Part shown: positions 1 through 64,000 of the stretch, one piece after another
How positions within the stretch are numbered: position 1 is the stretch's first letter
Layout: every line of letters begins with the position of its first letter
Origin: a phage
Length of the DNA stretch: 64,000 nt
Assembly (NCBI GenBank): GCA_033664045.1
Contig: GCA_033664045.1_3674.1
Direction: 5' to 3' (one strand)
Position numbers and translations under genes: made by a program
Notes under the pieces: model-generated
Seen by the model: only the letters and a program-made list of their open reading frames with translations
Database searches by the model: none
Told to the model about the DNA's origin: nothing

Positions 1-2
1 GG

Positions 3-584
3 GCAGGGTTTGCTGCTGCCATCATGCTGGTAGTGAACGCCCTGACAAAAGGTTTTGTCATGGCATCTATGCTTGTAAAAACCTTCAAATTCCTTAGTTC
101 TATAAGAGGTGCAGCTGGAGCAGCAGGTGCAGGTGCAGCTACCACAGAAGGATCTGGTGGTGGTGCGGCAGGAAAAGGGGGAGGTGGCCTCAAGACACCT
201 GGTGGTAAAGTTGGCCTGCTTGGTAAGCTTGGTATTATCGGTACAATATTAAGCGCCGGGGAGTTATTTAATGACCGTTTCAACCCACTGAGTGAGAGAA
301 ATCAGCAACTGGATACTATCAGTGATATGATTCGCAAAGATATCATATCTGGAGGTAACGGGTTTGTTGATCCTTTGGACACCTTACCGGGAGGGACTCT
401 TCCGTTGCCAGGTGGCCCTGGTTTTGCTTCTCAATTAAGAACTATGGAAATGCTCCCTTTAGAGATTAGTGATGGTAAAATCACGATTTCAATAGATGAG
501 GGTGAGTTTAGCAAAATACTTGATGCAAAACTTGAGTGGGAGAACAACAAGGATATTAACTTTATGTCAACAGATCTTTGGTAA
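3..584 (+). CDS. structural protein, C-terminal fragment (Gly/Ala-rich; possibly tape-measure or tail protein); 5' end lies outside the window
   Basis: Frame is open from the window edge with no upstream stop; Gly/Ala-rich stretch plus hydrophobic segment LGKLGIIGTILSAG; followed by a terminator. Confidence 0.3.
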   Translation, partial: AGFAAAIMLVVNALTKGFVMASMLVKTFKFLSSIRGAAGAAGAGAATTEGSGGGAAGKGGGGLKTPGGKVGLLGKLGIIGTILSAGELFNDRFNPLSERNQQLDTISDMIRKDIISGGNGFVDPLDTLPGGTLPLPGGPGFASQLRTMEMLPLEISDGKITISIDEGEFSKILDAKLEWENNKDINFMSTDLW

Positions 585-596
585 TAAGCAGCACAC

Positions 597-623
597 AGGG
601 GGCTCCGGCCCCCTTTATTTTAT
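597..623 (+). terminator. rho-independent terminator (GC stem, TCCG loop, T-run)
   Basis: agggggcTCCGgccccct followed by ttattttat, immediately after the stop at 582-584. Confidence 0.6.
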
Positions 624-628
624 CGGTG

Positions 629-657
629 TTGTAAAAACGGCTATTTTATGATACAAT
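629..657 (+). promoter_or_regulatory. sigma70-like promoter TTGTAA-N17-TACAAT with extended -10 TG
   Basis: Hexamers at 629-634 and 652-657 with TG at 649-650, about 35 nt upstream of the ATG at 691. Confidence 0.5.
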
Positions 658-690
658 ATTTAGATGGTATCGGAGTGTCCTGGAGAGGTT

Positions 691-1575
691 ATGCCAAGCA
701 ATATAGTTGATGAAAAAGACCTGTACAAGCCTCAAGAGGTTAAATCTCCAAAGGCTGAAAAGGCAGAGCAGCAAACTGAAAGCGATGTAAAGTACACTAT
801 GTTTGTCAGTGGTCTTAACTATGGTGGTCGCAATACGGAGATGAAGGGTAAAAACTTTACTAACGATCTTGCCATCATCTTCGATCAGATTGAGAATTAC
901 TCTTTCAAACATTCTGTTGATAAGACTGATTTTGCGGTGGAAGATAAATCTACCCTGTCAGACCACGCTGTAATTAAAGATGGTGTATTTTCTTTTACTG
1001 GTAGGGTAAATACATCACCACATATAATCTATGAGCAAAACTACATTGACAGGAATACTGACTCTAAAAACCCTGCAGCATCTATGCGACCGGGCGCTGC
1101 ACTGGAGGCTTTGACTGAGATTATCAATAAACGACAGTTGGTTTCTTTGGTTACCGAAGAGAGACTTCTTGAGAACTACATTATAACCAGCCTTTCTGCC
1201 AGCAAGTCTGTTGGTGAAGGTGCTGCAATGGTTTTTGATGTAGAACTTACAGAGTTCCGCACATTCTACTTGAACAAGGTAGTTAATGCAACTGTATACA
1301 GCAATCCTAAGAAAGTAGGCAAGACCCAACAAAAAGGTGCTGTCAACGACTGTAAGAATGGTAGTAACGTAGGTAACAAGAGGGACACAGGAGCATTCGC
1401 AGACACAGCATCCACAAATGCTGCAGAGGAGTGGCAGCCATACAAATCTATGATGTGGACAGATGAAAACGGTGTTACCCAATCGGCTGCGGATTGGTAT
1501 TATCAGGAATATGGAAGACCTTCTACCATAGTCCCATCTGAGCAGGGGAACTACAACAAAGTTAACGGGAAATAA
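691..1575 (+). CDS. hypothetical virion structural protein
   Basis: Track ORF 664-1575 trimmed to Met10, which is preceded by GGAGAGG; no motif recognised. Confidence 0.5.
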   Translation: MPSNIVDEKDLYKPQEVKSPKAEKAEQQTESDVKYTMFVSGLNYGGRNTEMKGKNFTNDLAIIFDQIENYSFKHSVDKTDFAVEDKSTLSDHAVIKDGVFSFTGRVNTSPHIIYEQNYIDRNTDSKNPAASMRPGAALEALTEIINKRQLVSLVTEERLLENYIITSLSASKSVGEGAAMVFDVELTEFRTFYLNKVVNATVYSNPKKVGKTQQKGAVNDCKNGSNVGNKRDTGAFADTASTNAAEEWQPYKSMMWTDENGVTQSAADWYYQEYGRPSTIVPSEQGNYNKVNGK

Positions 1576-1587
1576 GGGGAGCGTATA

Positions 1588-1968
1588 ATGGAGCTTAAAG
1601 ATTGGTGCATAATCACCTTTGTGTGGGACATTGACGGCTTTCCTGATCAAACCATGCGTGTTGTTTTAGACAATGAAACGTATGAAATGCGTATGCAATG
1701 GAATGAGAGGGATGAGTCCTGGTGGTTATCTCTTGGTCCAGTAGGTGACAGCCCTTTAGTAACCAGAAAAGTAACAGCTTGTCAAGATATTTTAGACGGA
1801 CTGCATTACAGAGATGATTTACCGAAAGGTAGACTGATGGCGCTGTCGTTTAAAGACGATCAATATTGGGGCAGGGTTGGAAGATATAACCTTGGGGCGA
1901 GATCTGAGCTACAACTTGTATACGGCACCCCAGTTGATCTTTACAAGGAACAGCAAGGGTTAGAATAA
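1588..1968 (+). CDS. hypothetical tail/baseplate protein
   Basis: ORF with RBS AAGGGGAG; stop overlaps the next start (TAATG). Confidence 0.45.
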   Translation: MELKDWCIITFVWDIDGFPDQTMRVVLDNETYEMRMQWNERDESWWLSLGPVGDSPLVTRKVTACQDILDGLHYRDDLPKGRLMALSFKDDQYWGRVGRYNLGARSELQLVYGTPVDLYKEQQGLE

Positions 1969-2972
1969 TGGCAGAGTACAGACGTAGAACATGGCGATTA
2001 TTGTTTGGTCGTCCTGTAGAACATGGCGGTAAATCAAAAACCAATATCCCAAAATCTGTTGAAAAGAAAGGGGAGAGTGATTCCGGAGTTTATGAAGTTA
2101 GCTCAGACACTGGTGCTGCCAATATAGAGTTTGACATACAAAAGGACAATACCAAAGAGCCAAACAAAGGTTATGTGACAGTTTACAACCTGTCTGACGA
2201 TACAGTTAACTATTTGGATATGCATCAGGCTGATGCCCTTGCAGTTATGTTTGAAGCTGGCTATGATAATGAGAACCAGTTGATATTCTCTGGAACTGTA
2301 GAGTTTGTTGAAGACAGGTGGGAAGGTCCGACCAGAAAAACTAAGTTCATCTTTGGGGATGGCACTGAGAACATCATTAAGTGCCAAAGCACAAGATCTT
2401 ATCAGAAAGGCACACCTCTGAACTCTGTGCTTAATGACCTACTGAAGGATATGAACTTGCCAAAAGGTAGGGTTGTTGGTTTTGGAAACCAGACTTTGCA
2501 ATACTCTATGGCTTTCTCTGGAAACACTGCAGAGAACCTCCGCAGGTTTGCAAGGCTGACCAACTCAACATTTAGCGTTCAGGATGGGGCTTTGTATTGG
2601 ACCAAGGTTGGAAAAAGGTTCAAAGACTCTGTGTTTGAAATAAGTGCAGAGTCTGGGATGCACGGATCTCCTACCCCTAAAAACCCAGAACCTGCTAAAA
2701 AACGAAAAGCTAAAGCTGCTGCCAAAGGTGGTTCGACATCTAAAAAGAAAAAGAAAAACCCGAGAGAGGATGTTGGCCTTACTGTAACCACATGCCTTAA
2801 CGGAGCTATCCTCCCAGAGTCCACCATTTATCTTAAAAGCAAGCAATATACAGGCTTCTATAAAGTGATCACGGTGCATCATAAGGGCACCATAGAAGGT
2901 GGTGATTACACTACAGAGCTTGGCCTTGGAGAAACAGTGGGTGGAGTTGTTGACAAAACTGAGGAGGTATAA
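1968..2972 (+). CDS. hypothetical structural protein (possible baseplate hub) with Lys-rich segment
   Basis: ORF coupled by TAATG at both ends; contains KKRKAKAAAKGGSTSKKKKK; functional call is positional only. Confidence 0.45.
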   Translation: MAEYRRRTWRLLFGRPVEHGGKSKTNIPKSVEKKGESDSGVYEVSSDTGAANIEFDIQKDNTKEPNKGYVTVYNLSDDTVNYLDMHQADALAVMFEAGYDNENQLIFSGTVEFVEDRWEGPTRKTKFIFGDGTENIIKCQSTRSYQKGTPLNSVLNDLLKDMNLPKGRVVGFGNQTLQYSMAFSGNTAENLRRFARLTNSTFSVQDGALYWTKVGKRFKDSVFEISAESGMHGSPTPKNPEPAKKRKAKAAAKGGSTSKKKKKNPREDVGLTVTTCLNGAILPESTIYLKSKQYTGFYKVITVHHKGTIEGGDYTTELGLGETVGGVVDKTEEV

Positions 2973-3649
2973 TGGCAATAAATAGGAAAGATGCTGCTGT
3001 AAGATCCTTCATAGAAAAAATAATGAGGGACTACCACACCAGTATCAGGGCCAGAGTTGTCAGTGTAGACTACAGTATCCCTTCTGCAGCCGTGCAGCCA
3101 ATAGCTGAAACCACGTTTGATGACGGGGATGTAGAGAGATACCCTCTTATCTATGACGTTCCAATTCAGGTGATGTCTGCAAACAGCGGAAAGGCAAGGT
3201 TAACACTCCCTATTAAGGCTGGAGATGTTGTAGGATTGCAGTTTTCAGAGAGAAATGAAAACAATAACGACGATCAACAAACTCACGGTCTGTTTCCGGG
3301 GTGGGCAATAACCTCTGTTCATTCAGACTCAAACGCTTTACAGATCGATCCTGATAACGTAGAGTTATGGAATGATAGGGTTTATTTTAAACTGACACCT
3401 TCTGGAGATTTTGAGCTTCAAACACCTGGTGGGACACTACGGTGCGACAGCAGCGGGGAGTTTTCTTTCACTAACGGGGCTGCCAATTTGCGAGCTGCTG
3501 TGGATGGAAATATCAGAATGAATGGTGCCACAATAGACCCATCTGGTAGAATTATAACTGCTGCTGGCGTGGATTTGGATTCATTCTATGCAGAATATAA
3601 AGGTCATACCCACTCTTGTCCTGATGGCGAGACAAGTGGACCGCACTAA
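2972..3649 (+). CDS. baseplate central spike-like protein (gpV/gp5-type N-terminal fold suspected)
   Basis: N-terminal region RARVVSVDYS...AGDVVGLQF resembles the P2 gpV-type pattern from memory; His/Cys-containing C-terminus. Confidence 0.4.
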   Translation: MAINRKDAAVRSFIEKIMRDYHTSIRARVVSVDYSIPSAAVQPIAETTFDDGDVERYPLIYDVPIQVMSANSGKARLTLPIKAGDVVGLQFSERNENNNDDQQTHGLFPGWAITSVHSDSNALQIDPDNVELWNDRVYFKLTPSGDFELQTPGGTLRCDSSGEFSFTNGAANLRAAVDGNIRMNGATIDPSGRIITAAGVDLDSFYAEYKGHTHSCPDGETSGPH

Positions 3650-3661
3650 TAGAGGGCTTTC

Positions 3662-4378
3662 ATGGCTACGCTTTATAGTGATATATTGATGGACCCACAG
3701 ACAGGCGATTTGGCGATAGACAAAGGTCTTGAGTTGATAGATTCAAACCAGGTAAGTCTGCGCCAGCGCTTGTGGATGAGGTTTAATACGTGGAAGGGGA
3801 GCTGGTACTTTGACGAGCTGTTTGGCTTCCCTTATATGGACTTTCTCAGCAAGAAGGTCATGAAGACTGTTCTTGATAACAAGATCATGGAAGTAGCAAG
3901 ACAAGAGCCGGATGTGCTAAACATCATAAACTTCCAGTCTACCATGGATCGAAGATCGAGAACATACCAAGCGTTCTTTGAGGTTGTTACCAAAGAGAAC
4001 GAGATTGTAAGGCTGGCTTTCGTAGGTCTTGATCAGTTCACATACCCACAGCCTGATTCTGGGACAACCTCTCTCTGTGATGATGAGGGTTGGATTAAGT
4101 GGGCTAATAAACTGTACTATCTGATCAACTTCAGATTACCTAGAACCGGAGATGCCACATGGTGGAACCAGTATGCTGGTCCTGAGATGGAAAACCCGAT
4201 CCCTGTAGGTTCTCTGTTGACTCAGGATAAAGATCTGCTGATGACCGAGGCAGAACAAACCATTAACCGCAATACCTGGACGCTTGCTCCAGATGAGCGC
4301 GAATACTCTGGTGTTATTGCTACCTCTAATGATGAGGCTATTGCCAACCAGTCTGGTCGTGCTATTGATGTTAACTAA
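3662..4378 (+). CDS. putative baseplate protein
   Basis: ORF with RBS in the structural block; no firm motif. Confidence 0.35.
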   Translation: MATLYSDILMDPQTGDLAIDKGLELIDSNQVSLRQRLWMRFNTWKGSWYFDELFGFPYMDFLSKKVMKTVLDNKIMEVARQEPDVLNIINFQSTMDRRSRTYQAFFEVVTKENEIVRLAFVGLDQFTYPQPDSGTTSLCDDEGWIKWANKLYYLINFRLPRTGDATWWNQYAGPEMENPIPVGSLLTQDKDLLMTEAEQTINRNTWTLAPDEREYSGVIATSNDEAIANQSGRAIDVN

Positions 4379-4387
4379 GGAGAAATC

Positions 4388-5056
4388 ATGGCTGTAGCTT
4401 ATCCTACAATACCAATTCCAGATCTTGAAGATGCAGAAACAGTCCTGAGTGATGACTTCTTGGTTGTCAACCAGACTGATGGGACAAGAAAGGCTAAGAT
4501 TGACGATGTTGTCAACGATCTTAGCATTACTAAGATAGTCTATTTCACAGAGGGTGGTTATCTTAAGAGCAAGAAGGACTTTGCTTATGACCCAGAAACT
4601 AAGCGCTACTACACGTGGAACGGGGATTATCCTAAAATAATCCTCCCAGACTCCACTGTAGAGGGTGCTGGAGGTGTGTCTGCAAATGCCTGGTCTGTTT
4701 TTGGTGAGCTTGCTGCAACTTCTTCTGGTAGAATAGTTGATTACGGATCTATCGGTGGTCAGCTTGATATGGATCTTGAAGTTGCGGATACCTTTAAGGT
4801 TCGACTAACTTCAAATACCACAATCTCTTTTGAAAATCAAACAGAAGGTCTTGAAGGGGTGGCGAGAACTATAACCGTATGCATTACTCAGACCTCTGGC
4901 GGCAACAAAGTCTATTGGCCTGGTAATGTTAAATGGTCCTACGGAAGAGATCCTATCCTAACATTTACAGCTGGTGCAACAGACATTTTCAAGTTGGAAA
5001 CCTACGACAACGGGTTAACTTGGTACGGAGCACTGATTATCGCAGGAGCTATCTAA
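4388..5056 (+). CDS. tail fiber/baseplate-associated protein with conserved N-terminal anchor domain
   Basis: N-terminus (DDFLVVNQTDGTRKAKIDDVV...FTEGGYL...DFAY) is paralogous to the N-terminus of the 7691-11491 protein; RBS AAGGAGA. Confidence 0.5.
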   Translation: MAVAYPTIPIPDLEDAETVLSDDFLVVNQTDGTRKAKIDDVVNDLSITKIVYFTEGGYLKSKKDFAYDPETKRYYTWNGDYPKIILPDSTVEGAGGVSANAWSVFGELAATSSGRIVDYGSIGGQLDMDLEVADTFKVRLTSNTTISFENQTEGLEGVARTITVCITQTSGGNKVYWPGNVKWSYGRDPILTFTAGATDIFKLETYDNGLTWYGALIIAGAI

Positions 5057-5057
5057 G

Positions 5058-7655
5058 ATGCGTATTCAACACAACATTGATAACGTATTTCAGATGATTG
5101 AGGGGCACAGGAAGTGCCTCGATAACAACACAGGTATTACCAATACCCCTACACAAAATAAGCTAGTAAACCCTGATGGTCTTATAGCTGCAGGGTGGGC
5201 AGGTAATAAGATAAATAATGATTGGGCAATGCATGAGTCCCAAGCTGTGTTGATTCTGGGATACATTGAAGCATACAGGGCATCGAAAAGCGATTTCTAT
5301 CTGGATAGGGCAAAAGATGCTTGGGAAGCTTACAATAGTCATCTTCTGGGTGCATATGCAGTAGAAAGTAAAATGCAAAGATTGTCCCACTACCCACTAT
5401 CCACAGATGGGGTTCCATCACATGGTGGGTTTAAAGATGTAGTGGTGTCTTTTACCAACGGTAGAGGAAAAATCCCAGCTGGATCTCCGACATGGGGTGA
5501 ATACCTAGACAAGGCATTCCAAGCGTATAACGGTGTGCTAGGAAGAAACACTGTAGACTCTGATGTTTACGGCGGCACAGATGCTAACCCAAATTGGACA
5601 ACATCTGGATTAAGTTGGTGGGTTGAGTGGTATATAGCATGGGATGGTAACCGCTATTGGGCCAACGGTAGCATAGCAGACAGTGGTCATACGTCGGCAG
5701 AGTTCGGCACAATCCAACTGCAGGATAAGGGTGTTACAGGCAGCCATAAGGTAACCTACTGTGTGAGATTGCCACAAGAGCAGGGTGGTTCAGTGATACC
5801 TGCTGGATCCCCTGTAATTGTAAATCCTATAAATGTGGTTGCAGACAATCAAGCCCCAGAGTTGGGCGGGGAAGAAATGTGGTGTGACGCTTGTTATCAA
5901 CTCTACACCTTAACAGGTGAGGAAAAGTATTACACAGCGTTTAAGCAGTCTTACAACAAGCTGCTTAATTTCAGCGATATAAATGCCTACGACAAACTGT
6001 TTAGAAAGACCACGTTAATTAAGGCACCGTTCACAGATGGTACTTGTCTCGTCGCAGGAACAGTTCCTGTCATGAGCAGGGACAGTGACGGGTATATCAA
6101 TTTTAGAATGAACGCACGTCAGCCTTGCGAAATAATTCAAAAAGGGACTACATACAAGATAGGCAGAGATGCTGAAATTGTTATGAATTTCGGAGGAGAA
6201 GGGGTTCTGTTCCAGCCACACTTCATCCTTAATGATGGTAACAATAACAAAAAACAGTATAGGATAGGGGTCCCTTTTGGAGGGTCAGAGGTAACAGAGA
6301 CAGTTGCCAAGGTTACTGATTTCGTAGAGGTGGTTGGTAAAGACGGTAATCCGTATCTCTTGCCAAAAGAGGAAAACATTGCCGTAAGCGGTGGCGCTAG
6401 TGTTAGTATGCAGTATGATACCGACATTTATAACCACTCCGACAACTTCACCCGTTGCAACATAGCAAGAGGCAAGGTAACTTTCAATTTTGGAAGAGAG
6501 ATTTCTTTAAACTCAGTAACTTATCGCTCAGATGATGAGATGGTAAGGGCCAAATTCCTTGACAAAGACCGTTGGTTATGGTATGCTGATCTATATGCCA
6601 CTAACGGACAATGGGTAACAGAAACTCTTACCCTAGGTGATTTTAAACTAGACCCAACACAACCTCATCACACAGAAGATGAGATTAAACCTTTCTTTGC
6701 TAATCCTAAAGGAATTACCTCTGTAGATTTCAGTCTGAGCGACAGGCAGATAGGCAATGGCTTGTTCGATCTGTATTGCGTCAACACGCTGCCGCAATTT
6801 TATGTTGCAGATAGGGATGCTTATCTGATCTGGTTTAGTGTATGGATGGCAAGTAAGACAGAATCAACAGCCAAAGTTGGTGATTGCTATGTCAGAAACT
6901 ACAAGCAAGGTGCATACAGGTACACACCGGGTGTATTCCCTGCCGGAAAGGTGATAGATAAGGAAAACTATCTCTTAGAGGAAAAGCCAAATTGGCCCTA
7001 CCCTGGCATGCAATACCCAGCAGTCTACTGCATGGGTGCAGAAAACATAGATCGCCATAGGTTGTCAAATACAATAGGCTTTCTGTATGATGCTCAAGTC
7101 TGGTATAATAATACATTTAAGACAGAGGGTCCAGTTGCCTCACGTTATGTATGGCAGAGAGGTAATGAGGGGTTGACTGGTTGGTGGGAGATGGTAGATA
7201 ACTCTAAACTCCAATCAAGAGCCTTTGTTGCTGCGTGCCGCACACTGTACGAGCTTAAGAAACATAAAGAACCTGTTGACGAAAGACTGTTCCTGTTCTG
7301 CCAGAAATGGGCATGGTTCCTCAACAGATTCCAGTCATCTCATTCAGGAAATCTGCCTACAGACTTTAACACCTCTGGGGGATATTCTTATCAAGACAGA
7401 GGGGACAGGATGTGGGTGGTAGGTGAATGGCTTGCAGGTTGCTGCTGGCTAGGTCTGTGCGGGTATTCAGAGACAATACCTCAAATAGATATTGTTGTAG
7501 AAGCCTGCGTGAAGCTACTGCAAAAGCACCACTTCATCAATGGGGATAATGTTTTAAACGGCTGCTGGGCAGTTTCTGATCCGGTGGGCTATCACTCTGG
7601 CGAAATCCTTCGCGGTCTGGGCCTTTATGCTCAATACCGTGGATTGTACCTTTAA
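5058..7655 (+). CDS. large tail-associated protein (865 aa; possible receptor-binding or enzymatic spike)
   Basis: Own RBS GCAGGAG 9 nt upstream, starting 1 nt after the previous stop; Trp/Gly/Asn-rich; no anchor domain. Confidence 0.4.
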   Translation: MRIQHNIDNVFQMIEGHRKCLDNNTGITNTPTQNKLVNPDGLIAAGWAGNKINNDWAMHESQAVLILGYIEAYRASKSDFYLDRAKDAWEAYNSHLLGAYAVESKMQRLSHYPLSTDGVPSHGGFKDVVVSFTNGRGKIPAGSPTWGEYLDKAFQAYNGVLGRNTVDSDVYGGTDANPNWTTSGLSWWVEWYIAWDGNRYWANGSIADSGHTSAEFGTIQLQDKGVTGSHKVTYCVRLPQEQGGSVIPAGSPVIVNPINVVADNQAPELGGEEMWCDACYQLYTLTGEEKYYTAFKQSYNKLLNFSDINAYDKLFRKTTLIKAPFTDGTCLVAGTVPVMSRDSDGYINFRMNARQPCEIIQKGTTYKIGRDAEIVMNFGGEGVLFQPHFILNDGNNNKKQYRIGVPFGGSEVTETVAKVTDFVEVVGKDGNPYLLPKEENIAVSGGASVSMQYDTDIYNHSDNFTRCNIARGKVTFNFGREISLNSVTYRSDDEMVRAKFLDKDRWLWYADLYATNGQWVTETLTLGDFKLDPTQPHHTEDEIKPFFANPKGITSVDFSLSDRQIGNGLFDLYCVNTLPQFYVADRDAYLIWFSVWMASKTESTAKVGDCYVRNYKQGAYRYTPGVFPAGKVIDKENYLLEEKPNWPYPGMQYPAVYCMGAENIDRHRLSNTIGFLYDAQVWYNNTFKTEGPVASRYVWQRGNEGLTGWWEMVDNSKLQSRAFVAACRTLYELKKHKEPVDERLFLFCQKWAWFLNRFQSSHSGNLPTDFNTSGGYSYQDRGDRMWVVGEWLAGCCWLGLCGYSETIPQIDIVVEACVKLLQKHHFINGDNVLNGCWAVSDPVGYHSGEILRGLGLYAQYRGLYL

Positions 7656-7658
7656 CAT

Positions 7659-7679
7659 AGGGGGCTGTTTGCCCCCTTT
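7659..7679 (+). other. intergenic hairpin (weak terminator or RNA-stability element)
   Basis: gggggcTGTTTgccccc followed by only ttt, then the RBS. Confidence 0.3.
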
Positions 7680-7690
7680 CAGGAGAAAGA

Positions 7691-10600
7691 ATGGCTGATA
7701 TTAAAGTTGTCAGAATTGAATCTCTTCCTGCCACTACCGCAGTGACAGAGGATGATTACCTGGTTGTTCAACAACCAGACCTGACCCGTCGTGTAAAAAT
7801 TGGCGATGTTGTCCATGTGGATGGGACTGTTTCTCATGTAATCTCCTTTAAGGAAGGTGGTAAGTTAAACGGCCCAATGGATTTTGCCTACTTCGAAGAG
7901 GAAGACCTCTACCTGCGTTGGAAAGGCGAATTTCCACACACTGTTCCTGCACTGTCTTCACCATACTCCGATGGCGGGATTACTGACGCTGCATGGATGG
8001 TATATACAGATCCGTCCTTAAGGGAGGAGCTGGAATCTACCATTGGCGCATCTATGATCATGACAGCCGAAGGGCAGTCTGTCCAGGATGTGATGGATGT
8101 TACTGTTCAGACAGCTAACGATGCTAAAGCGCTTGCACAGCGTGTAGATTTTGGTACAGTGCACACTGTAGGTGATGTTATCCACCTCGATAACTTTGTT
8201 GGCCCTGCAGTTATTGAAGAGGGAAGAACCACCAACTATCCTTCTGTAGCAGCTGGTGAAAAATTTCTGAACGGTGTGGTATCTCGTCGTGATACTACAA
8301 CTGTTGATGGTATTTTCCGTGGCGCTACCTCCGGAGCAATGTATACCATCGCAGTAACCAACGGTGTAGCGACAACAAAAAGAATAGCACTTCGTGATGA
8401 ATTTAAACGCCTGGAGGCAAACAACCCAACAAGAACAGTTATCCGTGCTGGAGATGATTTAAACACGGCAGGGTACTTGCAGCTTGATGCAACAGGTCGT
8501 TGGGGTATGTGGAACCAACAAACAGCTTCTTGGCAACCTCTTGCTATAGAGCAAGGCGGTACAGGGGCCAGAGATGCCGCTGGAGTCCGTATCAATATCG
8601 GGGCTTTCTATAAGCAACGTGCAGCCCTTGAGCCAAATTTCAATATCAATAATTTGACTGGTAATCAGGATGGTGTATACTACCAGCCGATGACTGCTTA
8701 TGCAACTGAGGCAAATGGTTACCCTGCAGGTTCTGGTGCTGGTCACTTGATTGTTTGGCAGAACAATGCTAACGGCGGTACAGGTTGTCGTCAGGAATAC
8801 TATCCATTCTCTAACGTAGATGTTTGGTATTTGAGAACCTATCAGGCCAACACAAATCAGTGGACTGCATGGCAGCCGATGGTCAGACCTCGTAACGATG
8901 ATACCTTCAGATCTCATATTGGCCTTGGTAAAAACAACTCGCCAGCCTTCGGGCACCTTTACCTAGCTCAATACTCGGGAGATGTTAAATCGGCCTCAGG
9001 TATTCTCCATGGAGATAAATATAATACTGACGGTGTCCTTGAGCATGGATATAGGATCTATTCTGAGGTAAGAAACGACAATAAGGCTTGGTTGACAATC
9101 CACCTGCACAAAGGCGCAAAAGGATCTGAAACTCATAGATATTTAGGCTTCCGTGAGGATGGGGTCTTAGATTGTCCTAAATATATGCAGGTTGGTGATC
9201 TGAACGGTCAGCTGGCAAACTGGGGACTTGGAGAATGGATCCGCAGTTCAGGAGCAGAAAGAGGTTTCTGGGGATCTAAGAAAGCCGCCAAGATGGTTGT
9301 CTGGGATGGTGGGATGGACGAATCCGGTAACGGCACTCTGGAATGGGGTGTTTATAACAACCGGAAGGCCAAGTGGGAACCTTTACCTCAAGCCGCAGGT
9401 GGTACTGGGGCTACAACTTTAGCAGATGCTCAGAATCTGTTCAAAGTCCCTATAGCAGCAGGTGTGAAAGACTTCTTAACACTGCCAAGAACCGCAGGGA
9501 TGGAAGATGGGAAATACTACCCAATCATCGTTAGAACAGATCCGTATTACGCCCCTTCGACAGGTACAGATATTACCATAGTTACCAGATCGTCATCTGG
9601 AAATGACCCTATGAACTGTGCGACCTTACAGTGTCACTATAGAACTGGTGGTTGGACAGACAGAGGAGACTCTTTCTACGGGGTAGTAAATTTCTACCAG
9701 AATGAAAAAGCACTTCTTGGGATGGTTGCTCCAACAAGGGGTAAACAAGAATATGTTGCTTTCTATGTGGAGGCTCGTGCCTTCCCTGTCAGCATATACG
9801 CAAGTAGAAATGTTATCGAAGTGTTTACCAGAGAGCAAGATTACCAGGTTGGCTCTGTAACAGACAATCAGGATGGGGTTAAGTTCGTTGCACCTCTTCA
9901 GTCAGCAGATTTGAATCTTGCTGTTCTAGGAGATAACAACACCAATACCAGACCTATTGTTGACTTCAAAGGTACTTCAGGGTTCTACACTGGCGGCGGC
10001 ACACAGTGGCACTATATAGGCACTGCTGAACGCTATGCTGTGATGAGCAAAATGAATATGCCAAAAGTCGAGCTATGGGCAGACGGTCTTGACTATTTGT
10101 GCTACGGCAGTCCTAGAAAGGCGTTATTCTCTAATGCAGGATTCCAGTGTGCATCAGATGGGACAGAGGATCTGACTAACGGTACGTTTACCTCTAAATG
10201 CGGTAATGGTGCTGGTCTCAAAGGTCAGGCAGAGTTCAGATCTACTCCGGAAGCGGGTCAAGTTATTGTTCGCGATGTTGTAGGCACAGCTCATAGATTC
10301 TACAACTTCAACAAGGATGGTACTTTCTCAGCTCCTGGCGGTTTTGTATGTCATACTGGTGCAGACTGGAACAACCAGTTTGGGCCTAACAACCCTTCTA
10401 AAATAATGGCAGGCAATGTCAACGGACCTGAAGGATCGATGGTTGTTGGTGGGTTGTCTGTGGCGTTTTCTGGAAACTATGCCTTCCAAATGGCTGGTCG
10501 CCTTGATCAGTTATATACCAGATCTATCGAGGGTGGTAACCATAGGGCATGGAACAAGGTTATACAGCACAGAGGACAGGGTCTTGGGACAAACGACCTT

Positions 10601-11491
10601 AACGACTACAAAGGAGATAGGGAGGGTTTTTATCATCAGGAGGCCAATGCTCAAGCCGCACTTGATAAAAACTACCCATGCTCCCAGGCAGGTACTCTCG
10701 TTGTCTACAGAAACTATGCCAACGTTCCAGAGAGTTGCGTACAGGAATATACAACATATCTTGGAGAAAAATTCCTGCGTTATGGAACAACGATAGGTGG
10801 TGTTTTCACATGGGGCCATTGGCAGCAGCTTGGTGGTAAGGGTATCACTCTAAAAACTCAAGGATCCAATCTTGAACCGGAGTTCACAATACACACGGGT
10901 GGTGGGACGGATGTTACCAACACTTCCAACATGCCTTCTAATACAGGCAGGTTGTACTATTGGGGCAATGGCGCAGATAGGAAGAATGTGCTGGAGTTTC
11001 AGATAAGTGATAACTCAACAGTCGCCAGTTGGGTATTCCACTGTGGCGCTAAGACAGATGAGGCTAAATCAAGATATTTTGCTGTCAACGGTACGGTAGA
11101 ATGTACTACTGTTAGCCAAAGTTCCGATAGGGACCTGAAGGATAACATAGAGGTCATACCTAACGCTCTGGAAGCAATTAGAAAAATGAAAGGCTATACC
11201 TACACCTTGAAAGAGAATGGTATGCCTTATGCAGGCGTGATTGCTCAAGAGGTTATGGAAGCATTGCCAGAGGCAGTAGGATCTTTCGTGAAAAGGAAGG
11301 AAATAGAAGGTCCTACTCAAGACGGTATTCCTCTGATGACCGAGGAAAGGTTCTATAACGTTGACTACGCAGCTGTAACAGGCTTGCTTGTCCAGGTTTG
11401 CAGGGAACAGGACGATAAAATAACCGCCCTTGAGGAGCAGGTTAAAAAATTGACAGAGGTTGTTACTGGATTGCAAGAGAAACTGAAGTAA
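7691..11491 (+). CDS. tail fiber/tailspike protein with C-terminal peptidase S74 intramolecular-chaperone domain
   Basis: C-terminal about 130 aa (SDRDLKDNIEVIPNALEAIRKMKGYTYTLKENG...AGVIAQEV) matches the self-cleaving chaperone domain of endosialidase/T5 pb1-type fibers; N-terminus paralogous to the 4388 protein. Confidence 0.8.
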   Translation: MADIKVVRIESLPATTAVTEDDYLVVQQPDLTRRVKIGDVVHVDGTVSHVISFKEGGKLNGPMDFAYFEEEDLYLRWKGEFPHTVPALSSPYSDGGITDAAWMVYTDPSLREELESTIGASMIMTAEGQSVQDVMDVTVQTANDAKALAQRVDFGTVHTVGDVIHLDNFVGPAVIEEGRTTNYPSVAAGEKFLNGVVSRRDTTTVDGIFRGATSGAMYTIAVTNGVATTKRIALRDEFKRLEANNPTRTVIRAGDDLNTAGYLQLDATGRWGMWNQQTASWQPLAIEQGGTGARDAAGVRINIGAFYKQRAALEPNFNINNLTGNQDGVYYQPMTAYATEANGYPAGSGAGHLIVWQNNANGGTGCRQEYYPFSNVDVWYLRTYQANTNQWTAWQPMVRPRNDDTFRSHIGLGKNNSPAFGHLYLAQYSGDVKSASGILHGDKYNTDGVLEHGYRIYSEVRNDNKAWLTIHLHKGAKGSETHRYLGFREDGVLDCPKYMQVGDLNGQLANWGLGEWIRSSGAERGFWGSKKAAKMVVWDGGMDESGNGTLEWGVYNNRKAKWEPLPQAAGGTGATTLADAQNLFKVPIAAGVKDFLTLPRTAGMEDGKYYPIIVRTDPYYAPSTGTDITIVTRSSSGNDPMNCATLQCHYRTGGWTDRGDSFYGVVNFYQNEKALLGMVAPTRGKQEYVAFYVEARAFPVSIYASRNVIEVFTREQDYQVGSVTDNQDGVKFVAPLQSADLNLAVLGDNNTNTRPIVDFKGTSGFYTGGGTQWHYIGTAERYAVMSKMNMPKVELWADGLDYLCYGSPRKALFSNAGFQCASDGTEDLTNGTFTSKCGNGAGLKGQAEFRSTPEAGQVIVRDVVGTAHRFYNFNKDGTFSAPGGFVCHTGADWNNQFGPNNPSKIMAGNVNGPEGSMVVGGLSVAFSGNYAFQMAGRLDQLYTRSIEGGNHRAWNKVIQHRGQGLGTNDLNDYKGDREGFYHQEANAQAALDKNYPCSQAGTLVVYRNYANVPESCVQEYTTYLGEKFLRYGTTIGGVFTWGHWQQLGGKGITLKTQGSNLEPEFTIHTGGGTDVTNTSNMPSNTGRLYYWGNGADRKNVLEFQISDNSTVASWVFHCGAKTDEAKSRYFAVNGTVECTTVSQSSDRDLKDNIEVIPNALEAIRKMKGYTYTLKENGMPYAGVIAQEVMEALPEAVGSFVKRKEIEGPTQDGIPLMTEERFYNVDYAAVTGLLVQVCREQDDKITALEEQVKKLTEVVTGLQEKLK

Positions 11492-11498
11492 CTGTTTT

Positions 11499-11523
11499 GC
11501 CCTCGCTTCGGCGGGGGCTTTTT
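11499..11523 (+). terminator. rho-independent terminator with TTCG tetraloop
   Basis: gccctcgcTTCGgcgggggc followed by ttttt, 8 nt after the fiber stop. Confidence 0.7.
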
Positions 11524-11530
11524 GTTTGTA

Positions 11531-11559
11531 TTGCGTATTAACTCAAAATCTGGTAAAAT
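11531..11559 (+). promoter_or_regulatory. promoter TTGCGT-N17-TAAAAT with extended -10 TG
   Basis: Hexamers at 11531-11536 and 11554-11559; same TGnTAAAATA motif as at 17065. Confidence 0.45.
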
Positions 11560-11590
11560 AACTATCATGATTGTTTAACCAGGAGGCACA

Positions 11591-12181
11591 ATGTTTTTAT
11601 GGGAAAGGCCTAGATACCTTCCAGATATTAGATTGGAGCTGCTGGCAGATATTGTTACGTTTAAAAGTCCGTTTACAGGTAAAACGCAAAAAGTAACCTA
11701 TGCCACACCTAACTGGAAAGGCACTTTGACGGTTTCCAATATCAGCGAGTCACAGTTGCTAGAGCTTAAGAGCTTTGTTGATCAGGTGTATAGAGATGGA
11801 AACATCTTTCTTATTAAAACTTACGGTCACTCAGTTACAGCTAATGAGCCAATCGCCCTTGGGCCTACTGGTAACGACGATTTTTTGAAGACGGTTGGGT
11901 GGGAGCCAAACAGAGACATAGCCAGAGCTGGGGATAAAATATCTGTCAATGATGAATTGAAAGTGGTAACAGCTCCAGTGCGTAGCGATGGTGTTGGGTC
12001 TGCTGTTATAAGCATATCTCCAAGACTTAGAAAACCTATTGCCGCAGGGGACACTATGAAGATAATAACTCAATCCCCGAAGGGTAGGTTTCATATCAGA
12101 GATATTTATAAAATTAAGCAAAAAGTTGATGCTATGCAAAAAGGTGATAATATAGTTATCAACTTCTTTGAGGATTTCTAA
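11591..12181 (+). CDS. distal tail/tail-tip protein (lambda M-like position)
   Basis: First gene of a four-gene set ending in an NlpC/P60-like protein and a J-like giant protein; RBS AGGAGG. Confidence 0.35.
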   Translation: MFLWERPRYLPDIRLELLADIVTFKSPFTGKTQKVTYATPNWKGTLTVSNISESQLLELKSFVDQVYRDGNIFLIKTYGHSVTANEPIALGPTGNDDFLKTVGWEPNRDIARAGDKISVNDELKVVTAPVRSDGVGSAVISISPRLRKPIAAGDTMKIITQSPKGRFHIRDIYKIKQKVDAMQKGDNIVINFFEDF

Positions 12182-12182
12182 G

Positions 12183-12734
12183 ATGATCAGAGCGCCATTA
12201 GATAATTTATTTCTTGAAAAGCTGGAGCTTGATGGTGTTGAGATCTTAATTGCTGCAAAGCTGGAGCTACCGACAGGAACTGTCAGGGTGTGCTCAGGCA
12301 CTGGTGTTGTAGTAATTGAGGGGCAACATTTTATAGGGATAGGTGGATCAGCAACATTAACTGCTGTGTCTGAGAAAGATGCCACCAACTTCGGATCTGT
12401 GGTAGCGACATTGAACGGGTTTGATCCTAAGTATGTGGGTGATCTACTGAAGACGGAGTATTCTGGGTGTCGTGCCACGTTGTACATTACCGCTATGGAG
12501 AATGGTCTACCTGTTACAACCAATGGCTTGTTTGACGGCCTTATAACAGATATGGCTATTCAGACGGGTGAGAATAGTGCTTTGTCCATATCCATCTCTT
12601 CCATCTTCAACAGTTGGTTAAGAGGTTTTCCTTATCGGTACACAGAGGAAAGCCATAGCTCAAGAAACGATAATGACAGATTTTTTAAATATGTGGATCA
12701 GGTGGCGAGTCGCCCGATCATTTGGGAGGTTTAA
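12183..12734 (+). CDS. tail-tip protein (lambda L-like position)
   Basis: Track ORF 12168 trimmed to the ATG at 12183, which has GAGGAT upstream and lies 2 nt after the previous stop. Confidence 0.35.
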   Translation: MIRAPLDNLFLEKLELDGVEILIAAKLELPTGTVRVCSGTGVVVIEGQHFIGIGGSATLTAVSEKDATNFGSVVATLNGFDPKYVGDLLKTEYSGCRATLYITAMENGLPVTTNGLFDGLITDMAIQTGENSALSISISSIFNSWLRGFPYRYTEESHSSRNDNDRFFKYVDQVASRPIIWEV

Positions 12735-13159
12735 TGAGCACACACCCTCGTTTAGTGGATTGGCAAGAAAGATTGTGGAAAGTATTTGACGAAGAGGCCA
12801 CCATACCTTTTGAATGGGGATTCCACGATTGTTGCACCTTTGCAGCTAAGTGTGTTGATGCCCAATACGGAACAGATTTTCTTTCTAACTTCGAAGGAAC
12901 GTATAAAACAGAGTTGGAAAGCAAAAGATGGTGCATGCTTCGTTTCAAAACTACACACCTGCCTACTATTTTTGATCTCTTTTTGACTCGACTGGATACT
13001 CCTAAACAGGTTCAGCGTGGCGATATTGTTATTTTCGAAGGTCTGAACGGCCTCACCGCTGGTGTGTTCTGGAACAACCAGATTTGGGCGAAAGGTAATA
13101 AAGGGATCTTTACGTTCGATATGAAAGATTCTATCGTTGTTGATGTCTGGAGGTATTAA
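12734..13159 (+). CDS. NlpC/P60-like tail protein (lambda K / GTA g14-like)
   Basis: PFEWGFHDCCTF (Cys motif) and RGDIVIFEG...AGVFW (His-region pattern); ATG overlaps the upstream stop (TAATG). Confidence 0.5.
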   Translation: MSTHPRLVDWQERLWKVFDEEATIPFEWGFHDCCTFAAKCVDAQYGTDFLSNFEGTYKTELESKRWCMLRFKTTHLPTIFDLFLTRLDTPKQVQRGDIVIFEGLNGLTAGVFWNNQIWAKGNKGIFTFDMKDSIVVDVWRY

Positions 13160-16100
13160 TGCCAATTGCAATGATTGATAACATCGTTGCTTCTGCAAGA
13201 TCTTCAAGTTATGACTGGAACGCATCCAAGGCAGCTCTGGCTGACAGCCTGAACACTGTTACCACCAGAACTCTGGATAAGATTTTTGAGGGCAACAAAT
13301 CTTACAGAAGTCAGCAAGATAGACAAAAGCTTCTCAGATCTTCTGCTGCACCTTGCTCTGTAGTGTATGGGAAGACACGCACATCCGGATTGCTTGCGTT
13401 TTTGGAGCAGGATAGAGACAGAACTCTCCACTGTGCTATTGTTCTTGCCAATCACCCTCTGGAAGGTATAGAAGATATACTTATCGACGGTAACCCTATT
13501 TCCTCGTATGGGGATTTGGTATCGTGGGAGCTACATAACGACAGAAAAACATCTGATCCTTTCATGGGGACACACTGCCCATCGTGGTCACCAGACATGA
13601 TAGGTAGAGGGATCAGTTGGCTACGTGCCAGTTTCAAGTTTGACCCTAACAAGTTTCCTTTTGGGTTGCCAAACGTTACACTCGTCAAGGTTGGTAAAAA
13701 ATGCTATGATCCTCGCATCAGTAAAGAGGTGTATACCAATAACGCTGCCTTGGTGATCTTAGACTATTTAAGAACGTACCTTAAATGTCCTGACGAAACC
13801 ATCAACTGGGAGTCCTTCAAGGAGGCTGCCAACATATGCGACGAGGCGGTAAAAAACGCTGACGGAACCAGTGAGCGACGTTACACCATTAACGGTGAGT
13901 TTGACATGGATGAGGTCCCCGCAAGTATTATGGCAGAAATGCTGAAAGCTTGCGGTGCAGACCTTAGTTATGTTGCTGGTAAGTATGGTTTGCTGGTTGG
14001 TGCATACTATGGTCCGGCAACAATGACATTGAGTGAGGACTGTGTCTGTGGTGAGGTTAAGATCTATCCGGAAGCCTCGTTTGACAAAAGATCCAACACA
14101 ATAACTGGCAGATTCACTAGTCCGACCAAAGGGTATTCTGAAACAGATTTTCCATCAGTGTTTGTCCCAGAGTGGATAGAGAAGGATGGAGAAAGAAAGA
14201 TAATCGATATAGACTACCGCTTTGTTACCAGTCCTTATCAAGCTCAACGTGTTTCTGCAATCTTCCTAAGACGTGCCAGAGCTGGCAGGATTATTGAAGT
14301 CACCTGCAATATGCGAGGTTTTAAATTTAAACCTGGTCGTTACGTTACAATGGACCTCCCAAGTATTGGTATAGTGGGCCAAGAAATGAGGGTTCTTGAA
14401 TGGGAGTTCACCAAAAAGGGCGGTGTCAAGGTAAAACTTCGTCAAGATGCTAAAGAGTGGAATGATGCCACAGGGCAACTTCCGGATTCTGGCGATGTAG
14501 ATATTCCGATATCTCCATCTGGTGTAGCTCAACCGCAAAACTTCAGATATTCCGTTCTCCAAGCTGGAGAAGTAACTCACGGTGTTTTGGCTTGGGACAA
14601 CGTTGGGACTTACGCTCAAAATATTGTGCAGGTAAGAAAGAACGGAGAGATTGTTTGGACAGCACAGACAGTTGAGCAGTTTGTCCGTGTTGAAGGCTTG
14701 ACCAAAGGGTCATACACAGCAACCGTGGTTGCAACATCCTATAAAGGTGGTGTATCTCCAGAAGCGTACTGTGAGTTTAACATTCAGGCACCTGAAGCTC
14801 CGGTTTCTGTAGAGGTTAAGCAAGGATACTTTGCTATCACCTTGATTCCGCATAGTAGGGATTTAGCAAGTGTTAGCACCCAGTATGACTTTTGGACATC
14901 TGGTATGACAAGGTTGCCAGACACCAGTGATGCAACCGTTACTTCAAACGCCACCCGTATGGGTGTTGGTTCAACTTGGACATCTGAAGGACTGCAGAAC
15001 GATAAGGTTTATTATTGGTATATTCGAACCACAAACGCTTTTGGTAGCTCTCAGTTTGTAGAATGCGCTGCACGCTGCTACACCTCTATAGAGGATTTGA
15101 TGCCTCAGATAGATGCCGAATTCAAAAAGACAGAAACTTATAAAGAGTTGATGAGCACTTTGGATTCCTCTATTGAAGAGGTTGAAAATCGTGTCACAGA
15201 ACTTAACAGGTACATGGAGGGTAGGGTAGATGAAGCGTTCCAGCAGCTTGGTGACAGAATAGGTGCGGTAGTTACAGAAACAACTCAGAAGTTTGAAGAT
15301 GTCAATGGTAACATTACAGCGCTGGATAGGAAACTTGTTGCTGCACAGAACAAATTCACCAACGACCTGAACACTGAAAGTGGCAGACTGGCATCTCTAA
15401 TCGAGACAACCAATAAAGCAACCACTGATCTTCTGAACAAAAAGACAGAGGCTTTAGATGAGAAATTGGTTGCCGCCAAAGGTGAGCTGGTAGAGCAGAT
15501 AGAGGGAGTTGAGAGCGGGTATTTAGCCGGAGATAAAACTCTGGATGGTAAGATCAATACTCAGAGAACAGAACTTGACGCAAGTATCTTGAGCACTAAC
15601 CAATCCACTGTAGATCTTTTGAACAGGACATCTGAAACTCTGGATCAAAAGATTAGTCAGACAAACGCGACGGTATCTAAAAACTATACCACCCTTGACG
15701 GCAAGATAACTACCGCAAAAACTGACCTCAACACCTTGATTGCCAATACCAACAAGGCCACCACTGACTTGCTGAATCAGAAAACATCTGCACTGTCAGA
15801 GCAGATAACTTCTGCACGTGGGGAGATTTCTACCAATAAGCAAGCGATTGATGCTTTGGATGGAAAACTGACCTCCACAAAAACAGCGCTGGATGCTACA
15901 ATTTCCGATACCAACAAAGCCACTGTGGACCTTATCAACGGCACAGCGTCAGCTATTCGTCAAGAACTTGCTGTTGCTAAGCAGGAGATCATGGATGATG
16001 TTGGGGATGTGTCTGAGATCAGGGCTGCAGTAGCTACAACATCTAAGGCTGTGACCGACTTAGAGGGTAAAGTAAATGCTCAATGGGGCACAAAAATACA

Positions 16101-16998
16101 GGTAGACTCCGCAGGGAATAAATATGTTGCAGGTATTCAGTTGGGGATGGAAGGGTCTGGAGGCCAAGTTCAATCCTACTTCATGGTTAGTGCAAACAAT
16201 TTTGCGGTATACAACCCTGGCAATGGAACAGCAACCCTTGCTTTCGCAATCAAGAACAACCAAGCATTCTTGAAAGACGCTTTTATAGAGAATGGCACGA
16301 TCTCCTCTGCCAAGATCGCACAAGAAATCTCGTCAAACAACTACGATGGCAACGGGTACCATAAATACGGTTGGTATATTAACAAGAACGGGCACGCCCA
16401 ATTTATGGATGTGTGGGTGAAAGGCAACATCAACGCTAGTTCTGGTAACTTCACAGGGGCAGTTAACGCCACAAGTGGTACCTTCCGTGGGGATGTTTAT
16501 GCCAATAATGGTAGCTTTAGGGGCACCATAGATGCAACCGGAGGTACCTTCCGTGGTCGTGTGGAAGCTTCTGTTATCCGCGCTAACCAGTTCGAAGGTG
16601 CAATTGTTGCACACAGAACTTACGGGGATTGTGCTCCAGTATATAACTCCCAGCAAAGGGTTTGCCGTTGGAGGTGGAGATACGTAGATAACGTTTCAGG
16701 TCAGGGTAAGAACGTAACATTCTTCTTTAAACTGAATGGTACTCTTGCCAGCTCCCAACTGAATGCATGGATAGCTGGTCATCAGATCCTTGCTGGCAAG
16801 AAGTATTTTAACGACAACAACGGTATGTGTGCGGTAGGGATAACAGGTCTGGGTGAACAAACTATAGATATTGTTATCGAGATCTACACACCATGGTCAA
16901 CGTCTTCTGTAACAGGGGTCGCAATATCCTGTCCTACTGTTGTGGTAAGCCGTTCTAACTCAAGCTTCCAGGGACCTTGGAACGAGTCTCACGACTAA
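13159..16998 (+). CDS. giant central tail fiber/host-specificity (J-like) protein with FN3-like region and coiled-coil repeats
   Basis: 1279 aa; central region resembles the lambda J / Phage-tail_3 pattern from memory; FN3-like segment; repeated TNKATTDLLN motifs; Gly-rich C-terminal beta region. Confidence 0.5.
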   Translation: MPIAMIDNIVASARSSSYDWNASKAALADSLNTVTTRTLDKIFEGNKSYRSQQDRQKLLRSSAAPCSVVYGKTRTSGLLAFLEQDRDRTLHCAIVLANHPLEGIEDILIDGNPISSYGDLVSWELHNDRKTSDPFMGTHCPSWSPDMIGRGISWLRASFKFDPNKFPFGLPNVTLVKVGKKCYDPRISKEVYTNNAALVILDYLRTYLKCPDETINWESFKEAANICDEAVKNADGTSERRYTINGEFDMDEVPASIMAEMLKACGADLSYVAGKYGLLVGAYYGPATMTLSEDCVCGEVKIYPEASFDKRSNTITGRFTSPTKGYSETDFPSVFVPEWIEKDGERKIIDIDYRFVTSPYQAQRVSAIFLRRARAGRIIEVTCNMRGFKFKPGRYVTMDLPSIGIVGQEMRVLEWEFTKKGGVKVKLRQDAKEWNDATGQLPDSGDVDIPISPSGVAQPQNFRYSVLQAGEVTHGVLAWDNVGTYAQNIVQVRKNGEIVWTAQTVEQFVRVEGLTKGSYTATVVATSYKGGVSPEAYCEFNIQAPEAPVSVEVKQGYFAITLIPHSRDLASVSTQYDFWTSGMTRLPDTSDATVTSNATRMGVGSTWTSEGLQNDKVYYWYIRTTNAFGSSQFVECAARCYTSIEDLMPQIDAEFKKTETYKELMSTLDSSIEEVENRVTELNRYMEGRVDEAFQQLGDRIGAVVTETTQKFEDVNGNITALDRKLVAAQNKFTNDLNTESGRLASLIETTNKATTDLLNKKTEALDEKLVAAKGELVEQIEGVESGYLAGDKTLDGKINTQRTELDASILSTNQSTVDLLNRTSETLDQKISQTNATVSKNYTTLDGKITTAKTDLNTLIANTNKATTDLLNQKTSALSEQITSARGEISTNKQAIDALDGKLTSTKTALDATISDTNKATVDLINGTASAIRQELAVAKQEIMDDVGDVSEIRAAVATTSKAVTDLEGKVNAQWGTKIQVDSAGNKYVAGIQLGMEGSGGQVQSYFMVSANNFAVYNPGNGTATLAFAIKNNQAFLKDAFIENGTISSAKIAQEISSNNYDGNGYHKYGWYINKNGHAQFMDVWVKGNINASSGNFTGAVNATSGTFRGDVYANNGSFRGTIDATGGTFRGRVEASVIRANQFEGAIVAHRTYGDCAPVYNSQQRVCRWRWRYVDNVSGQGKNVTFFFKLNGTLASSQLNAWIAGHQILAGKKYFNDNNGMCAVGITGLGEQTIDIVIEIYTPWSTSSVTGVAISCPTVVVSRSNSSFQGPWNESHD
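15400..15990 (+). repeat. degenerate intragenic tandem repeats (about 150-190 nt period) encoding coiled-coil heptads
   Basis: Four copies of acCAAtAAaGCaACcACTGAtcTtcTGAAc-like units at about 15409, 15596, 15748 and 15910. Confidence 0.6.
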
Positions 16999-17005
16999 CC
17001 TTTAA

Positions 17006-17033
17006 AGCCCCGCTTCGGCGGGGTTTATTTTTA
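17006..17033 (+). terminator. rho-independent terminator with TTCG tetraloop
   Basis: agccccgcTTCGgcggggtt followed by tatttttat, 7 nt after the stop at 16998. Confidence 0.75.
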
Positions 17034-17041
17034 TGCTCAGA

Positions 17042-17070
17042 TTGACTATTGTTACAAAATTTGGTAAAAT
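17042..17070 (+). promoter_or_regulatory. promoter TTGACT-N17-TAAAAT with extended -10 TG
   Basis: Hexamers at 17042-17047 and 17065-17070; 33 nt upstream of the GTG start. Confidence 0.55.
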
Positions 17071-17103
17071 ACCTTGTAGAGATTTTCATACCGGAGGAGT
17101 GAC

Positions 17104-18594
17104 GTGGCTAAGTATGGATTGACAGAGGCTGGTTTCGTTATACCAACCCTAAATGACCTAATCGTTGAAACTAAGCAAAGCCTGATCCGTGCTTTTGGCG
17201 AAAACTTCAACGTACAGAGTAACTCCGTTGCAGATAAGCTGACCACTATCTTCAACGAGCGAGAGTATCAACTTATTCTTATGGCAGCATCTGTATACGC
17301 ATCACAGACGCTGTATGGGGCAGAGGGTATTTACCTGGATGAGCTTCTTGGAAGACAGGGTATTTACCGAAGAGGCCGTTCTAAATCATCAGGTACCTGC
17401 CAGTTGACAATCAACACAACTGTGCCGTACAATATGATTTATGATTCCAAAACTTATACGCTGGACAGTGGCAACTTTGTTCTTAGCAACGATGTGCAAG
17501 TAGCAGGGAATCTTATTGCTCACAGAATAAATGCTCCAGACCTAAGGATTGGTAAATACAACTTTCAAATTACCAACCAGACAGATGGGAGTATCAAAAC
17601 AAAAAGTCTGGTTTTAACAGATAAGTCTCTGGACTCTTCTGATTTGCCAAGCTTTTACGGAGAGATTAAGCAATTCATTGTCGATAATACAACCCTGTTG
17701 AACGACGATTTGATTCAGATTGATATGTTGACAGGAACGTTGTGGATAGGGTACAATTCGAATCTTGATCAAGTTGGACTTAACAGTAGGGTAGATTTCA
17801 GAGTATCTCCGATTGTAGGGGAAAGAACTATCACACTGGATGTTATCGCTAACGAGGCTGGTGAGCTGTCAAGAGAGGCAGAAACCGTGACAACAATGTC
17901 ACCTACTCCCAGTGGATTTATCAAGCTTACCAACCGAGAAAGATTCAATGAGGGCAGGGATGTTGAGAAAGACTCAGAGTATCGCTTAAGAGCTTCCAGC
18001 ACAAAACAGTTAACATCTAAGGCTACTCGTCCTGCAATCCTTAGTGCTGTAAGCGAGGTGAAAGGTGTTGAGAAAGTGAGAGTGTTCTCCAACAACACCG
18101 ATAAAACTGATGCTAAAGGTATACCTCCTTACAAGTTCCAAGTGGTTGTGTTTGGTGGTGCAACGGAGGACATTTGCCAAGCACTTTACCAAACTATAGC
18201 CTGTACGAACAGGACTTATGGTAATATTTTCTACGATGTCACTACATCTGACGGTCAAACTGAAAGAATTTATTACTCCAAGGCAAATACCTACCGCCTA
18301 GATGTAAGAATTACCTATTCCGGAGCTGCTCTTTCCACAACCGAAAAAGATGCCATTGTAGAGGCTCTTTTGCAGGTTGTTAACGGACTGGATGTTGCAG
18401 ATACGTTGTACAATATCCAATTGGTCGGTGCTGCATCTGCTGCTGTGTCGATAGGCAGATTTAATAGACTGGTAATTCAAGTTAAACCCGTAGGAGCTTC
18501 TGATGAAGCTTATACTACAAACGATATTGTTGCGAACATGACCGAGGTGTTTGACCTCGACGAAAGTAATATAACTTTCCAACAAACTATTTAA
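17104..18594 (+). CDS. baseplate J-like protein
   Basis: GTG start with GGAGGAG RBS; N-terminal pattern resembles the Baseplate_J (P2 gpJ / T4 gp6) family from memory. Confidence 0.5.
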   Translation: MAKYGLTEAGFVIPTLNDLIVETKQSLIRAFGENFNVQSNSVADKLTTIFNEREYQLILMAASVYASQTLYGAEGIYLDELLGRQGIYRRGRSKSSGTCQLTINTTVPYNMIYDSKTYTLDSGNFVLSNDVQVAGNLIAHRINAPDLRIGKYNFQITNQTDGSIKTKSLVLTDKSLDSSDLPSFYGEIKQFIVDNTTLLNDDLIQIDMLTGTLWIGYNSNLDQVGLNSRVDFRVSPIVGERTITLDVIANEAGELSREAETVTTMSPTPSGFIKLTNRERFNEGRDVEKDSEYRLRASSTKQLTSKATRPAILSAVSEVKGVEKVRVFSNNTDKTDAKGIPPYKFQVVVFGGATEDICQALYQTIACTNRTYGNIFYDVTTSDGQTERIYYSKANTYRLDVRITYSGAALSTTEKDAIVEALLQVVNGLDVADTLYNIQLVGAASAAVSIGRFNRLVIQVKPVGASDEAYTTNDIVANMTEVFDLDESNITFQQTI

Positions 18595-18605
18595 GGCGGC
18601 GAGAT

Positions 18606-19292
18606 ATGGCAGAGATTAAGTCGGATGTTAACCACATCCACACTCTGCCAGATTTTGTTCAGGGAGGTCTTGACTACCTGCCTGGAGATTTTCTGGCTGA
18701 GAAGGTTAATTTAGTCACATTCTTAACCGTATACCTTAAAAGGTTGGAGGATGTTGATAAGATGCTGGTAGGTTTGGCTGAAGGAAGATTGCTTAACAAT
18801 GCCAGCGGAAGATACCTTGACGAAGTTGGTAATCAACTTGGTATTCTTAGGAATGGACTTTCAGATGCTGATTTTCGTGCCACACTAATTATTCAGCAGG
18901 CCGCAGCATCAAGGGGCGGGACTCGCGAAGATGTCATCTCCACCTTGCGACAATTGTTCGGAAGAGACAATTTCGATACGTGGAAAGGAGACAACTTCAG
19001 GTTTGACATAAATATTAGAAAAACTTGCTTTGACATATTGCAGTCTATCGATCAGATCTTAGATATGCTGCCATTGCCTTGTCATTTGCGTCTTACAGAA
19101 TCGCAAGGGCAAGCTTTTGGTTTTGAAGGGGACTCTACAGCTCTTGGCTTCGGATCAGTGTGGGAAGAAAACCAATTCGGAGTTGGTGGGCTGGCTACTT
19201 TGCTATATGTTCCTGACGTAAGACCTGATTGGGACACCACAACCATTTATTGTGAAAGTATTACAGTAAACGCAACTAGACAGGAGGGTTAA
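18606..19292 (+). CDS. baseplate wedge protein (P2 gpI / DUF2313-like)
   Basis: Directly follows the J-like gene; pattern LP...A.GRYLDE.G...G..R...SDADFR. Confidence 0.4.
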   Translation: MAEIKSDVNHIHTLPDFVQGGLDYLPGDFLAEKVNLVTFLTVYLKRLEDVDKMLVGLAEGRLLNNASGRYLDEVGNQLGILRNGLSDADFRATLIIQQAAASRGGTREDVISTLRQLFGRDNFDTWKGDNFRFDINIRKTCFDILQSIDQILDMLPLPCHLRLTESQGQAFGFEGDSTALGFGSVWEENQFGVGGLATLLYVPDVRPDWDTTTIYCESITVNATRQEG

Positions 19293-21364
19293 TGGCAACA
19301 GCTGTTTTTAAACCTTACCGTGATTACTCTACAATGGCTGCACAGTTTCATTACCGAACAGTTCAGGATACTGCCGTTCCTGGTAGGGATTATAATCATG
19401 TTGAGGGCGATGTAACTATCCCAATTGGGGCAACCAGTATTGAAATCCCAGTGGAAATTGTTGACAAATTACCCAACAGGTTACCAAGAAGCTTCTTTAT
19501 GGAGTTTTCATCAAAATCTCAAGGGGTGATGATTGGGACACAAAGGGCAAAATGCACAATAGTTTCAGATGAGAATCTTGACAGGATATCTTGGGATACT
19601 GTTGAGGAGAGAATGTTTCACCCAAGATATTGGGTTACAACCACCCAGCAGACTGAAAGTACCTGTATTGTTGCAGATGACAACTGTTGTATTAACCGTT
19701 TAGTGTCAAGAACATATGGAGGTATGGCTGGGTGCATTTGGGAAACAGTTGACAAGTATGACCATTTCGGTATTGGGTTTGATGATCACTATGAGATGAG
19801 AAACACCAAGCTTTGGTTCAGAATGTCAATAACCAATGCCAGCAACTTCTCCACTCCTGAAAAGATGATTATGACTGTAGACCTTGTTGATGGCACAATC
19901 ATCTATGTTCCTTTAGCTCAATATGCTGTCAGCATCTCAGAGGATAAGAATGTTGCAGAGATTCATATTGATTTCGAGGACTGCGTCGGGATGGATCAGA
20001 ACAACAACATGATGGGTGTTGATCCTCGACAGGTGAGAAGGATTTTAATACCGCTTATGCCTAAAGATTGGGTAAGTAATAGCACAGACCCGAGAACGGA
20101 AAATGTAGAGTGCGAGTTGCGCTTAGACCTGCTTCAGCCAGACACAGGTTGGAAAATGATGCAACTTAACAATATTCAGGTTAAAGAGCACGACGTTGGG
20201 ATCTGCACCGCATATGACGATATGTGGAACGTATCTCCTTTAAGGGTGTTGAACAATATCAAGCGTCTGGGCTATACCGGAACCATAAACCATTATGTTG
20301 GTATGAGTCATTATTATGACTACACATGGTCAGGAACCCAATGGTCTATAAACAGAACAGGGGCGCTAAACGCTGCAGCTTATAAATGGCATGATGATTT
20401 TATGTACAATGCCAAACGACATAACTTCGACGTTATGCAGTCTGTAAGTTTTGAGCTTTACAGCGATGCCTGTCCGTTGGAATGGACCCAAAGAGACTGG
20501 AACGATAACTACGCTAAAACAGGGTATACACCTTGTAGCTACCTCCTGTCTCCAACCATTGAAGAGGGTATGAATTTCCTTACGGCAGTATTTAAGAATT
20601 TTGCATCAGCCGCTATGAGAAACAACCTGCCAGTGATTATGCAGATTGGTGAACCGTGGTGGTGGTTCAATACCGATACTCGTAAGCCTTGTATTTATGA
20701 TTACCCTACAAAACAGGCGTTTTATGATGAGACAGGCGAGTATGCATTAGATATTGGGACTATTGACGATCCTAAAACTGGCGGTGTTTACGACAAGTAT
20801 GTAGCATTTTGTCGTGGTAAGCTTGGCGCTCGTATTGCGGCTATTTCAAAGGCAATAAAAGCACACGCTGCATCAGCTCAGATGACAGCTTTGCTGTTTT
20901 TCCCAACCATTATGGAAACCGAGCTTACGCAAAAGCTGAACCTTGCTGACCAATATAAAAAGGAAGCAGGTGCTCTTGATTTCTTCTGCACTGAGTGCTA
21001 CGATTGGGTGATGCAGGGAGGTATTGAAAAGGCAAAAGAGTCTGTAAACATACCTATCGTTAAGTTAGGTTGGCAACCGTCTGAAATACAATACCTTGCA
21101 GGGTTCGTTCCTAGTAAAGAGCTTGCTCCGGTATATGGCTACGACCCAACCAGGAATTACCAAGAATTTTTATGGAGATGTATCTGCGGGAACATGGCAA
21201 CCATAGAGTATAGATACCCTGAGGTAAAACAGTATGTGTGGGCATACCCGCAAGTAATGTCTGACAGCATCACTGTTACCGCTAGGGATTCTACCGTGCT
21301 TCATATGGGGCAGGTTGCTCTGAAAGGGTATGTAGAAGATGTTGTCCCGCCAGACTTCTCATAA
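19292..21364 (+). CDS. tail fiber/baseplate-associated protein (690 aa)
   Basis: TAATG-coupled to the gpI-like gene; Trp-rich, no firm motif. Confidence 0.35.
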   Translation: MATAVFKPYRDYSTMAAQFHYRTVQDTAVPGRDYNHVEGDVTIPIGATSIEIPVEIVDKLPNRLPRSFFMEFSSKSQGVMIGTQRAKCTIVSDENLDRISWDTVEERMFHPRYWVTTTQQTESTCIVADDNCCINRLVSRTYGGMAGCIWETVDKYDHFGIGFDDHYEMRNTKLWFRMSITNASNFSTPEKMIMTVDLVDGTIIYVPLAQYAVSISEDKNVAEIHIDFEDCVGMDQNNNMMGVDPRQVRRILIPLMPKDWVSNSTDPRTENVECELRLDLLQPDTGWKMMQLNNIQVKEHDVGICTAYDDMWNVSPLRVLNNIKRLGYTGTINHYVGMSHYYDYTWSGTQWSINRTGALNAAAYKWHDDFMYNAKRHNFDVMQSVSFELYSDACPLEWTQRDWNDNYAKTGYTPCSYLLSPTIEEGMNFLTAVFKNFASAAMRNNLPVIMQIGEPWWWFNTDTRKPCIYDYPTKQAFYDETGEYALDIGTIDDPKTGGVYDKYVAFCRGKLGARIAAISKAIKAHAASAQMTALLFFPTIMETELTQKLNLADQYKKEAGALDFFCTECYDWVMQGGIEKAKESVNIPIVKLGWQPSEIQYLAGFVPSKELAPVYGYDPTRNYQEFLWRCICGNMATIEYRYPEVKQYVWAYPQVMSDSITVTARDSTVLHMGQVALKGYVEDVVPPDFS

Positions 21365-21376
21365 TCAGGAGATAAA

Positions 21377-22417
21377 ATGTCAAAACCTAGTTTTCCATTA
21401 GAGATTTGGGCAGAGGAGGATCAGGTTCTGCCTAACACCCACAGACAGAACAGGCTACGCCCGATTGATGATTTGTGGAGAAAAGGTTGGGATCTTGGTC
21501 AAAAGCCATCCTGTGAAGAACTTAACTATATTTTCAATATGCTCGGGACTTGGGCAAAATACATTGCTGACGAGCAGATCCCCGCTCAAGAAGGCCGCTA
21601 TCTGGTACGTGATAATAACTTGAGTGATCTTTTGAACATCCCTGTTGCCCGTAGAAACCTTGGAATTATTACTAAGGAAGAGGCAGACGCCAGGTATGTA
21701 AAAGTTACAGGTGATACAATGACAGGCCCATTGGGTTTGCAACGTATCAACTTTAAAGCTGCCGAGACAGATAAGGCTTGGATAGAGACAACTATTGGCC
21801 CAGATAAGACAACTCTCGACTTTGGGTTAAGTGATAATATTGGGGCGTTTGATGATGGTGGCACCTCTACAGTAGATGCGTTCCGTTGGAGATTTCAGCC
21901 AACTCAGCCGGACATTAACCCAGAGTTCACTTTGATGTATCTGAACGCAATCACGGCTAATCGTGCGTTGTTGAAAGTGGTGGGCAATGTTGAAGTTGTT
22001 GATAACATGCGATGTAATAACCTCACCATTAGCAGCACAGCAACATTCACCAACTGCAATGTAGCTAGTCAGTTGACGGCTGGGTCAGTATATGTCAATG
22101 GCGGTGCAAGTTGTGACAGTATGGTTGTAAGAAGCCAGCATTGTGTTGTCGGTAACAGAAATGTGGTGCGCTCTGTGAATGGAGTGACGGCTAACGGCAA
22201 CGGAGATGTAACGATCACCATCCCGCAGACAGGTGTACAGGATATCAGAATCGGCGCAAGACTTGTTGATGGTGTTTCTGAATCTCCAGTTCGCAACGGC
22301 TACGTTGTCACAGGTTGGCATTTTGGTGATAAAAAAGAGATGCGTGGTTCAACCTACTGGGCAGGGCCTTTACAGAAACTTGTAAATGGTCAATGGATCA
22401 CTGTTAATTATGCGTAG
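21377..22417 (+). CDS. tail fiber protein, paralog A
   Basis: N-terminus (KPSFPLEIWAEED) and C-terminus (LVNGQWITVNYA) are paralogous to the 23432-24475 protein. Confidence 0.55.
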   Translation: MSKPSFPLEIWAEEDQVLPNTHRQNRLRPIDDLWRKGWDLGQKPSCEELNYIFNMLGTWAKYIADEQIPAQEGRYLVRDNNLSDLLNIPVARRNLGIITKEEADARYVKVTGDTMTGPLGLQRINFKAAETDKAWIETTIGPDKTTLDFGLSDNIGAFDDGGTSTVDAFRWRFQPTQPDINPEFTLMYLNAITANRALLKVVGNVEVVDNMRCNNLTISSTATFTNCNVASQLTAGSVYVNGGASCDSMVVRSQHCVVGNRNVVRSVNGVTANGNGDVTITIPQTGVQDIRIGARLVDGVSESPVRNGYVVTGWHFGDKKEMRGSTYWAGPLQKLVNGQWITVNYA

Positions 22418-22431
22418 ATCGGAGGACTAGT

Positions 22432-23016
22432 ATGAAAATACTTCAAGAGTTTAAGCTTTACCAACCGGGATCTGGCGAATACCACGCCAACAAGGAAACC
22501 AAGGAGCTGACCCCTCAAGAGGTTGAGGATTACACTGCATACACCGGGTATTTTTTACGTAATGATGATGGCGATTGGTATGTGCAGTCACGAACATTAC
22601 GACAAGAAAATCCGGGTTGTATCTTCCTCCTTGTTGACGAGAAGGGTATTCTTAAGACATCTACAGAAGAACCTGATGCCTTGTGGCCTGCTCCGGGTCT
22701 TCGTGTGGTTATCGCCAAAAAAGAAGAGGTACCAGAAAACATTATGCTCCACCACGACGCTTTGCGTTTAGTTGGTGATGAATTTGTCACAGACAATGAA
22801 TTCTTTGTTCAACAGGCAGAGGGTGTCATAGAGACAGAACTTGCTTGGGCTACTGCTAGAATTGGTGCCTATCAAGACATGATTGACCTTGAATACGATC
22901 TTACTGATGACCAAAAACGCAACATCAGAGATTTGAAAATGTACAGGGTAAAACTTCTTGAAATAGATACATCTAAAGCCCCTGACATTTTCTTCCCGGA
23001 ACGACCTACCCTCTAA
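22432..23016 (+). CDS. tail fiber assembly chaperone (Tfa-like)
   Basis: C-terminal motif DDQKRNIRDLKMYRVKLLEIDTSKAPDIFFPERP matches the Caudovirales tail-fiber-assembly pattern; sits after a fiber gene. Confidence 0.65.
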   Translation: MKILQEFKLYQPGSGEYHANKETKELTPQEVEDYTAYTGYFLRNDDGDWYVQSRTLRQENPGCIFLLVDEKGILKTSTEEPDALWPAPGLRVVIAKKEEVPENIMLHHDALRLVGDEFVTDNEFFVQQAEGVIETELAWATARIGAYQDMIDLEYDLTDDQKRNIRDLKMYRVKLLEIDTSKAPDIFFPERPTL

Positions 23017-23027
23017 GAGGAGGTGTT

Positions 23028-23342
23028 GTGGAGTTGGATTTGGCGGCATTGTACGGTATCTGCATGGGTACCGTTGTCCCGATCTGTGTATGGGCTTTCA
23101 ACCAGTGGCACACCAAATGGAAAGGCATTTCCAAGAGGTTGGATGAACTGGAGAAAGACCTCATCTTAGTGAAAAACAGTATGGTTACAAAAGATAAACT
23201 TGATTCCGTTATCGAGACCCGGTTAAGCAAGCTAGAGGCCGATATTAACGACCTTAAGCAGGATGTCAGGACAGATGTCTCCGGTATCCGAGCTGATGTA
23301 CAAAAGATTTTGCACATGCTTGTAGAGCATAGTAAAAGGTAA
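23028..23342 (+). CDS. membrane-anchored coiled-coil protein (function unknown)
   Basis: GTG start after GAGGAGG; N-terminal hydrophobic helix LYGICMGTVVPICVWAF, then a heptad-rich region. Confidence 0.4.
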   Translation: MELDLAALYGICMGTVVPICVWAFNQWHTKWKGISKRLDELEKDLILVKNSMVTKDKLDSVIETRLSKLEADINDLKQDVRTDVSGIRADVQKILHMLVEHSKR

Positions 23343-23352
23343 ACAAAGGTCA

Positions 23353-23382
23353 GAACGGAAAGGACTCCGTTCTTGCATTTTG
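23353..23382 (+). terminator. hairpin terminator overlapping the next promoter
   Basis: gaacggAAAGGACTccgttc followed by a T-rich run. Confidence 0.5.
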
Positions 23383-23401
23383 TTCTCTAAAGTGTTAAAA
23401 T
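23373..23401 (+). promoter_or_regulatory. promoter TTGCAT-N17-TAAAAT with extended -10 TG
   Basis: Hexamers at 23373-23378 and 23396-23401, about 30 nt upstream of the 23432 ATG. Confidence 0.45.
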
Positions 23402-23431
23402 AGTCCTAAGGAATTTTCTCAGGAGAACGCG

Positions 23432-24475
23432 ATGACTAAACCAGTTATCCCTCTTGATATTTGGGCCAATCAGGATGTTGTGCTTGAAAATACGGGAGAA
23501 TTGAATAAGTCCCAACCAAAAAAAGAAGAGAGATTGAAAGGTTGGGATATGACACAAAGAGTGGCATGTGAAGTTGTTAACTTTGAACTTCACATGCTTT
23601 CTGCGTGGTTAAAGCATTTAACAGAAGATGTTGTCCCAGGATGGGATAATAGATTCTTAAGGGTCACTAATAATCTGGCAGACGTTCCAGACAAAGCTGC
23701 TGCACGTCAAGTTCTCAATGTATACTCGCCTGAAGAAATGGATGACCTTTATGTTGACAAGGCTGGAGACACAATGATCCAGACTCAAACTTTAGGTCTT
23801 CAAAGAATCGAGTTTGCATCCGCGTCAACAGACAATGCGGCGATATACACCACCATAACTCCAGACAAGACGACAATGGATTTCTGGATTATGGACAACA
23901 TCGGTGGTGCTGACGGCACAGATCTTGATGATCCTTCTCACCAAATAGACGGGTTCCGTTGGAGATTTCAACCTTCTGGTGGGCAGCCTGTGTTTTCGGC
24001 TATGAAGCTCAATGCTATAACTGCCAACCGTGCAAGACTGGCTATCCAAGGGAATCTTGAATGCAACGATGCAAAAAGTTCCTCTGCAAATGCCAATTCG
24101 GTCACGATACCAAGAGCCGCTGTTAACGGACAACAATCCTGCGGAAGCGCTCAAATAGGTGGAAGAGTAGATTGTAACGATAAAACCGCCAGAGGTCAAT
24201 ATGCAACAGTTGGTGGAAGAAACGTGGTCCGCAGGGTAAATGGTAGTAGCGCAGACAGTAGTGGTAACCTTACTATTCCTATGCCTAGTAGGGGTGTTGA
24301 AGATGTAAGGATAGCAAACCGTTTCAGAACCACCTACAGAGAATCAAGAGTATACCCTGGGCATGTAATGTGCTCCGGCAATTACGCCTATAAACACCCG
24401 TATCAGGGCGACTATTGGACTGGAGCTATTCAAAAATTTGTAAACGGTCAATGGATCACCATATCTTATGCTTAA
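23432..24475 (+). CDS. tail fiber protein, paralog B
   Basis: Termini conserved with 21377-22417 (KPVIPLDIWANQD ... FVNGQWITISYA); divergent middle. Confidence 0.55.
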   Translation: MTKPVIPLDIWANQDVVLENTGELNKSQPKKEERLKGWDMTQRVACEVVNFELHMLSAWLKHLTEDVVPGWDNRFLRVTNNLADVPDKAAARQVLNVYSPEEMDDLYVDKAGDTMIQTQTLGLQRIEFASASTDNAAIYTTITPDKTTMDFWIMDNIGGADGTDLDDPSHQIDGFRWRFQPSGGQPVFSAMKLNAITANRARLAIQGNLECNDAKSSSANANSVTIPRAAVNGQQSCGSAQIGGRVDCNDKTARGQYATVGGRNVVRRVNGSSADSSGNLTIPMPSRGVEDVRIANRFRTTYRESRVYPGHVMCSGNYAYKHPYQGDYWTGAIQKFVNGQWITISYA

Positions 24476-24484
24476 AGAGGGTAA

Positions 24485-24751
24485 ATGAAATTAACTCAGT
24501 TTTTATGGGGACTGGTTGCAGCATCTGATGACCCTACAAAAGTGTCCCAATCTAAGCTATGGTCAAACATAGGCATGGCAGTGATGACTGGGGTTTTTAT
24601 TCATATGGGGTACAATGATACGCTTCCTGAATGGTATGCGTGGATATACGCACCTTCAGTAGCCTGCCCCCAGCTTATTAGCAAATTCATCTCGCTCCGG
24701 TGGGGTTGCCAGCACCCTGACCACGTTAAAAACGAAGAGCAAAAAGCTTAA
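24485..24751 (+). CDS. small membrane protein (function unknown)
   Basis: 88 aa, RBS AGAGGG, one hydrophobic helix IGMAVMTGVFIHMGY; sits between fiber genes. Confidence 0.35.
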   Translation: MKLTQFLWGLVAASDDPTKVSQSKLWSNIGMAVMTGVFIHMGYNDTLPEWYAWIYAPSVACPQLISKFISLRWGCQHPDHVKNEEQKA

Positions 24752-24760
24752 GGAGAAATC

Positions 24761-26506
24761 ATGGCGCAAGACATGACAAGCTTCGAGCAGGCGGTAGATC
24801 AAGTAATTGTTGATTCTGAACGTTTGCACTTGATTGTCAACGGTAACGCTGTGGATGAAGTTGTCGTAGAGGATGGGACCACCATCCCTACGGTACGAAA
24901 AGCCATGCTTGACACCCTTTATTTTAAAACGCCACCAATCCCTTGGGCGTATGGTGCATCCACAACAGTTTTTAACCAGTTGTATGAGTTTAAAGGGGAT
25001 ACAGGCCCTCAGTGGTGGTACGCCCCAGCAGCATCAAAATCTAACCCGGTTAGGATGCCAGCAGATCCTTCACAATCTCCGAACTGGAGATTATATACCG
25101 ATTCTGCAGTAATGGCAAAATACTACGCAAAACTTAACAGCCCAAGATTCGAAGGTGACCCGCGAGTACCTACACCTCCAATGGACGATAAGTCCGAGTC
25201 TATAGCAAACACAGAGTTTGTTGTGGACTATGTGGATAGCATATTTAAAGCCATGGAGGGGATGAAAGTTACTGTAGGGTCTTTGGTGGTAAAAGGTCTT
25301 ACAGAACTTGCTAACACCATAGTTGGTGGCACCCTTACCTTACACGGGCCTGTTAATGGAGCGGATTCTACTGCACGCTTCAGGAACCTAATCCTTACTG
25401 CAAATACTTCTACACTGACTTTTGCGTGGAGCGATCCTAAGCATGCAGACTGGAGAAGCACAGAGCTGCAACCTCATGAAGTAGCCACCCACAGAGTTAT
25501 AGCTGACACTATAACTTCTGGGAAACCAGTGGCTAATAACAACGATGTGCATTTTGATGGTCTAGGTAATAACTTTTTTGACTACGTGTACATTCGTGGT
25601 AATGCCATGAAGGCAGCAACCGAACCGACATTGCAGGTTGATGGGACCACCAGGGTTAAGAACCTTGAGGTGACAGGTACCGTTACAGGGATAACCTACT
25701 CTGTAGATGGCACCATGATCTACCCTAGCTATATTGAAAGCACGGGAGATGCACTGATCAATGGAGATTTAGAGGTTGGCGGATCTATAGTCATTCGTGG
25801 CACAGCATCCGTCCAGAACATATCTTTAAATACTCTGCGGGTGAATGAGCGTGCCACTTTTGAAGGAGAAGGGCTTACAGCCAACAAAGGTGCAATTACC
25901 GAGCTGACAACCACTACTCTAACTGCAACAACTGCAAACTCTGAAAACTGCAACGTTACCCGAAACTTGCAGGTAAATGGAGATGTTAGTTTAAACGCAG
26001 CAGGGACGGGCACCACCTACCTTCACAACCTTGAAATATCCGGCACAGTGACTGGGTGGCTGCCAGACTTCTCTAATGTCAACTTTGTTTGTAATGGCAT
26101 TAACTCCAGCGGTAAGATAACCACCTCTCAAGAAATTGAGGCGGGTAAAACCATTACTGCCCCTACTTTCCACGCAGGAAAGGTAGATTTTGATTTAGAG
26201 GAGGTTGACGCGTCCAGTGGGACATGGACACCTAACGGGCAGGCCAGTATGTATGTTGTCCACGCTAAAGGGGATTTTACAATAGGTCAGTGGCCTGGGA
26301 CATCAGCGGAAGATAAACCTTATCCATTCACTGCAGTTATCTATGTCATTCAGGATGCTGTAGGTCACAACGTGACTTTGCACGATAAGTATGCTATCCT
26401 GTCGGCAACACCTGTTATTAACAACAAGGCTAACAGTGTTACCTTGCTGCAATTAACGTATTGTGGTGTTGGTGATATCGTAGACGTAGTAATTGCACAA
26501 CGTTAA
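24761..26506 (+). CDS. tail fiber protein (581 aa)
   Basis: RBS AAGGAGA; Gly/Thr/Asn-rich fibrous composition in the fiber cluster. Confidence 0.45.
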   Translation: MAQDMTSFEQAVDQVIVDSERLHLIVNGNAVDEVVVEDGTTIPTVRKAMLDTLYFKTPPIPWAYGASTTVFNQLYEFKGDTGPQWWYAPAASKSNPVRMPADPSQSPNWRLYTDSAVMAKYYAKLNSPRFEGDPRVPTPPMDDKSESIANTEFVVDYVDSIFKAMEGMKVTVGSLVVKGLTELANTIVGGTLTLHGPVNGADSTARFRNLILTANTSTLTFAWSDPKHADWRSTELQPHEVATHRVIADTITSGKPVANNNDVHFDGLGNNFFDYVYIRGNAMKAATEPTLQVDGTTRVKNLEVTGTVTGITYSVDGTMIYPSYIESTGDALINGDLEVGGSIVIRGTASVQNISLNTLRVNERATFEGEGLTANKGAITELTTTTLTATTANSENCNVTRNLQVNGDVSLNAAGTGTTYLHNLEISGTVTGWLPDFSNVNFVCNGINSSGKITTSQEIEAGKTITAPTFHAGKVDFDLEEVDASSGTWTPNGQASMYVVHAKGDFTIGQWPGTSAEDKPYPFTAVIYVIQDAVGHNVTLHDKYAILSATPVINNKANSVTLLQLTYCGVGDIVDVVIAQR

Positions 26507-26515
26507 TATATCTAA

Positions 26516-26541
26516 CCGCTCCTGACGGGGCGGTTTTCTTA
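26516..26541 (+). terminator. rho-independent terminator
   Basis: ccgctccTGACggggcgg followed by ttttctt. Confidence 0.6.
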
Positions 26542-26554
26542 TCTGGAGAACACA

Positions 26555-29500
26555 ATGCTTCCAATCCCTTTGCTAAAACTTGGTCGTCATTTCCTCGATA
26601 AGAGGGGTGGAATTAAGGAACTTGCTGTTCTGTCATACCCAATAGACAACAGTGATGGCACAAGCACTACAGTACCCTATGTAAATAGCTTAGCTATACT
26701 TTTTGATGATGGTCAACTTAATATCACGGGCTATAACAGGTTCGGAGAGTGCCGCACTGGGGATCTTGACACGATAAACTACCCCAACGAGGCTGCCTGG
26801 AACGTTGATCATGTGTGGAGAGCAGACCGCGCGTTTGTGATCCGAACTTTTGATAACCAGTTTTTCTACATCGGCTGCACTGCAGGGCTTATCGGGTCTG
26901 ATGCTGCAGGCGGTAATGATGTTTGTGTAAGAGAGTGGACACCTCTCCCTGAACAGATTGTTAAAGGGTTGCACCTTGACACACACCCAGAGCGCCTTGT
27001 TGAGGTGATGGGTGGTATTAACAACACTATTTGGGTTATTGCAGAGGCAGAAGGCACTGGCATACTGAATCTGTATGGATCTGGTAACAACACCTACGGA
27101 TCTTTGCATGTAGATAAAAACCAGCATGCAACTCCTGTAAAGATTGGTGAAACATCGGAAAATCCTGAAACAGGTCCTTGGAAAAACCCAAGCATCAACT
27201 GCGAGGTGCATGACAACTCTGTTATTTTCGGCGGTCCTAGAGGTTTCTGGATTGCTGGATACGACTTTCTGAGAAACAACAGTAGAAACGACCTTGTTTG
27301 GCCTCCTGTGCAGATTACTCGTAACGATTTGAGAGGCATTCCTGCAGATGAGGAGTGGAAAGGGTTTATGTGTGGTCCTAACGGGGCAATAATTGCCACA
27401 CAGAGGATGCACAAACCCAATGACCAGCAGCTTGTTAACGTATTCTACGGGCAAGACGTCTGGGGAGATGACACATGGCGTTCCTTAAATATCACCTACA
27501 CTCATGAGGTGATAATGGCTCGTGGATACGGCACAAGTGGCATTTTCTTCAATAATGGCACTAAGCAGTATCGTGGATTCTCTCGCAACTTGTGTAATGA
27601 TATTGGTGCACAATCTGCAAACAATAGCCCTAGGGCTAATTTTATTCACTATCAGGCTCTGGCTACGGCTAAATACGTCGAGCAACGTCTGCCAGTTAGC
27701 TGGACAGAGAGTGTTTATTTCCAAGGCATCCACAGAGAAGGTTTCTTAGGGACCTTTACTGTTGTTAATGGCAAACTTTGGTGGTCAGGCATCCCAAGGG
27801 GGAGTTTTGCAGGCTCTAACAACCTGTTTGGCGGCAGACTTAATAGTCAGGGGTTCACAGAGGTTCCTGAGAATTGGTATAAAAATGTCCCGGTAGACAG
27901 TTGGGGTGTTGATGATATTTTCGACGTTAACGGTGTTAGCAGCGTTAGCAATATTTACATTGGTGACACGGTCAAGATGAAATTGAAGCCTCAGCCAGAG
28001 GGAGCTACGTTCATTATTGACAAGATTGAACTGGTAAATGCTGCAGGTACGGTTGTTACAGATGCAAATTACCAATTCTCCACCAACTGGAACCACGGCG
28101 GGGCCAACGAGGTTGTTGTTACCCAGTATAACAGAAATGTTAACAGACGTGGCCTGTACTCTGTAAAAATAACCTATCATGACAAGCATGGCACAGGCAG
28201 AACCCATACGACAAGAACTTTGAACTGGAACACCATAGTTCCTGCGTATCCGTCCAACGGCAAGTGGCATACTGTCGGTAGAAACAAACAGTTCCATGTC
28301 AACGATACTGTATACTTCGGGCTTAACGCAGCTCAACCTGTTGTAGAAGGCGATACATCGTATATGGTACGACTCCATAGAATGGATGCCGGGTCTGTAA
28401 CCTACGATGTGACTCAAGAGATCTACGATCAGAGACGTACTACGTATGACAATGTTGTGAAAACACAAGCCTTGTGGGAGTTCAACCCTAACGGCAGAGG
28501 CGGTAAAATGTTGCAGGTCAACGAGCAAAACGGAACATCGTTGACTGTCCATGAGCATCCAGATCCTTGGCCTGATCCTGGAAAACCTAACTCTGGTGCT
28601 CGTACACTGAAAATTGTCAGCCATGATGCAGGATATTTCGGAATACGCTGGGAAGCTACAGTAAGATATGCCGACGGGACAACAAACAACATAGGGATTA
28701 CACTTGGCGGCACTAGTGAAGATAACTCACTGAAAATTGCCTACACCCCTAGAGGCATCTCTATTGACAATATGGATGTTGTTCGCAACGGTTACGGCGA
28801 TGTGAATGTCAAAGTTACTCTTGGCGAACATCTTGGTGGGGAAAGGATCATCATGTATGCCTTTGATCATGACCCTCGCACCAACGGAACCTATGCAGAC
28901 CAGGCGTGGAGTTACCTGATAAGCGCACCTGAGCCAAATACTAAAGAATTCTACTACGGTATGAAGCGAGATGTGTGCAAGAAAACAGGGACACATGACT
29001 GGATTGCGATCTGTGTTAAAGATGAACGCACCGCTTGGAACGAGCCTGTTAACAGATGGTTCATAGGTATTCCCACCCGAAGTGATAAATACGTTGAAGA
29101 ATATATTGTGTGCATGGGCGGCACCAACCTTAATATGTGTTGGAACGAGGATGCAAACAACAAATACTCTGATTATGACTATATGCGGGACTATTCTTGC
29201 AATCAGTGGTTTAACCAACCTGGATATGCTGATCGACAGGCAAGAGTGAATCCTGCAATCTTCACAGATACTCAGGTTTTCTTGACAAAACAGGCTAACG
29301 AGGTTCAGACCTTCAAGAACAAATATGACCCTAACAAGTGGTTTTATAACTGTTATGGCGCATTTTTCTGGGGCCCAGGGGAACTACCTGGTGGTGGGTC
29401 TTGCTTCGAGGCTGCAACTTACGCCAGTGACAGATTCATGGGGCAGGTCAAGAAGTACAAGATAATTCCAGGGCCTGAAACTTTGGGTAATGCTGTTGAT

Positions 29501-32182
29501 CCTTACATCATCATGACCGTACTAAGATCGAACATGGACGGAACATCCATATCTATGCAGGTTCCGATAACAAACGGCTACAAGCGTGTTGTGATGATCA
29601 TTAAGTGCGACTTAATAGGTAAGCAAGTTCTTGCAGAAAACGGAACCTCAACACATTTATTTGAGACTGCTCTGCACTATCAGTTTGCTGATTCACCTTT
29701 TGCAGGGGATAAGAGAATATCAGATACAGACACTGCGCGGTGCAAAAAATTTATGCTTGGCGGCGGATGGTGGTGGTATGAATTTGATTTAACAGACAAA
29801 TTCACCGACACATCTAAAGTGGTGACAGGACTTCGTCTAGACCTGGGTGAGAACATGCATAAAAGTGTTTGTGATGGCACCTACGGTGATCCTACGGTAT
29901 ACTTGAAGTATGTCTCTTTTGAGCACCCTGAAGATGTTGTTTATGGTCCAAAACTGAGGCTGTTTGGCAATTGGATTGCTAAAGACAGAGAAGGGATGGG
30001 TAGGAAGGTAAGAGGCTTCTTGGTCGATGCTGGCACAGAGGATATGCTGGTGAATGCGGTGTGGCCTGAATTACCGGGAACTCAGTGGGACAATTCTGCT
30101 AAGTCTATAAACTGGTTCAATATCCACAGAGCTATGTGGGCAACTAACTGCTATCTGTGGAAAGAGTTGAATGACGGCGCTTTCGGGTTTACTGGTGGCA
30201 GAAGAATGGCAATCATTTGCTGGACAACGCTGCAGAGATGTTATGACCATGACTATGAGATTGGAGGCAGGGCATGGAAAAATATAAGGGATAGAATCAT
30301 AACTAACTTTGCAGATCCTAACGGTGGCGGGGCGTATGGTTTCGACTGCAGCAGGCTTATCCATTTGAACGGATCTTCGGCCTATAAGAAAGAAGGCTAC
30401 TCTGGGTCCATGATTGAATGGGGCTTGGTAAAAGATTCTCGTGTGTTGATGGGTCAGCAACTTGCTGCTGCAATAGGACCGAACGCAGTACAATCTGTTA
30501 AACCAGCATGGTTCGATATCCCATTATGGTCCTCTGGAACACCAGGAACTGCTGCAATCAACCCTACCACTGGGGATCTGGAAATCTCCTGGGAGGACCT
30601 GAAGCAGGTCGGTGGCTGGGATAAGACAGGGTACCAGGTGCAATGGTGGAGATCTGACGGATCGTTAGCGGCTGATGAGTTTGTTAGGGACAATTTCTAC
30701 ACTATGTCCTCTGCAAAAGCACAGCAATTATTTGGTCAGGCAACTCCGTCAACGATCACCATGTCTATGTGCTGTAAAGACAACAGGACTGGAGCTTTGG
30801 GACCAAGGGTTGCTAAGGTTTTCTCAGGTATTAAATGGAATCTTCCTGTTCAAAGTGTTGCATGGAAGCAAATAGGTGATAACAAGCTGCTGGTTACCCC
30901 TGCTTGTCAGTTCAACGCAACTCTTAACGTTGATCCTGCTGTTGCGGCAAACTCAGCTAAAGCTTCTGACTTCTCTGTGTCTAACGCTGCTATGGCAGAT
31001 GTGAGGAAGATTGACACACTGAACGCCAGAATTACCTGTAAAAACACTTATGGTACATTCCAGATCATCAACAACTTCACAGATACTGATTCTAAGGTAG
31101 TGAGGACAGCAAGCCAGACTCTGAGTTTAGGAACTCTGGCATACTCTGCCCTAATCACTGAACAGTCCTCTACCCTTCAGGGTGGGGGTGTTGGTAAGTT
31201 GATCACAACCCCTGTGTGGAAGCCAAATGAGTGGGTTGTATTCGATTTGACTGTGGACTTCTCCAGTGATAATAACTGGACATGGGTAAGGAATTGCTTG
31301 TCACAGTTGATGGGCGGTCCAAGCTCCATTAGCGATAGTCACGACTCTACTGACCCGAGCGTGTTCCAGGTGGGTAAAACTCACCCAGAGACTGGAGAAA
31401 CGTTGCCTGACAGGAAGTATGCTTTGGTTTGCATCTCCAACGGCAAGGCAGATGTCACATTCTCAGGCACACACGCTTATAACGGTACATATAACTTCTC
31501 AAGGAAGTATAGTCTCAAAGCAGGTAACATTATAGACGAGGTTGGTGTGCTGTATAATCCGGGCAACGGCATAGGGATTGTGGGCGGTAAACTGCAGATG
31601 CAGGAACCTTCTATCACCCCTTCCAACGTATCCGGGATTAGAAAGACTTGGGAAAGTAGTAATACCAACATTGCAACAGTGGATGCCACCACAGGGCTGG
31701 TAACATTTAAAGCTACTGGGAATGTCACCATAAAGTTTGTAGTTACAGATGATGCAGGCCGCAAAACGTCTTCAACATCGTTTACTGTCAGGCAGATGGC
31801 ACCTCAGTGGTTTATTTGGGAAGGAAATCCTCTTGACGGGGCTTATCCTAGACCTGCAGGAACGTCCAATATGAGGGTCTTTACCGGTCCGGTCATGAAC
31901 AATCCGACCACAACCACCAACCCTACATTTTTTGGTGCTTACATACCTGAAATTATTGGCCTACCAAGGAACCAGATACAACTGCTTTTCGGAGCAGGTG
32001 TTGATGGTCTAGCCACTTTTGGGTACAGTGACAACATTGATGCAGCCAGAAGCTCGGGTTGGATTGGATTTAAGTTTCAGTGGAACCCTGGTGGTAGAAC
32101 ATTAGGTGTTGCAAGCATAGGTGTTATGCTACCTGGTAACCAGCAATACCATCTCGAAGCTTATACAAACTTCCCTAGTTAA
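26555..32182 (+). CDS. giant tail-associated protein (1875 aa) with C-terminal Big_2-type Ig-like domain
   Basis: Uninterrupted ORF with RBS GGAGA; Trp/Gly/Asn-rich; Ig-like motif ...NIATVDATTGLVTFKATGNVTIKFVVTDDAGRK... near 31600-31790. Confidence 0.5.
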   Translation: MLPIPLLKLGRHFLDKRGGIKELAVLSYPIDNSDGTSTTVPYVNSLAILFDDGQLNITGYNRFGECRTGDLDTINYPNEAAWNVDHVWRADRAFVIRTFDNQFFYIGCTAGLIGSDAAGGNDVCVREWTPLPEQIVKGLHLDTHPERLVEVMGGINNTIWVIAEAEGTGILNLYGSGNNTYGSLHVDKNQHATPVKIGETSENPETGPWKNPSINCEVHDNSVIFGGPRGFWIAGYDFLRNNSRNDLVWPPVQITRNDLRGIPADEEWKGFMCGPNGAIIATQRMHKPNDQQLVNVFYGQDVWGDDTWRSLNITYTHEVIMARGYGTSGIFFNNGTKQYRGFSRNLCNDIGAQSANNSPRANFIHYQALATAKYVEQRLPVSWTESVYFQGIHREGFLGTFTVVNGKLWWSGIPRGSFAGSNNLFGGRLNSQGFTEVPENWYKNVPVDSWGVDDIFDVNGVSSVSNIYIGDTVKMKLKPQPEGATFIIDKIELVNAAGTVVTDANYQFSTNWNHGGANEVVVTQYNRNVNRRGLYSVKITYHDKHGTGRTHTTRTLNWNTIVPAYPSNGKWHTVGRNKQFHVNDTVYFGLNAAQPVVEGDTSYMVRLHRMDAGSVTYDVTQEIYDQRRTTYDNVVKTQALWEFNPNGRGGKMLQVNEQNGTSLTVHEHPDPWPDPGKPNSGARTLKIVSHDAGYFGIRWEATVRYADGTTNNIGITLGGTSEDNSLKIAYTPRGISIDNMDVVRNGYGDVNVKVTLGEHLGGERIIMYAFDHDPRTNGTYADQAWSYLISAPEPNTKEFYYGMKRDVCKKTGTHDWIAICVKDERTAWNEPVNRWFIGIPTRSDKYVEEYIVCMGGTNLNMCWNEDANNKYSDYDYMRDYSCNQWFNQPGYADRQARVNPAIFTDTQVFLTKQANEVQTFKNKYDPNKWFYNCYGAFFWGPGELPGGGSCFEAATYASDRFMGQVKKYKIIPGPETLGNAVDPYIIMTVLRSNMDGTSISMQVPITNGYKRVVMIIKCDLIGKQVLAENGTSTHLFETALHYQFADSPFAGDKRISDTDTARCKKFMLGGGWWWYEFDLTDKFTDTSKVVTGLRLDLGENMHKSVCDGTYGDPTVYLKYVSFEHPEDVVYGPKLRLFGNWIAKDREGMGRKVRGFLVDAGTEDMLVNAVWPELPGTQWDNSAKSINWFNIHRAMWATNCYLWKELNDGAFGFTGGRRMAIICWTTLQRCYDHDYEIGGRAWKNIRDRIITNFADPNGGGAYGFDCSRLIHLNGSSAYKKEGYSGSMIEWGLVKDSRVLMGQQLAAAIGPNAVQSVKPAWFDIPLWSSGTPGTAAINPTTGDLEISWEDLKQVGGWDKTGYQVQWWRSDGSLAADEFVRDNFYTMSSAKAQQLFGQATPSTITMSMCCKDNRTGALGPRVAKVFSGIKWNLPVQSVAWKQIGDNKLLVTPACQFNATLNVDPAVAANSAKASDFSVSNAAMADVRKIDTLNARITCKNTYGTFQIINNFTDTDSKVVRTASQTLSLGTLAYSALITEQSSTLQGGGVGKLITTPVWKPNEWVVFDLTVDFSSDNNWTWVRNCLSQLMGGPSSISDSHDSTDPSVFQVGKTHPETGETLPDRKYALVCISNGKADVTFSGTHAYNGTYNFSRKYSLKAGNIIDEVGVLYNPGNGIGIVGGKLQMQEPSITPSNVSGIRKTWESSNTNIATVDATTGLVTFKATGNVTIKFVVTDDAGRKTSSTSFTVRQMAPQWFIWEGNPLDGAYPRPAGTSNMRVFTGPVMNNPTTTTNPTFFGAYIPEIIGLPRNQIQLLFGAGVDGLATFGYSDNIDAARSSGWIGFKFQWNPGGRTLGVASIGVMLPGNQQYHLEAYTNFPS

Positions 32183-32194
32183 CAGGAGGAAAAT

Positions 32195-32224
32195 AAAAAG
32201 GGGCCAAACGGCCCCTTTCTTTTT
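32195..32224. terminator. bidirectional rho-independent terminator at the strand switch
   Basis: aaaaaggggccAAACggcccctttcttttt; A-run upstream and T-run downstream, between convergent stops at 32182 and 32229. Confidence 0.75.
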
Positions 32225-32228
32225 ATAA

Positions 32229-32429
32229 TTAGTAATATTCCCAACACGACCCATCTTCAGACGGCTGGACACGTTTACCTTCATGATCGACATAGGTGTA
32301 ACCACAGCCTTCACAGATAACAGGGGCCGCATAACCTTCCTTCCACTGGTCTTCTGTGATCAGTCCTTTCAGATCTCCGCAGTCACGACCAAACAACTCT
32401 TCAGAACAATCTTTGCAAAAATCAGCCAT
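32229..32429 (-). CDS. C4 zinc-ribbon protein (66 aa)
   Basis: CKDC...CEGC pairs; RBS GAGGA. Confidence 0.45.
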   Translation of the reverse strand: MADFCKDCSEELFGRDCGDLKGLITEDQWKEGYAAPVICEGCGYTYVDHEGKRVQPSEDGSCWEYY

Positions 32430-32432
32430 TTC

Positions 32433-32840
32433 TCAGTCCTCGTATTTAACAAATTTTTCTACAGATCCACCAAGCACAGCTTGTTGTTTGATGGCACTTT
32501 CTTCATCATAGTGGATAGACTTATGTTCCGTACCTCCAAACTTACCTGTGTGGAAGGTGTGCACCCAAATCTCTTTAGGAAGGGATTTATTCTCTTCCTC
32601 CACCAACTCCCACATACCCCACAGGTGGTCTGTAATATCTTTGATGAAATATCCCTCACCAAGATTTGTATTCACACTATAGGCCGATTCGTGATCTCCG
32701 CAAATATAACGGAAGGCAGTGTACTCTTTTCCTGGTGTGAAGTGGGTGTCCATTAGTATAGCTGTTAGAGAATAAGGATCTCGAAAACCTAAAAATTTTA
32801 GTTTGACAATTTCAACCTTTATATCTGCAAGACTATCCAT
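32433..32840 (-). CDS. hypothetical protein (135 aa)
   Basis: RBS GGAGGTG; lies downstream of the internal minus-strand promoter. Confidence 0.45.
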   Translation of the reverse strand: MDSLADIKVEIVKLKFLGFRDPYSLTAILMDTHFTPGKEYTAFRYICGDHESAYSVNTNLGEGYFIKDITDHLWGMWELVEEENKSLPKEIWVHTFHTGKFGGTEHKSIHYDEESAIKQQAVLGGSVEKFVKYED

Positions 32841-32876
32841 ACTGCACCTCCGGCTTGTTTGTTATCGATATGGAGA

Positions 32877-32905
32877 ATAATACTTCGCGAGGTGGAAGAT
32901 GTCAA
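32877..32905 (-). promoter_or_regulatory. near-consensus sigma70 promoter TTGACA-N17-TATTAT (minus strand)
   Basis: Plus-strand tgtcaa at about 32900-32905 and ataata at about 32877-32882; about 35 nt upstream of the start at 32840. Confidence 0.55.
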
Positions 32906-33009
32906 GATTAATTTTAAGCAATTTGAGAGGGTATTTTATTCAGGGGGGTAATCACATAGGGTATGGCAATTTATGAAGGCACAGGCCTCTTTTGAGGCCT
33001 TAAAATCGA

Positions 33010-33390
33010 TTATGACACTTTGACGTAGCGCTCTGACATAGCTGGAAAGCCAAAAGCAGTACCTATACTACCATATGCTACCCACCATTGAAGTTCATCG
33101 TGACACCATTTTCCGATCAGAAAGGTGCTGGGGTAGCGGGTCAGTATTTTGGCATAAGCTTTAGGGTCTGCATCCTCTGGGATAATGATACTTGGAACAT
33201 CTTTGTTATGACCACAGCAGCAGTTTAGAGTTTTCAATCCTGCCGCCCATAGACTCATGATAGGCTTAGCCATGCACTTATCAAGGCATACACGTTTTTT
33301 GCCGTCACGGAGCTTTTTAGGCACATCAACGATAACATTTTGATGCTTGGCACCTTTCACTTTCCAATTATAGGATTTACACTTGCACAT
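33010..33390 (-). CDS. Cys-rich hypothetical protein (126 aa)
   Basis: Multiple Cys clusters (CKCK, NCCCGH); RBS GGAGA. Confidence 0.45.
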   Translation of the reverse strand: MCKCKSYNWKVKGAKHQNVIVDVPKKLRDGKKRVCLDKCMAKPIMSLWAAGLKTLNCCCGHNKDVPSIIIPEDADPKAYAKILTRYPSTFLIGKWCHDELQWWVAYGSIGTAFGFPAMSERYVKVS

Positions 33391-33420
33391 TCAATCAGTC
33401 TCCATCTATAAAGCAATACT

Positions 33421-33591
33421 TTACTTAAAATCTTTGTCACCTATTACAATTGCACGAATCCACTCATTGTGATGTTCAATGGCGGTAAGGTGTAACATAA
33501 TGTAGTGATTGTCATTACTAAACACGGTGCGGTAAGCTTTAGCAGCACCATGATATAACTTCCACATCAGGTAATGATATCTTCGCCTCAT
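33421..33591 (-). CDS. small hypothetical protein (56 aa), translationally coupled
   Basis: Not in the ORF track (below its size cut-off); ATG overlaps the upstream stop as ATGA at 33588-33591. Confidence 0.3.
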   Translation of the reverse strand: MRRRYHYLMWKLYHGAAKAYRTVFSNDNHYIMLHLTAIEHHNEWIRAIVIGDKDFK

Positions 33592-34067
33592 GGCTCTTGC
33601 TCCGGTTCAGGGTCTGGGTAATCTTCAATAATAAAAGGCCATCCATTACGCTTTGCTTCAGACTTATACTTAATCTCCTTCATTGCAAACTCTAATTGAT
33701 TCTTAGCAGGAATGCAAGCCGGAGAATCATCCACCCAGATGTCGGGGTAGATATCGAACTGTGCCAAGTAGGCTGCCTTCTGCACACCTCCTGTATAGAA
33801 CACACCTACGTCCAACTCCTTGCGCCAATACTCAATGTCTACATTGTCTTGAGTGATGAATCGGAAAGTCACAAGGTATGGTGTCCACCCTTCCTTTTTC
33901 AAGTCCCTAATCAGGCGGGAGAAGATGAAAGGGCTCGCATTAAATGTCCCATCAAAGTCAATGGCAATGATGTGTGTTCCGTGGCGAGTCTCATATGGAT
34001 TGCTTGTGGTAAGATTGCTGTAGTTAAAAGGAACTTCTTCCCCGCAGTAGCTGTAGTCCATATTCAC
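33588..34067 (-). CDS. HAD-superfamily phosphatase/nucleotidase-like protein
   Basis: Motif I IAIDFDGTF and motif IV-like WVDDSP; start overlaps the upstream stop (ATGA). Confidence 0.5.
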   Translation of the reverse strand: MNMDYSYCGEEVPFNYSNLTTSNPYETRHGTHIIAIDFDGTFNASPFIFSRLIRDLKKEGWTPYLVTFRFITQDNVDIEYWRKELDVGVFYTGGVQKAAYLAQFDIYPDIWVDDSPACIPAKNQLEFAMKEIKYKSEAKRNGWPFIIEDYPDPEPEQEP

Positions 34068-34339
34068 ACCTTCTCGTTGATAAATTTACGGGCGGTTTGG
34101 TGAGTTGTTTCTGCTGTCTTCAGAATGATATTAATTTTATTGTCAAGATCATTCATCTCAGCAGTTAATTCAGGAATCTCTCCGGCATGCATGGTGAAAT
34201 CATACATAGACATACTCAGGATCTCATTGATTCGGCGGTTGCATTCTGCAGCACGCTGGTTCATTTTCCAAGCTAACACCAGAGCCTCTTGCGTAGCCTC
34301 CAGTGCAAAGTCTAATACGTCAGCTTCTTCTTTCGTCAT
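34064..34339 (-). CDS. hypothetical helical protein (91 aa)
   Basis: ORF with upstream RBS; no motif. Confidence 0.45.
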   Translation of the reverse strand: MTKEEADVLDFALEATQEALVLAWKMNQRAAECNRRINEILSMSMYDFTMHAGEIPELTAEMNDLDNKINIILKTAETTHQTARKFINEKV

Positions 34340-34394
34340 CTCAGTTTCTCTTGTTGTATTGTTGATAGGTGCATGAACACCTTATATCTCACTT

Positions 34395-34961
34395 TTATTC
34401 AAACTGTAATAGCAAGTCCACCACCGCACTAGGCCTGTCAACAAATTCCCCAGGCCCACATGCCCATAGAGGGTATCCATCAACATACCGCCATATCCAA
34501 CCTGCAGTGTGGAGCTCAAGCAGGGCAGTGCCGTCCTTACTGTCAACTACTCTTTCCCACAGTGTTGGGCAGCGAAGCTTGAGAATAGGATCACCACCCT
34601 TATACCCATCCATGTAGATACCCATTGCAAAGTTCAGCATCATCTTTTTGTGCACTGATCTCTTATTGAGGGTGCTCATCACTTCTTCTTTGTGAATGTT
34701 TGTAAGCTTCTCCCTGGCTACCCGCAGATCGTTGCAACCATTGTTCAGCAGATCTTCCAGGCACTTGATCCGAAGGTCGTGAATGTCTTTGTCGTGTACC
34801 GTTGGCACAGGGTCGTAGCGGTATAGCACTGTTGATACAAGGTTGCTAGGGTGTGGGTCTGACAGCAACCCATAGCCCCAATACTCTTCTGTATCTGAAA
34901 GGACAAGACACCCAATGTCTCTGTCAAGCTTTCCTGTGTTGTAAGCCACATTGACAGCCAT
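34395..34961 (-). CDS. hypothetical protein (188 aa)
   Basis: RBS GGAG; no motif. Confidence 0.45.
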   Translation of the reverse strand: MAVNVAYNTGKLDRDIGCLVLSDTEEYWGYGLLSDPHPSNLVSTVLYRYDPVPTVHDKDIHDLRIKCLEDLLNNGCNDLRVAREKLTNIHKEEVMSTLNKRSVHKKMMLNFAMGIYMDGYKGGDPILKLRCPTLWERVVDSKDGTALLELHTAGWIWRYVDGYPLWACGPGEFVDRPSAVVDLLLQFE

Positions 34962-34963
34962 GA

Positions 34964-35209
34964 CTATAGCTCCACTAGCAAAGTGCTTTCAAAGTGCCTC
35001 TCATGCAGACCGTTGTAAGGCACCACTTCCACAACGCCATCACGGACATATGGGGCCATCATGGTGGCATAATCTCCAAACGGGTTGGTATTGTCACTAA
35101 CCACAACCACCTTCTGTCCTTCCTTGGCAGAGTGCCAAATAGACCTGCACTTCATCAGGTGTTCGAGAGCTCCGGGTAAAATTTTGTTACGTTCTTTACG
35201 GGTCTTCAT
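34964..35209 (-). CDS. hypothetical protein (81 aa)
   Basis: ATGA overlap with the upstream gene. Confidence 0.4.
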   Translation of the reverse strand: MKTRKERNKILPGALEHLMKCRSIWHSAKEGQKVVVVSDNTNPFGDYATMMAPYVRDGVVEVVPYNGLHERHFESTLLVEL

Positions 35210-35655
35210 AACAGGTATAGCTCCTTATGAAAGTAGTCTTTTAATTTCTCACTGAGAAACTTCTTGATACCTTCCTCTAAAGTGTTTTCGATGTAGTCCA
35301 GCTTAACTGCTTCGATGGACATATCATAGATCGCCAGCTCTAAGCTGTCAAGTCCCATCATAGCATGAACCATAAGATTTTCATCTTCAGATACATTCAA
35401 GGGACTTCCTATAACATCTGTAGGTAGGATAGTCTCCCAATTATTCTGGGGAGTAGTTCTCCCGCCATCCACTTTCCGGCGCAGTTCGAAGGTGTTCTTA
35501 GTGTAGAACACTTCATAAGAAACGATACGACTGTCACTCTCATAATAAACGAAGTTCAGGTAGGAGCCTAGCCGCAGTCGGCAAACTTCTACCCCAAACC
35601 ATTGTTTCTTATAGGAATTCAGGCTAATGCTGTCGCATTCACGTTTGCTCAACAC
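35206..35655 (-). CDS. hypothetical protein (149 aa)
   Basis: GTG start preceded by AGGAGA. Confidence 0.45.
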   Translation of the reverse strand: MLSKRECDSISLNSYKKQWFGVEVCRLRLGSYLNFVYYESDSRIVSYEVFYTKNTFELRRKVDGGRTTPQNNWETILPTDVIGSPLNVSEDENLMVHAMMGLDSLELAIYDMSIEAVKLDYIENTLEEGIKKFLSEKLKDYFHKELYLL

Positions 35656-35671
35656 GGCTCTCTCCTTTTTG

Positions 35672-35905
35672 TTAATCTTCGTAAATCAGGATTTCTGCTT
35701 TAGGTTTTCGTGCTTTCAAGTCCAGCTCTATCCAGTGCACCATAGCTGTTTCAAGAAAAACAGCTTGGATGCATCCGTCCTCAGCGTGCCCCACCAACAT
35801 AACAAGATCTTCACATTCGTCATCTGCATCACGAACATACAGAATCTCCCCAGATTCAAAGTCTTTCACAACCTGATTGCTGGATAATTTACGAATTTTT
35901 GCCAT
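35672..35905 (-). CDS. small hypothetical protein (77 aa), possible member of a small-paralog family
   Basis: RBS GAGGG; weak resemblance to the two upstream small ORFs. Confidence 0.4.
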   Translation of the reverse strand: MAKIRKLSSNQVVKDFESGEILYVRDADDECEDLVMLVGHAEDGCIQAVFLETAMVHWIELDLKARKPKAEILIYED

Positions 35906-35906
35906 A

Positions 35907-36170
35907 TCAGAAACCCTCTAAAAAGCTCTTGTAGAAAATAATTTCAGTATCAACACCAGTCACGATCTTGTCGTTCCTGATTTCATCGGTAAGATAGGTG
36001 TCAAAACGCAGAACCTGTGTGGTATTGTCGCACATCCACTCAGCTGTGACCATGGCGAAAATCTTAGCATCTTCATTATCTGGTGTAAATGTTACCACCT
36101 CACCACATTTAAATTTTTCGATAGGTTGCGTGTTAGCTTTCGGTTCTGCAATAGTGATTTTCGTGGTCAT
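35907..36170 (-). CDS. small hypothetical protein (87 aa)
   Basis: TAATG overlap with the upstream gene. Confidence 0.4.
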   Translation of the reverse strand: MTTKITIAEPKANTQPIEKFKCGEVVTFTPDNEDAKIFAMVTAEWMCDNTTQVLRFDTYLTDEIRNDKIVTGVDTEIIFYKSFLEGF

Positions 36171-36427
36171 TACTCTTCCTCCATAGTTTCACCAAATACT
36201 TCGATACGAGCATCGAGCTCGGTTGCTTTCAGCTCCCCAACAAAGTATTTTAGTTCTTTCTCGTCCAGATCGTAAGCCCACACACAAGAAGAACATGCAG
36301 ATTTCACAATCAGCAGCGTAGATACACGACCTGACTCTGTGATCATGCTCACAATGGTTCCCACAGGGAACGTGTTGATAGCTTTTTTAACTGGGCGTTC
36401 AGCTTTAATTACTACCTCTGTTGCCAT
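36170..36427 (-). CDS. small hypothetical protein (85 aa)
   Basis: Track ORF trimmed to Met4, which has AGAGAGGATG upstream. Confidence 0.4.
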   Translation of the reverse strand: MATEVVIKAERPVKKAINTFPVGTIVSMITESGRVSTLLIVKSACSSCVWAYDLDEKELKYFVGELKATELDARIEVFGETMEEE

Positions 36428-36442
36428 AAATAACATCCTCTC

Positions 36443-37903
36443 TTACTTAGCGTACTCGATTAATTCCACAGTTTTCCCAAAGCTAGGGATATAATTTTTA
36501 TTATACCCTTCGGTGAGAACCCATAAAGTATCGTACTTTTTCCACTTGTTGTCAACAGCCTTTTGTTCAAAGTTATGCTCAAAGTATAGGTCGGTCAGGA
36601 CGATGACATCTTTTGCATTTGGTATGTTGGCATCCAGATACTCGAACACGCAAGCAGCTGTTGTGCCCCATGTTGAGTGGACCTCATAGTTGATCATCTC
36701 GTCTATGTTGCCGCGAGTATATACTTTAACCTCTCCGACTTCAGTTGACCAACAGAACATTGTAACCTTAAACTCTTTATACAGATTGCACAATCCGGTG
36801 ATTTCATTGAACATTTTCTTTAAAGTTCTTTGAGAGATCGAGCCAGAAACGTCTAAAGCTACCACAATATCTATGGTGTTTTCCGGATTACGACCAGGAA
36901 CAATAACGTGCTGGTTCTTGTTTATAGCCCCAACTTTTCGCATTGTGCTGGTCAAAGACCCAGATCGGCGACCAGGTTTTCTGTAGGTCAGTTCAGCCTT
37001 TCGTTTAGACAACATGCGTTGCTTAATGATGTCTATATAGTTGATTACAGGCTTGCCTCTGTTCTTGACAAACTCACGCACCGCCTCAGGGCAACGGCCT
37101 CCGGACGCTTGCATTGCTGCTTCCAGCATGTCACCAGAGTCTTGCATGGCCTGATCTTTATCAGATTGGCTGATTACAGGTTGTGGCTGATCATACCCCA
37201 TAGCCTTTCCAAGATCATCACTGGTACCACCGTTCCCACTCATGTGATCATCTGTTTGTCGCTTATCTCCTTGAGAGTTCTCACCTTTACCGCTCTTATT
37301 TTTACCGTTATTCTGATCTCTTTGCTTATCAAGAACTGCATAGACGTTCTCAGCAATCCATCCATGAAACCTCATGTCGCAGTAGCAGCTGGCTAAGAAA
37401 CCAAAAGGCTTACCTTTCACGAACGTAGTGCTTTTCCCCTTCGGGAAGAAAACACAAGGAGGCTTGCTAAAGTCAACCACAAGTCCTGTGTTGATAACGT
37501 GATCACAAGCAATATTGAACAGTTCCGGCTCAAAGCTTTTACCACGGACCAGGTGATCACAGATAATATGCCCCACCTCATGCGACAGAAGAAAGGCCAC
37601 CTCTTTCACAGATTTTGGGGAATAGAAAACTTCAGCCATCTCAAACTGCTCGTTAGTTAGAGAGGCCTTAAGAATAGCCTTGCGTTCATCAGCCAACCCC
37701 ATAATGAACTCAGGACTGTAATAGATACGTTTATGGTCGGTTGCCATGGTAGAGCACCATGTGTGGTTCTCTACGAACTGCAACCCTGACAGTAGTGTGC
37801 CATAAAACGGCAGCTTTTCAAGAAGATACATACGTGCAGCCTGCAACATTCTCAGGGCATCATCTTTCTGTGAGGCAATGATTTCTGAACTTCTGCTATC
37901 CAT
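36443..37903 (-). CDS. vWA-domain protein with N-terminal zincin-like metallopeptidase domain (DUF2201-like; CobT-like)
   Basis: HExxH in LLSHEVGHIICDH; MIDAS-type DxSxS in IVVALDVSGSIS; track start trimmed to the ATG after the upstream terminator hairpin. Confidence 0.7.
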   Translation of the reverse strand: MDSRSSEIIASQKDDALRMLQAARMYLLEKLPFYGTLLSGLQFVENHTWCSTMATDHKRIYYSPEFIMGLADERKAILKASLTNEQFEMAEVFYSPKSVKEVAFLLSHEVGHIICDHLVRGKSFEPELFNIACDHVINTGLVVDFSKPPCVFFPKGKSTTFVKGKPFGFLASCYCDMRFHGWIAENVYAVLDKQRDQNNGKNKSGKGENSQGDKRQTDDHMSGNGGTSDDLGKAMGYDQPQPVISQSDKDQAMQDSGDMLEAAMQASGGRCPEAVREFVKNRGKPVINYIDIIKQRMLSKRKAELTYRKPGRRSGSLTSTMRKVGAINKNQHVIVPGRNPENTIDIVVALDVSGSISQRTLKKMFNEITGLCNLYKEFKVTMFCWSTEVGEVKVYTRGNIDEMINYEVHSTWGTTAACVFEYLDANIPNAKDVIVLTDLYFEHNFEQKAVDNKWKKYDTLWVLTEGYNKNYIPSFGKTVELIEYAK

Positions 37904-37904
37904 T

Positions 37905-37931
37905 AAAACTCCAGAAGGGGCCAATGGCCCC
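37905..37931 (-). terminator. intergenic hairpin terminator (minus strand)
   Basis: ggggccaATggcccc palindrome directly after the stop at 37937-37939, followed on the minus strand by UUCUGGAGUUUU. Confidence 0.45.
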
Positions 37932-37936
37932 TGTCA

Positions 37937-38926
37937 TTATTTAACGTGTTTGAAAATACCTGCCAACTCGGTCATTGTCATGCGGGTGGTCTTCATAAGG
38001 TCTGTCATAGCCTTCTCCATAATTGGAGATACTACCATAAAGTTACCCTTGGTGAAACCTTTATTCCAGTCGGTCACTAATAGTGGTTTAAGTCCGACCC
38101 CGAGACGCTCACCAGTTAAAGCACAACATTTTCGAATGTACGTGCTCTTAAATTGACTGAATGACAGATCAACTTTCATACCTGCATCGTAGAACGTCTG
38201 ACAATAGAAAGTGTAAGCTTTGGCAATCTCAACATCGTCAGGCAGTGCAGGAACCTCTTCTGTGAGCTCTTCTTCGTCCCCTTGAGGCTCTTTTTCCTCT
38301 TCGTAAGCCTGTTGCGCCACTTCTTTAATCTCCTCTGCTGCAGGCTCGTTTACAATGTCAGAAATGTGCTTGTTGGCTCCACGGTTAGCCATGAAGTTTT
38401 TAAAATCCTGCATTGGTGACATATCTTCCTCCCATTCTTCGTCAAAGAGTGCCAGTTTATCCTCTTCCGTCCCATATTGCAAGATGAAATCTTCAAAAGT
38501 GTAATCACCTTTCAATTTCTCCATGCGCTCTTCGCTCAGGTGGAGCATCATCTGCTGGACAATTTTTCGATCAGTTTTGTCTTTAATCAAGATTGCGGTC
38601 TTTTTATCTACCAGGCAGTCTTTCAGAGAGTTACACCTCAATCCTACCACACAACAGTTATCAATTGCGTAAGGACCTTCATCATCTATCCGCTCCAGAG
38701 ATGGGTAGAAAGGATTCCCCAGCCCGTTTTCATCTGTGTGCATGTCGAAAGGTATAAGGGTATAGTCGCATACCCCCTCTCCTAAAAGTTTTTTACCAAA
38801 TAGGAGGTATTCTTCCCATGACAGGTTGAACTCTATATCTCGTTTCCGTGCATTATTTTGTTTGCGTCTGTATTTTTTGAGCAGGCGCTCTAACTCTTCT
38901 GGTGTATAATATTTTTCAAGATTCAT
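37937..38926 (-). CDS. protein with two degenerate HNH-like (His-Me finger) motifs
   Basis: SLERIDDEGPYAIDNCCVVGLRCNSLK and LVTDWNKGFTKGNFMVVS resemble the C..CG...DRID..GY..NV...CN..K pattern; start placed at Met66 so the gene clears the divergent promoter region. Confidence 0.35.
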   Translation of the reverse strand: MNLEKYYTPEELERLLKKYRRKQNNARKRDIEFNLSWEEYLLFGKKLLGEGVCDYTLIPFDMHTDENGLGNPFYPSLERIDDEGPYAIDNCCVVGLRCNSLKDCLVDKKTAILIKDKTDRKIVQQMMLHLSEERMEKLKGDYTFEDFILQYGTEEDKLALFDEEWEEDMSPMQDFKNFMANRGANKHISDIVNEPAAEEIKEVAQQAYEEEKEPQGDEEELTEEVPALPDDVEIAKAYTFYCQTFYDAGMKVDLSFSQFKSTYIRKCCALTGERLGVGLKPLLVTDWNKGFTKGNFMVVSPIMEKAMTDLMKTTRMTMTELAGIFKHVK

Positions 38927-38957
38927 AAGTTGTCTCTTGTGCCCTGTAGGTGAAGAA

Positions 38958-38986
38958 ATCTTATCAAGTGCCTCGACAGATGTCAA
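38958..38986 (-). promoter_or_regulatory. sigma70-like promoter TTGACA-N17-TAAGAT with TGn (minus strand)
   Basis: Plus-strand tgtcaa at 38981-38986 and atctta at 38958-38963; drives the minus-strand cluster. Confidence 0.55.
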
Positions 38987-38999
38987 CCTCAAAAACGTG

Positions 39000-39028
39000 T
39001 TGACTTTACTATAAATCCACGATATAGT
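39000..39028 (+). promoter_or_regulatory. sigma70-like promoter TTGACT-N17-TATAGT
   Basis: Hexamers at 39000-39005 and 39023-39028; RBS AGGAG and ATG at 39069. Confidence 0.6.
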
Positions 39029-39068
39029 GCACCCATTCGAAAGAAAACGAACACAGGAGCACTTAATC

Positions 39069-39968
39069 ATGGCAAATCTTAACAGCTTTAGCACTCGGTG
39101 GAAACAAGATATCACAACCAATCTCTCAGCAGGTGATATCCTTTCTGCAATTTACGAGGCTTTGGATGATAAAGCTACTTCAAAATCGGTTTGTACCAAC
39201 CCGCTAATTCCTGTAGTAATGAAGGTTATTGAGCGTAGGCTGGTATCCGGATCTGATAAGTGGACATATCTGGATAATGGAGGCCACACTTACTCCAACG
39301 GCTATGTCGATATAAAAGTAGAATATGCGGTATCATATCGCCGGAGCGGCTCTGTAACTTTCAACTTCTCTGGTGGTTTCCGATCTCTGGCAACTTCACC
39401 TTTTGTTTCCTCAGAGGAGAAGTTTGAACTTCCGTTCCTTTGGATGATGGCTAACGCGACAGGCAAAACCCCTGTAAGCATTCGCGTAAAATACAACTAC
39501 AATGGATCTAGTAAGATCTATGCCGAGAGTGTCTCAGCAAGTTTTTATTTTGTGATGGGGGATGGAATCCTCAAACATATAAAGATGTGTGATATGCATG
39601 ATGTTATAAATGAAGTGACTGATAAGAATGTTCTGGTGAAGGATCTCAACAATTTTTATACACCGGGAGACTATTACGTCAACCGTCCACTGTGCATCTT
39701 TAATGCTGCACACCCTTTAGGTGAGTATTTGATTGCCAATAGTGATATTGCCAATAACCGCTTCGAGGTATCAAGAGTACAGAATGAGGTGTTGACATCT
39801 TGCAAGAGCGGTGATAAGTTTACCGAAGAAGAGATGGGTGTTTTAGAGATGATGGGATATAAGTGTAGCCTTTGGGTAGATGAGGTGTTTAATGACGGCA
39901 TCTATGGACAGGATATTTACCCGTTAAAGAAGTACACTGATTCCAGTTTAATTTACGCGGAGATTTGA
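39069..39968 (+). CDS. hypothetical early protein (about 300 aa)
   Basis: Track ORF trimmed to Met15, which has AGGAG upstream and lies downstream of the promoter. Confidence 0.5.
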   Translation: MANLNSFSTRWKQDITTNLSAGDILSAIYEALDDKATSKSVCTNPLIPVVMKVIERRLVSGSDKWTYLDNGGHTYSNGYVDIKVEYAVSYRRSGSVTFNFSGGFRSLATSPFVSSEEKFELPFLWMMANATGKTPVSIRVKYNYNGSSKIYAESVSASFYFVMGDGILKHIKMCDMHDVINEVTDKNVLVKDLNNFYTPGDYYVNRPLCIFNAAHPLGEYLIANSDIANNRFEVSRVQNEVLTSCKSGDKFTEEEMGVLEMMGYKCSLWVDEVFNDGIYGQDIYPLKKYTDSSLIYAEI

Positions 39969-39970
39969 CT

Positions 39971-40243
39971 ATGATGAAGTCATGTGGTAGTGTATATTAT
40001 GTTGGTGAGAATGTTCAGGCAGATAGTGTGTGGAAATCCATTAAGTCCACCACCGATGATGCCTTCTTGAGCGGGTTATGTTTCCCCAATCCCGGAGACA
40101 TTCTCCCTCACCCTGGGGATTTTGTTGTCAACAAGACGGACGGTTATACAGTGTGCCTGATGGTTGAAAAAATCTTTTTAGACACTAGACACAATCACCG
40201 TCTTGTGTTAAAATTTCAAGAATGTAAAATGACAATTGCCTAA
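39971..40243 (+). CDS. hypothetical protein
   Basis: ATG 3 nt after the upstream stop; GGAG about 10 nt upstream. Confidence 0.4.
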   Translation: MMKSCGSVYYVGENVQADSVWKSIKSTTDDAFLSGLCFPNPGDILPHPGDFVVNKTDGYTVCLMVEKIFLDTRHNHRLVLKFQECKMTIA

Positions 40244-40256
40244 GGAGGCCTTACCT

Positions 40257-40613
40257 ATGTCTAAAGTTACTTATCGTGCAGCTATTTACTGCAATGAGCA
40301 CCCAATCAATAATGATGGTCACTGCCTTTTTAAAGAAAATCAGTTGGGCTGCATTGTCCTCCCTGATGAAGGGGAAGGTTATCTGATTGCATTGACAGGG
40401 TTTGAGCCTGAAGCTCTGGAAGCCAATCTGGACTACCTGGTGGAAGAGGGTGCTGCAGACTTGGTTGCCAATGGCCTCTCTGTAAGCCTTGACGAAGTGG
40501 AGCGCTTCATGGGCAATTACCGTGTAGTGCGTGAGTTTACTATCGAGGTGGAAACTCCAGAGTGGGGTAGCACTGAAACTAATGCCGAAGAAAAAGAAGA
40601 GGAGGTAGAATAA
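40257..40613 (+). CDS. acidic small protein with poly-Glu C-terminus
   Basis: RBS AGGAGG; Asp/Glu-rich, ends EEKEEEVE. Confidence 0.45.
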   Translation: MSKVTYRAAIYCNEHPINNDGHCLFKENQLGCIVLPDEGEGYLIALTGFEPEALEANLDYLVEEGAADLVANGLSVSLDEVERFMGNYRVVREFTIEVETPEWGSTETNAEEKEEEVE

Positions 40614-40870
40614 TGAAAGTACAGATCTTGACTAATGCCGAGAAGATGTTTATTGAAGATACACCTTTTGAAGCTGGTGAGCTCCAGTTTGTTTATTTTG
40701 TTGACTTAGATAAGGTGTTTCCTGCACTGAATCTGGGTCTGGATGAAGTTCCTCATAAGGTTTTGTGTCAAGTTGTTCGTGCCTTAGCGGCAGATGGAGA
40801 GTTCCACACCCTTCAAGATATCCAGACCTACGGGTATCTTGAACTACAACGAGAAGAAGAGGTGAACTGA
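40613..40870 (+). CDS. acidic small protein
   Basis: TAATG-coupled; RBS GAGGAGG. Confidence 0.45.
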   Translation: MKVQILTNAEKMFIEDTPFEAGELQFVYFVDLDKVFPALNLGLDEVPHKVLCQVVRALAADGEFHTLQDIQTYGYLELQREEEVN

Positions 40871-40872
40871 TA

Positions 40873-41253
40873 ATGGCCCGGTGGAAGACAACAGTTGACC
40901 TGCATGATCAGTGGTTAGGACGCATCACTGAAGACGGGAAACTAGCGGAGTGGGACAATAAGCATGTTAGCGAGTTGGCAAGCATTGTGGCTGGCAAGTT
41001 ACGCTCCAAGTTCCCTGAACAACTGAATCCTGATAGTTCAAAGTTCGATCCTGAGTTGGAGGATGTTGTATACTACTTCGATACCGTGGATGACTACGAT
41101 GCGTGGCTTGCAGCACGGGAGCTTTACCCACAAGGCTCTGCTATGCGCCAGATGGAAGAAGATTATCCTCCGTGCGAGCAATTTAATAGCGCAATGACTT
41201 GCCTCTACGATTGGGCAGATAAGAACCTTGTCTGGATTCGGACTGCATTCTAG
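40873..41253 (+). CDS. acidic hypothetical protein
   Basis: RBS GAGGTG; Asp/Glu-rich. Confidence 0.45.
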   Translation: MARWKTTVDLHDQWLGRITEDGKLAEWDNKHVSELASIVAGKLRSKFPEQLNPDSSKFDPELEDVVYYFDTVDDYDAWLAARELYPQGSAMRQMEEDYPPCEQFNSAMTCLYDWADKNLVWIRTAF

Positions 41254-41268
41254 CAGGCGGTGGCAAGG

Positions 41269-41562
41269 ATGCCACTTAAAAGAGTAATGAACATGTTATA
41301 CCAGAAACACGAACTTTGTGCAGAAAAAGAGTTAAATTTTGACAAAGTTATCCACAGATATTGTTATGGAAAAACCGGAAGACAACTAAGAAGATGCACT
41401 CCAGCATTCTTTCACCCCAGCAGGCGGCTAAGTCCTGAAGAGGCGACAGCAGAAAGGGTTGCATACAACTGGGAAGTTGTGTACGATATTGACAGATCCG
41501 ATGTGACATCTGTTTTGGAAAACTTTGAAAACACTTACACACAAGTAGAGGACTTTTACTAA
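41269..41562 (+). CDS. hypothetical protein
   Basis: Track GTG start trimmed to the ATG at 41269. Confidence 0.4.
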   Translation: MPLKRVMNMLYQKHELCAEKELNFDKVIHRYCYGKTGRQLRRCTPAFFHPSRRLSPEEATAERVAYNWEVVYDIDRSDVTSVLENFENTYTQVEDFY

Positions 41563-42746
41563 TGTCAAGAAACGTATTTGAAAGTGGTCAAATCACTGTC
41601 CGTGAGTTGCCAGCTATCATTCAGTTCGCCCAGCGTCATAACCGATCTGTCCTGATTTTAGGACCAATGGGCGTGGGTAAGAGCCAGGTGATGAAGCAGA
41701 TTGCAGATAATATGTTCGGTGAGCGAGATGACAACCTGGTTGACGTGCGACTGTCAGATAAAGATCCTGCTGACTTATCTGGGCTACCTATCCCTGTAGA
41801 AGCGGATGGAACTACACGTACAGTGTTTGCAATTCCAGAATTTTGGCCTGCAGATCCGGACTGGAGCGGAATTATCTTTCTAGATGAGCTTACCCATGCA
41901 GATAATTACCTGCAGAAGGTTGCAATGCAAATTATGCTCGACCACAAGTGCGGCACTTATGCATTCCCTAAGGGCTCTGTTTTTGTAGCTGCAGGTAACC
42001 GTTCTACAGATGGTGCTGTTCTTTCAGCGCTTGAAGCACCTCTGGCTAACCGCTTTATCATTGTAGAGGTTACAAGCAATGCAGAGGTGTTTATTGAGGA
42101 CTATGCATTCCTCAACGGGGTGCACTCCTCTGTAATTGGGTATTTGAAAAGAGTTCCATCAGCTATCGATAATTATGAGGCTATGGCTGAGATTAATTGT
42201 CCATCTTTTGCCACACCGCGATCTTGGGTTGCTGCATCTGATATCTTGCACGATTTTGACAGCGGTATTATTTCTGACGCTATGGCCCGTGTTCTTCTGC
42301 AAGGTGCTATTGGTCACACTGCAGCGGTAGAGATCTGGACTTACCACACCAAAAAACGCAACTTACCGGAAATCGGTCGGATTATGGCAGGAGGTTGCAA
42401 AGAATACGTAGGTCCTAAACAGCCAGACATCTTGTGGATTCTTGGATCTGAAGGTTGTATCGCTATTCGTAATATGATGGAAAATGCAAGTATCTCCGAC
42501 GAAGATCTTGTTAGCTGTGTGGCAAACTTCCTCGATTTCCTTTGGGAAAATTTCAAGGACGAGAACCGAGATTTTGTATTCTCAGTCTTTATGGCGATGA
42601 TGAAACCTAATGCCTTAGGAAATGCCTTGCTTATCGGTAAAGGGCGTGACAAGATTGTTGCTCAGCTGATCAAAGCATACCCAAACCTGATGAAGATTGT
42701 AAAAGAGTTTGGTGAAGAGTTTAGCGCCATTTTGGCTAAAGCTTGA
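41562..42746 (+). CDS. MoxR-like AAA+ ATPase (AAA_5/CobS-like)
   Basis: Walker A GPMGVGKS, Walker B IIFLDELTHAD, sensor region AAGNRSTDG. Confidence 0.7.
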   Translation: MSRNVFESGQITVRELPAIIQFAQRHNRSVLILGPMGVGKSQVMKQIADNMFGERDDNLVDVRLSDKDPADLSGLPIPVEADGTTRTVFAIPEFWPADPDWSGIIFLDELTHADNYLQKVAMQIMLDHKCGTYAFPKGSVFVAAGNRSTDGAVLSALEAPLANRFIIVEVTSNAEVFIEDYAFLNGVHSSVIGYLKRVPSAIDNYEAMAEINCPSFATPRSWVAASDILHDFDSGIISDAMARVLLQGAIGHTAAVEIWTYHTKKRNLPEIGRIMAGGCKEYVGPKQPDILWILGSEGCIAIRNMMENASISDEDLVSCVANFLDFLWENFKDENRDFVFSVFMAMMKPNALGNALLIGKGRDKIVAQLIKAYPNLMKIVKEFGEEFSAILAKA

Positions 42747-42755
42747 GGAGGTTGT

Positions 42756-43136
42756 ATGGCTAAAGTAGGTAAGCGGGGAAACTACTTGGTAGTATTGACC
42801 GAGGAGCCGGAGAAGGAGTACGAATGCAGCTCCACTTGCGTGATCGATATCCGAGAAAAAGATGTAGATGAAATCTGGTTTGAAATATTAGATGCTTGCG
42901 ACAGCAGTGATTATTTCTTCATCTATGTCAACGATAAAGCTGGGTTCTTCCATGACGACGGAGAGTTGCCGTATGAAATCTATGAACTTGTAGAGGCTTG
43001 CCATCGTGGAGATGCGGAGTTGTTTGGCTTACGGCTGAAAAGCGGTAAATTCTTCTATCAAGATGAGTGCATGAATCTTCATAACTTTGTAGAGGGAACT
43101 TGCAACGATGGAGAGATTTTGGCACACTACGATTAA
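42756..43136 (+). CDS. acidic Cys-containing hypothetical protein
   Basis: RBS GAGGAGG. Confidence 0.45.
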   Translation: MAKVGKRGNYLVVLTEEPEKEYECSSTCVIDIREKDVDEIWFEILDACDSSDYFFIYVNDKAGFFHDDGELPYEIYELVEACHRGDAELFGLRLKSGKFFYQDECMNLHNFVEGTCNDGEILAHYD

Positions 43137-43148
43137 TTTCTAAGACCA

Positions 43149-43175
43149 CCCCGCTTCGGCGGGGATTTTCTATTT
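43149..43175 (+). terminator. rho-independent terminator with TTCG tetraloop
   Basis: ccccgcTTCGgcgggg followed by attttctattt; same hairpin type as at 11499 and 17006. Confidence 0.7.
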
Positions 43176-43184
43176 GGAGTTATT

Positions 43185-43685
43185 GTGAAAATTAAGATCT
43201 TTGCTATTATTTTGAGCGCATTTTTATCGCTGCCTGTTGTTGCAGCACCAAAACAAAAAGTATACCATACTTGCAAGCCATCAGATACTAAGGAAAACAT
43301 TCTAGCATGCAATATCTACAGGGAAGCTAGAGGGGATGGCACGATGGGTATGCTGGCATCTGGGTTTGCCACATTAAACAGGAAATCTCACCCTAAATAC
43401 CCAGACACTATAAGAAAGATTGTCTACCAGCCTAACCAGTTTTCGTGGACAAACCACGGCAAAACTTTTAAGGTGACAGAAAAAGATTCATGGGATCACG
43501 CTAAAAGTCTTGCAAAGATGCTTCTAAAGGTCTACAATAACAACCATGTTGCATACATGGCTATGGACATAACAGGTGGAGCAACACACTACCATACAAC
43601 CAAAGTACGACCGAAATGGGCAAAAAAGATGCAGAGGACAGCTCAATTCGGGAGTCATATCTACTACAAGGAGCGCAATAAATGA
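43185..43685 (+). CDS. SleB-like cell-wall hydrolase with N-terminal signal peptide (candidate exported endolysin)
   Basis: GTG start; signal-like N-terminus KIKIFAIILSAFLSLPVVAAP; Hydrolase_2 signature CNIYREARGDG...ATLNR. Confidence 0.6.
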   Translation: MKIKIFAIILSAFLSLPVVAAPKQKVYHTCKPSDTKENILACNIYREARGDGTMGMLASGFATLNRKSHPKYPDTIRKIVYQPNQFSWTNHGKTFKVTEKDSWDHAKSLAKMLLKVYNNNHVAYMAMDITGGATHYHTTKVRPKWAKKMQRTAQFGSHIYYKERNK

Positions 43686-45664
43686 TTGTAAACAGTAATG
43701 AAACTAAAGCAGTACTAACCGGAAATATGGAGGTCACCAGGGGCTCAATTTCTCTGAACAAAGAGACTTTTGGGCTAATCATTAAAGGGATTTACGAAGA
43801 TAAGGTGCTGGCAAGCTGCCGTGAACCAATCTTCAATGCTGTGGACTCTCATGTTGAGTCTGGACGGAGTGATGTACCGATCATCATTCACTCTCCTACA
43901 GACCTTGAACCATACTTCTTTGTGCAGGACGTTGGATTGGGCATGTCAGAAGAGATGGTCCGCAACACGTTCATGAACCTTGGAGAGTCAACCAAACGCA
44001 ACAGCAACGCCCTGGTAGGTAATAAAGGTGTTGGCTCAAAGGCTCCGTTCAGCATGGTGGACACTTTCGATGTTATCAGTGTGCACAATGGTGTTGAAAG
44101 CACATATCTATTGTTCTTGGATCAGGGTATCCCAAACGTTACCAAGATCCGAGAGCGGAAGACTGAAGAGCACAACGGGGTAAAAGTTCAGTTCCATGTT
44201 AAGAAAGAGCATGTCCTGAAATATCGCACCGCTATTGCATCATGCCTACGCTATGCAAAATTCCCGTTCACCGTCACTGATCCGATGACGAGCAAGATGC
44301 TAGAGGGTGACAAGGTAGAGGCGCAATACTATTACGAAAAAGATGGTTGGAAGATGACCATCTTGAAGGGCTATACCAGCTCTGACGAGAGTCGTGTGGT
44401 AATGGGCCACCAACCTTACCGCTCTAAGTTCCTGGAGACATTGACCGATTACCCTGCAATCTGCGTGGAAATTCCTATTGGGGATTGCAATATTAACCCT
44501 GGGCGTGAATGGACCATAGAGGGCCATGACGACGGTGGATTCCAGGATCGCCTGGAGGCCTTTGTCAAAGAAGGTATACGTCTTCGCGGGGCAGAAGTTG
44601 TTGCAGAACTGGAGACGGCAAAAACCTCCGCAGAAGCACGTGAGATGATGAAGAACAGTGGAGTGTTCGGGCACATCTTCGGTAAGAATTTTATGTGGGA
44701 CCGATGGGAAGAGACAGGACTAGGAAGTTTGGGAGATTGTGAGATCTTCGCTGGAGGCTTAAATAAAGGCCGCATAGGTTACGCTTGTTACGGAAAGGTA
44801 GAATTCTTACGGGGAGTCTATTTAGTATTTAACGACGGAGACGGCAAATATAACCGAAATAAGTGTAACTACTTAAGCGAGATCACCGGACGCAACGTTT
44901 TCTATTGCCGTAACACGGATCTGGTGAAAGAGTTTAAAGAGGCGGCACACCATCCGTTCTTTGCAGATACGGTAAAATTGTTATCAGAGCTACCTCGCCG
45001 ACCTGCGAAGAAAGGTGAAACAAAAACTCATTATGAGCCAGGTTATTGGGTTAAAAAACTTGAGAAGGATGGTTACTTCCGTCGTGAGCGTATTACTAAG
45101 GCAGAGTTCAAGAAGATTAAGCACTGCATTCCTTATGAGGGTGATATCCAACGTGGAAGTTGTTGGCTGGGACAGCTGAGTAACATCTACCAGCAAAATT
45201 ATGATCGTGTGCGTGCGGCACTCCAGATTCCTGAAGGGGAAGATCTGTACCTGGTATCAGAATCCCGTCTGCTTTGGACTGATCCTGATTGCCAGTATGT
45301 TACAGAGAAAAATGTGGAACATTTGTTGAAAGAGGACGCCTGGAAATTCTTACTGACTCGCGCAGCAAATGAAACTTCATATGACAGCCTGTATAGACAA
45401 TTAGGGAAAATTATCCCCATGCAAGATTTTGGAAATTATCGGCCACATTTCCACAAGTGGGAAGGTAACACCGCGTGGAAGCACAGTGAGCTAAATCATC
45501 GTGCCAAAATCTTAATCGCCAACCGAGTCAAGTGCGGGAAGGCCTATATTGCAAGATTGGAAAAGAAATACCCACTTTTGAAGCATGTAGGCTTGAAATA
45601 TTGGGACACTCCTGCTATGATTGAATACCGTGAACTGATCGATACAAAGAATAACATCAAATAA
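43682..45664 (+). CDS. rIIA: rIIA-like protein (N-terminal GHKL-type ATPase fold)
   Basis: N-box-like IFNAVDS, G1-like FVQDVGLGMS, G2-like GNKGVGSKAPFS; colinear with T4 rIIA as I recall it. Confidence 0.6.
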   Translation: MIVNSNETKAVLTGNMEVTRGSISLNKETFGLIIKGIYEDKVLASCREPIFNAVDSHVESGRSDVPIIIHSPTDLEPYFFVQDVGLGMSEEMVRNTFMNLGESTKRNSNALVGNKGVGSKAPFSMVDTFDVISVHNGVESTYLLFLDQGIPNVTKIRERKTEEHNGVKVQFHVKKEHVLKYRTAIASCLRYAKFPFTVTDPMTSKMLEGDKVEAQYYYEKDGWKMTILKGYTSSDESRVVMGHQPYRSKFLETLTDYPAICVEIPIGDCNINPGREWTIEGHDDGGFQDRLEAFVKEGIRLRGAEVVAELETAKTSAEAREMMKNSGVFGHIFGKNFMWDRWEETGLGSLGDCEIFAGGLNKGRIGYACYGKVEFLRGVYLVFNDGDGKYNRNKCNYLSEITGRNVFYCRNTDLVKEFKEAAHHPFFADTVKLLSELPRRPAKKGETKTHYEPGYWVKKLEKDGYFRRERITKAEFKKIKHCIPYEGDIQRGSCWLGQLSNIYQQNYDRVRAALQIPEGEDLYLVSESRLLWTDPDCQYVTEKNVEHLLKEDAWKFLLTRAANETSYDSLYRQLGKIIPMQDFGNYRPHFHKWEGNTAWKHSELNHRAKILIANRVKCGKAYIARLEKKYPLLKHVGLKYWDTPAMIEYRELIDTKNNIK

Positions 45665-45674
45665 GGAGACCAAG

Positions 45675-46880
45675 ATGATTTTCATCTACGAACATTTCAA
45701 AACCCGTAAAGAAGCACGAGACCGCCGTGCAGAACTGGAGAAAAAGGGTTTCACATGTGCCATTGAGAAAGGCGACACAACCTGGACACTGGCAGTGGGT
45801 GCCCCAGAGTTGTTCGATCCTGACCGTGACAGCGTCTGCTACACCCGTGAGGATTTTGAAACCCGCGAAGAGGCCCGTTTATTTCGATATGGTCTGGAAG
45901 ATAACGGCAAGTACGCTATGATCTTAGATTTAGGCGAAGGTTCCGTTAAACGTTGGGGCGTGGTATATCCCCTGTGTGTTGTTCACGGTGTGGGGTTCAC
46001 TGGGGTGGCAATCAAGTCAGAAGAACCTTTAGTAGAAGTCAAAGATCCGGTGCTGGAGGTGGTGAGCAGTGTGTCTCAGCAACAGACTCGAAGCATCGAG
46101 CCTTTGGTAGTTATTTGTGGGGAACTCCTCCAGATCACCTGCAACGAAGGTATTTTTGAAATTCGCCGCAGTGAAAGTGAGGAAGTTTACCAGAAAGTCT
46201 TCGACCATATCTCTGTTCAGGAATATGATGAGGCAATTGGTGAAATCCTTGTCTGGCTGGAACGCAAGAATGAGTTCACCACACTTGCAGACAACCTGAT
46301 CATGAAAGATGGTAAGCTCTACTACTACGGTGTAGAGATGCGATCCACCATTGCAAAGAAAATTGAGAAAGACTATGCAGACGGAACACTGGATGACCGC
46401 TATGTGAAATTCCTCGTTCGCCTGCTACGCAATCCTTCTGCAAAATCTGTAAACATGCTCTACGATTTTATGCAGGCCAACGATATCCAGATTGCAGAAG
46501 ATGGTCGAATCGTTTGCTACAAAGGTGTTCAGTTTAACGGCAGCAAGTGGGTGGATTGGCACAGTGGTAAAGTTCCACAATACCAGGGTGCTTTTGTATC
46601 CATGCCTCGTAACTTTGTAGAGGATGATCCGGAAGCTGCGTGCTCCTATGGCTTACACTGCGCCAGCAAAGAGTATGCAAAAAGCTACGGCACTGTAATG
46701 ACTGTTATGGTTGACCCTGCAGATGTGGTTAGTGTGCCATACCAACACAATAGCGCCAAGTGCCGTGCATGCCGCTATGAGATTGTGGTAGCTCCGGAAG
46801 CACGCAAGGACGGAGACCCGATTGAATACGTGGTTGACAGAGATGGTAACACTATCGACATTCTTTACGAGGAGGTGTAA
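45675..46880 (+). CDS. rIIB: rIIB-like protein
   Basis: Immediately downstream of the rIIA-like gene; C-terminal pattern MPRNFVEDD...GLHCASKEY...VVSVPY...AKCRACRYE resembles rIIB from memory. Confidence 0.5.
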   Translation: MIFIYEHFKTRKEARDRRAELEKKGFTCAIEKGDTTWTLAVGAPELFDPDRDSVCYTREDFETREEARLFRYGLEDNGKYAMILDLGEGSVKRWGVVYPLCVVHGVGFTGVAIKSEEPLVEVKDPVLEVVSSVSQQQTRSIEPLVVICGELLQITCNEGIFEIRRSESEEVYQKVFDHISVQEYDEAIGEILVWLERKNEFTTLADNLIMKDGKLYYYGVEMRSTIAKKIEKDYADGTLDDRYVKFLVRLLRNPSAKSVNMLYDFMQANDIQIAEDGRIVCYKGVQFNGSKWVDWHSGKVPQYQGAFVSMPRNFVEDDPEAACSYGLHCASKEYAKSYGTVMTVMVDPADVVSVPYQHNSAKCRACRYEIVVAPEARKDGDPIEYVVDRDGNTIDILYEEV

Positions 46881-48250
46881 TGGAAAAAGGGCAGTATGAT
46901 GTAGGCACAGATGCTGCCCTCGTTGCAATCATGAGCGGTGAGAATGTCTTCGTTTCAGGACCCGCAGGTTGTGGGAAGACGTACCTCATCAACATGATCC
47001 AGTCAATGTATGGAGACTCTTGCATAACGGTTGCCCCGACAGGGGTAGCCGCTTTAAACGTTAATGGAGCAACAGCACACCGAACCTTCGATCTTGCAGC
47101 AGGTGTGAGCATGGAGTCAGACTGGACCGCAATAAGGGCAAAAACAGCAAAGCCTTTGAAAAGCAAGGCATTTACCATCCTAATTATCGATGAAATCTCT
47201 ATGATCCGTGCTGATAAGTTTATAGAGATGGATAGGAAACTTCGCTTCCTTCGAAAAAATGACAAACCTTTCGGAGGCATACAGGTCATATTGTTTGGCG
47301 ACTTTTACCAGGCACCTCCTGTTGTCTCTTCTATGGAGAAGGAAGCCTACTTCAACTTCTACCATACGGACCTGTGTTGCTATACCGAATCTTGGAAAGA
47401 GCTTGACCTCCACAACATAGCCCTAGTAGATCAGTTCCGACAGGAGTCTATTCGATTTGCCACAATGCTCAACTGTGTTCGTGAGGGTCGTCGCATAAAA
47501 GAGGTTGTAGCAGAGCTTAATGCTCGCTGTTACAAAGGCGGTGTACCAACAGACGCTCTCACAATTTGCGCCACCAACAAACAAGCAGAGGAAGTGAACA
47601 GAAGGTTCTATGATGCCATCAACGCCCCAGAGAAGGTATACACTGGTGAAATGAAGGGTAAGTTTCCCTCCACCCTACCAGTTGAGCAGGAGATGAAGTT
47701 GAAAATTGGCATGAAAGTTATGATAACCGCCAACGATGTTGACCCAACGCACAAAGTACCTTATTATGTTAACGGAACACGTGCCACAATTGTTAAATTT
47801 AAGAACAAGGCAGTGGTGGTAGAGCTTGAAGATGGAACACAGGTTGACATAGAGCAGATGTTGTGGGAGAATAACGAATATAAGCCATCTCAGAGATACA
47901 ACATTGCAGAAAGGAAGATGGAGAAGTTTATAGAGAGGGTAGTGATCGGGTCATATAAGCAACTCCCTCTGAAATCTGGGTACGCCGTAACATCTCATAA
48001 AAGTCAAGGACTTACACTAGATTGTTACAACCTAGACCTTGGAAAGAACGGAGCTTTCTCTCCTGGGATGACGTATGTCGCTTTGAGTAGAGTTAAGACA
48101 ATACAAGGAATAAACTTGTTGCGTCCACTAAGAGAGGTTGACATTATTGTTGACCCGCGAGTCGTAGAGTTTTACAATACAACATTCCCTGACTTAGACA
48201 AAATTGTCAGGAAAGATTTTGAAACCAGAGCCGAAGAGGGGGACGTATGA
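46880..48250 (+). CDS. SF1B DNA helicase (Dda/RecD/Pif1-like)
   Basis: Walker A SGPAGCGKTY, Walker B ILIIDEISM, C-terminal VALSRVKT. Confidence 0.75.
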   Translation: MEKGQYDVGTDAALVAIMSGENVFVSGPAGCGKTYLINMIQSMYGDSCITVAPTGVAALNVNGATAHRTFDLAAGVSMESDWTAIRAKTAKPLKSKAFTILIIDEISMIRADKFIEMDRKLRFLRKNDKPFGGIQVILFGDFYQAPPVVSSMEKEAYFNFYHTDLCCYTESWKELDLHNIALVDQFRQESIRFATMLNCVREGRRIKEVVAELNARCYKGGVPTDALTICATNKQAEEVNRRFYDAINAPEKVYTGEMKGKFPSTLPVEQEMKLKIGMKVMITANDVDPTHKVPYYVNGTRATIVKFKNKAVVVELEDGTQVDIEQMLWENNEYKPSQRYNIAERKMEKFIERVVIGSYKQLPLKSGYAVTSHKSQGLTLDCYNLDLGKNGAFSPGMTYVALSRVKTIQGINLLRPLREVDIIVDPRVVEFYNTTFPDLDKIVRKDFETRAEEGDV

Positions 48251-48588
48251 GTTTGTGGAGAAATATAGTTAACTACGTGTGCGGCAATCCAACTCCTGAA
48301 GAGAAGGATGTTGTGATTCACGATTTTACTAAAAGATCTCGTGAAAAAGATCTACTGCTAACAAAGGTGACTGATAAAGATCCTGCAGTAGGGGACTGGG
48401 CAGGTTTTGCGTTTACATCGGACAAATACACCTTTAACAAAGGTGACTACCTTGTTGTAGATTTTAACGAAGACATCGAGGGTGCTGAACCTTACTATCA
48501 GACCCTTATTGTTGCAGGGTGTGTTGATCTCTCTGCAGGCATGCACAGTTTGATTCTTTTTGAGCTTGACTCTGAAGACCTTGAGTAG
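48247..48588 (+). CDS. hypothetical protein
   Basis: ATGA-coupled to the helicase gene. Confidence 0.45.
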   Translation: MSLWRNIVNYVCGNPTPEEKDVVIHDFTKRSREKDLLLTKVTDKDPAVGDWAGFAFTSDKYTFNKGDYLVVDFNEDIEGAEPYYQTLIVAGCVDLSAGMHSLILFELDSEDLE

Positions 48589-48648
48589 TAAGATGTGAGT
48601 ATAAAGGGGAGGCACTCCTCCCCACAAAAACTAAGGAAGCACTAAACG

Positions 48649-48951
48649 ATGAAACGTTATAAACCATACACTTTTGAAATCGATTTCGAACTTGACGATA
48701 TGTTTACTGTAGAAGCTCAGGCAGTTGTCCAGTTGCCAGACCCGGAGTGCCGTGATTCTGATGTTGACTATTACGGATTTAGACAAATTACCGATGTGCA
48801 TGTTTACCACAACGGTGAAGAGGTGGACTTCCACCAACTGCCAAACGATTTGCGACACTCAATTTACAAACGTGCAGCCCGTGAACTAGAGTCCTATCTG
48901 GATGCAGCGACGACAGCAGCTGCATTTGCTGAAGAAGTGGGAGGTTTCTGA
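48649..48951 (+). CDS. hypothetical protein
   Basis: RBS AAGGAAG. Confidence 0.45.
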   Translation: MKRYKPYTFEIDFELDDMFTVEAQAVVQLPDPECRDSDVDYYGFRQITDVHVYHNGEEVDFHQLPNDLRHSIYKRAARELESYLDAATTAAAFAEEVGGF

Positions 48952-49349
48952 TGATTACAGGTGTGAAGATTATCCAATACCACTTAACCAAATTGGAAGA
49001 TGCTGAAAAAGAGCTTGCAGAAGTTCTGAATAGTGGATATACTTTACTATCATGCGCCTGCTCAGACACCTACGTTGTGTGGACACTTATCCGGAAGGAA
49101 GAGCCTGCGGGGATCTTGGTGCCAAACCCTAAGATCCTTAGTGAGGTGGATGACTACGCTCAGGACGGCCTGCCAGAAGGCTGGGAAGTATGGGAAGGTG
49201 GTGAAAACCCTGCACCAGGTAAGTGGGTAAAATACAAACTACGTAGCGGTGCGCAGTACGCTGACTACTCTGATGACCTAGACTGGAGTCATTCTTCACC
49301 AGGATCGTCTGCAAGTTCATATGATATCGTTGCTTTTCAGGAAGAATAA
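48951..49349 (+). CDS. hypothetical protein
   Basis: TGATG-coupled; RBS GGAGG. Confidence 0.45.
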   Translation: MITGVKIIQYHLTKLEDAEKELAEVLNSGYTLLSCACSDTYVVWTLIRKEEPAGILVPNPKILSEVDDYAQDGLPEGWEVWEGGENPAPGKWVKYKLRSGAQYADYSDDLDWSHSSPGSSASSYDIVAFQEE

Positions 49350-49361
49350 GGAGATAGTGTT

Positions 49362-49844
49362 ATGTCAGATTTTATGTGGAAAGTAGGTTACGCAGCTCCT
49401 GAAATGTGTGAGGCTTGCTTTGTGAAAATAGGCCGCGAGGATATCGACAAAGTGATCCTTAAGTTTCGTGATGTAGCTGTGATCGGCAACCGAGTGCTTA
49501 AGCACTTAAAGAATCTGAAGCTCACCAAAAAGAAGTTCTTCGGACTTTTCGAAGAGAAAGTTGATGCTTGGACCCATTGCATTCAGGAAGCTAAATCTCA
49601 CTACAGTGCTATCGTTACCCCAGAACGGGTAGCCAAGATGGAAGGACTCATCAACAGCACAGAGTTTGAGTGCCTAAAGGCTGCCCTTGATAGTTATCCG
49701 AAATGCCTCAAGCACTTGGACAAGTATGTGGAAAAGGATGGGGAAATGTATCTCACCCTGGACGCATATTATGAGATGCAAGAAATTTTAAATTTAGATT
49801 TGACATTGGTATCCACCGAGTATACAATAGGTATCCGGGTTTAA
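49362..49844 (+). CDS. hypothetical protein
   Basis: RBS AAGGAGA. Confidence 0.45.
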   Translation: MSDFMWKVGYAAPEMCEACFVKIGREDIDKVILKFRDVAVIGNRVLKHLKNLKLTKKKFFGLFEEKVDAWTHCIQEAKSHYSAIVTPERVAKMEGLINSTEFECLKAALDSYPKCLKHLDKYVEKDGEMYLTLDAYYEMQEILNLDLTLVSTEYTIGIRV

Positions 49845-49849
49845 CACTA

Positions 49850-49878
49850 GGCCCTGCCCGAAAGGGTGGGGCTTTTTG
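49850..49878 (+). terminator. rho-independent terminator with GAAA tetraloop; exact copy of the hairpin at 60657
   Basis: gccctgcccGAAAgggtggggc followed by ttttt. Confidence 0.7.
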
Positions 49879-49895
49879 CATTAGGAGACAGCAAA

Positions 49896-50657
49896 TTGAA
49901 ATTTATCTACAAAGAACACTACCACAAAGGTGTTGTGTGGAGTCTATTTGACGGGTCTGGTGGTGCAGTCATTGACTGGGCAAAAGCTGGATATCTGTGC
50001 CTGTGCTTTAATGCAGAAGGTGCTGATCACGGCAGCTATGCAGAGGTGATAACCGATCATCCCAACATTCACTACGTGGATTATTGGATTGACCCATGGT
50101 TCCCTCAGGAAACTTTTTGCATGTACCCAGCTCCAGACTTTATTCTTGCATTTCCTCCGTGCACGCATTTAGCGGTATCAGGTGCCGCACATTTTAAGAA
50201 AAAGCTGGCTAAGGACCCCATGATCCAAATTAATGCTGTAAAGGATGCTCGGGTTGCGGAAGAACTGGGAGAGATTTACGATTGCCCGTGGCATGTAGAG
50301 AATCCTGTTGGTGTTATGTCCACACTGTGGCGCAAACCTGATTACCGTTTTCATCCTTCTGACTATGGCGGGTATTTACCGGAGGATGATGTAAACCCCT
50401 GGTTTCCTGAATTTATAGCTCCACGTGATGCCTATCCAAAAATAACTTGCGGCTGGATAGGTAATGGATTTATAATCCCGGCCACAAAACCTGTCCCGCA
50501 AATAGTTGACGCGGTTAGCGGGTATTCCATGCAACACGCCAAGCTGGGTGGAAAGAGTGCAAGAACGAAGATGATCCGAAGCCTTACACCACGTGGCTGG
50601 GCAAAAGCCGTATTCTTAGCAAACGAGCCTGTAGTAAGGAGAAGGGCCAATGGTTGA
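49896..50657 (+). CDS. compact DNA (cytosine-5) methyltransferase-like protein
   Basis: Motif I LFDGSGG, motif IV FPPCTHLAVSG, motif VI ENPVG, motif X-like WIGNGF; TTG start after AGGAGA (the track's GTG start sits inside the terminator hairpin). Confidence 0.5.
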   Translation: MKFIYKEHYHKGVVWSLFDGSGGAVIDWAKAGYLCLCFNAEGADHGSYAEVITDHPNIHYVDYWIDPWFPQETFCMYPAPDFILAFPPCTHLAVSGAAHFKKKLAKDPMIQINAVKDARVAEELGEIYDCPWHVENPVGVMSTLWRKPDYRFHPSDYGGYLPEDDVNPWFPEFIAPRDAYPKITCGWIGNGFIIPATKPVPQIVDAVSGYSMQHAKLGGKSARTKMIRSLTPRGWAKAVFLANEPVVRRRANG

Positions 50658-51321
50658 CTGGAGCAAGTATTTCACCTACAGTGACGGCAAACTGTTCTGG
50701 GCGTACACTGCAAAAGCCGGAAGGGGCAGGGTTATACATTACGCAGGTGAGGAGGCCACAGGTACAGATAAAAATGGCTATAGAGTGATATATGTGTCAG
50801 GTGTTGGGAGTGTTCGTAGGCATAGAATAGTTTGGGAGATGCATTACGGGGAGATACCCGAAGGACTTGTTGTGCGGCACAAGAACGACATAGCAGGCGA
50901 TGATAGGGTAGAGAACTTAGTCCTAGGTACACAGGGCGATAATGCACGAGACATGATCTACAGTGACAAACTGAGCATTAACAATACCTCAGGGTGTCGA
51001 GGTGTACGCTACCATAAAGGCATAAAAAGATGGATTGCATCTGTTGGAGACATATACTTAGGATGTTTTAAGACAAAAGAGGATGCAATTGCATGCAGAA
51101 AGTTATGGGAGAAGGGAAAATTCGTCCCGCAAGAGTTGGATGTTAGAAACACTAGCGGTGTAACAGGAGTGTTCTATGTGCCGAGCTCTGGAAGGTGGAG
51201 AGTAAGAGTGCAAAGCGGCAAAAAGAGAAAGAGCTATGGCACTTACAATACTTTAGAAGAAGCAAAAGCTGTAAGAGATAGAGTGATGAAAGAGATTGAG
51301 GAGTTTAAAGATGGGGAATAA
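50650..51321 (+). CDS. HNH endonuclease with AP2 domains (free-standing homing endonuclease type)
   Basis: HNH_3-like RRHRIVWEMHYGEIPEGLVVRHKNDIAGDDRVENL plus two AP2-like repeats (SGCRGVRYH..., SGVTGVFYV...). Confidence 0.7.
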   Translation: MVDWSKYFTYSDGKLFWAYTAKAGRGRVIHYAGEEATGTDKNGYRVIYVSGVGSVRRHRIVWEMHYGEIPEGLVVRHKNDIAGDDRVENLVLGTQGDNARDMIYSDKLSINNTSGCRGVRYHKGIKRWIASVGDIYLGCFKTKEDAIACRKLWEKGKFVPQELDVRNTSGVTGVFYVPSSGRWRVRVQSGKKRKSYGTYNTLEEAKAVRDRVMKEIEEFKDGE

Positions 51322-53389
51322 GTTTATATCCTCTGCATATAGCCGCTATGGAGAACCCAACCCGGTTGCAACAAGATACAAAAGTGGGGGCAGTATGAAA
51401 CGAGACTATCGTGATGAAAAAGAGGTTGAAACTGTAGAGACTGTTTTAGAAAATACTAAAATTGTCCCTGTTCCACAACAGAATATAGGGCTAATGGCTG
51501 CTCAATATTTTGGTGTGCGATCAGCATTATCCCAAGAAGATGGTGTGACAGTCACTGCAACATATTTTCCATATTATGACCGCTACGGAAATCTGTCTGG
51601 TTTCAAAAAACGTGATTGGTCTAAGCCGAAAGAGCAGAAAGGACACTGGTCTGTAGTAGGCATCGTAAAGGCTAACTCCCAGATGTTTGGTCAAAAGCTG
51701 TGTGCATCTTCCAACAACCGTAAGCAGATTAACGTTTGTGAGGGGGAAGGTGATGTTATTGCAGCATGGCAGGCTGCATATCAGATACAAGTAAAAGGGA
51801 TTCTCACCAACGCTAAAGCCCCGGCAAAGGTGAAGCAGTGGGCTAAAGAGGTCCAAGACGGGATCGACGCAGTTATCAACGGTGGTGATCTGGCAGGAAA
51901 ACCCTGCCTGCCTTTTGTTGGAATTAACTGTGGATGTGCAAACGCAGTAGATACTTTTGCAAACAATGAGAAGTTTATCCGTAGCTATGGAACAGTTGTG
52001 CTGGCAATGGATAACGATGCAGCTAACGAGGTAGAGAAGCAAAAACACGTCATCAAAGGTGTTGAGGCCACGCACAATATCGCAGCATTTTTGATGGCTG
52101 ATAACGTTTACCACGTAGAATACCCCGGTGAAGTAAACGACCCTGATGGTGTAAAAGATATCCGAGACATGCTGAAGGCTAAAAAGCTGGAAGATATTGT
52201 CAACATGTTCCGGCATCCTGTTAAATATGTACCTGATGCTGTGTCGGATTTAGAAGACTTCTCTATCGAGTCTTTGCGGAAAAAGACTTCCAACGGGGTA
52301 GATATCAGTGCAGAGTTCCCAAAACTGCAAAAAATGCTAAAAGGCTTGCACAAAGGGACACTCGTAATGCTTACAGGTCCATCAGGCGGCGGTAAAACAA
52401 CCGTGGCTAAAAAACTGGAACACTGTATTGCAAGATACCTAATGGACCCGACATGCCCGAAGGCCGATGACTATGAAGAGGATGATCGTCTATGTATGAT
52501 CCATCTTGAGGAGGATCCAGAGGAAGCAATTAACTCCTTGTATGCAAACCAGTTAGGGTTTGATGTTAAAGAGTTTGTTGAAGATCCTAGCCAGTTTTTA
52601 ACTGATCAAGAACACGCAGAGATTCACCAATCATGGGCAAAAGCTGGAAAAATCAAAGTGTTCAAACATTTCGGGTCTATTCCGGTGGACGAGTTGATTA
52701 CCAAGCTTAAGCAAATGGTTTGCCTGTACCATTGTCGTTATATTGTGCTGGATCACCTGTCCATGGTAATTTCAGGGCTTAATGTTAAGGATGAGCGAAA
52801 AGAACTGGACATGGCTATGACCCAACTGGCTGCGTTTTGTAAGCAGTTTAACGTGTTTATCTTGGTGATCGCTCACCTCAAACGTACAGAGATTGTGCCT
52901 CCTAAAGACAAGGATGGTAACCCGTTACCTTTCTGGTATCCTGTGCGAAAAGAGAATTTGCGAGGATCGGCTGGGCTTGAACAGTTGAGTTGGGTAGTCA
53001 TAGGTGTCGAGGCCGAAGAAATGGTGGATCGTTCTCGTGGGCGTGTCCGTTTAGTAGGTCTTAAAAACCGTCCAGCAAAAACATTGGGTATTGCAGACAC
53101 TTTGGTTATGGACCCACATACAGGTAAGTTCCATGATGCCAGTAATTGGTACTGGGACAAAGAAATGCAAATGTTTACAGATGGAGAAGGTGGGGAGGTT
53201 GTTTGGAGACCTCAGGCTATGTTTGAGGATCAGGAGCATGCAGTTGTAGAAACACCTATGGGCAAGGTTGTGGCTGATAAGGTTGTAACTCCTACTGTTA
53301 AGCCTGTTGACACGCAGGAAGACCTCCAGTACGATGATCCGTCCTCTGACCATGTTCCTGGTTTTGAGGATGATGAAACACCTTTTTAA
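51311..53389 (+). CDS. DNA primase-helicase (Toprim + DnaB-like helicase, T7 gp4-type)
   Basis: Toprim-like VCEGEGDVIAAW; Walker A LTGPSGGGKTT; start placed at the ATG at 51311 after AGGAG. Confidence 0.7.
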   Translation: MGNKFISSAYSRYGEPNPVATRYKSGGSMKRDYRDEKEVETVETVLENTKIVPVPQQNIGLMAAQYFGVRSALSQEDGVTVTATYFPYYDRYGNLSGFKKRDWSKPKEQKGHWSVVGIVKANSQMFGQKLCASSNNRKQINVCEGEGDVIAAWQAAYQIQVKGILTNAKAPAKVKQWAKEVQDGIDAVINGGDLAGKPCLPFVGINCGCANAVDTFANNEKFIRSYGTVVLAMDNDAANEVEKQKHVIKGVEATHNIAAFLMADNVYHVEYPGEVNDPDGVKDIRDMLKAKKLEDIVNMFRHPVKYVPDAVSDLEDFSIESLRKKTSNGVDISAEFPKLQKMLKGLHKGTLVMLTGPSGGGKTTVAKKLEHCIARYLMDPTCPKADDYEEDDRLCMIHLEEDPEEAINSLYANQLGFDVKEFVEDPSQFLTDQEHAEIHQSWAKAGKIKVFKHFGSIPVDELITKLKQMVCLYHCRYIVLDHLSMVISGLNVKDERKELDMAMTQLAAFCKQFNVFILVIAHLKRTEIVPPKDKDGNPLPFWYPVRKENLRGSAGLEQLSWVVIGVEAEEMVDRSRGRVRLVGLKNRPAKTLGIADTLVMDPHTGKFHDASNWYWDKEMQMFTDGEGGEVVWRPQAMFEDQEHAVVETPMGKVVADKVVTPTVKPVDTQEDLQYDDPSSDHVPGFEDDETPF

Positions 53390-53447
53390 TGTTTAACAAA
53401 GAGTGGGAGGGGTAGTACAACCGCCTCCCCTTTAAGGAGAACACTTT

Positions 53448-56225
53448 ATGAGTATGTATAGCTTCGATTTTGAGGCCTCTGGGCTTTTGGAAGATCCAGA
53501 CCTTTATTATCACTGCGGCCTGTTTAAAGCGTTGAATAAGAACCGTTTTATGCTGTTCCTTCCTCTGAATGACCGCACACACTACTCCGAGGAGGATATA
53601 GAGAAGGCTAAGAACTTTATTCTGGCAAAGAAAACTCTTTATAAGGATTTTGAAGTTCGCATAGCAGATTTTTCGGAGTTGGAAGGGTGGCTTACAGGAA
53701 ATTCTGACTGGTCACCCACAGCTTTGAACTGCCACAACTGCTACAGCTACGACTTTATGCTGATGGAGAGATTGTCCGGTATTCATTTTGATATGTTCCG
53801 TGATCCTAAGTGTATGGGGACTATCAACGACCACCAGGTTAATCTGTTTGATACATTGGCTATGAGCCGAATTTTGTGGCCTGACCGACCTTTGCCAAAA
53901 GGTTGTCCAGACGCTGTATTCAACCCGGTTACTAAGAAAATGCAGCCTGTTGGTCCTCACGGCCTTATGGCATGGGGCTACGCTCTTGGTAACCAGAAAG
54001 TTCAAATTGATGACTGGCGCGATCTTCCGTTGTGGAAGTATGTGGATCGTGTATTCGAGGACGTTATCATCCAGGAGCTGCTCTGGAAAGAGCTGGTAGC
54101 GGAATCAAAAGGTGTATTCTACGGCAAATCTGACATGCAGAACTTTATGTACGATCCTGCCAAAGAGAAGCCGAAAGGATTCAAGAAGATCACCTGGAAG
54201 AACGCATTACGTCGAGGCATGCTGCAGCACTTCCTGATGGAGCTGCAGGCCCGTCAGGGCGTATACTTCGACATAGATGGAGCTATTGCTTTACGTGACC
54301 GTTGCGATGCGTGGATGAAAGAAATCGCTGATCGTGTTGAACCACAACTGCCTTTAAAAGAGCTGTCAATGTCTCAGCGGCCCAAGTTCCCTGAAAAGCC
54401 GTTTAACCAAGACGGGACAATCTCCAATAATGGTTGGAAATGGTTAAAAGATAAGCTTGGCTATCCTGTAGACATGAGCGCTTTAGAGTTCAAAGCCCCG
54501 CCTAAGAGAGCATTTACCTCTACAGGAGATGTCAGCAAGATGGGGATAAAATGGTGTGAAGAGATGGGATGCAAAGACCCCGATAAGATGGCTGATTTCT
54601 TGAGAGGCTATATTAAGGGCACTTCCACACCACACCCTTTGCCTAAAGAGCTGATGGATCAGGCAATAAGTGATCTACAGCAGAAGCGAATGCCGGACTG
54701 CAAGATACCTATGAAAATCAGCAACCAGGACGACATTAAGCGATACCTGATCAGTGCTGGCTGGCTTCCGACAATGTGGAGAACTAAGGATGTAACTAAA
54801 GACAGCAAGAAGAAAGCTTTACCTGATGCAGATGTTGATGCACGAGTATATGCATATATGGACGAGCTTTTGGAGTCAGAGTATTGTGACCTAATTATCA
54901 ACTTCTGGAACAAAACTGATGCTAAGTTCCAGACAACCGTGCACAAGTTCCGAAGCTTTCCTAACTCCGAAAGGATTAAAAAGGAAGTATTCGGGAAAAT
55001 ACGTAGAAAAGCTAGGGCACTTATTACTTCTCCGCAACTGAAAGATACGTTTGGACACCTATGCCCAAATCTTGAAAAATTGAACGGAGAGATGGCTAAA
55101 GATATCGTCTTGTGGTTATCATTGCGAAACCGCAGATCGGTCCTTGATCCAATCAAGGAGGATAAGGTTGATACTGGTCTTCTTAATCACCCACGCTTGA
55201 AGATTGACCATAAGCTTCCTGCTAAAAGTTCTGGATTAACAAACACTTCCCGACAGAAACACAGTATTTGTGCAAACATGCCTAAACCATCTCCTAAAGT
55301 GGTTATGGGTAAAGAGATGCGTAGTCTGTGGGGTGTTCCTCCAGGATACTTTGAGATCGGTATTGACGGGTCCAACTTAGAGCAGCTTATCGGGGCTTGG
55401 GGTGCCTTTGAGTTCGACAACGGCTTGTATTATGATGTTGTAAGTAACGGGGACGCACACCAAAACAATGCTGAGGCATATACAAAAGTAGCAGGCAGAG
55501 AGGTGTCTCGTAACGACGGTAAACCTATCACGTATGGGGTTATGTACGGGGCACAAAAAGATAAAGTTGCAGACATGCTGGATATCTCTCCAGAGTTGGG
55601 GCAAAGGGTAATCGATGCGCTTTGGGATGCCAACCCAGGTCTTAAGGGGCGTAAAGAGGATCTGGAGAAATTCTGGGAAGCAACTGGTAAGAAGTTTATC
55701 TACTCTTTTGATGGTCATGCCATCTGGACCCGATCTAAACACTCTTTACTTAATGCATACCAACAAAATGGCGGTGCATCGTTGTGTGATTTAGTTGGGA
55801 TACTCATGCACCACCAAATGGTGAGGCGTGGGTGGTACGATGAAGGTGTTCGTCGTATTATCTATTACCATGACGAATATCAGCTTCAAGTACCTGACAC
55901 ACCGAAGTATAAGACTGTGTACACCTTCGACACAATTGAAGAATTGGAAGCATTTAAGGCAGAGCAGGAGGCCAAACTTCATGTGTTCGACGGTCATAAG
56001 TACAAAAAGGCACGCAAGGATGAAAACGGAAACGAAGTGGTTGACAGAGACGGAAACACGGTGTACGATCCTATCTTGAACGATGACGGAAAGCTTGAAC
56101 TTATCTGGAGTCCTGTGGGCGAAATGGTGGTACATTGCTTCTGGCAAGCTTCTAAAATGATGGGAGTCCCGTTCCAGATCACAGGTGAATACTTGTGTGG
56201 TCGTAATTGGGGTGATTGTCACTAA
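53448..56225 (+). CDS. family A DNA polymerase with 3'-5' exonuclease domain
   Basis: Exo I FDFEASGL, motif A GIDGSNLEQ, motif B RNDGKPITYGVMYG, motif C YYHDEYQL. Confidence 0.85.
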   Translation: MSMYSFDFEASGLLEDPDLYYHCGLFKALNKNRFMLFLPLNDRTHYSEEDIEKAKNFILAKKTLYKDFEVRIADFSELEGWLTGNSDWSPTALNCHNCYSYDFMLMERLSGIHFDMFRDPKCMGTINDHQVNLFDTLAMSRILWPDRPLPKGCPDAVFNPVTKKMQPVGPHGLMAWGYALGNQKVQIDDWRDLPLWKYVDRVFEDVIIQELLWKELVAESKGVFYGKSDMQNFMYDPAKEKPKGFKKITWKNALRRGMLQHFLMELQARQGVYFDIDGAIALRDRCDAWMKEIADRVEPQLPLKELSMSQRPKFPEKPFNQDGTISNNGWKWLKDKLGYPVDMSALEFKAPPKRAFTSTGDVSKMGIKWCEEMGCKDPDKMADFLRGYIKGTSTPHPLPKELMDQAISDLQQKRMPDCKIPMKISNQDDIKRYLISAGWLPTMWRTKDVTKDSKKKALPDADVDARVYAYMDELLESEYCDLIINFWNKTDAKFQTTVHKFRSFPNSERIKKEVFGKIRRKARALITSPQLKDTFGHLCPNLEKLNGEMAKDIVLWLSLRNRRSVLDPIKEDKVDTGLLNHPRLKIDHKLPAKSSGLTNTSRQKHSICANMPKPSPKVVMGKEMRSLWGVPPGYFEIGIDGSNLEQLIGAWGAFEFDNGLYYDVVSNGDAHQNNAEAYTKVAGREVSRNDGKPITYGVMYGAQKDKVADMLDISPELGQRVIDALWDANPGLKGRKEDLEKFWEATGKKFIYSFDGHAIWTRSKHSLLNAYQQNGGASLCDLVGILMHHQMVRRGWYDEGVRRIIYYHDEYQLQVPDTPKYKTVYTFDTIEELEAFKAEQEAKLHVFDGHKYKKARKDENGNEVVDRDGNTVYDPILNDDGKLELIWSPVGEMVVHCFWQASKMMGVPFQITGEYLCGRNWGDCH

Positions 56226-56274
56226 TGTAAACTATCAACACATGGAAGTGTTGTTGAGCAAAGAGGAGACTTTT

Positions 56275-56559
56275 ATGGTAGTAGAGCCAACAAAAACATT
56301 TACATCCATGACCATTCCTGTTATTATGCAGGTGGAGTGTGTTCAGGTATCTCAAGTGTGGCCTGGCACCAAAATCCCAACAGGGCCTGATTTCTTTCAG
56401 GTTGGGAAAGTGTACAATGTCTGGAAGGCACCAGATTGTTACCCTTTCATTAAAGATGACCGTGGGATGCTGTGGTATCTTGGAAATGACTTGACACTGC
56501 ACCTTGGGAATGCTATTATTGCAGTATTCAGACTTAACAAGAAGGAGACCGATCAATGA
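56275..56559 (+). CDS. small paralog family 1 protein (94 aa)
   Basis: Track ORF trimmed to Met31, which has GAGGAGA upstream; shares FF.VGK.Y.V...IKDD.G..WY with the next two ORFs. Confidence 0.45.
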   Translation: MVVEPTKTFTSMTIPVIMQVECVQVSQVWPGTKIPTGPDFFQVGKVYNVWKAPDCYPFIKDDRGMLWYLGNDLTLHLGNAIIAVFRLNKKETDQ

Positions 56560-56783
56560 CGACTTTGGTTAAAGCTACCTTTGTAGAAGAAAAGATGACA
56601 GACCTGTCATTCTTTAAAGAAGGAAAGACCTACGAGGTTTATTACGATAAAAATCGTGCAAACAAGATGATTAAAGACGAGGAAGGGATTGCCTGGTTTA
56701 TCTCCCATCTGGCAAACGGTGAGTATCATATCTACGGAACCACCCTGCTTGCCAAGTTTGTAGCTGTTGAAGAGGGCCTATGA
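56556..56783 (+). CDS. small paralog family 1 protein (75 aa)
   Basis: RBS AGGAGA; motif FFKEGKTYEVYY...MIKDEEGIAWFISH. Confidence 0.5.
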   Translation: MTTLVKATFVEEKMTDLSFFKEGKTYEVYYDKNRANKMIKDEEGIAWFISHLANGEYHIYGTTLLAKFVAVEEGL

Positions 56784-56974
56784 AAGTAAAGTATCTGGCT
56801 GAGGGTATGAGTAGGTATTTCACCCTTGGTGAAGAATATTGGCCCTTTACAAGCAACGGCGATGTCTACGTGAAAGATAATTCCGGCACGCCGTGGTTTC
56901 TGCACTTTAATGGGCTGGGATACTCCATTTACTGCGGTGCAGTGAACAACACAACACTTGCAGAGTTTGTATAG
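56780..56974 (+). CDS. small paralog family 1 protein (64 aa)
   Basis: Motif YFTLGEEY...YVKDNSGTPWFLHF. Confidence 0.45.
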   Translation: MKVKYLAEGMSRYFTLGEEYWPFTSNGDVYVKDNSGTPWFLHFNGLGYSIYCGAVNNTTLAEFV

Positions 56975-56984
56975 GGGAGGCAGG

Positions 56985-57356
56985 ATGTTAGTAAAAGGTA
57001 CTCACACAGTCAAACAGCGTATTGAAGTTGAGATTGATGATTGTGAGCTGAAGCATATTCTACGGTCATGTTCTAACGTTTTGCTCCTTAGCATTCTTCA
57101 GGAGCGAGCAGAGAACGAGTTCTTAAATGCACTGGCAGGCCGTCCTGGTGACTTCTGTGTGCGTAAGCGTGGTGACAACAAGTCATGGCTGTGGGAAATC
57201 GATGCCGACTGGGATTACCACAAAAATGAGGGTATAGATGAGCCTATTCGTGAATTGACAGACAAAGAGGTTCAGATGTACAATGAAGTTTGTCATTGGG
57301 CAACACGCCAACAAATTTACCTCGACCCTGTGTGGCTGATTGAAAATAGTCATTGA
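56985..57356 (+). CDS. hypothetical protein (123 aa)
   Basis: Track ORF trimmed to Met10, which has GGGAGG upstream. Confidence 0.45.
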   Translation: MLVKGTHTVKQRIEVEIDDCELKHILRSCSNVLLLSILQERAENEFLNALAGRPGDFCVRKRGDNKSWLWEIDADWDYHKNEGIDEPIRELTDKEVQMYNEVCHWATRQQIYLDPVWLIENSH

Positions 57357-57432
57357 CAAGAAGTAAGATTAGATATAAGATGTTTCACACAAACAGAGCG
57401 TTGATTTTTAAATAACTAAGGAGACTGCCAAG

Positions 57433-57687
57433 ATGAAAATTACTTTGAAGCCAGAATGCGTTGAAAATGACCGAGCTTTTAAAGATTGCACAGTCGGTGC
57501 AATTTATGAAGCAGAGTTTTGTGAGAACCCTCTGGTAAAAGCCCTTCTGGAAGAAGGGGCCCCTTTATCACAAGAAGAGATCGATGAGCTGGAAAACTCA
57601 GCACAGTGCCTTACCTTTAAAGATGATGAAGGAGACTCTGTCTGGTGCACTGTTAATGAAGTAGTTTTTGTAAAACCTGAACATTAA
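57433..57687 (+). CDS. small paralog family 2 protein (84 aa)
   Basis: RBS AAGGAGA; KPECVENDRAFKDCT...FKDDEGDSVWCT is paralogous to the 57751 protein. Confidence 0.5.
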   Translation: MKITLKPECVENDRAFKDCTVGAIYEAEFCENPLVKALLEEGAPLSQEEIDELENSAQCLTFKDDEGDSVWCTVNEVVFVKPEH

Positions 57688-57690
57688 TAC

Positions 57691-57719
57691 TTGACAACAG
57701 TGATAGGGCCTAATATAAT
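57691..57719 (+). promoter_or_regulatory. consensus sigma70 promoter TTGACA-N17-TATAAT with -10 inside a 9-bp inverted repeat
   Basis: Hexamers at 57691-57696 and 57714-57719; gatagggcc (57702-57710) and ggccctatc (57720-57728) flank the -10. Confidence 0.6.
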
Positions 57720-57750
57720 GGCCCTATCAAAACGAAAGGGGACCACAGCA

Positions 57751-58023
57751 ATGACCAAACAATATCAACGAATTAAAGCCAAGGTTAAGCCAGACTATCT
57801 GGAGAAGGACTCTGCTTTTCGGGACTGCACAGCTGACAAAGTTTACACAGGTGCCGTCCTGTTGAACGATGAACTTGAAGTAGATATTCTGGGTAAAGAG
57901 GCCACTATTAAGGACGACCAAGGCGATTATGTTTGCTGCACCACACGTGAGCTAGAAATCTTAGAATACTTCGGTGAAATCTTCACCTCTCTTGATGATT
58001 ACTTAGACGACGAGGAAGCGTAA
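57751..58023 (+). CDS. small paralog family 2 protein (90 aa)
   Basis: Track ORF (TTG at 57691) trimmed to Met21, downstream of the promoter; KPDYLEKDSAFRDCT...IKDDQGDYVCCT. Confidence 0.5.
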   Translation: MTKQYQRIKAKVKPDYLEKDSAFRDCTADKVYTGAVLLNDELEVDILGKEATIKDDQGDYVCCTTRELEILEYFGEIFTSLDDYLDDEEA

Positions 58024-58412
58024 TGAAAAATATTTGGGATATTGATATCTTTGAAGCCTCTAAGCTTGACGGTGCTGATGGAGTGATTATGGTGTCTGAT
58101 GGCAAGGCAACACTAACTTCCGGAGATATCATCTATGCCTTGGACGAGCTGGCGCTTCTGAAGTCTACCGGTAACACTCTAGAGGAGCGTCTTCAAGGCT
58201 TCGCCTTCAAAGAAGGCACAAATACCGCCATGATGTGCACCACACGGACAGTTCAGGTGGGTAACGGTGTCTATATGATTATTGCTGTGTGTCCTAAATT
58301 CAGCAACGTCAACAAAGATGATGCTGACGCGGTAAACGATGTGGTTGTTCTCTTCGTGGGTGACGCTATGGCAGATCTGATGAATGCAGGAGAAGCAGCA
58401 AATGAAGACTGA
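58023..58412 (+). CDS. hypothetical protein (129 aa)
   Basis: TAATG-coupled; RBS GAGGAAG. Confidence 0.45.
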   Translation: MKNIWDIDIFEASKLDGADGVIMVSDGKATLTSGDIIYALDELALLKSTGNTLEERLQGFAFKEGTNTAMMCTTRTVQVGNGVYMIIAVCPKFSNVNKDDADAVNDVVVLFVGDAMADLMNAGEAANED

Positions 58413-58704
58413 AAACATCACCCCAGCAGGGTTCTTAAAAGTATACCGTGAACTGCTATATACTACAGAGGACAGTGTTCTGGAGTATCCAGAATATCTT
58501 TTGCTGTATAAGTATCTACAGGAGGCTGGTGAAAATCTGCCAGTTAATGCAGAAGGCGGTCCGAACTGGGTATACAGCGCATGGAGAAAGGTTGACATTC
58601 TCCCAGATCCAGGTAAAGATATGGTAGTTTGGCAGCTTATCAACAACATCGGGATTCCAATCTTCGATGAGGCTGTTAAAATCTATTTTGAACTTGACGA
58701 TTAA
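58402..58704 (+). CDS. hypothetical protein (100 aa)
   Basis: Track ORF trimmed to Met7, which has AGGAGAAG upstream; overlaps the upstream gene by 11 nt. Confidence 0.4.
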   Translation: MKTENITPAGFLKVYRELLYTTEDSVLEYPEYLLLYKYLQEAGENLPVNAEGGPNWVYSAWRKVDILPDPGKDMVVWQLINNIGIPIFDEAVKIYFELDD

Positions 58705-58721
58705 TATCAGGAGACCTTAAG

Positions 58722-58967
58722 ATGACTGAAGTAGTTGCTCGCGCAGGACAGAAAGTACGTTGTGTTGAAGTAGGTTTTGGTGGCAAAGGGTGTCAAAACT
58801 TGACTCAAGGTAAGGAATACGCTGTTATCTCTGGTGGTGGCGACGAAAGTATTGTGTTCGAGGGCCACATCCTGGATGCTGAAAACTTTGAAATCTTTGA
58901 CGACGATGGGGATCCGATCACCTGCCTGCTGGACGGGAATTGGGGAACTTTCGAAGTGATTGGCTAA
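58722..58967 (+). CDS. small Gly-rich protein (81 aa)
   Basis: RBS CAGGAGA. Confidence 0.45.
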   Translation: MTEVVARAGQKVRCVEVGFGGKGCQNLTQGKEYAVISGGGDESIVFEGHILDAENFEIFDDDGDPITCLLDGNWGTFEVIG

Positions 58968-58977
58968 CAAATACCTA

Positions 58978-59006
58978 TTGTAATTTACAGAAGGGGATGC
59001 TAAAAT
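58978..59006 (+). promoter_or_regulatory. promoter TTGTAA-N17-TAAAAT with extended -10 TG
   Basis: Hexamers at 58978-58983 and 59001-59006; same class as the promoter at 629. Confidence 0.45.
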
Positions 59007-59050
59007 AGTGTCTCCTTCTATGTTGTTCAAATAAAATCGGAGATTCCATA

Positions 59051-59416
59051 ATGGAACAAATGAACGATCAAGCGTCGGTTGCGATGAACGAGCAAGAACA
59101 ACCTCAAGAATTTTTCTTAGGGTTAAGTAAAGATCAAGTGTCTCTTCTGCTAGTGCTTTCTTCTTTCATGGGAAGACTTCAGGAGCTCACACAACAGCCA
59201 GAGGCTGAACAATTATTCCAAGCTTTGCGTGAAGAAGAAAAATATCGTCGTTTGGACTATGCCTTAGGTTGGGTAGCTCAACAACGAGATATGCTAATGG
59301 CCCTCTCTGGGACTACAAGTTTTGCAATGGGCCTGTTGGCTCAAGTTCAGGACAAATTAATTCAAGCAGGGTTTGCACACACGGCAAACACTAACGAAGA
59401 ACAAGGAGATAAATAA
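59051..59416 (+). CDS. hypothetical protein (121 aa)
   Basis: RBS GGAGA. Confidence 0.45.
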   Translation: MEQMNDQASVAMNEQEQPQEFFLGLSKDQVSLLLVLSSFMGRLQELTQQPEAEQLFQALREEEKYRRLDYALGWVAQQRDMLMALSGTTSFAMGLLAQVQDKLIQAGFAHTANTNEEQGDK

Positions 59417-60642
59417 TGAGCGTTATTCAACAATTCGCTAACCCAATGAATCCGCGTGAAACTGTTTTACTGGCTCACGGCATGATTAAACGTGTTAGCA
59501 TCAAGCCTATCAAAGGTGCTGATCCTACAACAGGTATTAAAACCACTGTGTGGCAAGGTAAGAAAATTGAATCCAGCCACACCATCTCTTTACTGATTTC
59601 TGAACTGGATTCCTCTGATAACCTGCTTCAAGGTGGTGAAGAAGTCTGGATCAGCATGGGTGATAAGCTGCTTAAACCAGGTCATCAAGACTCTGTCTCT
59701 GTTAAGATTGATGACAAGTGGGAAACCGTAACGCCAGGATGGATCGTAAATATCCCTTTGAAGGCAAACGAGCATAACGGTAAGACCTATTACAAGGGCT
59801 CACTGGCTAAGATGGTTAAGCTGGGTGCAGGAGAGGCTCCAGCAGCGACTCAGCAGCAAAAACAGCAACAAGGTGCACAATCACAAGGCCAGAAGCAGAA
59901 ACCTCAGCAGAATGCCAATCAGGACGTTTTACGCATCTATGGTGATGTGACTCAGATTGTTGGCAACGTGGTTACTGTTAATGACCACAAGATTGGCGAA
60001 GGTGCTATGGTTGTAACTGATGAGCAGCTTAAAGACCTGGTGGTAGGTGGTCGTGTTGCAGCCATTGTTGACAAAGACACCGGAAACATTATCAGTGGTT
60101 TCAAGGCCTATCCCCCTAAGGCAGAGAACGGCACTCAAGGCTCTGGTGGCAAGCGTAAATCCTCTTACGACCCTATCGGTGTGGAAACGGGGCATAGCAT
60201 CAATGCGTTGCAGATCATCCTGGATCGCGGGTTTAAGGTAGACGACCCGCTGGGCGTGGCTAAAACACTGCACGTAGTCACCATTGAGCTTAAGAAAGAG
60301 TATGCTCAAGCCACCAACCGAACTGAAGATGAAGTAGGTGCCAGTGTCGGTAATGCGGTGTTGAACGCTTGTCGCCGTATTGACAAGAAAACGAAAGTTG
60401 ATGATTTTGCAGCGGCAATTACTGCAGAAGCAAAAGATGTCTTGACTAATCTGGCTGAACCGTTGTACGATTGGATCAAGAACGGTGCTGGGTCAACCGA
60501 CCATCAAGAACCTCAGGCTGCCAAACAGGAAGCAGCTCCACAGCAAAACACTGTAGACGCTCCTCCTGTAAATGATGAGGAAGATGACCCAATGGATCAG
60601 AATCCAGCACAGTACGCCTTTGATGATGACATCCCTTTTTAA
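59416..60642 (+). CDS. ssDNA-binding protein-like with Gln-rich linker and host-SSB-type C-terminal tail (DDDIPF)
   Basis: Protein ends ...AQYAFDDDIPF, identical to the E. coli SSB C-terminal hexapeptide; low-complexity QQQKQQQGAQSQGQKQKPQQ linker; RBS AAGGAGA. Confidence 0.55.
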   Translation: MSVIQQFANPMNPRETVLLAHGMIKRVSIKPIKGADPTTGIKTTVWQGKKIESSHTISLLISELDSSDNLLQGGEEVWISMGDKLLKPGHQDSVSVKIDDKWETVTPGWIVNIPLKANEHNGKTYYKGSLAKMVKLGAGEAPAATQQQKQQQGAQSQGQKQKPQQNANQDVLRIYGDVTQIVGNVVTVNDHKIGEGAMVVTDEQLKDLVVGGRVAAIVDKDTGNIISGFKAYPPKAENGTQGSGGKRKSSYDPIGVETGHSINALQIILDRGFKVDDPLGVAKTLHVVTIELKKEYAQATNRTEDEVGASVGNAVLNACRRIDKKTKVDDFAAAITAEAKDVLTNLAEPLYDWIKNGAGSTDHQEPQAAKQEAAPQQNTVDAPPVNDEEDDPMDQNPAQYAFDDDIPF

Positions 60643-60656
60643 CAATTAGTTAACAT

Positions 60657-60686
60657 AGCCCTGCCCGAAAGGGTGGGGCATTTTTG
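60657..60686 (+). terminator. rho-independent terminator with GAAA tetraloop; exact copy of the hairpin at 49850
   Basis: gccctgcccGAAAgggtggggc followed by atttttg, then an AGGAGA RBS. Confidence 0.7.
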
Positions 60687-60704
60687 TATAAGGAGATCTG
60701 AAAA

Positions 60705-61121
60705 ATGACATTAGAAGATATCATTGTTAAACCTGAGAACTATGACCAATACAACCTGTCAACTCAATCTGTAGACCTCGGATGCGCCACAGTCAGTGCA
60801 TGGCTGGTTAACGGAAAAGAGCTTGACGAGTGCCTGGAAGCACACATGTCGGTGAATAAATTTCTTGATGAAAATACCCACTGGCTAGAGGGTGCAGGAG
60901 TATATGCTTCATGGTTGGAGAGTATGGGATTCGACTACCAATCTGAAGAGGGGTGGTGGAGCTATTTAGCTATCTGCCCAGAGACGCTGCAATGCTTCAT
61001 GAAATATTCTGAAGATTTGGAGTACCGGGCGGTGGTTGATAGTGCCATTGCCCGTTATAGCCGTAAACCTTTTTCCCACGACATTAAAACTGTGGAAGAA
61101 TTTGTTGAAGTTTTCTGTTGA
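60705..61121 (+). CDS. hypothetical protein (138 aa)
   Basis: RBS AAGGAGA. Confidence 0.45.
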   Translation: MTLEDIIVKPENYDQYNLSTQSVDLGCATVSAWLVNGKELDECLEAHMSVNKFLDENTHWLEGAGVYASWLESMGFDYQSEEGWWSYLAICPETLQCFMKYSEDLEYRAVVDSAIARYSRKPFSHDIKTVEEFVEVFC

Positions 61122-61217
61122 CACAGGTTGAAAGGTGTGCAATTATAACTTCATATAACGGGAGGACGCGATGAACGAAGAAAACTGGGATGTATAACTA
61201 ACAGGAGGCCACTGCCC

Positions 61218-61415
61218 ATGATTTATCGAATCCGTGTAAGAGAAGATGCACCAGGCTGTTACTTTGACTGGCGTGGGTGGTGGTTTCTCCACCCAATGGA
61301 TGGACTCACAGATAGAATGCTGGATGCTGCCCTTTATACAGATATCGACATAGAATATAATCTCTATCTGAAGGACGGTATAGATAACGGCCTGTTTGAA
61401 GCAATTCCTGTATAA
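61218..61415 (+). CDS. hypothetical protein (65 aa)
   Basis: RBS CAGGAGG. Confidence 0.4.
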   Translation: MIYRIRVREDAPGCYFDWRGWWFLHPMDGLTDRMLDAALYTDIDIEYNLYLKDGIDNGLFEAIPV

Positions 61416-61483
61416 GAGACTGTGATAGCCATGTTTTATGATCTCCCTGTAGCACCACCCCCTGTTGAACCCGGAGAACTAAG

Positions 61484-61909
61484 ATGATCTATGAAATGCC
61501 AAAACTGATTCGCGACGATGCCCAAAACGCTCACACCATTATTATGGGCAAGCGCATGGATATTATTTGTCATAAAGATTTCTGGGAAGGGAGTTACTTC
61601 ACAGAATATTTTGGTAAACTGGATAATGGTCTGCTGATCCAGTTCTACACCGATGCGGAAAACAACATTCACTGGGAGTTCGAAACTGAAGATATCCATA
61701 AACTTTTCACCTTCCTAGGTATTAAGGTTGAGGCCAAGTTCGAAGAAGGTGAGTGCGACGATTGTGGATTCTACGAGGTAACAGATTTCTATCTCCCAAG
61801 TGGTGAGAACCTTTACTATGAAAGCCACTTCGGCAACTCAAATATGCCACAAGGTTGGGATGAGTTTTTTGAAATTGCGGAAGAGGAGCTGGCATACCGT
61901 GATTATTGA
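61484..61909 (+). CDS. hypothetical acidic protein (141 aa)
   Basis: RBS GGAGAA. Confidence 0.45.
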   Translation: MIYEMPKLIRDDAQNAHTIIMGKRMDIICHKDFWEGSYFTEYFGKLDNGLLIQFYTDAENNIHWEFETEDIHKLFTFLGIKVEAKFEEGECDDCGFYEVTDFYLPSGENLYYESHFGNSNMPQGWDEFFEIAEEELAYRDY

Positions 61910-62357
61910 TACTGTAGAGGGAGATCTAATCTCCATTTTCAAGAAAGGGTCAGGCCACATGATCCACGGTTGTAACTGCTTTCACACAATGGGTGCAGGT
62001 ATAGCGAAAGATATTGCCCGTGAGTTCCCTCAAGCACTGGCAGCCGACAAAGAGACTGCCTATGGTAATCTAGACAAGCTGGGTATGTTTTCTTGTTGGG
62101 AGCATTTTGCCAAGAACAGGGTTGTATATGGGATCAACCTGTATACCCAGTTCTACCCAGGGCCCAATGCTGAATACTTCTCAATCATGAAAGGTTTTGA
62201 GCGAGTCAACGAGGTATTCAAAGGTGTGTCATTGCCGTTCTACATCCCTAAGATCGGGTGCGGCATAGGCGGTTTGAAGTGGGAGCACGTGGAAGATGTC
62301 ATTAATCTTGCAACCACGGATATTGATGTGGTTGTAGTAGAGTACAAAAAGTGTTGA
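61899..62357 (+). CDS. macro-domain-like protein (possible ADP-ribose binding/hydrolase)
   Basis: GTG start after GAGGAG, overlapping the upstream gene by 11 nt; GDLISI...HMIHGCNCFHTMGAGIAKDI and FYIPKIGCGIGGL resemble the macro-domain pattern. Confidence 0.5.
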   Translation: MIIDTVEGDLISIFKKGSGHMIHGCNCFHTMGAGIAKDIAREFPQALAADKETAYGNLDKLGMFSCWEHFAKNRVVYGINLYTQFYPGPNAEYFSIMKGFERVNEVFKGVSLPFYIPKIGCGIGGLKWEHVEDVINLATTDIDVVVVEYKKC

Positions 62358-62382
62358 CGACCATCTTCTGAGGTGATATATT
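62354..62382 (+). promoter_or_regulatory. promoter TTGACG-N17-TATATT with TGn
   Basis: The -35 overlaps the stop of the macro gene; RBS AGGAGA and GTG at 62412 follow. Confidence 0.45.
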
Positions 62383-62411
62383 CTCCACAACGACTAAGAG
62401 AGGAGAGCGCT

Positions 62412-62582
62412 GTGGAGACTAAAATCTTAATTCTTGCTGTGGTAGATACAACCGAAGGAGCTATATTCGAATCTGCAGGAGGGTATTTCTATCTACCATA
62501 CGGAAAAAGAACTTCCGAGCCAAGTAAAGATTCAATCCTCAAAGTGTTCCCGTGTGCTTTCTGGCTGGAGATTTTGGTATAA
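62412..62582 (+). CDS. small hypothetical protein (56 aa)
   Basis: Track ORF trimmed to the GTG at 62412, downstream of the promoter. Confidence 0.3.
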   Translation: METKILILAVVDTTEGAIFESAGGYFYLPYGKRTSEPSKDSILKVFPCAFWLEILV

Positions 62583-62608
62583 GATTGCATAGGATTTGAG
62601 AGAGAATT

Positions 62609-62803
62609 ATGAGAAACAAGAGAGAGCTTTACTCTGGAGAGTGGATAAACGATCAACAGGTTGGAGAGGTAACCTGCTTCCGGTGTTTTACTCGGTACAA
62701 TCTTAAAACTGCACCAAAAAGTGTTCCAAAGACTGATGGTTATTACATAAAAGAACCTCATTGCCCAAAATGTAAATGCCGATTATACTGGAGTAACCTG
62801 TAA
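62609..62803 (+). CDS. zinc-ribbon protein (64 aa)
   Basis: CFRC...CPKCKC Cys pairs. Confidence 0.4.
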   Translation: MRNKRELYSGEWINDQQVGEVTCFRCFTRYNLKTAPKSVPKTDGYYIKEPHCPKCKCRLYWSNL

Positions 62804-62807
62804 AAGA

Positions 62808-62835
62808 TTGACATCTTAAAACTACAGTGTATAAT
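62808..62835 (+). promoter_or_regulatory. near-consensus sigma70 promoter TTGACA-N16-TATAAT
   Basis: Hexamers at 62808-62813 and 62830-62835, about 30 nt upstream of the ATG at 62867. Confidence 0.55.
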
Positions 62836-62866
62836 ATACGCACAGACTAACAGAGAGCGACGTATT

Positions 62867-63058
62867 ATGGTAATTTTTAACCGGGATGGCATCATAGTTA
62901 GACAGCACCCCTTCCTTGAATACTATCAAATTGAGCAATGGTGCTACGGAGATTGCAGTCACTCCTATGGGCAAAGTTGGGGATATCGCACAGTTTTTGA
63001 ATCAACAGACCTTGACAAAGTAAGACAGAAAGTTTTAGAACTTATTAACAACAAGTGA
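62867..63058 (+). CDS. hypothetical protein (63 aa)
   Basis: ORF downstream of the promoter. Confidence 0.4.
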   Translation: MVIFNRDGIIVRQHPFLEYYQIEQWCYGDCSHSYGQSWGYRTVFESTDLDKVRQKVLELINNK

Positions 63059-63067
63059 GTATGACAT

Positions 63068-63400
63068 ATGGTAACATTAGAAAGACGTAAAGCTATCGCC
63101 GCAACACTGGCAGACATCTTTTGGGATTGCAACTTAAAAGATACCCGAAATTGTGGCGCATCTGTAGATGTATTATTCCCACGGCCCACCATTGTTGCAA
63201 TGGGAAACCTGTTAAACGTAGTGTACGGAGCATGGGACAAAGAAGGTGGATTCTATATCTGGCAACCTGACTACGGAGCCTGGAAAGAGGTAAGGGGTGC
63301 GGATGACTTTGGGCCTACAGTTGCTAAGATGGACGGCTGGGAAATTTATGTTGGAAACGACATGAAGCTGAAAGGCGAGATTGTTTACTGGCTACCTTAA
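63068..63400 (+). CDS. hypothetical protein (110 aa)
   Basis: ORF 9 nt after the upstream stop. Confidence 0.45.
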   Translation: MVTLERRKAIAATLADIFWDCNLKDTRNCGASVDVLFPRPTIVAMGNLLNVVYGAWDKEGGFYIWQPDYGAWKEVRGADDFGPTVAKMDGWEIYVGNDMKLKGEIVYWLP

Positions 63401-63409
63401 GGGTAAAGT

Positions 63410-63655
63410 ATGAACACAGAGTGGACATCTGTAGACGGCGTTAAAAACATGCCTCTTGGAAAGTATATCGTAGCCATGGCTGATGAGGATGGCAATGTAG
63501 ATTTCGGAGCTTGCGAGGTTATTCTTGCAGGATCTGGTAACTATGTAGACAAAACCGGGATAATTAACGGTCAGTTCTACTTTGATCACAACCCTGTTGT
63601 AGCGTATATGGCTATGCCAGAGTTTAAGTTCCCAAAGGAGGGTGCTGATGTTTAA
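63410..63655 (+). CDS. hypothetical protein (81 aa)
   Basis: ORF with AAGGG upstream. Confidence 0.4.
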   Translation: MNTEWTSVDGVKNMPLGKYIVAMADEDGNVDFGACEVILAGSGNYVDKTGIINGQFYFDHNPVVAYMAMPEFKFPKEGADV

Positions 63656-63845
63656 GCTTAAATCCGCATGGAACATTGCTGTAGGTGACGAGATCCGTAT
63701 CCCCGGTGGGAAGACCATTATGAAGATATCTCGTATTGAGTACGAAGGTGACCGTGTATTCCACATCTTCGCAGAAGATGGTCGAGAAATTTATATACAG
63801 GCAGGTTCTCACATTTATATCCGTAAGAAAGGGGACGACAAATGA
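63648..63845 (+). CDS. hypothetical protein (65 aa)
   Basis: Track GTG start trimmed to the ATG at 63648, which has AAGGAGGG upstream. Confidence 0.4.
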   Translation: MFKLKSAWNIAVGDEIRIPGGKTIMKISRIEYEGDRVFHIFAEDGREIYIQAGSHIYIRKKGDDK

Positions 63846-64000
63846 CAGAGATCATCATTTCAACTGCAGGGTATGTGTTCCTGACAATCATTGCACTGAC
63901 TATTTTGGTGACAGTGTATGGGTTTGTTATCCTTCCTATCCTTGAGACATTTAGTTTGTGTCGGTGTTGGAGAAAAGCTTACGGTCCACAACCATGGAAG
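63842..64000 (+). CDS. small hydrophobic membrane protein, N-terminal fragment (3' end outside the window)
   Basis: ATGA-coupled start; translation MTEIIISTAGYVFLTIIALTILVTVYGFVILPILETF... is helix-like; not in the ORF track because no stop falls inside the window. Confidence 0.4.
   Translation, partial: MTEIIISTAGYVFLTIIALTILVTVYGFVILPILETFSLCRCWRKAYGPQPWK

Follow-up and report, generated by a model that had tools for sequence, protein, structure and literature searches.

The replication module of the phage genome analyzed here very probably holds two unrelated elements side by side, namely a compact orphan C5 methyltransferase (PHROG 757) and a selfish HNH homing endonuclease located at the junction of the methylase and primase-helicase genes. 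The analyzed stretch of DNA (64,000 nt, hereafter the window) is a Vequintavirus (rV5-like) genome, and rV5-like coliphages all carry an unusually small C5 methyltransferase before the primase-helicase gene. It should be stressed that the methylase observation is real and, at the same time, ordinary, being already known and annotated: in the BASEL annotations the counterpart of the gene (bas49_0074, 762 bp) is labeled as "Dcm-like C5 cytosine methyltransferase".

The methylase ORF (positions 49896-50657, plus strand) encodes a protein of 253 aa and begins with a TTG codon, which is also the start in the BASEL annotations, while the program-called ORF begins at GTG 49866, within a hairpin. The earlier note on this DNA placed the TTG start directly behind a terminator, and a terminator-like hairpin with a T-run indeed precedes position 49896, with a folding energy of -24.5 kcal/mol and a z-score of only -1.83. 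The predicted promoter sits inside the 3' end of the ORF preceding the methylase, and the segment 49800-49899 shows not a single mismatch in any of 6 relatives (1-10 mismatches in the adjacent 100-bp bins). The gene order and both gene overlaps described in that note were found as claimed: the methylase stop and the HNH start overlap by 8 nt (50650-50657, in ATGGTTGA), and the HNH stop and the primase-helicase start by 11 nt (51311-51321, in ATGGGGAATAA). The start of the latter gene had to be corrected, as annotated relatives and the junction alignment indicate ATG 51311 (MGNKF...) and not the program-called TTG 51296. The 8-nt overlap makes translational coupling of the methylase to the gene behind it probable. 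The features of the locus are collected in Table 1.

Table 1. Features of the methylase/HNH/primase-helicase locus (positions within the window; residue numbers refer to the respective proteins).
Feature	Position (nt)	Strand	Basis
Predicted sigma-70-like promoter (TTGACA, 17-nt spacer, TACAAT)	49800..49828	+	11/12 matches
Terminator-like hairpin (11 pairs, 7 of them GC; GAAA loop), followed by TTTTT	49849-49874, with T-run to 49879	+	Folding
Shine-Dalgarno AGGAG	49883-49887	+	8 nt before TTG 49896, read from sequence
Methylase motif I (F18-D-G-S-G-G23), SAM-binding loop	49947..49964	+	Aligned to FSGAGG of M.HaeIII
Methylase motif IV (P87-P88-C89), predicted catalytic cysteine	50154..50162	+	Profile alignments
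Methylase motif VI (E135-N136-P137)	50298..50306	+	E135 and P137 invariant, N136 95% (84 members)
Block D178-Y180-K182-T184-W187-GNGF-P195, invariant core where a TRD would be	50427..50480	+	Conservation
Candidate specificity loop, residues ~196-216	50481..50543	+	Sole hypervariable stretch of the C-terminal half
R228-S-L-T-P-R-G234, motif IX-like (cf. RRLTPRE of E. coli Dcm)	50577..50597	+	Conservation
Free-standing HNH homing endonuclease, 223 aa (HNH_3 and two AP2)	50650..51321	+	Pfam; PHROG 99, E 2.7e-53
HNH_3 domain, residues 56-100	50815..50949	+	PF13392, E 5e-17
C-terminal AP2 domain, residues 169-217	51154..51300	+	PF00847, E 5.8e-11, two stretches
DNA primase/helicase gene	51311..53389	+	PHROG 239, E 1.3e-159
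Divergent tract at the primase-helicase 5' end, likely homing-site/immunity region	51311..51400	+	23 mismatches per 100 bp

The methylase has the class I SAM-methyltransferase fold with C5-methyltransferase topology, and the motif residues named in the earlier note (FDGSGG, PPC, ENP, and GNGF) are all present. Motif I was also aligned with FAGGGG of CmoX, and FDGSG falls on motif I of DNMT2 as well in the profile alignments. The cysteine of PPC, conserved in 99% of 84 diverse family members, aligns with motif IV in profile alignments, in which PPC stands against PPCQ of HaeIII, PPCS of CmoX, and PPCQ of DNMT2 (the PDB matches being marginal); in non-significant hhalign comparisons, P88-C89 was also found opposite PC of Dcm and HhaI. 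Motif VI is located at the expected distance past motif IV and is colinear with ENV of Dcm in a permissive, likewise non-significant hhalign run.

The C-terminal half is less canonical. G189-N-G-F192, which had been proposed as an X-like motif, lies within the invariant block and precedes RSLTPRG, itself followed by the C-terminal helix (residues 233-252), while in canonical C5 methyltransferases motif IX is followed by motif X; the assignment of GNGF to motif X was therefore set aside as doubtful, with the proviso that the likeness of RSLTPRG to motif IX of Dcm/HhaI is not statistically significant. Neither motif X (GN[AS]V) nor motif VIII (QxRxR) was located in the methylase, and DYGGYLP of this protein resembles DYG(V/I)PQ, which precedes QxRxR in HhaI and Dcm. 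A canonical target-recognition domain (TRD; typically at least 80 aa) between motifs VIII and IX is absent from the methylase. The claim that there is almost no room for a TRD thus holds, as the single variable stretch, flanked by invariant blocks, comprises 13-37 aa across the 84 diverse members and about 20-23 aa here.

The relationship to the classical C5 methyltransferases proved to be distant. The methylase itself matches no Pfam (PF00145, gathering score 22 bits) or NCBIfam profile, and the PF00145 link is visible only through its relatives: 27 of the 46 sequences of a family alignment matched PF00145 weakly, within profile positions 4-94 only (a region that includes motif I), and three of these 27 passed the gathering score (24.7-28.5 bits). 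When PDB was searched by sequence, using the protein alone as well as two profiles of the family, the matches were marginal (E 0.37-1.2). Comparison of the family profile by hhalign with E. coli Dcm, with Dcm and HhaI fragments, and with a 13-sequence HhaI/Dcm alignment yielded probabilities below 1%, with motifs I, IV, and VI colinear in those non-significant runs. The HhaI-seeded homologue search returned relatives of at least 71% identity only, and the resulting profile was too shallow; a local HMM of the motif IX-X C-termini of Dcm/HhaI, compared with the compact family, gave nothing but insignificant matches.

The protein belongs to a large family. It matches PHROG 757 ("DNA methyltransferase") over its full length (residues 2-251, E 5.6e-87), its 3553 homologues are all of about 220-260 aa, and hundreds of proteins of 200-280 aa match it from end to end. 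At the level of 50% identity, 2101 clusters match the family at E<1e-3, and the best 150 of them contain mostly proteins of ~200-280 aa, together with a few longer, multi-domain ones. The compact family was found in 1506 phage records, and in 117 records the methylase is present at the same locus with at least 95% amino-acid identity. With dN/dS values of 0-0.04 in 11 comparisons, the methylase is, judging by its distribution and divergence, a core gene of the vequintavirus replication module under strong purifying selection.

An experimentally studied relative is available. Over its full length the methylase shares 54% identity with bas06_0055, encoded by a 711-bp gene of phage KarlJaspers (Bas06, Drexlerviridae). 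The K42 orthologue of bas06_0055 makes 5mC on msDNA, as determined by LC-MS in E. coli MG1655, where a dcm+ host alone left the msDNA unmethylated, and the K42/KarlJaspers Dcm is the trigger of retron Ec86/Eco1 (bioRxiv 10.1101/2023.08.16.553469). The K42 Dcm mutant C82A/E128A/K175A/K176A, in which the four residues were mutated together only, is inactive, and the CCWGG specificity given in that paper was assumed from E. coli Dcm, not measured (bioRxiv 10.1101/2023.08.16.553469). C82, E128, and K175 of the K42 enzyme correspond to C89, E135, and K182 of the methylase, while K176 is replaced by I183, at a position conserved in less than 50% of the family. Residue 39, an Asp in 93% of the wider family, is Asn in the methylase as it is in the active K42/KarlJaspers enzyme. 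The C5 fold, the alignment of PPC with motif IV, and the 5mC product of the 54%-identical homologue together speak for the orphan C5 methyltransferase reading put forward in the earlier note; the failure of the PPC cysteine to align with motif IV, which the note had named as a refutation, was not observed.

According to the standard C5 mechanism, C89 would attack C6 of a flipped-out cytosine, E135 would protonate cytosine N3, and SAM, held by the FDGSGG loop, would give its methyl group to C5, after which beta-elimination would free the enzyme. The invariant block D178...P195 and the short loop 196-216 may together stand in for the canonical TRD of 80-100 aa. We infer that the target of the methylase is most likely a short site in replicating phage DNA; CCWGG, taken over from the K42 phage Dcm by analogy, may serve as a working guess. 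Methylation there would weaken restriction of the EcoRII type and could incidentally be detected by retron Eco1/Ec86. Vequintaviruses are "exceptionally susceptible" to restriction-modification (RM) systems (PMC8594841), so any protection by the methylase would be narrow. A literature search yielded neither methylomes nor restriction data from vequintaviruses; for Klebsiella phages EcoRII resistance is on record, with host Dcm as a confounder (PMC3620542).

The genomes themselves gave little indication of the target site. CCWGG occurs 94 times, versus expectations of 86 (base composition) and 147 (Markov model). In a scan for 5mC deamination, based on polymorphism across 46 kb of eight vequintavirus genomes and stratified by synonymous class, no methylation-like motif stood out: the inner C of CCWGG had an observed/expected ratio of 1.39 (z 1.63), a value which host Dcm would confound, and the inner C of CCNGG a ratio of 1.54 (z 2.58; rank 44 of 1066 contexts). 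A K-12 host already has Dcm.

It is also conceivable, but rather unlikely, that the compact Dcm-like proteins represent a minimal C5 methyltransferase architecture outside PF00145, perhaps with different DNA recognition and a role other than anti-EcoRII protection. The variable loop of ~20 aa and the invariant D-Y-K-T-W block may here replace the TRD, motifs VIII and X being unrecognisable, and recognition may involve DNMT3-like oligomers, a very short or relaxed site, or hairpin or single-stranded replication intermediates.

The second gene of the junction has a different history. The HNH and AP2 domains recognized by the earlier note were confirmed by Pfam, and a first AP2-like stretch was located at about residues 113-160 of the HNH protein. 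The combination of HNH_3 and AP2 occurs in 1194 phage records and is usual for homing endonucleases. Comparison with related phages, which the note had suggested as a check on the presence or absence of the gene, showed that it occurs in only 5 phage records, versus about 120 without it, and is missing in 9 of the 12 inspected relatives. In the HNH-less genomes the methylase stop is joined directly to the primase ATG, and the insertion junctions are exact. The gene has no paralogue within the 64-kb window, the closest ones elsewhere in vequintaviruses reach only 36-37% identity, and its dN/dS is 0.04-0.11. When divergence was measured against the HNH-less phages JeffSchatz and isim (baseline 0-5 mismatches per 100 bp), a second divergent tract with 18-19 mismatches was found at 51600-51700, in addition to that at the primase-helicase 5' end; the elevated divergence is confined to the downstream side of the HNH gene, with no extra divergence on the upstream, methylase side.

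Very probably, the HNH gene entered a minority lineage precisely between the methylase and primase genes. Overlapping stop and start codons were thereby recreated on both sides, and the GAGGAG ribosome-binding site of the primase gene came with the insert. The endonuclease presumably cuts the HNH-less allele near the primase-helicase 5' end and spreads by recombinational repair.

Several other explanations of the locus were considered. In the first place, the methylase could be a dead or repurposed methyltransferase fold, acting as a DNA-binding accessory of the primase-helicase or as a decoy, which would fit the lack of any Pfam or NCBIfam match, the presence of N39 and I183 (in place of the common Asp and of K176 of K42, respectively), and the tight coupling of the gene to that of the primase-helicase in every genome. 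We regard this as very unlikely, as C89, E135, N136, P137, K182, and the FDGSGG loop are all kept and N39 is shared with the active K42/KarlJaspers enzyme; the dN/dS of 0-0.04 reflects constraint on the whole protein and is not, on its own, proof of catalysis. Still lower is the probability of a hypermodification enzyme, raised as an option in the earlier note, i.e., a C5-carboxymethyltransferase resembling CmoX, or the enzyme of the first step of cytosine hypermodification. CmoX (PDB 8yf3), a phage DNA cytosine C5-carboxymethyltransferase of 372 aa, uses Cx-SAM via Arg350, has the SPPC motif, and as a rule shows linkage to CmoA and a ligase (PMC12783734). In the methylase SPPC is replaced by FPPC (F86 is 92% conserved), Arg350, a residue of motif X, has no identifiable counterpart, and the annotations of relatives show neither a ligase nor CmoA over about 20 kb around the gene. 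The product of the 54%-identical K42 enzyme in E. coli MG1655 was plain 5mC by LC-MS, and hypermodification is also unlikely because vequintaviruses are so exceptionally RM-sensitive (PMC8594841). This explanation was rejected.

The same applies to a mobile cassette of methylase and nuclease, also proposed in the earlier note, whether conceived as an RM-like or as a self-protecting homing unit; its likelihood is minimal. The two genes adjoin, with the 8-nt overlap, and at least one relative of the methylase in another phage family adjoins an annotated restriction endonuclease (Pantoea phage AH01). Against this, the methylase occupies the locus in 117 records while the HNH gene is found in 5, methylase and primase genes are joined directly where it is missing, divergence is increased on its downstream side only, and its architecture is that of ordinary homing endonucleases. 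The two genes are thus not a cassette, because the methylase is a core gene and the HNH gene, the only mobile one of the two, is present in 5 records with a divergent downstream tract. No more probable is methylation of RNA instead of DNA (m5C in tRNA or rRNA, as in DNMT2-like enzymes), which was rejected as well.

The preferred reading, a compact orphan C5 methyltransferase beside a selfish homing endonuclease, has consequences for annotation. The correct label of the first gene is compact Dcm-like C5 methyltransferase, despite the silence of Pfam and NCBIfam, and its neighbor should be called a homing endonuclease, functionally unconnected to the methylase. Coliphages and Klebsiella phages of therapy and model collections very often carry a member of the compact family, which is known to set off retron Eco1, so a record of intact copies helps to forecast restriction evasion as well as retron sensitivity. 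The scientific question is how an enzyme with almost no TRD picks its site, and which site this is.

Compared with the PF00145 enzymes M.HhaI, M.HaeIII, and E. coli Dcm, the vequintavirus methylase is ~75-220 residues shorter, lacks the canonical TRD, shows no recognisable QxRxR or GN[AS]V, and remains below the Pfam threshold. The catalytic domains of DNMT3A/DNMT3B show only 12-15% identity to it; these are eukaryotic enzymes, working in DNMT3L/DNMT3 oligomers on CpG. It differs from CmoX in that SPPC, Arg350, and the CmoA/ligase linkage were not found (the last in the ~20-kb neighborhood of relatives). With regard to the second gene, the site at the methylase/primase junction, found in only 5 records, sets it apart from other HNH-AP2 homing endonucleases (PHROG 99), with which it shares the architecture, the sporadic presence, the insertion between conserved genes, and the divergent flank. 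The K42/KarlJaspers Dcm comes from another phage family and another genomic context, has Lys (K176) where the methylase has Ile, and differs in the sequence of the loop 196-216; the 5mC product was shown for the K42 homologue. Both, however, belong to the compact family, are of similar length (236 vs. 253 aa), are encoded by orphan genes of lytic coliphages, and keep the catalytic Cys, the Glu of ENP, and the first Lys of the KK pair.

The 4.1 kb around the methylase gene were matched by 121 phage records, nearly all of Vequintavirus (rV5-like myoviruses, 96-97% identity), with Phage 203/206 and the BASEL phages EmilHeitz and HeinrichReichert as the top full-length matches. The gene order annotated in those records is hypothetical, hypothetical, "Dcm-like C5 cytosine methyltransferase", "putative homing endonuclease", "DNA primase/helicase", and "DNA polymerase"; public genomes already carry an annotation of the methylase, and there has been some experimental work on its family. 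Dozens of MG0656xx records (e.g., L014-L018), flagged UNVERIFIED and named "Campylobacter phage" (host C. jejuni), share 93-96% identity with vequintaviruses of E. coli over this region, and their host labels are probably wrong.

Features of the replication locus and its upstream region
Feature	Position (strand)	Properties	Basis
Site of absent Mod-like cassette	48644-48652		
Conserved 100-bp segment	49800-49899		
Hairpin	49849-49874		
Methylase ORF	49896-50657 (+)	253 aa, TTG start	sequence and annotators' start
HNH gene	50650-51321 (+)		
Primase-helicase gene	51311-53389 (+)	true start ATG 51311 (MGNKF...)	
DNA polymerase gene	53448-56225	uninterrupted, 925 aa	

The ORF, motifs and overlaps described in the earlier note are all present, and the feature is real. 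The mechanical ORF start of the methylase (GTG 49866) is located within the hairpin; the TTG, also chosen by the annotators, lies 8 nt downstream of AGGAG. The methylase and HNH genes overlap at stop and start (ATGGTTGA), as do the HNH and primase genes (ATGGGGAATAA); the mechanical TTG 51296 of the primase-helicase is incorrect. The hairpin with its T-run scored as terminator-like (-24.5 kcal/mol, z-score only -1.83). The 100-bp segment containing it is 100% identical in six of six other vequintaviruses (1-10 mismatches in adjoining bins) and holds a near-consensus sigma-70 promoter (TTGACA-17-TACAAT), followed about 20 nt 3' by the hairpin and then by the methylase ribosome-binding site. This predicted promoter, running straight into a terminator-like hairpin, could represent an attenuator or a 5'-UTR stabiliser.

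The 253-aa protein itself gave no match in Pfam or NCBIfam, including the PF00145 profile proposed earlier as a check, which was reached only weakly through its relatives: 27 of 46 sequences in a family alignment matched it, three above the 22-bit gathering score, and exclusively at profile positions 4-94 (motifs I to IV). PHROG 757 ("DNA methyltransferase") matched over the full length (E 5.6e-87). The members of this family are many and of uniformly small size (3553 homologues, about 220-260 aa each) and occur in 1506 records of Escherichia, Klebsiella, Salmonella and other phages; when clustered at 50% identity, 2101 clusters matched at E<1e-3, and the best 150 were mostly about 200-280 aa long, a few longer multi-domain proteins being among them. 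The compact module is also a domain of far larger phage proteins, such as the BFVD matches A0A6J5SE15_1 (1397 aa) and A0A6J5NPY6_2 (1126 aa), as well as P0249, P0261 and P0268 (401-563 aa); one of the larger proteins is annotated as Helicase/UvrB N-terminal. The methylase is present in 117 records at at least 95% amino-acid identity and, compared with 11 other vequintaviruses, shows 10-28 synonymous and only 0-3 non-synonymous differences (dN/dS 0-0.04).

The AlphaFold2 model, for which 46 sequences were used, was confident (pLDDT 90.4, pTM 0.89), and its Foldseek search agreed with a C5-methyltransferase fold. The quoted motifs were located at residues 18-23 (FDGSGG), 87-89 (PPC), 135-137 (ENP) and 189-192 (GNGF). 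Family profiles aligned FDGSG on motif I and PPC on the Pro-Cys of M.HaeIII, CmoX and DNMT2; the cysteine therefore falls on motif IV, and the objection that it might lie elsewhere falls away. Across 84 diverse family members aligned at a mean column identity of 29%, (near-)invariant residues were L17, G32, F86-P87-C89, G96, K103, E135-N136-P137, P154, D178, Y180, K182, T184, W187, P195, R228, P232 and G234. The only hypervariable stretch of the C-terminal half is residues 196-216, spanning 13-37 aa among these members, so there is indeed, as initially noticed, almost no room for a target-recognition domain. GNGF sits in a conserved block N-terminal to this loop and to the motif IX-like RSLTPRG (E. 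coli Dcm: RRLTPRE), and thus does not occupy the motif X position first assigned to it. Motifs VIII and X were not located in the protein, hhalign and a local C-terminal HMM giving no significance.

The HNH gene, whose product carries HNH_3 (E 5e-17) and AP2 (E 5.8e-11, two stretches) domains, is a mobile element in its own right. The presence/absence comparison suggested earlier found its DNA in only five records, while it was missing from nine of the 12 relatives inspected; there is no paralogue within the window, and its nearest relatives, HNH genes located elsewhere in vequintaviruses, are 36-37% identical. Genomes that lack the HNH gene have the stop of the methylase directly overlapping the primase ATG (ATGGGAAGTAA); the insertion re-forms stop/start overlaps at both ends and supplies GAGGAG 5' of the primase ATG. 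Between genomes with and without the gene, there are 0-5 mismatches per 100 bp upstream of the insertion and 23 in the first 100 bp downstream (51300-51400). This downstream-sided divergence is what a homing site or an immunity region would be expected to show under co-conversion. Therefore, a joint methylase-nuclease cassette, the mobile unit envisaged in the earlier note, was rejected on the sporadic distribution, the HNH-less junctions and the flank divergence. Within the primase-helicase gene, 51600-51700 shows 18-19 mismatches per 100 bp relative to HNH-less JeffSchatz and isim; this block lies about 300 bp from the insertion, and the stretch between the two divergent blocks is near-identical, an arrangement that suggests mosaic co-conversion tracts. 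The dN/dS of the HNH gene is 0.04-0.11, suggesting an active endonuclease.

In V18 (L007, Escherichia phage, NC_041937), positions ~2880-2900 correspond to 50643-51312 of the window. V18 has flanking alleles of the HNH-carrying type, and the HNH gene is precisely absent along with the primase ATG (...AAGGAGA/GGGGAATAAG...); the annotation gives its methylase and primase in truncated form. The junction reflects either excision or an error of assembly. Upstream of the methylase, the window phage, likewise HeinrichReichert and AlexBoehm, is without a 1.33-kb cassette encoding a type III Mod-like N6-adenine methyltransferase, present between the same two genes in EmilHeitz, JeffSchatz, isim, V18 and Phage 203. 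EmilHeitz, HeinrichReichert and AlexBoehm have a DNA polymerase gene annotated as two joined pieces around another homing endonuclease gene, a second polymorphic selfish element of the same replication module.

Among the proposed roles, that of an orphan methylase is backed by the PF00145-linked family, the C5-type motifs I and IV, and a 5mC-forming homologue, the Dcm of phage K42. A base-hypermodification enzyme is unsupported, given the 5mC product of this homologue and the BASEL study's description of Vequintavirinae as "exceptionally susceptible" to RM systems (PMC8594841); this susceptibility speaks against any global hypermodification of cytosine and agrees with a methylase that is site-specific and of narrow protective value. 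CmoX was the second structural match, hence a CmoX-type carboxymethyltransferase was also weighed; it is disfavoured because the homologue forms 5mC, the protein has FPPC where CmoX has SPPC, a counterpart of Arg350 could not be identified, and neither CmoA nor a ligase is annotated among the neighbours.

The protein would be a minimal enzyme lying beyond the Pfam model. In the search for its target, CCWGG counts were uninformative. Polymorphisms over 46 kb in eight genomes were also scanned for hot spots of deamination, with stratification by synonymous class; the O/E of the inner C was 1.39 (z 1.63) in CCWGG and 1.54 (z 2.58) in CCNGG, the latter ranking only 44th of 1066 contexts. These in silico attempts failed to yield a target. 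EcoRII resistance was reported for DNA of the Klebsiella phage KP36, whose genome was described as having no cytosine methylase (PMC3620542). KP36-like (Webervirus) phages do contain members of the compact family, and the earlier conclusion that a host enzyme causes this resistance may need revisiting.

The closest comparison is with K42, whose genome is 95.4% identical to KarlJaspers/Bas06 and whose 711-bp "Dcm" was identified as the trigger of retron Ec86 (bioRxiv 10.1101/2023.08.16.553469). According to the same study, this Dcm raised 5mC on msDNA by LC-MS, and its C82A/E128A/K175A/K176A mutant loses the effect; CCWGG as its target was taken over from E. coli Dcm rather than measured, the only support being the mutated CCTGG of the msDNA stem. 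The KarlJaspers gene bas06_0055 (711 bp) encodes a product 54% identical to the 253-aa protein over the full length, and C82, E128 and K175 of K42 Dcm correspond to C89, E135 and K182, whereas K176 is replaced by I183. This identity and residue correspondence place the protein, as judged from sequence, in a family with demonstrated 5mC-forming activity.

Follow-up and report, generated by a model that had tools for sequence, protein, structure and literature searches.

Five small genes in two tandem groups, A (A1, A2, A3) and B (B1, B2), lie downstream of a T7-like family A DNA polymerase gene in the 64,000-nt stretch of phage DNA analyzed here (the window). The open reading frames (ORFs), at 56275, 56556, 56780, 57433, and 57751, are exactly where the first-pass annotation had placed them (Table 1). 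In order, the genes run primase/helicase, T7-like family A DNA polymerase, A1, A2, A3, X, B1, B2, C1, C2, C3, C4, and a 408-aa SSB-like protein, which is annotated as SSB in one relative and has DDDIPF at its C-terminal end. Over 2.4 kb around the arrays, the DNA is 96-98% identical to that of >100 Vequintavirus (rV5-like) E. coli myoviruses, such as HdK5, nimi, and the BASEL phage Bas48 CarlMeissner. Bas48 shares 98.4% identity across the array region. The A and B genes are already known as hypothetical ORFs and PHROGs: the ORFs of this region are called "hypothetical protein" in every annotated relative, and the rV5 genome paper makes no mention of the A and B paralogues. Scans of ten small ORFs against Pfam and NCBIfam returned nothing significant except a match to DUF7238 in C2.

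The A and B proteins are acidic. A1 has the RBS AGGAG 7 nt upstream, its stop overlaps the start of A2 (ATGA), and the stop of A2 overlaps the start of A3 in the same way; these overlaps suggest translational coupling. B1 differs from B2 by an insertion of ~15 residues between the conserved N- and C-terminal motifs, and in several database orthologues of B1 a frameshift falls in the central LLEEGAPLSQ segment, whose coding sequence spans a G4C4 run. X, between the arrays, is without significant similarity to A, B, or C3 in pairwise shuffles and hhalign.

The B1 promoter corresponds to promoter P220 of the rV5 RefSeq record. It had been proposed that the second B gene has its own consensus promoter, and this is borne out by a complete match to the sigma70 consensus. 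The -35 hexamers of both promoters are invariant in 10 genomes, where the -10 hexamer of the B2 promoter is TATAAT or TACAAT. The annotated B2 start at 57718 (101 aa) overlaps this -10 hexamer and the ATG at 57751 has a good RBS, AAAGGGGA, so that 57751, the start assumed in the first-pass annotation, is the likelier one. The -10 hexamer also lies in the loop of a 10-bp inverted repeat, whose RNA fold (-19.6 kcal/mol, z -3.45) is thermodynamically unusual. Across eight sequences, the hairpin shows one compensatory GC to AU pair, two wobble changes, and one mismatch, which for so small a sample is suggestive of a structure. As judged only from the promoters, the A and B genes would be expressed early.

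Table 1. Features of the array region and of the minus-strand genes, with pooled dN/dS from ten genomes (dS ~0.2-0.4)
Feature	Position	Strand	Description	dN/dS
DNA polymerase	53448-56225		T7-like family A; directly before A1	0.02 (C-terminus)
A1	56275..56559	+	94 aa; A family with N-terminal extension; phrog_12922	0.01 (3/94 columns variable)
A2	56556..56783	+	75 aa; central A-family member; phrog_12623; predicted six-stranded β-barrel, long β1-β2 loop	0.18
A3	56780..56974	+	64 aa; A family; phrog_12802	0.11
X	56985..57356	+	123 aa; conserved; phrog_6273; between A and B arrays	0.10
B1 promoter	57353..57381	+	sigma70-like TTGACA-17-TAAGAT; conserved in 10 genomes
B1	57433..57687	+	84 aa; B family; pI 4.2	0.10
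B2 promoter	57691..57719	+	TTGACA-17-TATAAT; 12/12 sigma70 consensus
Inverted repeat	57701..57729	+	10 bp; arms TGATAGGGCC (57701-57710) and GGCCCTATCA (57720-57729); 9-nt loop contains -10 hexamer
B2	57751..58023	+	90 aa; B family; pI 4.2; predicted five-stranded SH3-like barrel and acidic C-terminal helix	0.12
C3	58722..58967	+	81 aa; phrog_4927; weak DUF7244 match
M1	35672-35905	-	own PHROG
M2	35907-36170	-	own PHROG
M3	36170-36427	-	own PHROG

Paralogy within the two arrays

Smith-Waterman scores were compared with those of 1000 shuffles, with P from a Gumbel distribution. A1-A2 gave z 9.8 and P 2e-6, A2-A3 gave z 7.3 and P 5e-5, and B1-B2 gave z 16.3 and P 5e-10; pairwise BLASTP E-values for the three pairs were 1e-6, 2e-5, and 2e-11, respectively. 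A1-A3 reached z 3.1, and these two are connected via A2. In a window-wide control, 44 plausible small ORFs were compared all against all (946 pairs): B1-B2, A1-A2, and A2-A3 rank 1, 3, and 4, and the remaining pairs all have z <5, bar one unrelated pair. Matches to PHROGs cross in the same manner. A2 matches the family of A1, A2 and A3 both match phrog_3249, and B1 and B2 match each other's families at ~1e-6. When B2 was used as a tblastn query, it matched 230 places in 116 records, the B1 locus being among them in almost all Vequintavirus genomes. The motifs noticed at first are present in all five ORFs as described, with one deviation: where A1 and A2 have FFxxGKxY, A3 reads YFTLGEEY.

The first-pass annotation had named as its possible refutation that the shared motifs might not be significant beyond composition. 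Composition-corrected BLASTP among the 417 ORFs of the window would suit such a reading, or one in which the ORFs are not genes, because B1-B2 is the sole pair with E <0.05. However, chance or composition is already refuted by the alignment statistics: the shuffles, pairwise BLAST, and PHROG cross-matches all favor paralogy, and the shared motifs are significant well beyond composition. A highly specific family HMM, dN/dS far below 1 at substantial dS, and a confident AlphaFold2 (AF2) model also stand against it. The proposal of two tandem arrays of diverged small paralogues is therefore upheld. Between A and B, hhalign gave a probability of at most 11%. By computation, A and B are independent families, each duplicated in tandem and made up of small acidic proteins with a predicted β-barrel fold.

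Predicted folds and relatives of the A domain

The AF2 model of A2, made without templates from an alignment of 24 closely clustered A1, A2, and A3 orthologue sequences, has a pLDDT of 91.4 and a pTM of 0.79. It is a small β-barrel of six strands with a long β1-β2 loop that carries a short helix. Family A is thereby predicted to adopt a rare barrel for which the sole experimental example is Gp54 of phage Bas11 (PDB 9AXB; complex 9ERV; phrog_7421), a topology described as very rare in nature (Zhang et al., Nature 2024, PMC11578894). Gp54 is dispensable in the laboratory and has no known function. Its target in CapRelSJ46, a fused toxin-antitoxin, is the pseudo-zinc-finger domain (Kd 800 nM). 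To bind there, Gp54 unfolds in part and takes part in a hybrid β-sheet, and the toxin is thereby activated; close homologues, such as that of Bas10 with three substitutions, do not trigger CapRel (PMC11578894). A literature search on rV5 small ORFs or Gp54 function found nothing beyond this CapRel paper.

Gp54 was taken from MZ501085, together with six homologues from other Drexlerviridae, and shows no significant sequence or profile similarity to family A. The A-family HMM did not find 9axb among PDB sequences at E <= 10, Gp54 matched only phrog_7421 in the PHROG search, and hhalign of A against Gp54 gave probabilities of 0.1-3.9% (E 0.011-0.5), marginally above the negative controls. In the best alignment, which is statistically not significant, FKKG falls on FKEG and GLTW on GIAW, as expected from the structures, and G24 of Gp54, a site of escape from CapRel, falls on a nearly invariant A-family glycine. 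The A-family columns facing the Gly before β2 and the G-x-x-W turn of Gp54 are invariant or nearly so. A and Gp54 would thus have the same predicted fold, and homology between them is possible but unproven. Small β-barrels recur through convergence, and the A2 model was predicted from 24 closely clustered sequences; these points and the insignificant sequence and profile similarity would suit convergence or a prediction artefact, which would empty the analogy of functional information, but such an origin of the likeness appears unlikely. There are differences between the two systems. Gp54 is a single gene in Bas11, a member of the Drexlerviridae (siphoviruses of ~50 kb), whereas here a 137-kb myovirus has three to four diverged A copies in tandem. 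Gp54 has been characterized for CapRel binding, conformational unfolding, and dispensability; the likeness of A is one of predicted fold. What the analogy carries over is a binding mode, not a role.

For B1 and B2, the predicted fold is an SH3-like barrel of five strands together with a very acidic C-terminal helix, from a B2 model built on 7 sequences, for which two of five AF2 models were poor; SH3-like small β-barrels are the closest known fold according to this prediction.

An exhaustive HMMER search with the A profile against 1.84 billion representative proteins yielded only 15 matches. Matches in proteins of 1,600-2,600 aa were discarded as ankyrin, β-helix, and fn3 repeat artefacts. The outside relatives carry the domain singly (P0067, P0072, P0075) or in tandem copies (P0074, two; P0076, three; P0070, four). 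They match the A PHROGs and phrog_3249, 3523, 9122, and 4927, and P0076 and P0075 match both phrog_4927 and A PHROGs. Profile-level similarity between A and phrog_3249/3523/9122/4927 extends across the core F(T/F)xGKxY ... DDxGxxW. These four, with phrog_16833 and 17857 and, weakly, DUF7244, are uncharacterized phage small-domain families that are linked to A via HMM cross-matches and the outside relatives, share with it the pattern hydrophobic-x-C/V ... F(T/F)xGKxY ... (D/K)DxxGxxW(F/Y), and are likewise multi-copy. In contrast, A1, A2, and A3 each have their own genus-restricted PHROG. Elsewhere, phages have the domain fused two to four times in one polypeptide, whereas here the copies are encoded by separate, translationally coupled genes.

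When the outside relatives were added to the A profile, C3 matched it with an hhalign probability of 80-82% (E 1e-5) and was the best non-A match of the broadened HMM among the 417 ORFs of the window (E 5e-4). For these reasons C3 is a probable fourth, more diverged copy of the A domain. P0072 comes from a 137-kb divergent rV5-like contig of the same synteny, which has five A copies, an Ead/Ea22-like gene inside the A array, and an extra ORF before B1; the number of A copies thus ranges from 3 to 5. The phage-like contig of P0070 has a Prim-Pol gene, and the gene adjoining P0070 also encodes four copies of the domain. Next after P0075 comes a protein of 141 aa with another copy at its N-terminus. 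This genomic context supports multi-copy organization as a general feature of the domain.

A Foldseek search of BFVD retrieved ~50 small proteins of phages that share the fold of A2 at TM 0.6-0.8, mostly from Drexlerviridae and often several per genome, and others from Certrevirus CR9, phAPEC8, and Klebsiella phages. A 78-aa protein of phage isim, named "putative minor capsid protein," shares the A2 fold in BFVD; its gene does not lie within the 32 kb of isim covered here. The new observations here are the paralogy of the A and B genes, the fold-level link to Gp54 of Bas11, and indications that this "rare" fold occurs widely in phages as a multi-copy domain. They suggest that it is common among small coliphage proteins, in tandem arrays and multi-copy fusions, each Vequintavirus examined having three or four copies. 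More members, including those of the tractable BASEL phages Bas48-52, become available for learning its function and whether bacterial immune sensors target it repeatedly. A fold-level annotation can also be offered for "hypothetical proteins" that recur in >100 phage genomes used in O157 typing and therapy. Should the function be mundane, the arrays would be a case of ordinary tandem duplication among small phage accessory genes.

Conservation and possible roles

All five genes are intact in 10/10 genomes spanning the genus, apart from an altered B1 N-terminus in JLBYU08, and A2 and B2 are detected by tblastn in ~116 Vequintavirus records. The same search of 50,697 phage records found nothing beyond these 116, and when A2, B1, and an A1-A2-A3 profile were used in word-indexed searches of 5.8 billion proteins, the matches were essentially only Vequintavirus orthologues. 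The five genes are under purifying selection, A1 being as constrained as the DNA polymerase. Amino-acid changes in A2 and A3 are concentrated in strands β2-β4 and the turns (A2 residues 21-48), and the barrel-closing strands are invariant in both. The gene order, with the arrays between the primase-helicase and polymerase genes and that of the SSB-like protein, is retained in 10/10 genomes compared and in the divergent contig L021. Seunavirus 4MG, Certrevirus CR8, the unclassified Klebsiella phage Iguana, and ICP1 retain the same polymerase and primase-helicase, and in none of them did the 6 kb flanking the polymerase gene on each side give a significant HMM match to the arrays.

The A and B proteins may be non-enzymatic protein-binding modules that act on host proteins, a reading to which we give about an even chance. 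Protein binding is suggested because no enzyme signature was found in any of the proteins, because variation centers on one hairpin surface, and because the only characterized structural relative works by protein-protein β-sheet augmentation. Nucleic-acid binding is disfavored because all of the proteins are acidic, and a role as small barrels (Sm, OB, KOW, or cold-shock-like) that bind and act on phage DNA or RNA is very improbable. The arrays lie in the replication-gene transcription unit. As protein-binding modules, the proteins would probably recognize their partners through exposed β-hairpins and edge strands, in the way that Gp54 clamps the zinc-finger-like sensor domain of CapRelSJ46 by β-sheet augmentation. 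Duplication and divergence would then lead to several specificities or to a multivalent assembly, and the fusions of two to four copies elsewhere suggest, by Rosetta-stone logic, that the separate A copies act together. The partners would most likely be host proteins (takeover or counter-defence), and A and B could also trigger defence sensors.

The role in host takeover or anti-defence that the first-pass annotation had envisaged is compatible with the data, which neither show nor exclude it. In its favor, the predicted A fold matches that of Gp54, a dispensable phage protein sensed directly by a defence system; the proteins are acidic and non-enzymatic, the promoters are of sigma70 type, and copy number varies in a divergent relative. 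On the other side, the intactness of all five genes, the occurrence of A2 and B2 throughout the records, and the purifying selection are unusual for arms-race accessory genes, and a housekeeping function within the replication module would account for this pattern just as well. No match to Pfam, NCBIfam, or a functionally annotated PHROG was obtained, nor any homology to a characterized anti-defence or takeover inhibitor. In T7, the small and often acidic proteins gp5.5, gp5.7, and gp5.9 are encoded directly after the T7-type family A DNA polymerase and bind host H-NS, RNA polymerase, and RecBCD. The likeness of the arrays to these class II proteins downstream of gene 5 is a positional analogy only.

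The main rival, which seems somewhat unlikely, is that A and B are replisome accessory subunits or regulators binding the phage DNA polymerase, primase-helicase, or SSB-like protein. The position of the arrays between the genes of these proteins would agree with it, as would the gene order kept in the ten genomes compared and in the divergent contig and the dN/dS of A1 (0.01, against 0.02 for the polymerase). However, a core replisome factor is expected to co-occur with its polymerase, and the arrays were not found within 6 kb of the same polymerase in Seunavirus, Certrevirus, the Klebsiella relative, or ICP1; variation from three to five copies and the dispensability of the only studied structural relative also argue against it. 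The protein-binding reading can be extended to a bolder proposal, which is speculative and quite unlikely to hold as a whole. The Gp54-like barrel would be a large unrecognized superfamily of phage "β-augmentation clamp" proteins, whose native job would be to bind and neutralize zinc-finger-like or β-sheet sensor domains of bacterial immunity proteins. The A1-A2-A3 array (with C3) and the fusions of two to four copies would be multivalent batteries, each copy for a different host sensor, and the sensing of Gp54 by CapRel would be a case of an inhibitor turned trigger by the host.

Three small genes on the minus strand

A weaker set of small paralogues on the minus strand (M1, M2, M3) had been thought possibly related to the arrays. 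That relationship is unsupported: hhalign and PHROG comparisons of the three proteins with A, B, C3, and Gp54 gave none. Among themselves, M1, M2, and M3 belong to three different PHROGs without cross-matches, and their pairwise shuffle z scores are 2.4-3.9, so that the set stands only in part. M1 is unproven as a paralogue of the other two. Phage isim has two tandem M3-type genes (z 18), and a profile based on them matches M2 over 75 columns (hhalign 76%, E 2e-5), which makes M2 and M3 a probable third, independent pair of distant paralogues.

Inverted repeat at the B2 promoter

The promoter of B2, the second member of the second small-protein family, overlaps a perfect 10-bp inverted repeat (listed in the table below), and the 9-nt loop of this repeat contains the -10 hexamer. 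RNA folding of the repeat is stable (z -3.45), and comparison among eight relatives revealed one compensatory GC-to-AU change and two wobble changes. Its possible roles are those of an operator, of a 3' stabiliser or attenuator acting on the transcript of the preceding gene, B1, and of a structured promoter.

Features of the window
Feature	Position (strand)	Remarks
66-aa Cys-rich protein	32229-32429 (-)	
160-aa protein	49362-49844 (+)	
Perfect 10-bp inverted repeat	57701-57729	arms TGATAGGGCC / GGCCCTATCA, 9-nt loop
408-aa protein, phrog_4477	59416-60642	downstream of the arrays; SSB annotation in one relative

Variation of the arrays among relatives

Many database orthologues of B1 (P0038-P0044; also the JLBYU08 annotation) are frameshifted or truncated at the central LLEEGAPLSQ segment. 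The part of B1 (57433-57687) that codes for this segment, around 57548-57570, extends across a G4C4 run. The site could be a mutational hotspot, the gene could be decaying in some lineages, or the sequences could contain homopolymer errors.

In the divergent rV5-like contig L021 (GCA_012894635.1, contig AATLQU010000010.1; 5203-5805 and 6709-7111), an Ead/Ea22-like gene of 200 aa and a 63-aa ORF are inserted between A1 and A2 of the first family, two additional A2-like paralogues are present, a 300-bp gap lies 3' of A2, and an extra 90-aa ORF precedes B1. An orthologue of A1 (P0045, 105 aa) carries an internal tandem duplication of 11 residues (KAPDCHPFIKE/KAPNCYPFIKD), which is situated in the β2-β3 hairpin region of the predicted A1 barrel.

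In this region, 16 records of the phage collection (MG0656xx) that are labelled "Campylobacter phage" and list C. jejuni as their host match E. coli Vequintaviruses at 93-99% identity. They may carry wrong host labels or represent contaminant isolates.

Further paralogues in the window and in phage isim

A segment of the 66-aa Cys-rich protein recurs with significant similarity at the N-terminus of the 160-aa protein (z 8.7; BLASTP, 53% over 19 aa, E 0.003). It is a further dispersed paralogous motif and possibly a zinc ribbon. Two strong paralogous pairs lie in the structural region, 21377-22417 with 23432-24475 (43% identity over 356 aa, E 6e-94) and 4388-5056 with 7691-11491 (E 1e-16), and both presumably arose by duplication of components of the tail or baseplate.

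The gene type represented by the minus-strand ORF M3 occurs once in the window, whereas phage isim has two tandem copies, isim_76 and isim_77 (L022 28757-29283), beside a metallopeptidase; both are assigned to pVOG VOG5597. Another protein of isim, a Vequintavirus, the 78-aa "putative minor capsid protein" A0A6B9X1Z6 in BFVD, has a predicted structure with the A2 fold (TM 0.68) and is distinct from A1-A3. Its gene was not found in the 32 kb of isim searched, and it could be an additional paralogue at another genome location.

Neighbouring polymerase and SSB-like genes

The DNA polymerase gene (53448-56225) is unbroken in the window; an HNH homing endonuclease insertion splits it in several relatives (ime, A147, SophiaRose, WM, isim and rV5). 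The 408-aa phrog_4477 protein has a long, low-complexity linker rich in Gln and Lys, and its C-terminus reads YAFDDDIPF, which closely resembles the C-terminal tail through which E. coli SSB interacts with other proteins.

Follow-up and report, generated by a model that had tools for sequence, protein, structure and literature searches.

A predicted promoter/stem-loop cassette of the PeSL type in an rV5-like phage

Promoter-early stem-loops (PeSLs), named by Arbiol et al. 2010 (PMC2839356), are intergenic cassettes that run from the stop codon of an upstream gene to the Shine–Dalgarno (SD) sequence and start codon of the gene downstream (PMC2839356). They are known from RB49/phi1 (PMC2839356) and from PST/T4 and nt-1/KVP40, which were added by Comeau et al. 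2014, who also linked the cassettes to the T4 internal-protein locus (PMC4122927). PeSL promoters are very strong (PMC2839356; PMC4122927). Promoter activity was assayed for two RB49/phi1 PeSLs by fusion to lacZ: the single wild-type clone obtained gave high expression, and most of the other clones carried −35 or −10 mutations, so strong were the promoters (PMC2839356). The stem-loop of one RB49 PeSL lowered lacZ expression to an extent similar to rrnB T1, mini-circle crossovers were mapped in or beside the stem-loop, and the structures blocked DNA sequencing reactions (PMC2839356). Arbiol et al. proposed that the stem attenuates upstream transcription and that the cassettes mediate gene shuffling (PMC2839356).

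A promoter placed inside a hairpin is also the arrangement of T4 e, soc, gene 49 and I-TevI, where distal transcripts fold and proximal transcripts cannot. These are reportedly translational sequestration hairpins with an internal late promoter, said to have been described by McPheeters in 1986 and by Gott in 1988; their 3′ arm contains the SD sequence or the AUG.

The DNA analysed here, a stretch of 64,000 nucleotides called the window below, is that of a Vequintavirus, an rV5-like E. coli myovirus. Phages of this kind serve in phage typing and have been investigated as biocontrol agents against E. coli O157. In the rV5 genome paper, with its 33 promoters and 20 terminators, the feature at 57691 does not appear; the searchable literature holds no mention of PeSLs in rV5-like phages. 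A preliminary description of the window had pointed to a consensus promoter at this place with its −10 element in the loop of an inverted repeat, and had read the repeat as typical of the operator of a dimeric regulator, or else as able to form a cruciform or an RNA hairpin at the 5′ end. As judged from its sequence and its relatives, the element is a PeSL-type promoter/stem-loop cassette, in a lineage where such cassettes had not been described before. The apparent operator is thus reclassified as a regulatory cassette, and a class so far described only in T4-like phages is extended to rV5-like phages.

Anatomy of the promoter and its inverted repeat

The region 56900–58500 is matched by 116 phage records over at least 80% of its length, with 80–99% identity, and the locus is syntenic in all 116. 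The element occupies a 63-nt gap between two small genes on the + strand. Their products, homologues of rV5 ORF220 and ORF219, are tandem paralogues (BLASTP E = 2e-11), and each gene has its own promoter. The features of the locus are the following.

57353–57381, + strand: upstream promoter TTGACA-N17-TAAGAT, counterpart of rV5 P220 ('Sigma70-type promoter; P220' in rV5, DQ832317; a predicted promoter in Gotham)
57433–57687, + strand: upstream small gene, 84 aa, rV5 ORF220 homologue, PHROG 12544
57685–57687, + strand: stop codon TAA of the upstream gene, 13 nt before the hairpin
57691–57696, + strand: −35 hexamer TTGACA, read from the sequence and the same in 15 of 15 distinct Vequintavirus variants
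57701–57710, + strand: 5′ stem arm TGATAGGGCC, within the promoter spacer, with pairing-preserving changes among relatives
57711–57719, + strand: hairpin loop TAATATAAT, 9 nt, which holds the −10
57714–57719, + strand: −10 hexamer TATAAT (TATAAT or TACAAT in all relatives)
57720–57729, + strand: 3′ stem arm GGCCCTATCA, over the promoter discriminator and, by prediction, the first transcribed bases
57736–57742, + strand: AAGGGGA, SD sequence for the gene at 57751, beginning 7 nt past the hairpin (a ribosome-binding site in the LL12 annotation)
57751–58023, + strand: downstream small gene, 90 aa, rV5 ORF219 homologue, PHROG 11936, function not known

As the preliminary description had stated, the promoter at 57691–57719 is a perfect σ70 consensus (TTGACA, a 17-nt spacer and TATAAT, a 12/12 match), and its −10 is flanked by a 9-bp repeat, GATAGGGCC at 57702–57710 and GGCCCTATC at 57720–57728. 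The inverted repeat is one pair longer than first noted, with 10 bp matching at 100% (TGATAGGGCC and GGCCCTATCA), and the palindrome covers −25 to +4 of the promoter. TTGACA-N17-TATAAT with at most one mismatch occurs six times in the window, against 0.37 expected, and the sole perfect instance with N17 is the one at 57691. The lead-in is AT-rich, with A or T at 22 of the 30 nt of 57661–57690, and consists in part of the 3′ end of the upstream gene.

In 64 kb, perfect inverted repeats of 10 bp with short loops are not rare as such: by our chance estimate, about 0.6 such repeats with loops of 3–12 nt are expected, and another perfect repeat, of 12 bp, lies at 23564 of the window. What makes the repeat at 57691 significant is its exact placement around a consensus −10 in a short intergenic gap, together with its fold energy and pairing-preserving conservation. 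A search of the window for the palindrome pattern gave a single occurrence, even when up to three mismatches were allowed, against 0.00 expected from shuffles. As + strand RNA, the hairpin folds with −19.6 kcal/mol (z = −3.45), and none of 200 shuffled sequences folded as well.

The hairpin lies just past a stop codon, where a terminator for the upstream unit would be placed, and it is GC-rich, as in a Rho-independent terminator that overlaps a promoter. It differs from such a terminator in its large 9-nt loop and in the tail that follows the stem, AAAACGAAAGG, which contains no U-tract, and a terminator scan of the window made no call at this hairpin; the clear terminators of the same phage have GC stems, tetraloops and T-runs. 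Efficient intrinsic termination by the hairpin is therefore doubtful. A terminator acting on the minus strand was considered and rejected, as the T-run stands on the wrong side of the stem and all local genes lie on the + strand. A search of 57300–58100 against Rfam returned nothing relevant.

The position of the element bears on the annotation of the gene behind it. In public records the start of the ORF219 homologue is given in three ways: at a TTG in the −35, at an ATG over the −10 and at ATG 57751. These annotations were compared over the equivalent of window positions 57691–57753 at loci L001, L004, L005, L015, L018 and L021–L023. In phage Alma, a 1-nt deletion between ATG 57718 and ATG 57751 puts the former out of frame. 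This deletion shows that the stretch between the two ATGs is non-coding and that translation begins at ATG 57751 and at neither of the in-frame alternatives, ATG 57718 and TTG 57691, which fixes the start codon of this gene by comparison among relatives. More distant homologues of ORF219 did not appear: tblastn returned only the same 116 Vequintavirus records, and IMG/VR gave two loci.

Variation of the stem within Vequintavirus and in T4-like phages

Fifteen distinct versions of the element were assembled from 23 phage loci, IMG/VR and metagenome contigs. All 15 have the same −35, and their −10 hexamers differ at position 3 alone, which is T or C. The core stem is variable at 7 of its 18 positions, compared with about 23% variable sites in the flanks, and the alifold consensus of the variants retains nine pairs. 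Five single transitions are seen in the core stem: A-U to G·U at pair 4, G-C to G·U at pairs 6 and 7, and C-G to U·G at pairs 8 and 9. All five give G·U on the + strand and none gives A·C, and each corresponds to A·C on the − strand; the background probability of a + strand wobble, taken from transition rates in the flanks, is about 0.55. Pair 7 is G-C in the window, G·U in SYGMH1 and A-U in rV5, a series that looks like stepwise compensatory change. The only pairs that are sometimes lost are basal ones (pair 1 in APECc02, the tenth pair in several phages), and in most Vequintavirus relatives the DNA palindrome is imperfect, with G·T.

Five wobbles out of five, with compensation at the exact partner, would be unlikely without selection for sense-strand pairing. 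Because changes are few, a shuffle control on the within-genus alignment was not significant alone (210/500 and 60/500), and the case for pairing is therefore based on the asymmetry between the strands and on the larger family described below. The G·U pattern fits a hairpin in sense-strand RNA, not a protein operator or a cruciform; a hairpin formed by the + strand as single-stranded DNA would account for it just as well.

With a 35-nt query, T4-like phages were matched as well. The same layout is found in Aeromonas phage GomatiRiver_11, Acinetobacter phage Kimel and coliphage RB69: a −35 (TGTACA or TTTACA), 4 nt, a 5′ arm beginning GATAGGGC, a loop with the −10 (CATAAT, TATAAT or TATAGT in T4-like copies), a 3′ arm ending GCCCTATC, and AAA. 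Each of the three copies is intergenic and lies 5′ of a small gene, that of RB69 upstream of ORF135c and that of Kimel upstream of orf037. The T4-like hairpins with GATAGG/CCTATC arms thus keep the register of the 57691 element, with the −35, 4–5 nt, a stem of 9–10 bp and the −10 in the loop, and their 3′ arm likewise lies over the discriminator and start before running into AAA. The outer stem sequence of the 57691 element is identical to those of RB69, Kimel and GomatiRiver, but its −35 is TTGACA instead of (G)TTTACA, its stem is 1 bp shorter and its loop 1 nt longer.

A 44-nt Kimel element used as a query gave 834 matches, spread over 377 phage records. Most of these records are T4-like phages, whose hosts are Escherichia, Acinetobacter, Enterobacter, Aeromonas, Shigella and Klebsiella; among the matches listed, most T4-like records have 2–5 places. 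Members from IMG/VR, in which the outer five stem pairs were fixed by the search pattern, have inner stems such as GGACTA/TAGTCC, GGTTCA/TGAACC and GGGTA/TACCC. Of the 180 core cells in 20 family members, 179 are paired when read as + strand RNA and 167 when read as − strand RNA, and the pairs found at positions 7 to 9 are GC/AU/UA/GU, CG/UA/UG and CG/UA/AU/UG, respectively. Among 11 T4-like copies taken alone, 100% of the cells are paired, with a covariation of 0.369 versus 0.157 in shuffles, none of 500 of which reached the observed value. Taken with the sense-strand wobbles, this covariation is comparative evidence that the stem functions in single-stranded form, RNA being the likeliest. 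The genes downstream of the family copies are unrelated (PHROGs 11936, 3723 and 1507, or none).

A covariance model, R1, was built from the 11 T4-like copies alone, with no Vequintavirus sequence included. In the 64-kb window it matches 57691–57739 on the + strand over its full length (model positions 1–49) with 35.6 bits and E = 6e-5, and this is the only match with E < 0.1. In the first 100 kb of T4, R1 finds three sites: the first immediately precedes ipI, the second separates gene 41 from dmd, and the third is upstream of mobD.2. Their stems, GATGAGGTAG/TTACCTCATC, GACAAGACTA/TAGTCTTGTC and GACAAGATTA/TAATCTTGTC, are unlike GATAGG and equally well paired; the T4 copies thus differ from the 57691 element in their outer stem sequences, the arms being replaced by GACAAG/CTTGTC or GATGAG/CTCATC with pairing retained. 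A regular expression for the GATAGG subfamily found nothing in the first 50 kb of T4, and the covariance model was needed. Since the T4 stems differ in sequence and yet pair, the wide family keeps structure and register with the promoter, the GATAGG stem being the mark of one subfamily within it.

Pattern searches of IMG/VR were less specific. The exact pattern GATAGGGCC-N6-14-GGCCCTATC gave six matches there, all unrelated terminator-like hairpins at about chance level, and a looser anchored pattern gave mostly chance matches, which were filtered by eye. Two giant contigs of more than 700 kb, 3300024981_000255 and 3300024981_000112, carry an unrelated hairpin, TACATGTT GATAGATTCCTC....GAGGAATCTATC AAAT, every ~430–860 bp; this repeat (L078, L082, L087, L091, L105 and others) was picked up only through its shared GATAG/CTATC ends. 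In T4 (L165), a hairpin on the − strand at 13131–13159, GATAGCTTCTGAAGTATACGGAGGCTATC, includes a GGAGG and ends right next to an ATG where modB meets modA.2. By its appearance it sequesters an SD sequence and has no relation to the promoter hairpins.

Set beside the PeSLs of T4-like phages, the 57691 element shares the AT-rich lead-in, the near-perfect σ70 promoter (TTGACA-N17-TATAAT, by sequence), the stable stem-loop over the −10 (here a 10-bp stem enclosing it) and the tolerance of G·T pairs. It also shares the intergenic position, with an upstream stop codon and the SD sequence and start codon of a small gene of no known function downstream, and the same cassette stands before unrelated genes elsewhere. 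It differs in that its host is a Vequintavirus and not a T4-like phage, and in that one copy of the stem type is present per genome, not ~50. Many copies in variable regions, another mark of PeSLs, were thus not found: blastn gave one element per Vequintavirus genome and R1 one match in 64 kb. Other promoters of the window have only weak, non-significant inverted repeats, in contrast to the multi-copy T4-like genomes; a −10 in a loop was sought there, and the 6-bp repeat at 56491 was no better than shuffles (z = 0.13), while P220 has no stem. With a single copy and a locus present in all 116 related records, the repeated, recombinogenic side of PeSLs is not seen here, nor is any indel or gene swap at the site within the genus. 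As to gene replacement between related phages, the locus is syntenic throughout those records, whereas in T4-like phages the cassette precedes unrelated genes, the flanking genes here are tandem paralogues, and the neighbouring P220 of phage JEP1 has a patch with a stem of its own. The 57691 element also lacks a U-tract, and the terminator activity reported for PeSLs is that of one RB49 stem-loop.

Proposed function and alternative readings

The element is probably a strong σ70-type early promoter joined to a sense-strand hairpin that would act on read-through RNA, as in PeSLs. A working σ70-type promoter at 57691 is very probable, given the invariant −35, the −10 of TATAAT or TACAAT in all 15 variants, the annotation of a predicted promoter exactly at this element in the Gotham record, and the lacZ fusions of RB49/phi1; the rV5 record annotates P220 but not the 57691 promoter, the −10 of which is TACAAT in rV5. 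At the DNA level, this promoter would drive the gene at 57751 and the genes behind it. Transcription is predicted to start at about A57726, from the usual 7-nt distance to the −10, and thus inside the 3′ arm. The element's own mRNA would consequently form no hairpin: it would carry only ~4 nt of the stem, without the 5′ arm, and have an open 25-nt leader with a free SD sequence. The nearest source of RNA containing the whole hairpin would be the P220 counterpart at 57353. In read-through RNA from there and beyond, the spacer could pair with the discriminator/start region in a GC-rich hairpin of 9–10 bp just past the stop codon of the upstream gene. Acting on the upstream transcript, this hairpin may attenuate or terminate it, or give it a nuclease-resistant 3′ end, and so insulate the two transcription units from each other.

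If it is active as predicted, the element offers phage engineering a compact, strong, self-insulating promoter unit. The presence of the same cassette before unrelated genes in two unrelated lineages also supports the view that the mobility and expression of new small genes are aided by cassettes of this kind.

A related possibility, which we consider rather unlikely, is that the GATAGG...CCTATC hairpin is a sequence-specific signal in RNA or single-stranded DNA for a shared host or phage factor, and that the unit is a mobile cassette crossing between Straboviridae and Vequintavirinae. Such a cassette would bring ready-made expression and insulation signals to new small genes, and the factor that reads it would have to be common to gamma-proteobacterial hosts or carried by the phages.

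We assign a similarly low probability to a function at the level of DNA, in which the element would be a recombination hot spot or mobility signal of the kind envisaged in the PeSL 'mini-circle' model, its hairpin forming in single-stranded DNA. The mapping of mini-circle crossovers in or next to PeSL stem-loops (PMC2839356) speaks for such a signal, as do the recurrence of the cassette before unrelated genes in two unrelated phage lineages and the paralogy of the flanking genes with their separate promoters, and G·T wobbles are tolerated in DNA hairpins too. However, the element is single-copy in Vequintavirus and so has no partner for intragenomic exchange, the synteny of the locus extends to 116 of 116 related records, homologous recombination requires sequence identity and not a hairpin, and the wobbles, being asymmetric between the strands, speak for the sense strand that is transcribed. 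A recombination signal is not exclusive of a promoter with a hairpin acting on read-through RNA.

We regard it as improbable that the hairpin instead controls the gene at 57751 when this is carried on read-through RNA, whether by protecting the 5′ end of a processed transcript as a stem-loop or by modulating the access of ribosomes. The element would then be a device of the T4 e/soc/I-TevI type, good translation being reserved for transcripts that start at the internal promoter. The promoter inside the hairpin, with proximal transcripts lacking the 5′ arm, is indeed the T4 arrangement, and 21 nt separate the end of the hairpin from the start codon, which places it at the 5′ edge of a ribosome footprint. 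Yet neither the SD sequence (57736–57742, beginning 7 nt past the stem) nor AUG 57751 is part of the stem, and the MFE and centroid folds leave both unpaired, in contrast to T4 e, soc, gene 49 and I-TevI, whose 3′ arm holds one or the other, and the 57691 promoter is of the σ70 type and not late. The in-frame AUG that the hairpin does cover, at 57718, is not the real start, in view of the Alma frameshift. A three-part switch, in which the 3′ arm would pair alternatively with the SD region, was rejected: this region reads GGGGA, GGAGA, GGGTA or GG-GA in relatives, and varies without keeping the pairing.

That a dimeric phage or host regulator binds GATAGGGCC-N9-GGCCCTATC as a DNA operator across the −10 and the start, repressing the promoter, seems very improbable. 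A perfect palindrome spanning −25 to +4 of a consensus promoter invites this reading, and many phages of the subfamily have kept the outer half-sites, GATAGG/CCTATC. Purifying selection on the half-sites, symmetry and further sites would be expected of an operator, but the arms vary as fast as the flanks, most Vequintavirus relatives have an imperfect G·T palindrome, and the single changes are all tolerated in sense RNA and none is reciprocal. The inner pairs covary freely, and in T4 even the outer arms are replaced with pairing kept. The search for other sites that the preliminary description had proposed yielded one copy per genome, and the half-site is not enriched (8 found, 8.4 expected). 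The family spans phages of E. coli, Acinetobacter and Aeromonas in two unrelated lineages, with no regulator identified that is common to all. The half-sites are 18–19 bp apart from centre to centre, a spacing unusual for helix-turn-helix dimers.

A palindrome without function, or a supercoil-driven cruciform that tunes promoter melting, is scarcely credible: the number of such repeats expected by chance in 64 kb is not negligible, but comparative data disfavour chance, pairing being kept in 15 genus variants and hundreds of T4-like copies with covariation, and in a cruciform both strands must fold, whereas the − strand has A·C mismatches in most relatives and arms of 9–10 bp with a 9-nt loop extrude poorly. 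The operator and the cruciform of the preliminary description are thus not upheld. Its RNA hairpin survives in part, in that the palindrome appears to be functional as a hairpin, but not at the 5′ end of the element's own transcript, the predicted start lying inside the 3′ arm. For its suggestion that the site is a switch point between early and middle transcription, we found no evidence.

Further promoters, genes and records around the locus

A second perfect consensus in the window, TTGACA-N16-TATAAT at 62808–62835, is the counterpart of rV5 P205. The gene that follows it is annotated for similarity with an RB49 protein, and the promoter has a weak AT-rich inverted repeat, AAGAT/ATCTT, over its −35. 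An identical 22-nt terminator hairpin, GCCCTGCCCGAAAGGGTGGGGC, is present twice on the + strand, at 49851–49872 and at 60658–60679; the first copy stands only ~20 nt downstream of a strong promoter-like sequence, TTGACA-N17-TACAAT, at 49800.

In phage JEP1, a patch at the P220 promoter (L005 154–200, equivalent to window 57353–57400) differs at about half of the positions, both in the spacer and in the 5 nt that follow the −10. The patch creates a stem of its own, GGGGTA/TACCCC, around the −10, with an MFE of −14.4 kcal/mol compared with −4.5 kcal/mol in the window, although with z of only −1.6. The same architecture appears to have arisen, or to have been swapped in, with an unrelated stem.

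The two genes that flank the element belong to a run of small + strand genes at 56556–58967 (56556–56783, 56780–56974, 57433–57687, 57751–58023 and possibly 58722–58967). Genes of this run share short motifs, for example KDD.G or KDN.G followed by an aromatic or cysteine residue, and the run looks like a tandemly expanded family of no known function. Upstream of it, the DNA polymerase at 53448–56225 is one continuous ORF of 925 aa in the window and a 2778-nt CDS in Gotham. The rV5 record splits this stretch (L001 1975–4926) into ORF228, the polymerase, and ORFs 227, 226 and 225, which probably reflects frameshift errors or over-annotation in the older record. Finally, 16 GenBank records labelled 'Campylobacter phage' (MG0656xx; some of them UNVERIFIED and unannotated) are ~90–98% identical to the E. 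coli rV5-like phage described here across the locus, which suggests that they represent mislabelled or contaminating phages.

Follow-up and report, generated by a model that had tools for sequence, protein, structure and literature searches.

An SSB-like protein of a Vequintavirus ending in the host SSB tip FDDDIPF, and a C-terminal extension behind the tip in many of its relatives

The DNA analysed (the window) is a stretch of 64,000 nucleotides of a phage, and the features relevant here are compiled in Table 1. The gene under study is the last large gene of a block of genes on the + strand and lies 3.2 kb downstream of the gene for a family-A DNA polymerase in the same block. Its translation ends in ...NPAQYAFDDDIPF, the last residues being AFDDDIPF. 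The intrinsic terminator behind the stop codon is strong (RNA fold -20 kcal/mol, z -2.96). On the upstream side, the start codon overlaps the stop codon of the preceding 121-aa ORF in the sequence ATGA, and by this arrangement the two genes appear to be translationally coupled. The 121-aa ORF was found directly 5' of the gene in 13/13 IMG/VR loci with a long form of the gene, with identities down to 22-39%; the ORF and the long-form SSB-like gene are a conserved gene pair. A partnership across the whole family was considered and rejected: the ORF is kept with the long form only, and no similarity was found between it and the ORF 5' of a short-form gene.

Table 1. Features of the SSB-like gene, its product and its surroundings in the window.
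Feature	Position (nt)	Strand	Residues	Remarks
PIF1-like helicase	46880-48250	+		+ strand block
DnaB-like primase-helicase	51296-53389	+		+ strand block
Family-A DNA polymerase	53448-56225	+		+ strand block
rIIA/rIIB homologs		+		+ strand block; annotation transfer
About ten small ORFs		+		+ strand block; function unassigned
121-aa ORF	59051..59416	+		directly upstream of the SSB-like gene; ATGA overlap; PHROG 7310
Shine-Dalgarno-like AAGGAGA	59403..59409	+		6 nt 5' of the ATG; direct sequence reading
SSB-like gene	59416..60642	+	408 aa	ATG start, TAA at 60640-60642; ORF listing, sequence
N-terminal OB-fold domain	59416..59838	+	1-141	beta domain, pLDDT mostly 79-93; predicted ssDNA-binding core
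Gln-rich disordered linker	59839..59919	+	142-168	12 Q in 27 residues; pLDDT <50
Second small beta-barrel	59920..60123	+	169-236	b1-b2-b3-short helix-b4-b5, OB/S1-like; pLDDT mostly 79-93
Short disordered linker			237-249	AF2 model
Four-helix domain	60163..60486	+	250-357	helices 253-270, 278-299, 304-321, 328-355; pLDDT 79-93
Acidic Pro/Gln-rich disordered linker	60487..60615	+	358-400	pLDDT 33-38
C-terminal tip AFDDDIPF	60616..60639	+		FDDDIPF = final 7 residues of E. coli SSB
Intrinsic terminator	60658..60689	+		16 nt past the stop codon: GCCCTGCCC-GAAA-GGGTGGGGC, then T-run; terminator scan

At the DNA level, 116 phage records match the gene with 92-99.6% identity; they are almost exclusively E. 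coli Vequintavirus (rV5-like), and 'hypothetical protein' is the annotation in nearly all of them. The window is thus assigned to a Vequintavirus, i.e., an rV5-like E. coli phage. The protein is identical in 406/408 residues (99.5%) to Bas52_0087 (QXV84166.1), the product of locus bas52_0087 of the BASEL phage Bas52 (Escherichia phage RudolfGeigy, MZ501102). Both proteins have the same length and the same FDDDIPF tip, and they differ by two substitutions, A369T and A401S. The neighbours in Bas52 are the same as well, bas52_0086 matching the 121-aa upstream ORF.

Bas52_0087 was predicted to be SSB-like in a recent preprint, in which the FDDDIPF tip was also noted (bioRxiv 10.64898/2026.04.29.721553, 30 April 2026). 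According to this work, Bas52 escapes the reverse-transcriptase defence DRT10 (UG17) via the substitutions D252V or Y351C in Bas52_0087, and the escapers were missense only. The protein was genetically required to trigger DRT10, which was shown for Bas52 only. Wild-type Bas52_0087 supplied in trans enhances the defence; expressed alone, the protein was neither toxic to E. coli nor sufficient to trigger DRT10. The defence becomes weaker when the host exonuclease SbcB (ExoI) is overexpressed; competition with SbcB is what the authors suggest. The protein is described there as 'two OB folds + disordered C-terminus', with the escape sites at a 'putative oligomerisation interface' (10.64898/2026.04.29.721553). 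The window protein has both escape residues, D252 and Y351, at the corresponding positions; among 113 family members, 74% share D252. Because the preprint covers a 99.5%-identical protein, its predicted fold, its tip and its genetics, the observation had already been made and its main interpretation put forward as a prediction, to which the finding itself adds little. Searches of the literature on rV5/Vequintavirus SSBs, phage DDDIPF, SSB tail mimics and the extension motif described below returned the DRT10 preprint only. For Retron-Eco7, a trigger from Vequintavirinae has been reported, which is unnamed in the text (PMC12640716).

For comparisons with the host protein, the E. coli SSB reference sequence was checked as entry P0175 (100% identical, named SSB1 [Escherichia coli]). 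The original prediction that the phage protein ends in the tail of E. coli SSB was confirmed, FDDDIPF being identical in 7/7 positions; the tip peptide of the window protein is PAQYAFDDDIPF. With BLASTP, the alignment against E. coli SSB is limited to the C-terminal 37 residues (E 5e-4), 15 of them identical, and similarity to E. coli SSB in tblastn and BLASTP is restricted to the last 37-56 residues. In a scan of all stop-to-stop segments of ≥ 40 aa in six frames of the window and the whole Bas52 genome, ORF 59416..60642 was the only one among 2188 segments with an ending of the pattern [DE][DEST][IVLM]P[FWYLM]. Across 113 family sequences, the tip is the most conserved segment (F408 95%, P407 93%) and the linker in front of it is hypervariable. 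The string D-D-D-[IV]-P-F is kept without drift among family members, and the tip is present in 18/18 IMG/VR loci with an intact 3' end. Since no other of the 2188 segments has a tip-like ending and conservation within the family peaks at the tip, a chance match to the host SSB is excluded. The C-terminal part as a whole has the layout of an SSB: a disordered linker and an acidic tail (net charge -12 for residues 358-408; pLDDT <50 for residues 359-408) are followed by DDDIPF and then directly by TAA, which leaves a free terminal Phe.

A model of the whole protein was built with AF2 on an alignment of 23 sequences, and secondary structure was assigned by DSSP. The N-terminal domain was modelled with a pLDDT of 89.5 and a pTM of 0.81. 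Its best structural matches are SSBs; Stn1, RPA32, the ExoVII large subunit and RecO were also matched, with similar values. Residues conserved in this domain throughout the family are G22, H55, G82, K97, W102, G108, G122, K123 and Y126, and the column of W102 is aromatic in 100% of the family. The domain is a confidently predicted OB fold, and as far as the model goes the protein shares an OB-fold core with the canonical SSBs. The earlier reading had also pointed out a Gln-rich linker, and this linker is indeed found behind the OB fold (Table 1); its length and sequence differ among homologs.

For the second small barrel, Foldseek listed IF1 and the OB domains of Rpt and RPA, matched over 65-76 residues at a probability of 0.98-0.99 but with E-values of 0.1-0.2. 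Its OB/S1-like topology and these short matches agree with the 'two OB folds' of the preprint. In the family, its column occupancy is only 0.33 and it is missing from P0052-P0056; it is an accessory domain, absent in short-form relatives. Our description differs from the preprint in that the N-terminal OB fold and the four-helix domain are taken as the constant core of the family and the second barrel as accessory, and in that the escape sites are placed in a separate four-helix domain (10.64898/2026.04.29.721553). Both positions lie within it, D252 at codon 60169-60171 and Y351 at codon 60466-60468. Besides the tip, the four-helix domain has the most conserved polar motifs of the protein (D252, G255, G259, H260, N263, G308, G312, N317, C319, R320), namely D252-x2-G-x3-GH-x2-N and G308-x3-G312-N-x2-L-N-x-C-R, which form invariant alignment columns. 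No relative of this domain was found in Pfam (23 domain fragments searched, scattered chance matches) or by a profile search of PDB sequences. Foldseek matches of the helical part to the Bcl-2 family had a probability of 0.15-0.35 and were treated as noise. A putative function of the domain is that of an oligomerisation or partner interface.

It had been stated that the N-terminal region does not look like a canonical bacterial SSB OB fold. This holds for the sequence and fails for the fold. On the sequence side, a Pfam search with the whole protein found no PF00436 and nothing at E ≤ 1 except an unrelated match of 0.23. The family searches and the search of PDB sequences with the whole protein gave no match, the profile of the N-terminal domain found nothing significant among PDB sequences, and PF00436 was detected in 0/32 distant family members. 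Using hhalign, the N-terminal domain profile and E. coli SSB were aligned with a probability of 0.05%, a comparison of low power in which the SSB side was a single sequence, because the best 120 matches of the homolog search from the E. coli SSB core were all ≥ 92% identical relatives. On the fold side, the structure prediction that had been proposed as a check returned an OB fold with SSBs as best matches, as given above. With the model of the whole protein, Foldseek had no match against the PDB at E ≤ 0.001; the weak matches obtained were mostly nucleic-acid-binding OB proteins, i.e., RPA, the phage p2 SSB and gp2.5-like DUF2815 structures.

Compared to E. coli SSB (PF00436; PDB 1kaw), which tetramerises via its OB domain, the core of the window protein has no detectable sequence or profile similarity, and with 408 aa versus 178 aa it carries a second barrel and a four-helix domain in addition. 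With T7 gp2.5 and DUF2815 proteins (PDB 4klk, 4jg2), it would have in common the design of a phage SSB outside the canonical type, in which an OB core is combined with an acidic, Phe-ended tail and which serves a replisome of family-A polymerase and primase-helicase. The structural matches to this group are weak (Foldseek E 0.11-0.23 in the PDB and 4.8e-3 for a DUF2815 protein in BFVD) and there is no profile match; furthermore, gp2.5 is without a helical domain, and the tip of the window protein is the host-type DDDIPF. The SSB of phage HK620, whose partner is Sak4, is also a phage-encoded SSB with a C-terminal tip, and its last six residues are needed to recruit the partner to SSB-coated ssDNA (PMC5928155). 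However, it is a distant but recognisable canonical SSB, a tetramer with the diverged tail NDYPPF (PMC5928155), whereas the core of the window protein is unrecognisable by sequence and its tail identical to that of the host.

One further assignment suggested by the combination of OB fold and helical domain is that of a RecO-like recombination mediator or annealing factor, which would not act as a stoichiometric coat. We consider this very improbable. Pfam gave no RecO match in the window protein, and dozens of further OB domains were matched structurally as well as RecO was. The SSB tip is what RecO binds, not what it carries, and the disordered acidic linker plus tip is a hallmark of SSBs.

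The complete Bas52 genome contains no annotated SSB; its annotation lists a polymerase, primase/helicase, helicase, ligase, exonucleases and ribonucleotide reductases. A tblastn search of the window and Bas52 with E. coli SSB found nothing besides the tail of this gene. An SSB of phage origin is to be expected where the phage encodes a T7-like replisome, and the SSB-like gene is the only candidate for it detectable in the genome.

With a probability of roughly two in three, the gene product is the replicative SSB of the phage and belongs to a phage-specific family without a curated model. This reading is favoured by the predicted OB fold, the SSBs as best structural matches, the position in a replication module, the absence of any other candidate, the layout of linker plus tip, and the preprint. 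The genetics reported there fit as well: the escapers are missense only, which is consistent with an essential gene, and the defence is counteracted by ExoI, one of the classical clients of the SSB-Ct (10.64898/2026.04.29.721553). The two options originally considered were a genuine phage SSB and a tail mimic; the first is favoured by predicted fold, context and layout, and the outcome 'no OB fold', named in advance as speaking against it, did not occur at the level of the fold. For the window protein, we infer ssDNA binding, oligomerisation and binding of partners through the tip. The N-terminal OB fold would bind ssDNA at the phage replication fork, probably assisted by the second small barrel in this long form, and the four-helix domain, to which both DRT10 escape substitutions map, may serve self-association or contact a partner. 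Like the end of E. coli SSB, the FDDDIPF tip would dock in the SSB-Ct pockets of host proteins of genome maintenance, e.g., ExoI/SbcB, RecQ, PriA, the chi subunit and Ung; if T7 gp2.5 is a guide, the family-A polymerase and the DnaB-like primase-helicase of the phage may be contacted as well. The protein would thereby coat phage ssDNA and compete with host SSB for partners, and DRT10 would sense some consequence of this.

Alternatively, the tip might serve the phage replisome, as in T7 gp2.5, by contacting polymerase and primase-helicase and by autoregulating ssDNA binding; the identity with the host tip would then be due to convergence or inheritance, and no hijacking would be involved. This is consistent with a T7-like replisome, whose family-A polymerase and DnaB-like primase-helicase are encoded in the same gene block, and with T7 gp2.5, which uses a terminal aromatic residue after an acidic run likewise. 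Kong and Richardson 1998 is cited on interactions between phage SSB tails and partners in PMC5928155, and for HK620 it is a phage protein that the SSB recruits with its tail (PMC5928155). However, an identity of 7/7 with the host exceeds what a generic acidic-aromatic tail needs, D-D-D-[IV]-P-F is retained in the family, and the genetic link to host ExoI points toward host factors (10.64898/2026.04.29.721553). As the sole role of the tip, service to the phage replisome seems unlikely to us; it and the use of host clients are not mutually exclusive. The exact host-type tip argues for host clients, and the T7-like replisome together with the gp2.5 and HK620 precedents makes phage clients possible, too.

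The other alternative is a decoy, in which copies of the host tip sequester SSB-interacting enzymes of the host (ExoI, RecJ, RecQ, Ung, PriA and others), so that DNA ends or intermediates of the phage are protected or host repair is shut down; the folded domains would then be only an oligomeric scaffold. The conservation of the seven residues identical to the host tip across the family and the position of the escape mutations in the helical domain, outside the OB domain, could be explained this way. So could the opposite effects of SbcB (ExoI) dosage and of Bas52_0087 on DRT10, for which the authors suggest competition with SbcB (10.64898/2026.04.29.721553). A mere scaffold is difficult to reconcile with an OB fold that is as conserved as the helical domain and has W102, K97, K123 and Y126, residues expected of a nucleic-acid surface, or with a phage that has its own replisome but no other SSB. 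Moreover, alleles with an extension burying the tip are common in viable phages. Expression of Bas52_0087 alone is harmless to E. coli and does not trigger DRT10 (10.64898/2026.04.29.721553); a protein that strongly titrates essential SSB partners of the host would hardly behave this way. Nothing speaks specifically for a decoy; we regard it as quite unlikely and as less likely than a replicative SSB.

The replicative SSB proposed here would be a member of a broad family. Over its full length (residues 1-408), the protein matches PHROG 4477 (E 9.5e-174), which is labelled 'unknown function' and was matched by 29/32 distant relatives tested. Homologs numbered 56 in a word-indexed search and 117 when 1.84 billion cluster representatives were searched exhaustively by HMM with the N-terminal domain profile; 46 of the 117 had E ≤ 1e-10, and each of the 117 represents a cluster at 50% identity. 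Distant members are mostly short forms of 230-300 aa, consisting of OB fold, linker, helical domain, acidic linker and tip, so that OB fold, helical domain and tip make up the constant core. Among the 117 representatives, 80 end exactly in [IVLM]P[FWY], nine have the tip plus extra residues, and the others are mostly fragments or near-variants, e.g., APF, SPF or LPFN. Pfam domains were found in none of the 32 distant members tested, only scattered chance matches. The matches in BFVD come from Erwinia and Aeromonas phages and are uncharacterised, and a scan of 185,579 bacterial genomes detected relatives on only two MAG contigs. From the missing Pfam domains, the PHROG label, the phage matches in BFVD and the two MAG contigs, we conclude that the family is essentially phage-borne and uncurated, without a Pfam model.

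What is new here is an extension of 15 residues (the cap), which is common to many relatives and to some canonical prophage SSBs. The window allele is uncapped and ends at IPF. Many relatives continue for ~15 residues past IPF with the motif AP[IV]GLQ[YH]G-x3-[IL][HY][AC][LIMF], the capped version of the tip peptide being …DDIPFAPVGLQYGKSRIYAL. Carriers include JES2013, the 533-member cluster P0001, P0044, P0048, P0051, P0059, P0109 and P0125, and the loci L009, L014, L016 and L020. No literature containing the string of the tip-extension junction was found, and the polymorphism of capped and uncapped alleles is undescribed in the literature searched.

Of 112 Vequintavirus records, at least 32 have a 3'-end junction in which the extension occurs together with an adjacent gene for an EndoVII-like homing endonuclease. 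The extension might hence be a by-product of this endonuclease at the stop codon, an explanation which was rejected because in L014, L016 and L020 the extension is followed directly by the terminator, with no endonuclease, and because L006 has the endonuclease without the extension. Furthermore, the 15 extension codons of L016 and L020 differ by eight synonymous and only two conservative non-synonymous substitutions. Such mostly synonymous differences indicate selection on the extension peptide and also count against a by-product.

[quoted passage not shown] Several of these have the end of a canonical core ('...GGTMQMLGG'), a Gln-rich linker and then DDDIPF-APIGLPYPRHAIYVI or similar. One capped ORF of this kind is located in the early region of a prophage, directly after a PF00436 ORF and beside excisionase-like and integrase genes. 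Since the extension is found both on the window-type family and on canonical prophage SSB cores, it is, judged by sequence, a portable module which stands behind the SSB tip in mobile elements and is combined with two cores unrelated to each other.

Proteins that bind the SSB-Ct recognise an epitope which includes the free carboxylate of the last Phe, and an extension should therefore alter or mask recognition of the tip. Viable phages with the extension may not use the tip canonically, and the polymorphism counts against an obligatory canonical use. As a speculative proposal, possible but doubtful, the window protein would represent, as its type member, a widespread uncurated SSB family with OB fold, four-helix domain and host-type tip, in which a portable cap, AP[IV]GLQ[YH]G...[IL][HY]A[LM], switches access to the host SSB interactome, uncapped alleles exposing the Phe carboxylate and capped ones burying it; the cap also follows DDDIPF on canonical prophage SSBs of Enterobacterales. 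If this is true, the cap could tune the recruitment of partners or the evasion of defences which sense SSB-like proteins.

SSB tips form a hub organising bacterial replication, repair and recombination, and an exact host tip on an unrelated core in a phage protein is a natural means to redirect this hub. The activation of a reverse-transcriptase defence, DRT10, depends on such a protein (10.64898/2026.04.29.721553). Beyond the published prediction, the breadth of the family, a helical domain with the escape sites and without detected relatives, and the existence of capped and uncapped tip alleles make the protein worthwhile to study; the polymorphism of the cap offers a direct test of the importance of the free C-terminal Phe in vivo.

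Many members of the SSB-like family carry a conserved extension of ~15 residues after the DDDIPF tip, with the pattern AP[IV]GLQ[YH]G...[IL][HY]A[LM] or APIGLPYPRHAIYVI, and the same extension follows the tip of canonical PF00436-type prophage SSBs of Enterobacterales. The extension is under purifying selection and is independent of the neighbouring homing endonuclease. The window allele of the SSB-like gene is without it. No description of the extension was found in the literature searched.

In no fewer than 32 of the 112 Vequintavirus records, the SSB-like gene is directly followed by a gene for an EndoVII/HNH-like homing endonuclease (PHROG 1035); the window lacks this gene. Around the junction of the two genes substitutions are clustered, e.g. 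FDDDIPF to FCDDIPF, as would be expected from a co-conversion tract. A homing-endonuclease-like ORF of the window lies immediately 5' of the DnaB-like primase-helicase gene and overlaps its start.

On its 5' side, the SSB-like gene is adjoined by a 121-aa acidic ORF; the stop codon of this ORF and the SSB-like start codon overlap as ATGA. A Pfam search with this ORF gave no match. Since it was found directly upstream in all 13 long-form IMG/VR loci (relatives with a second small barrel), at identities down to 22-39%, the pairing of the two genes is conserved. The 121-aa ORF, too, is labelled 'putative SSB' in a single GenBank record, for which no basis is visible. The SSB-like gene region is flanked by Macro-domain and DUF7238 ORFs, amid many small ORFs of unassigned function.

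Coordinates and occurrence of the features discussed
Feature	Location	Strand	Annotation
121-aa acidic ORF	window 59051-59416	+	PHROG 7310
Macro-domain ORF	window 61800-62357	+	E 1.3e-5
DUF7238 ORF	window 58384-58704	+	
Homing-endonuclease-like ORF	window 50650-51321	+	HNH_3 + AP2 domains
DnaB-like primase-helicase gene	window 51296-53389		
EndoVII/HNH-like homing endonuclease gene	L003 1844-2423 (JES2013); L006 5233-5811; L009 5232-5843		
Extension, loci	L003 1824-1872 (JES2013); L009; L014; L016; L020		
Extension, SSB-like relatives	P0001, P0044, P0048, P0051, P0059, P0109, P0125		proteins
Extension, canonical SSBs	P0291-P0311; L034 3669-4192		fragments; prophage locus
227-aa ORF	L021 2866-3549	+	

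A second SSB-tip-like end, ...EDTDDDIPW, was found in a 227-aa ORF located two genes 5' of a short-form SSB-like gene (no second barrel) in the same phage; Pfam returned no match for this ORF. The Vequintavirinae phage HZA56 was reported to escape Retron-Eco7 through mutations in a 'protein of unknown function', which the main text of that report leaves unnamed and does not relate to the SSB-like gene (PMC12640716).

Sixteen 'Campylobacter phage' records within MG065644-MG065690, 15 of which give Campylobacter jejuni as the host, are 97-99% identical to the SSB-like gene of E. coli Vequintavirus and have rV5-like genome sizes. Their host labels are probably wrong.
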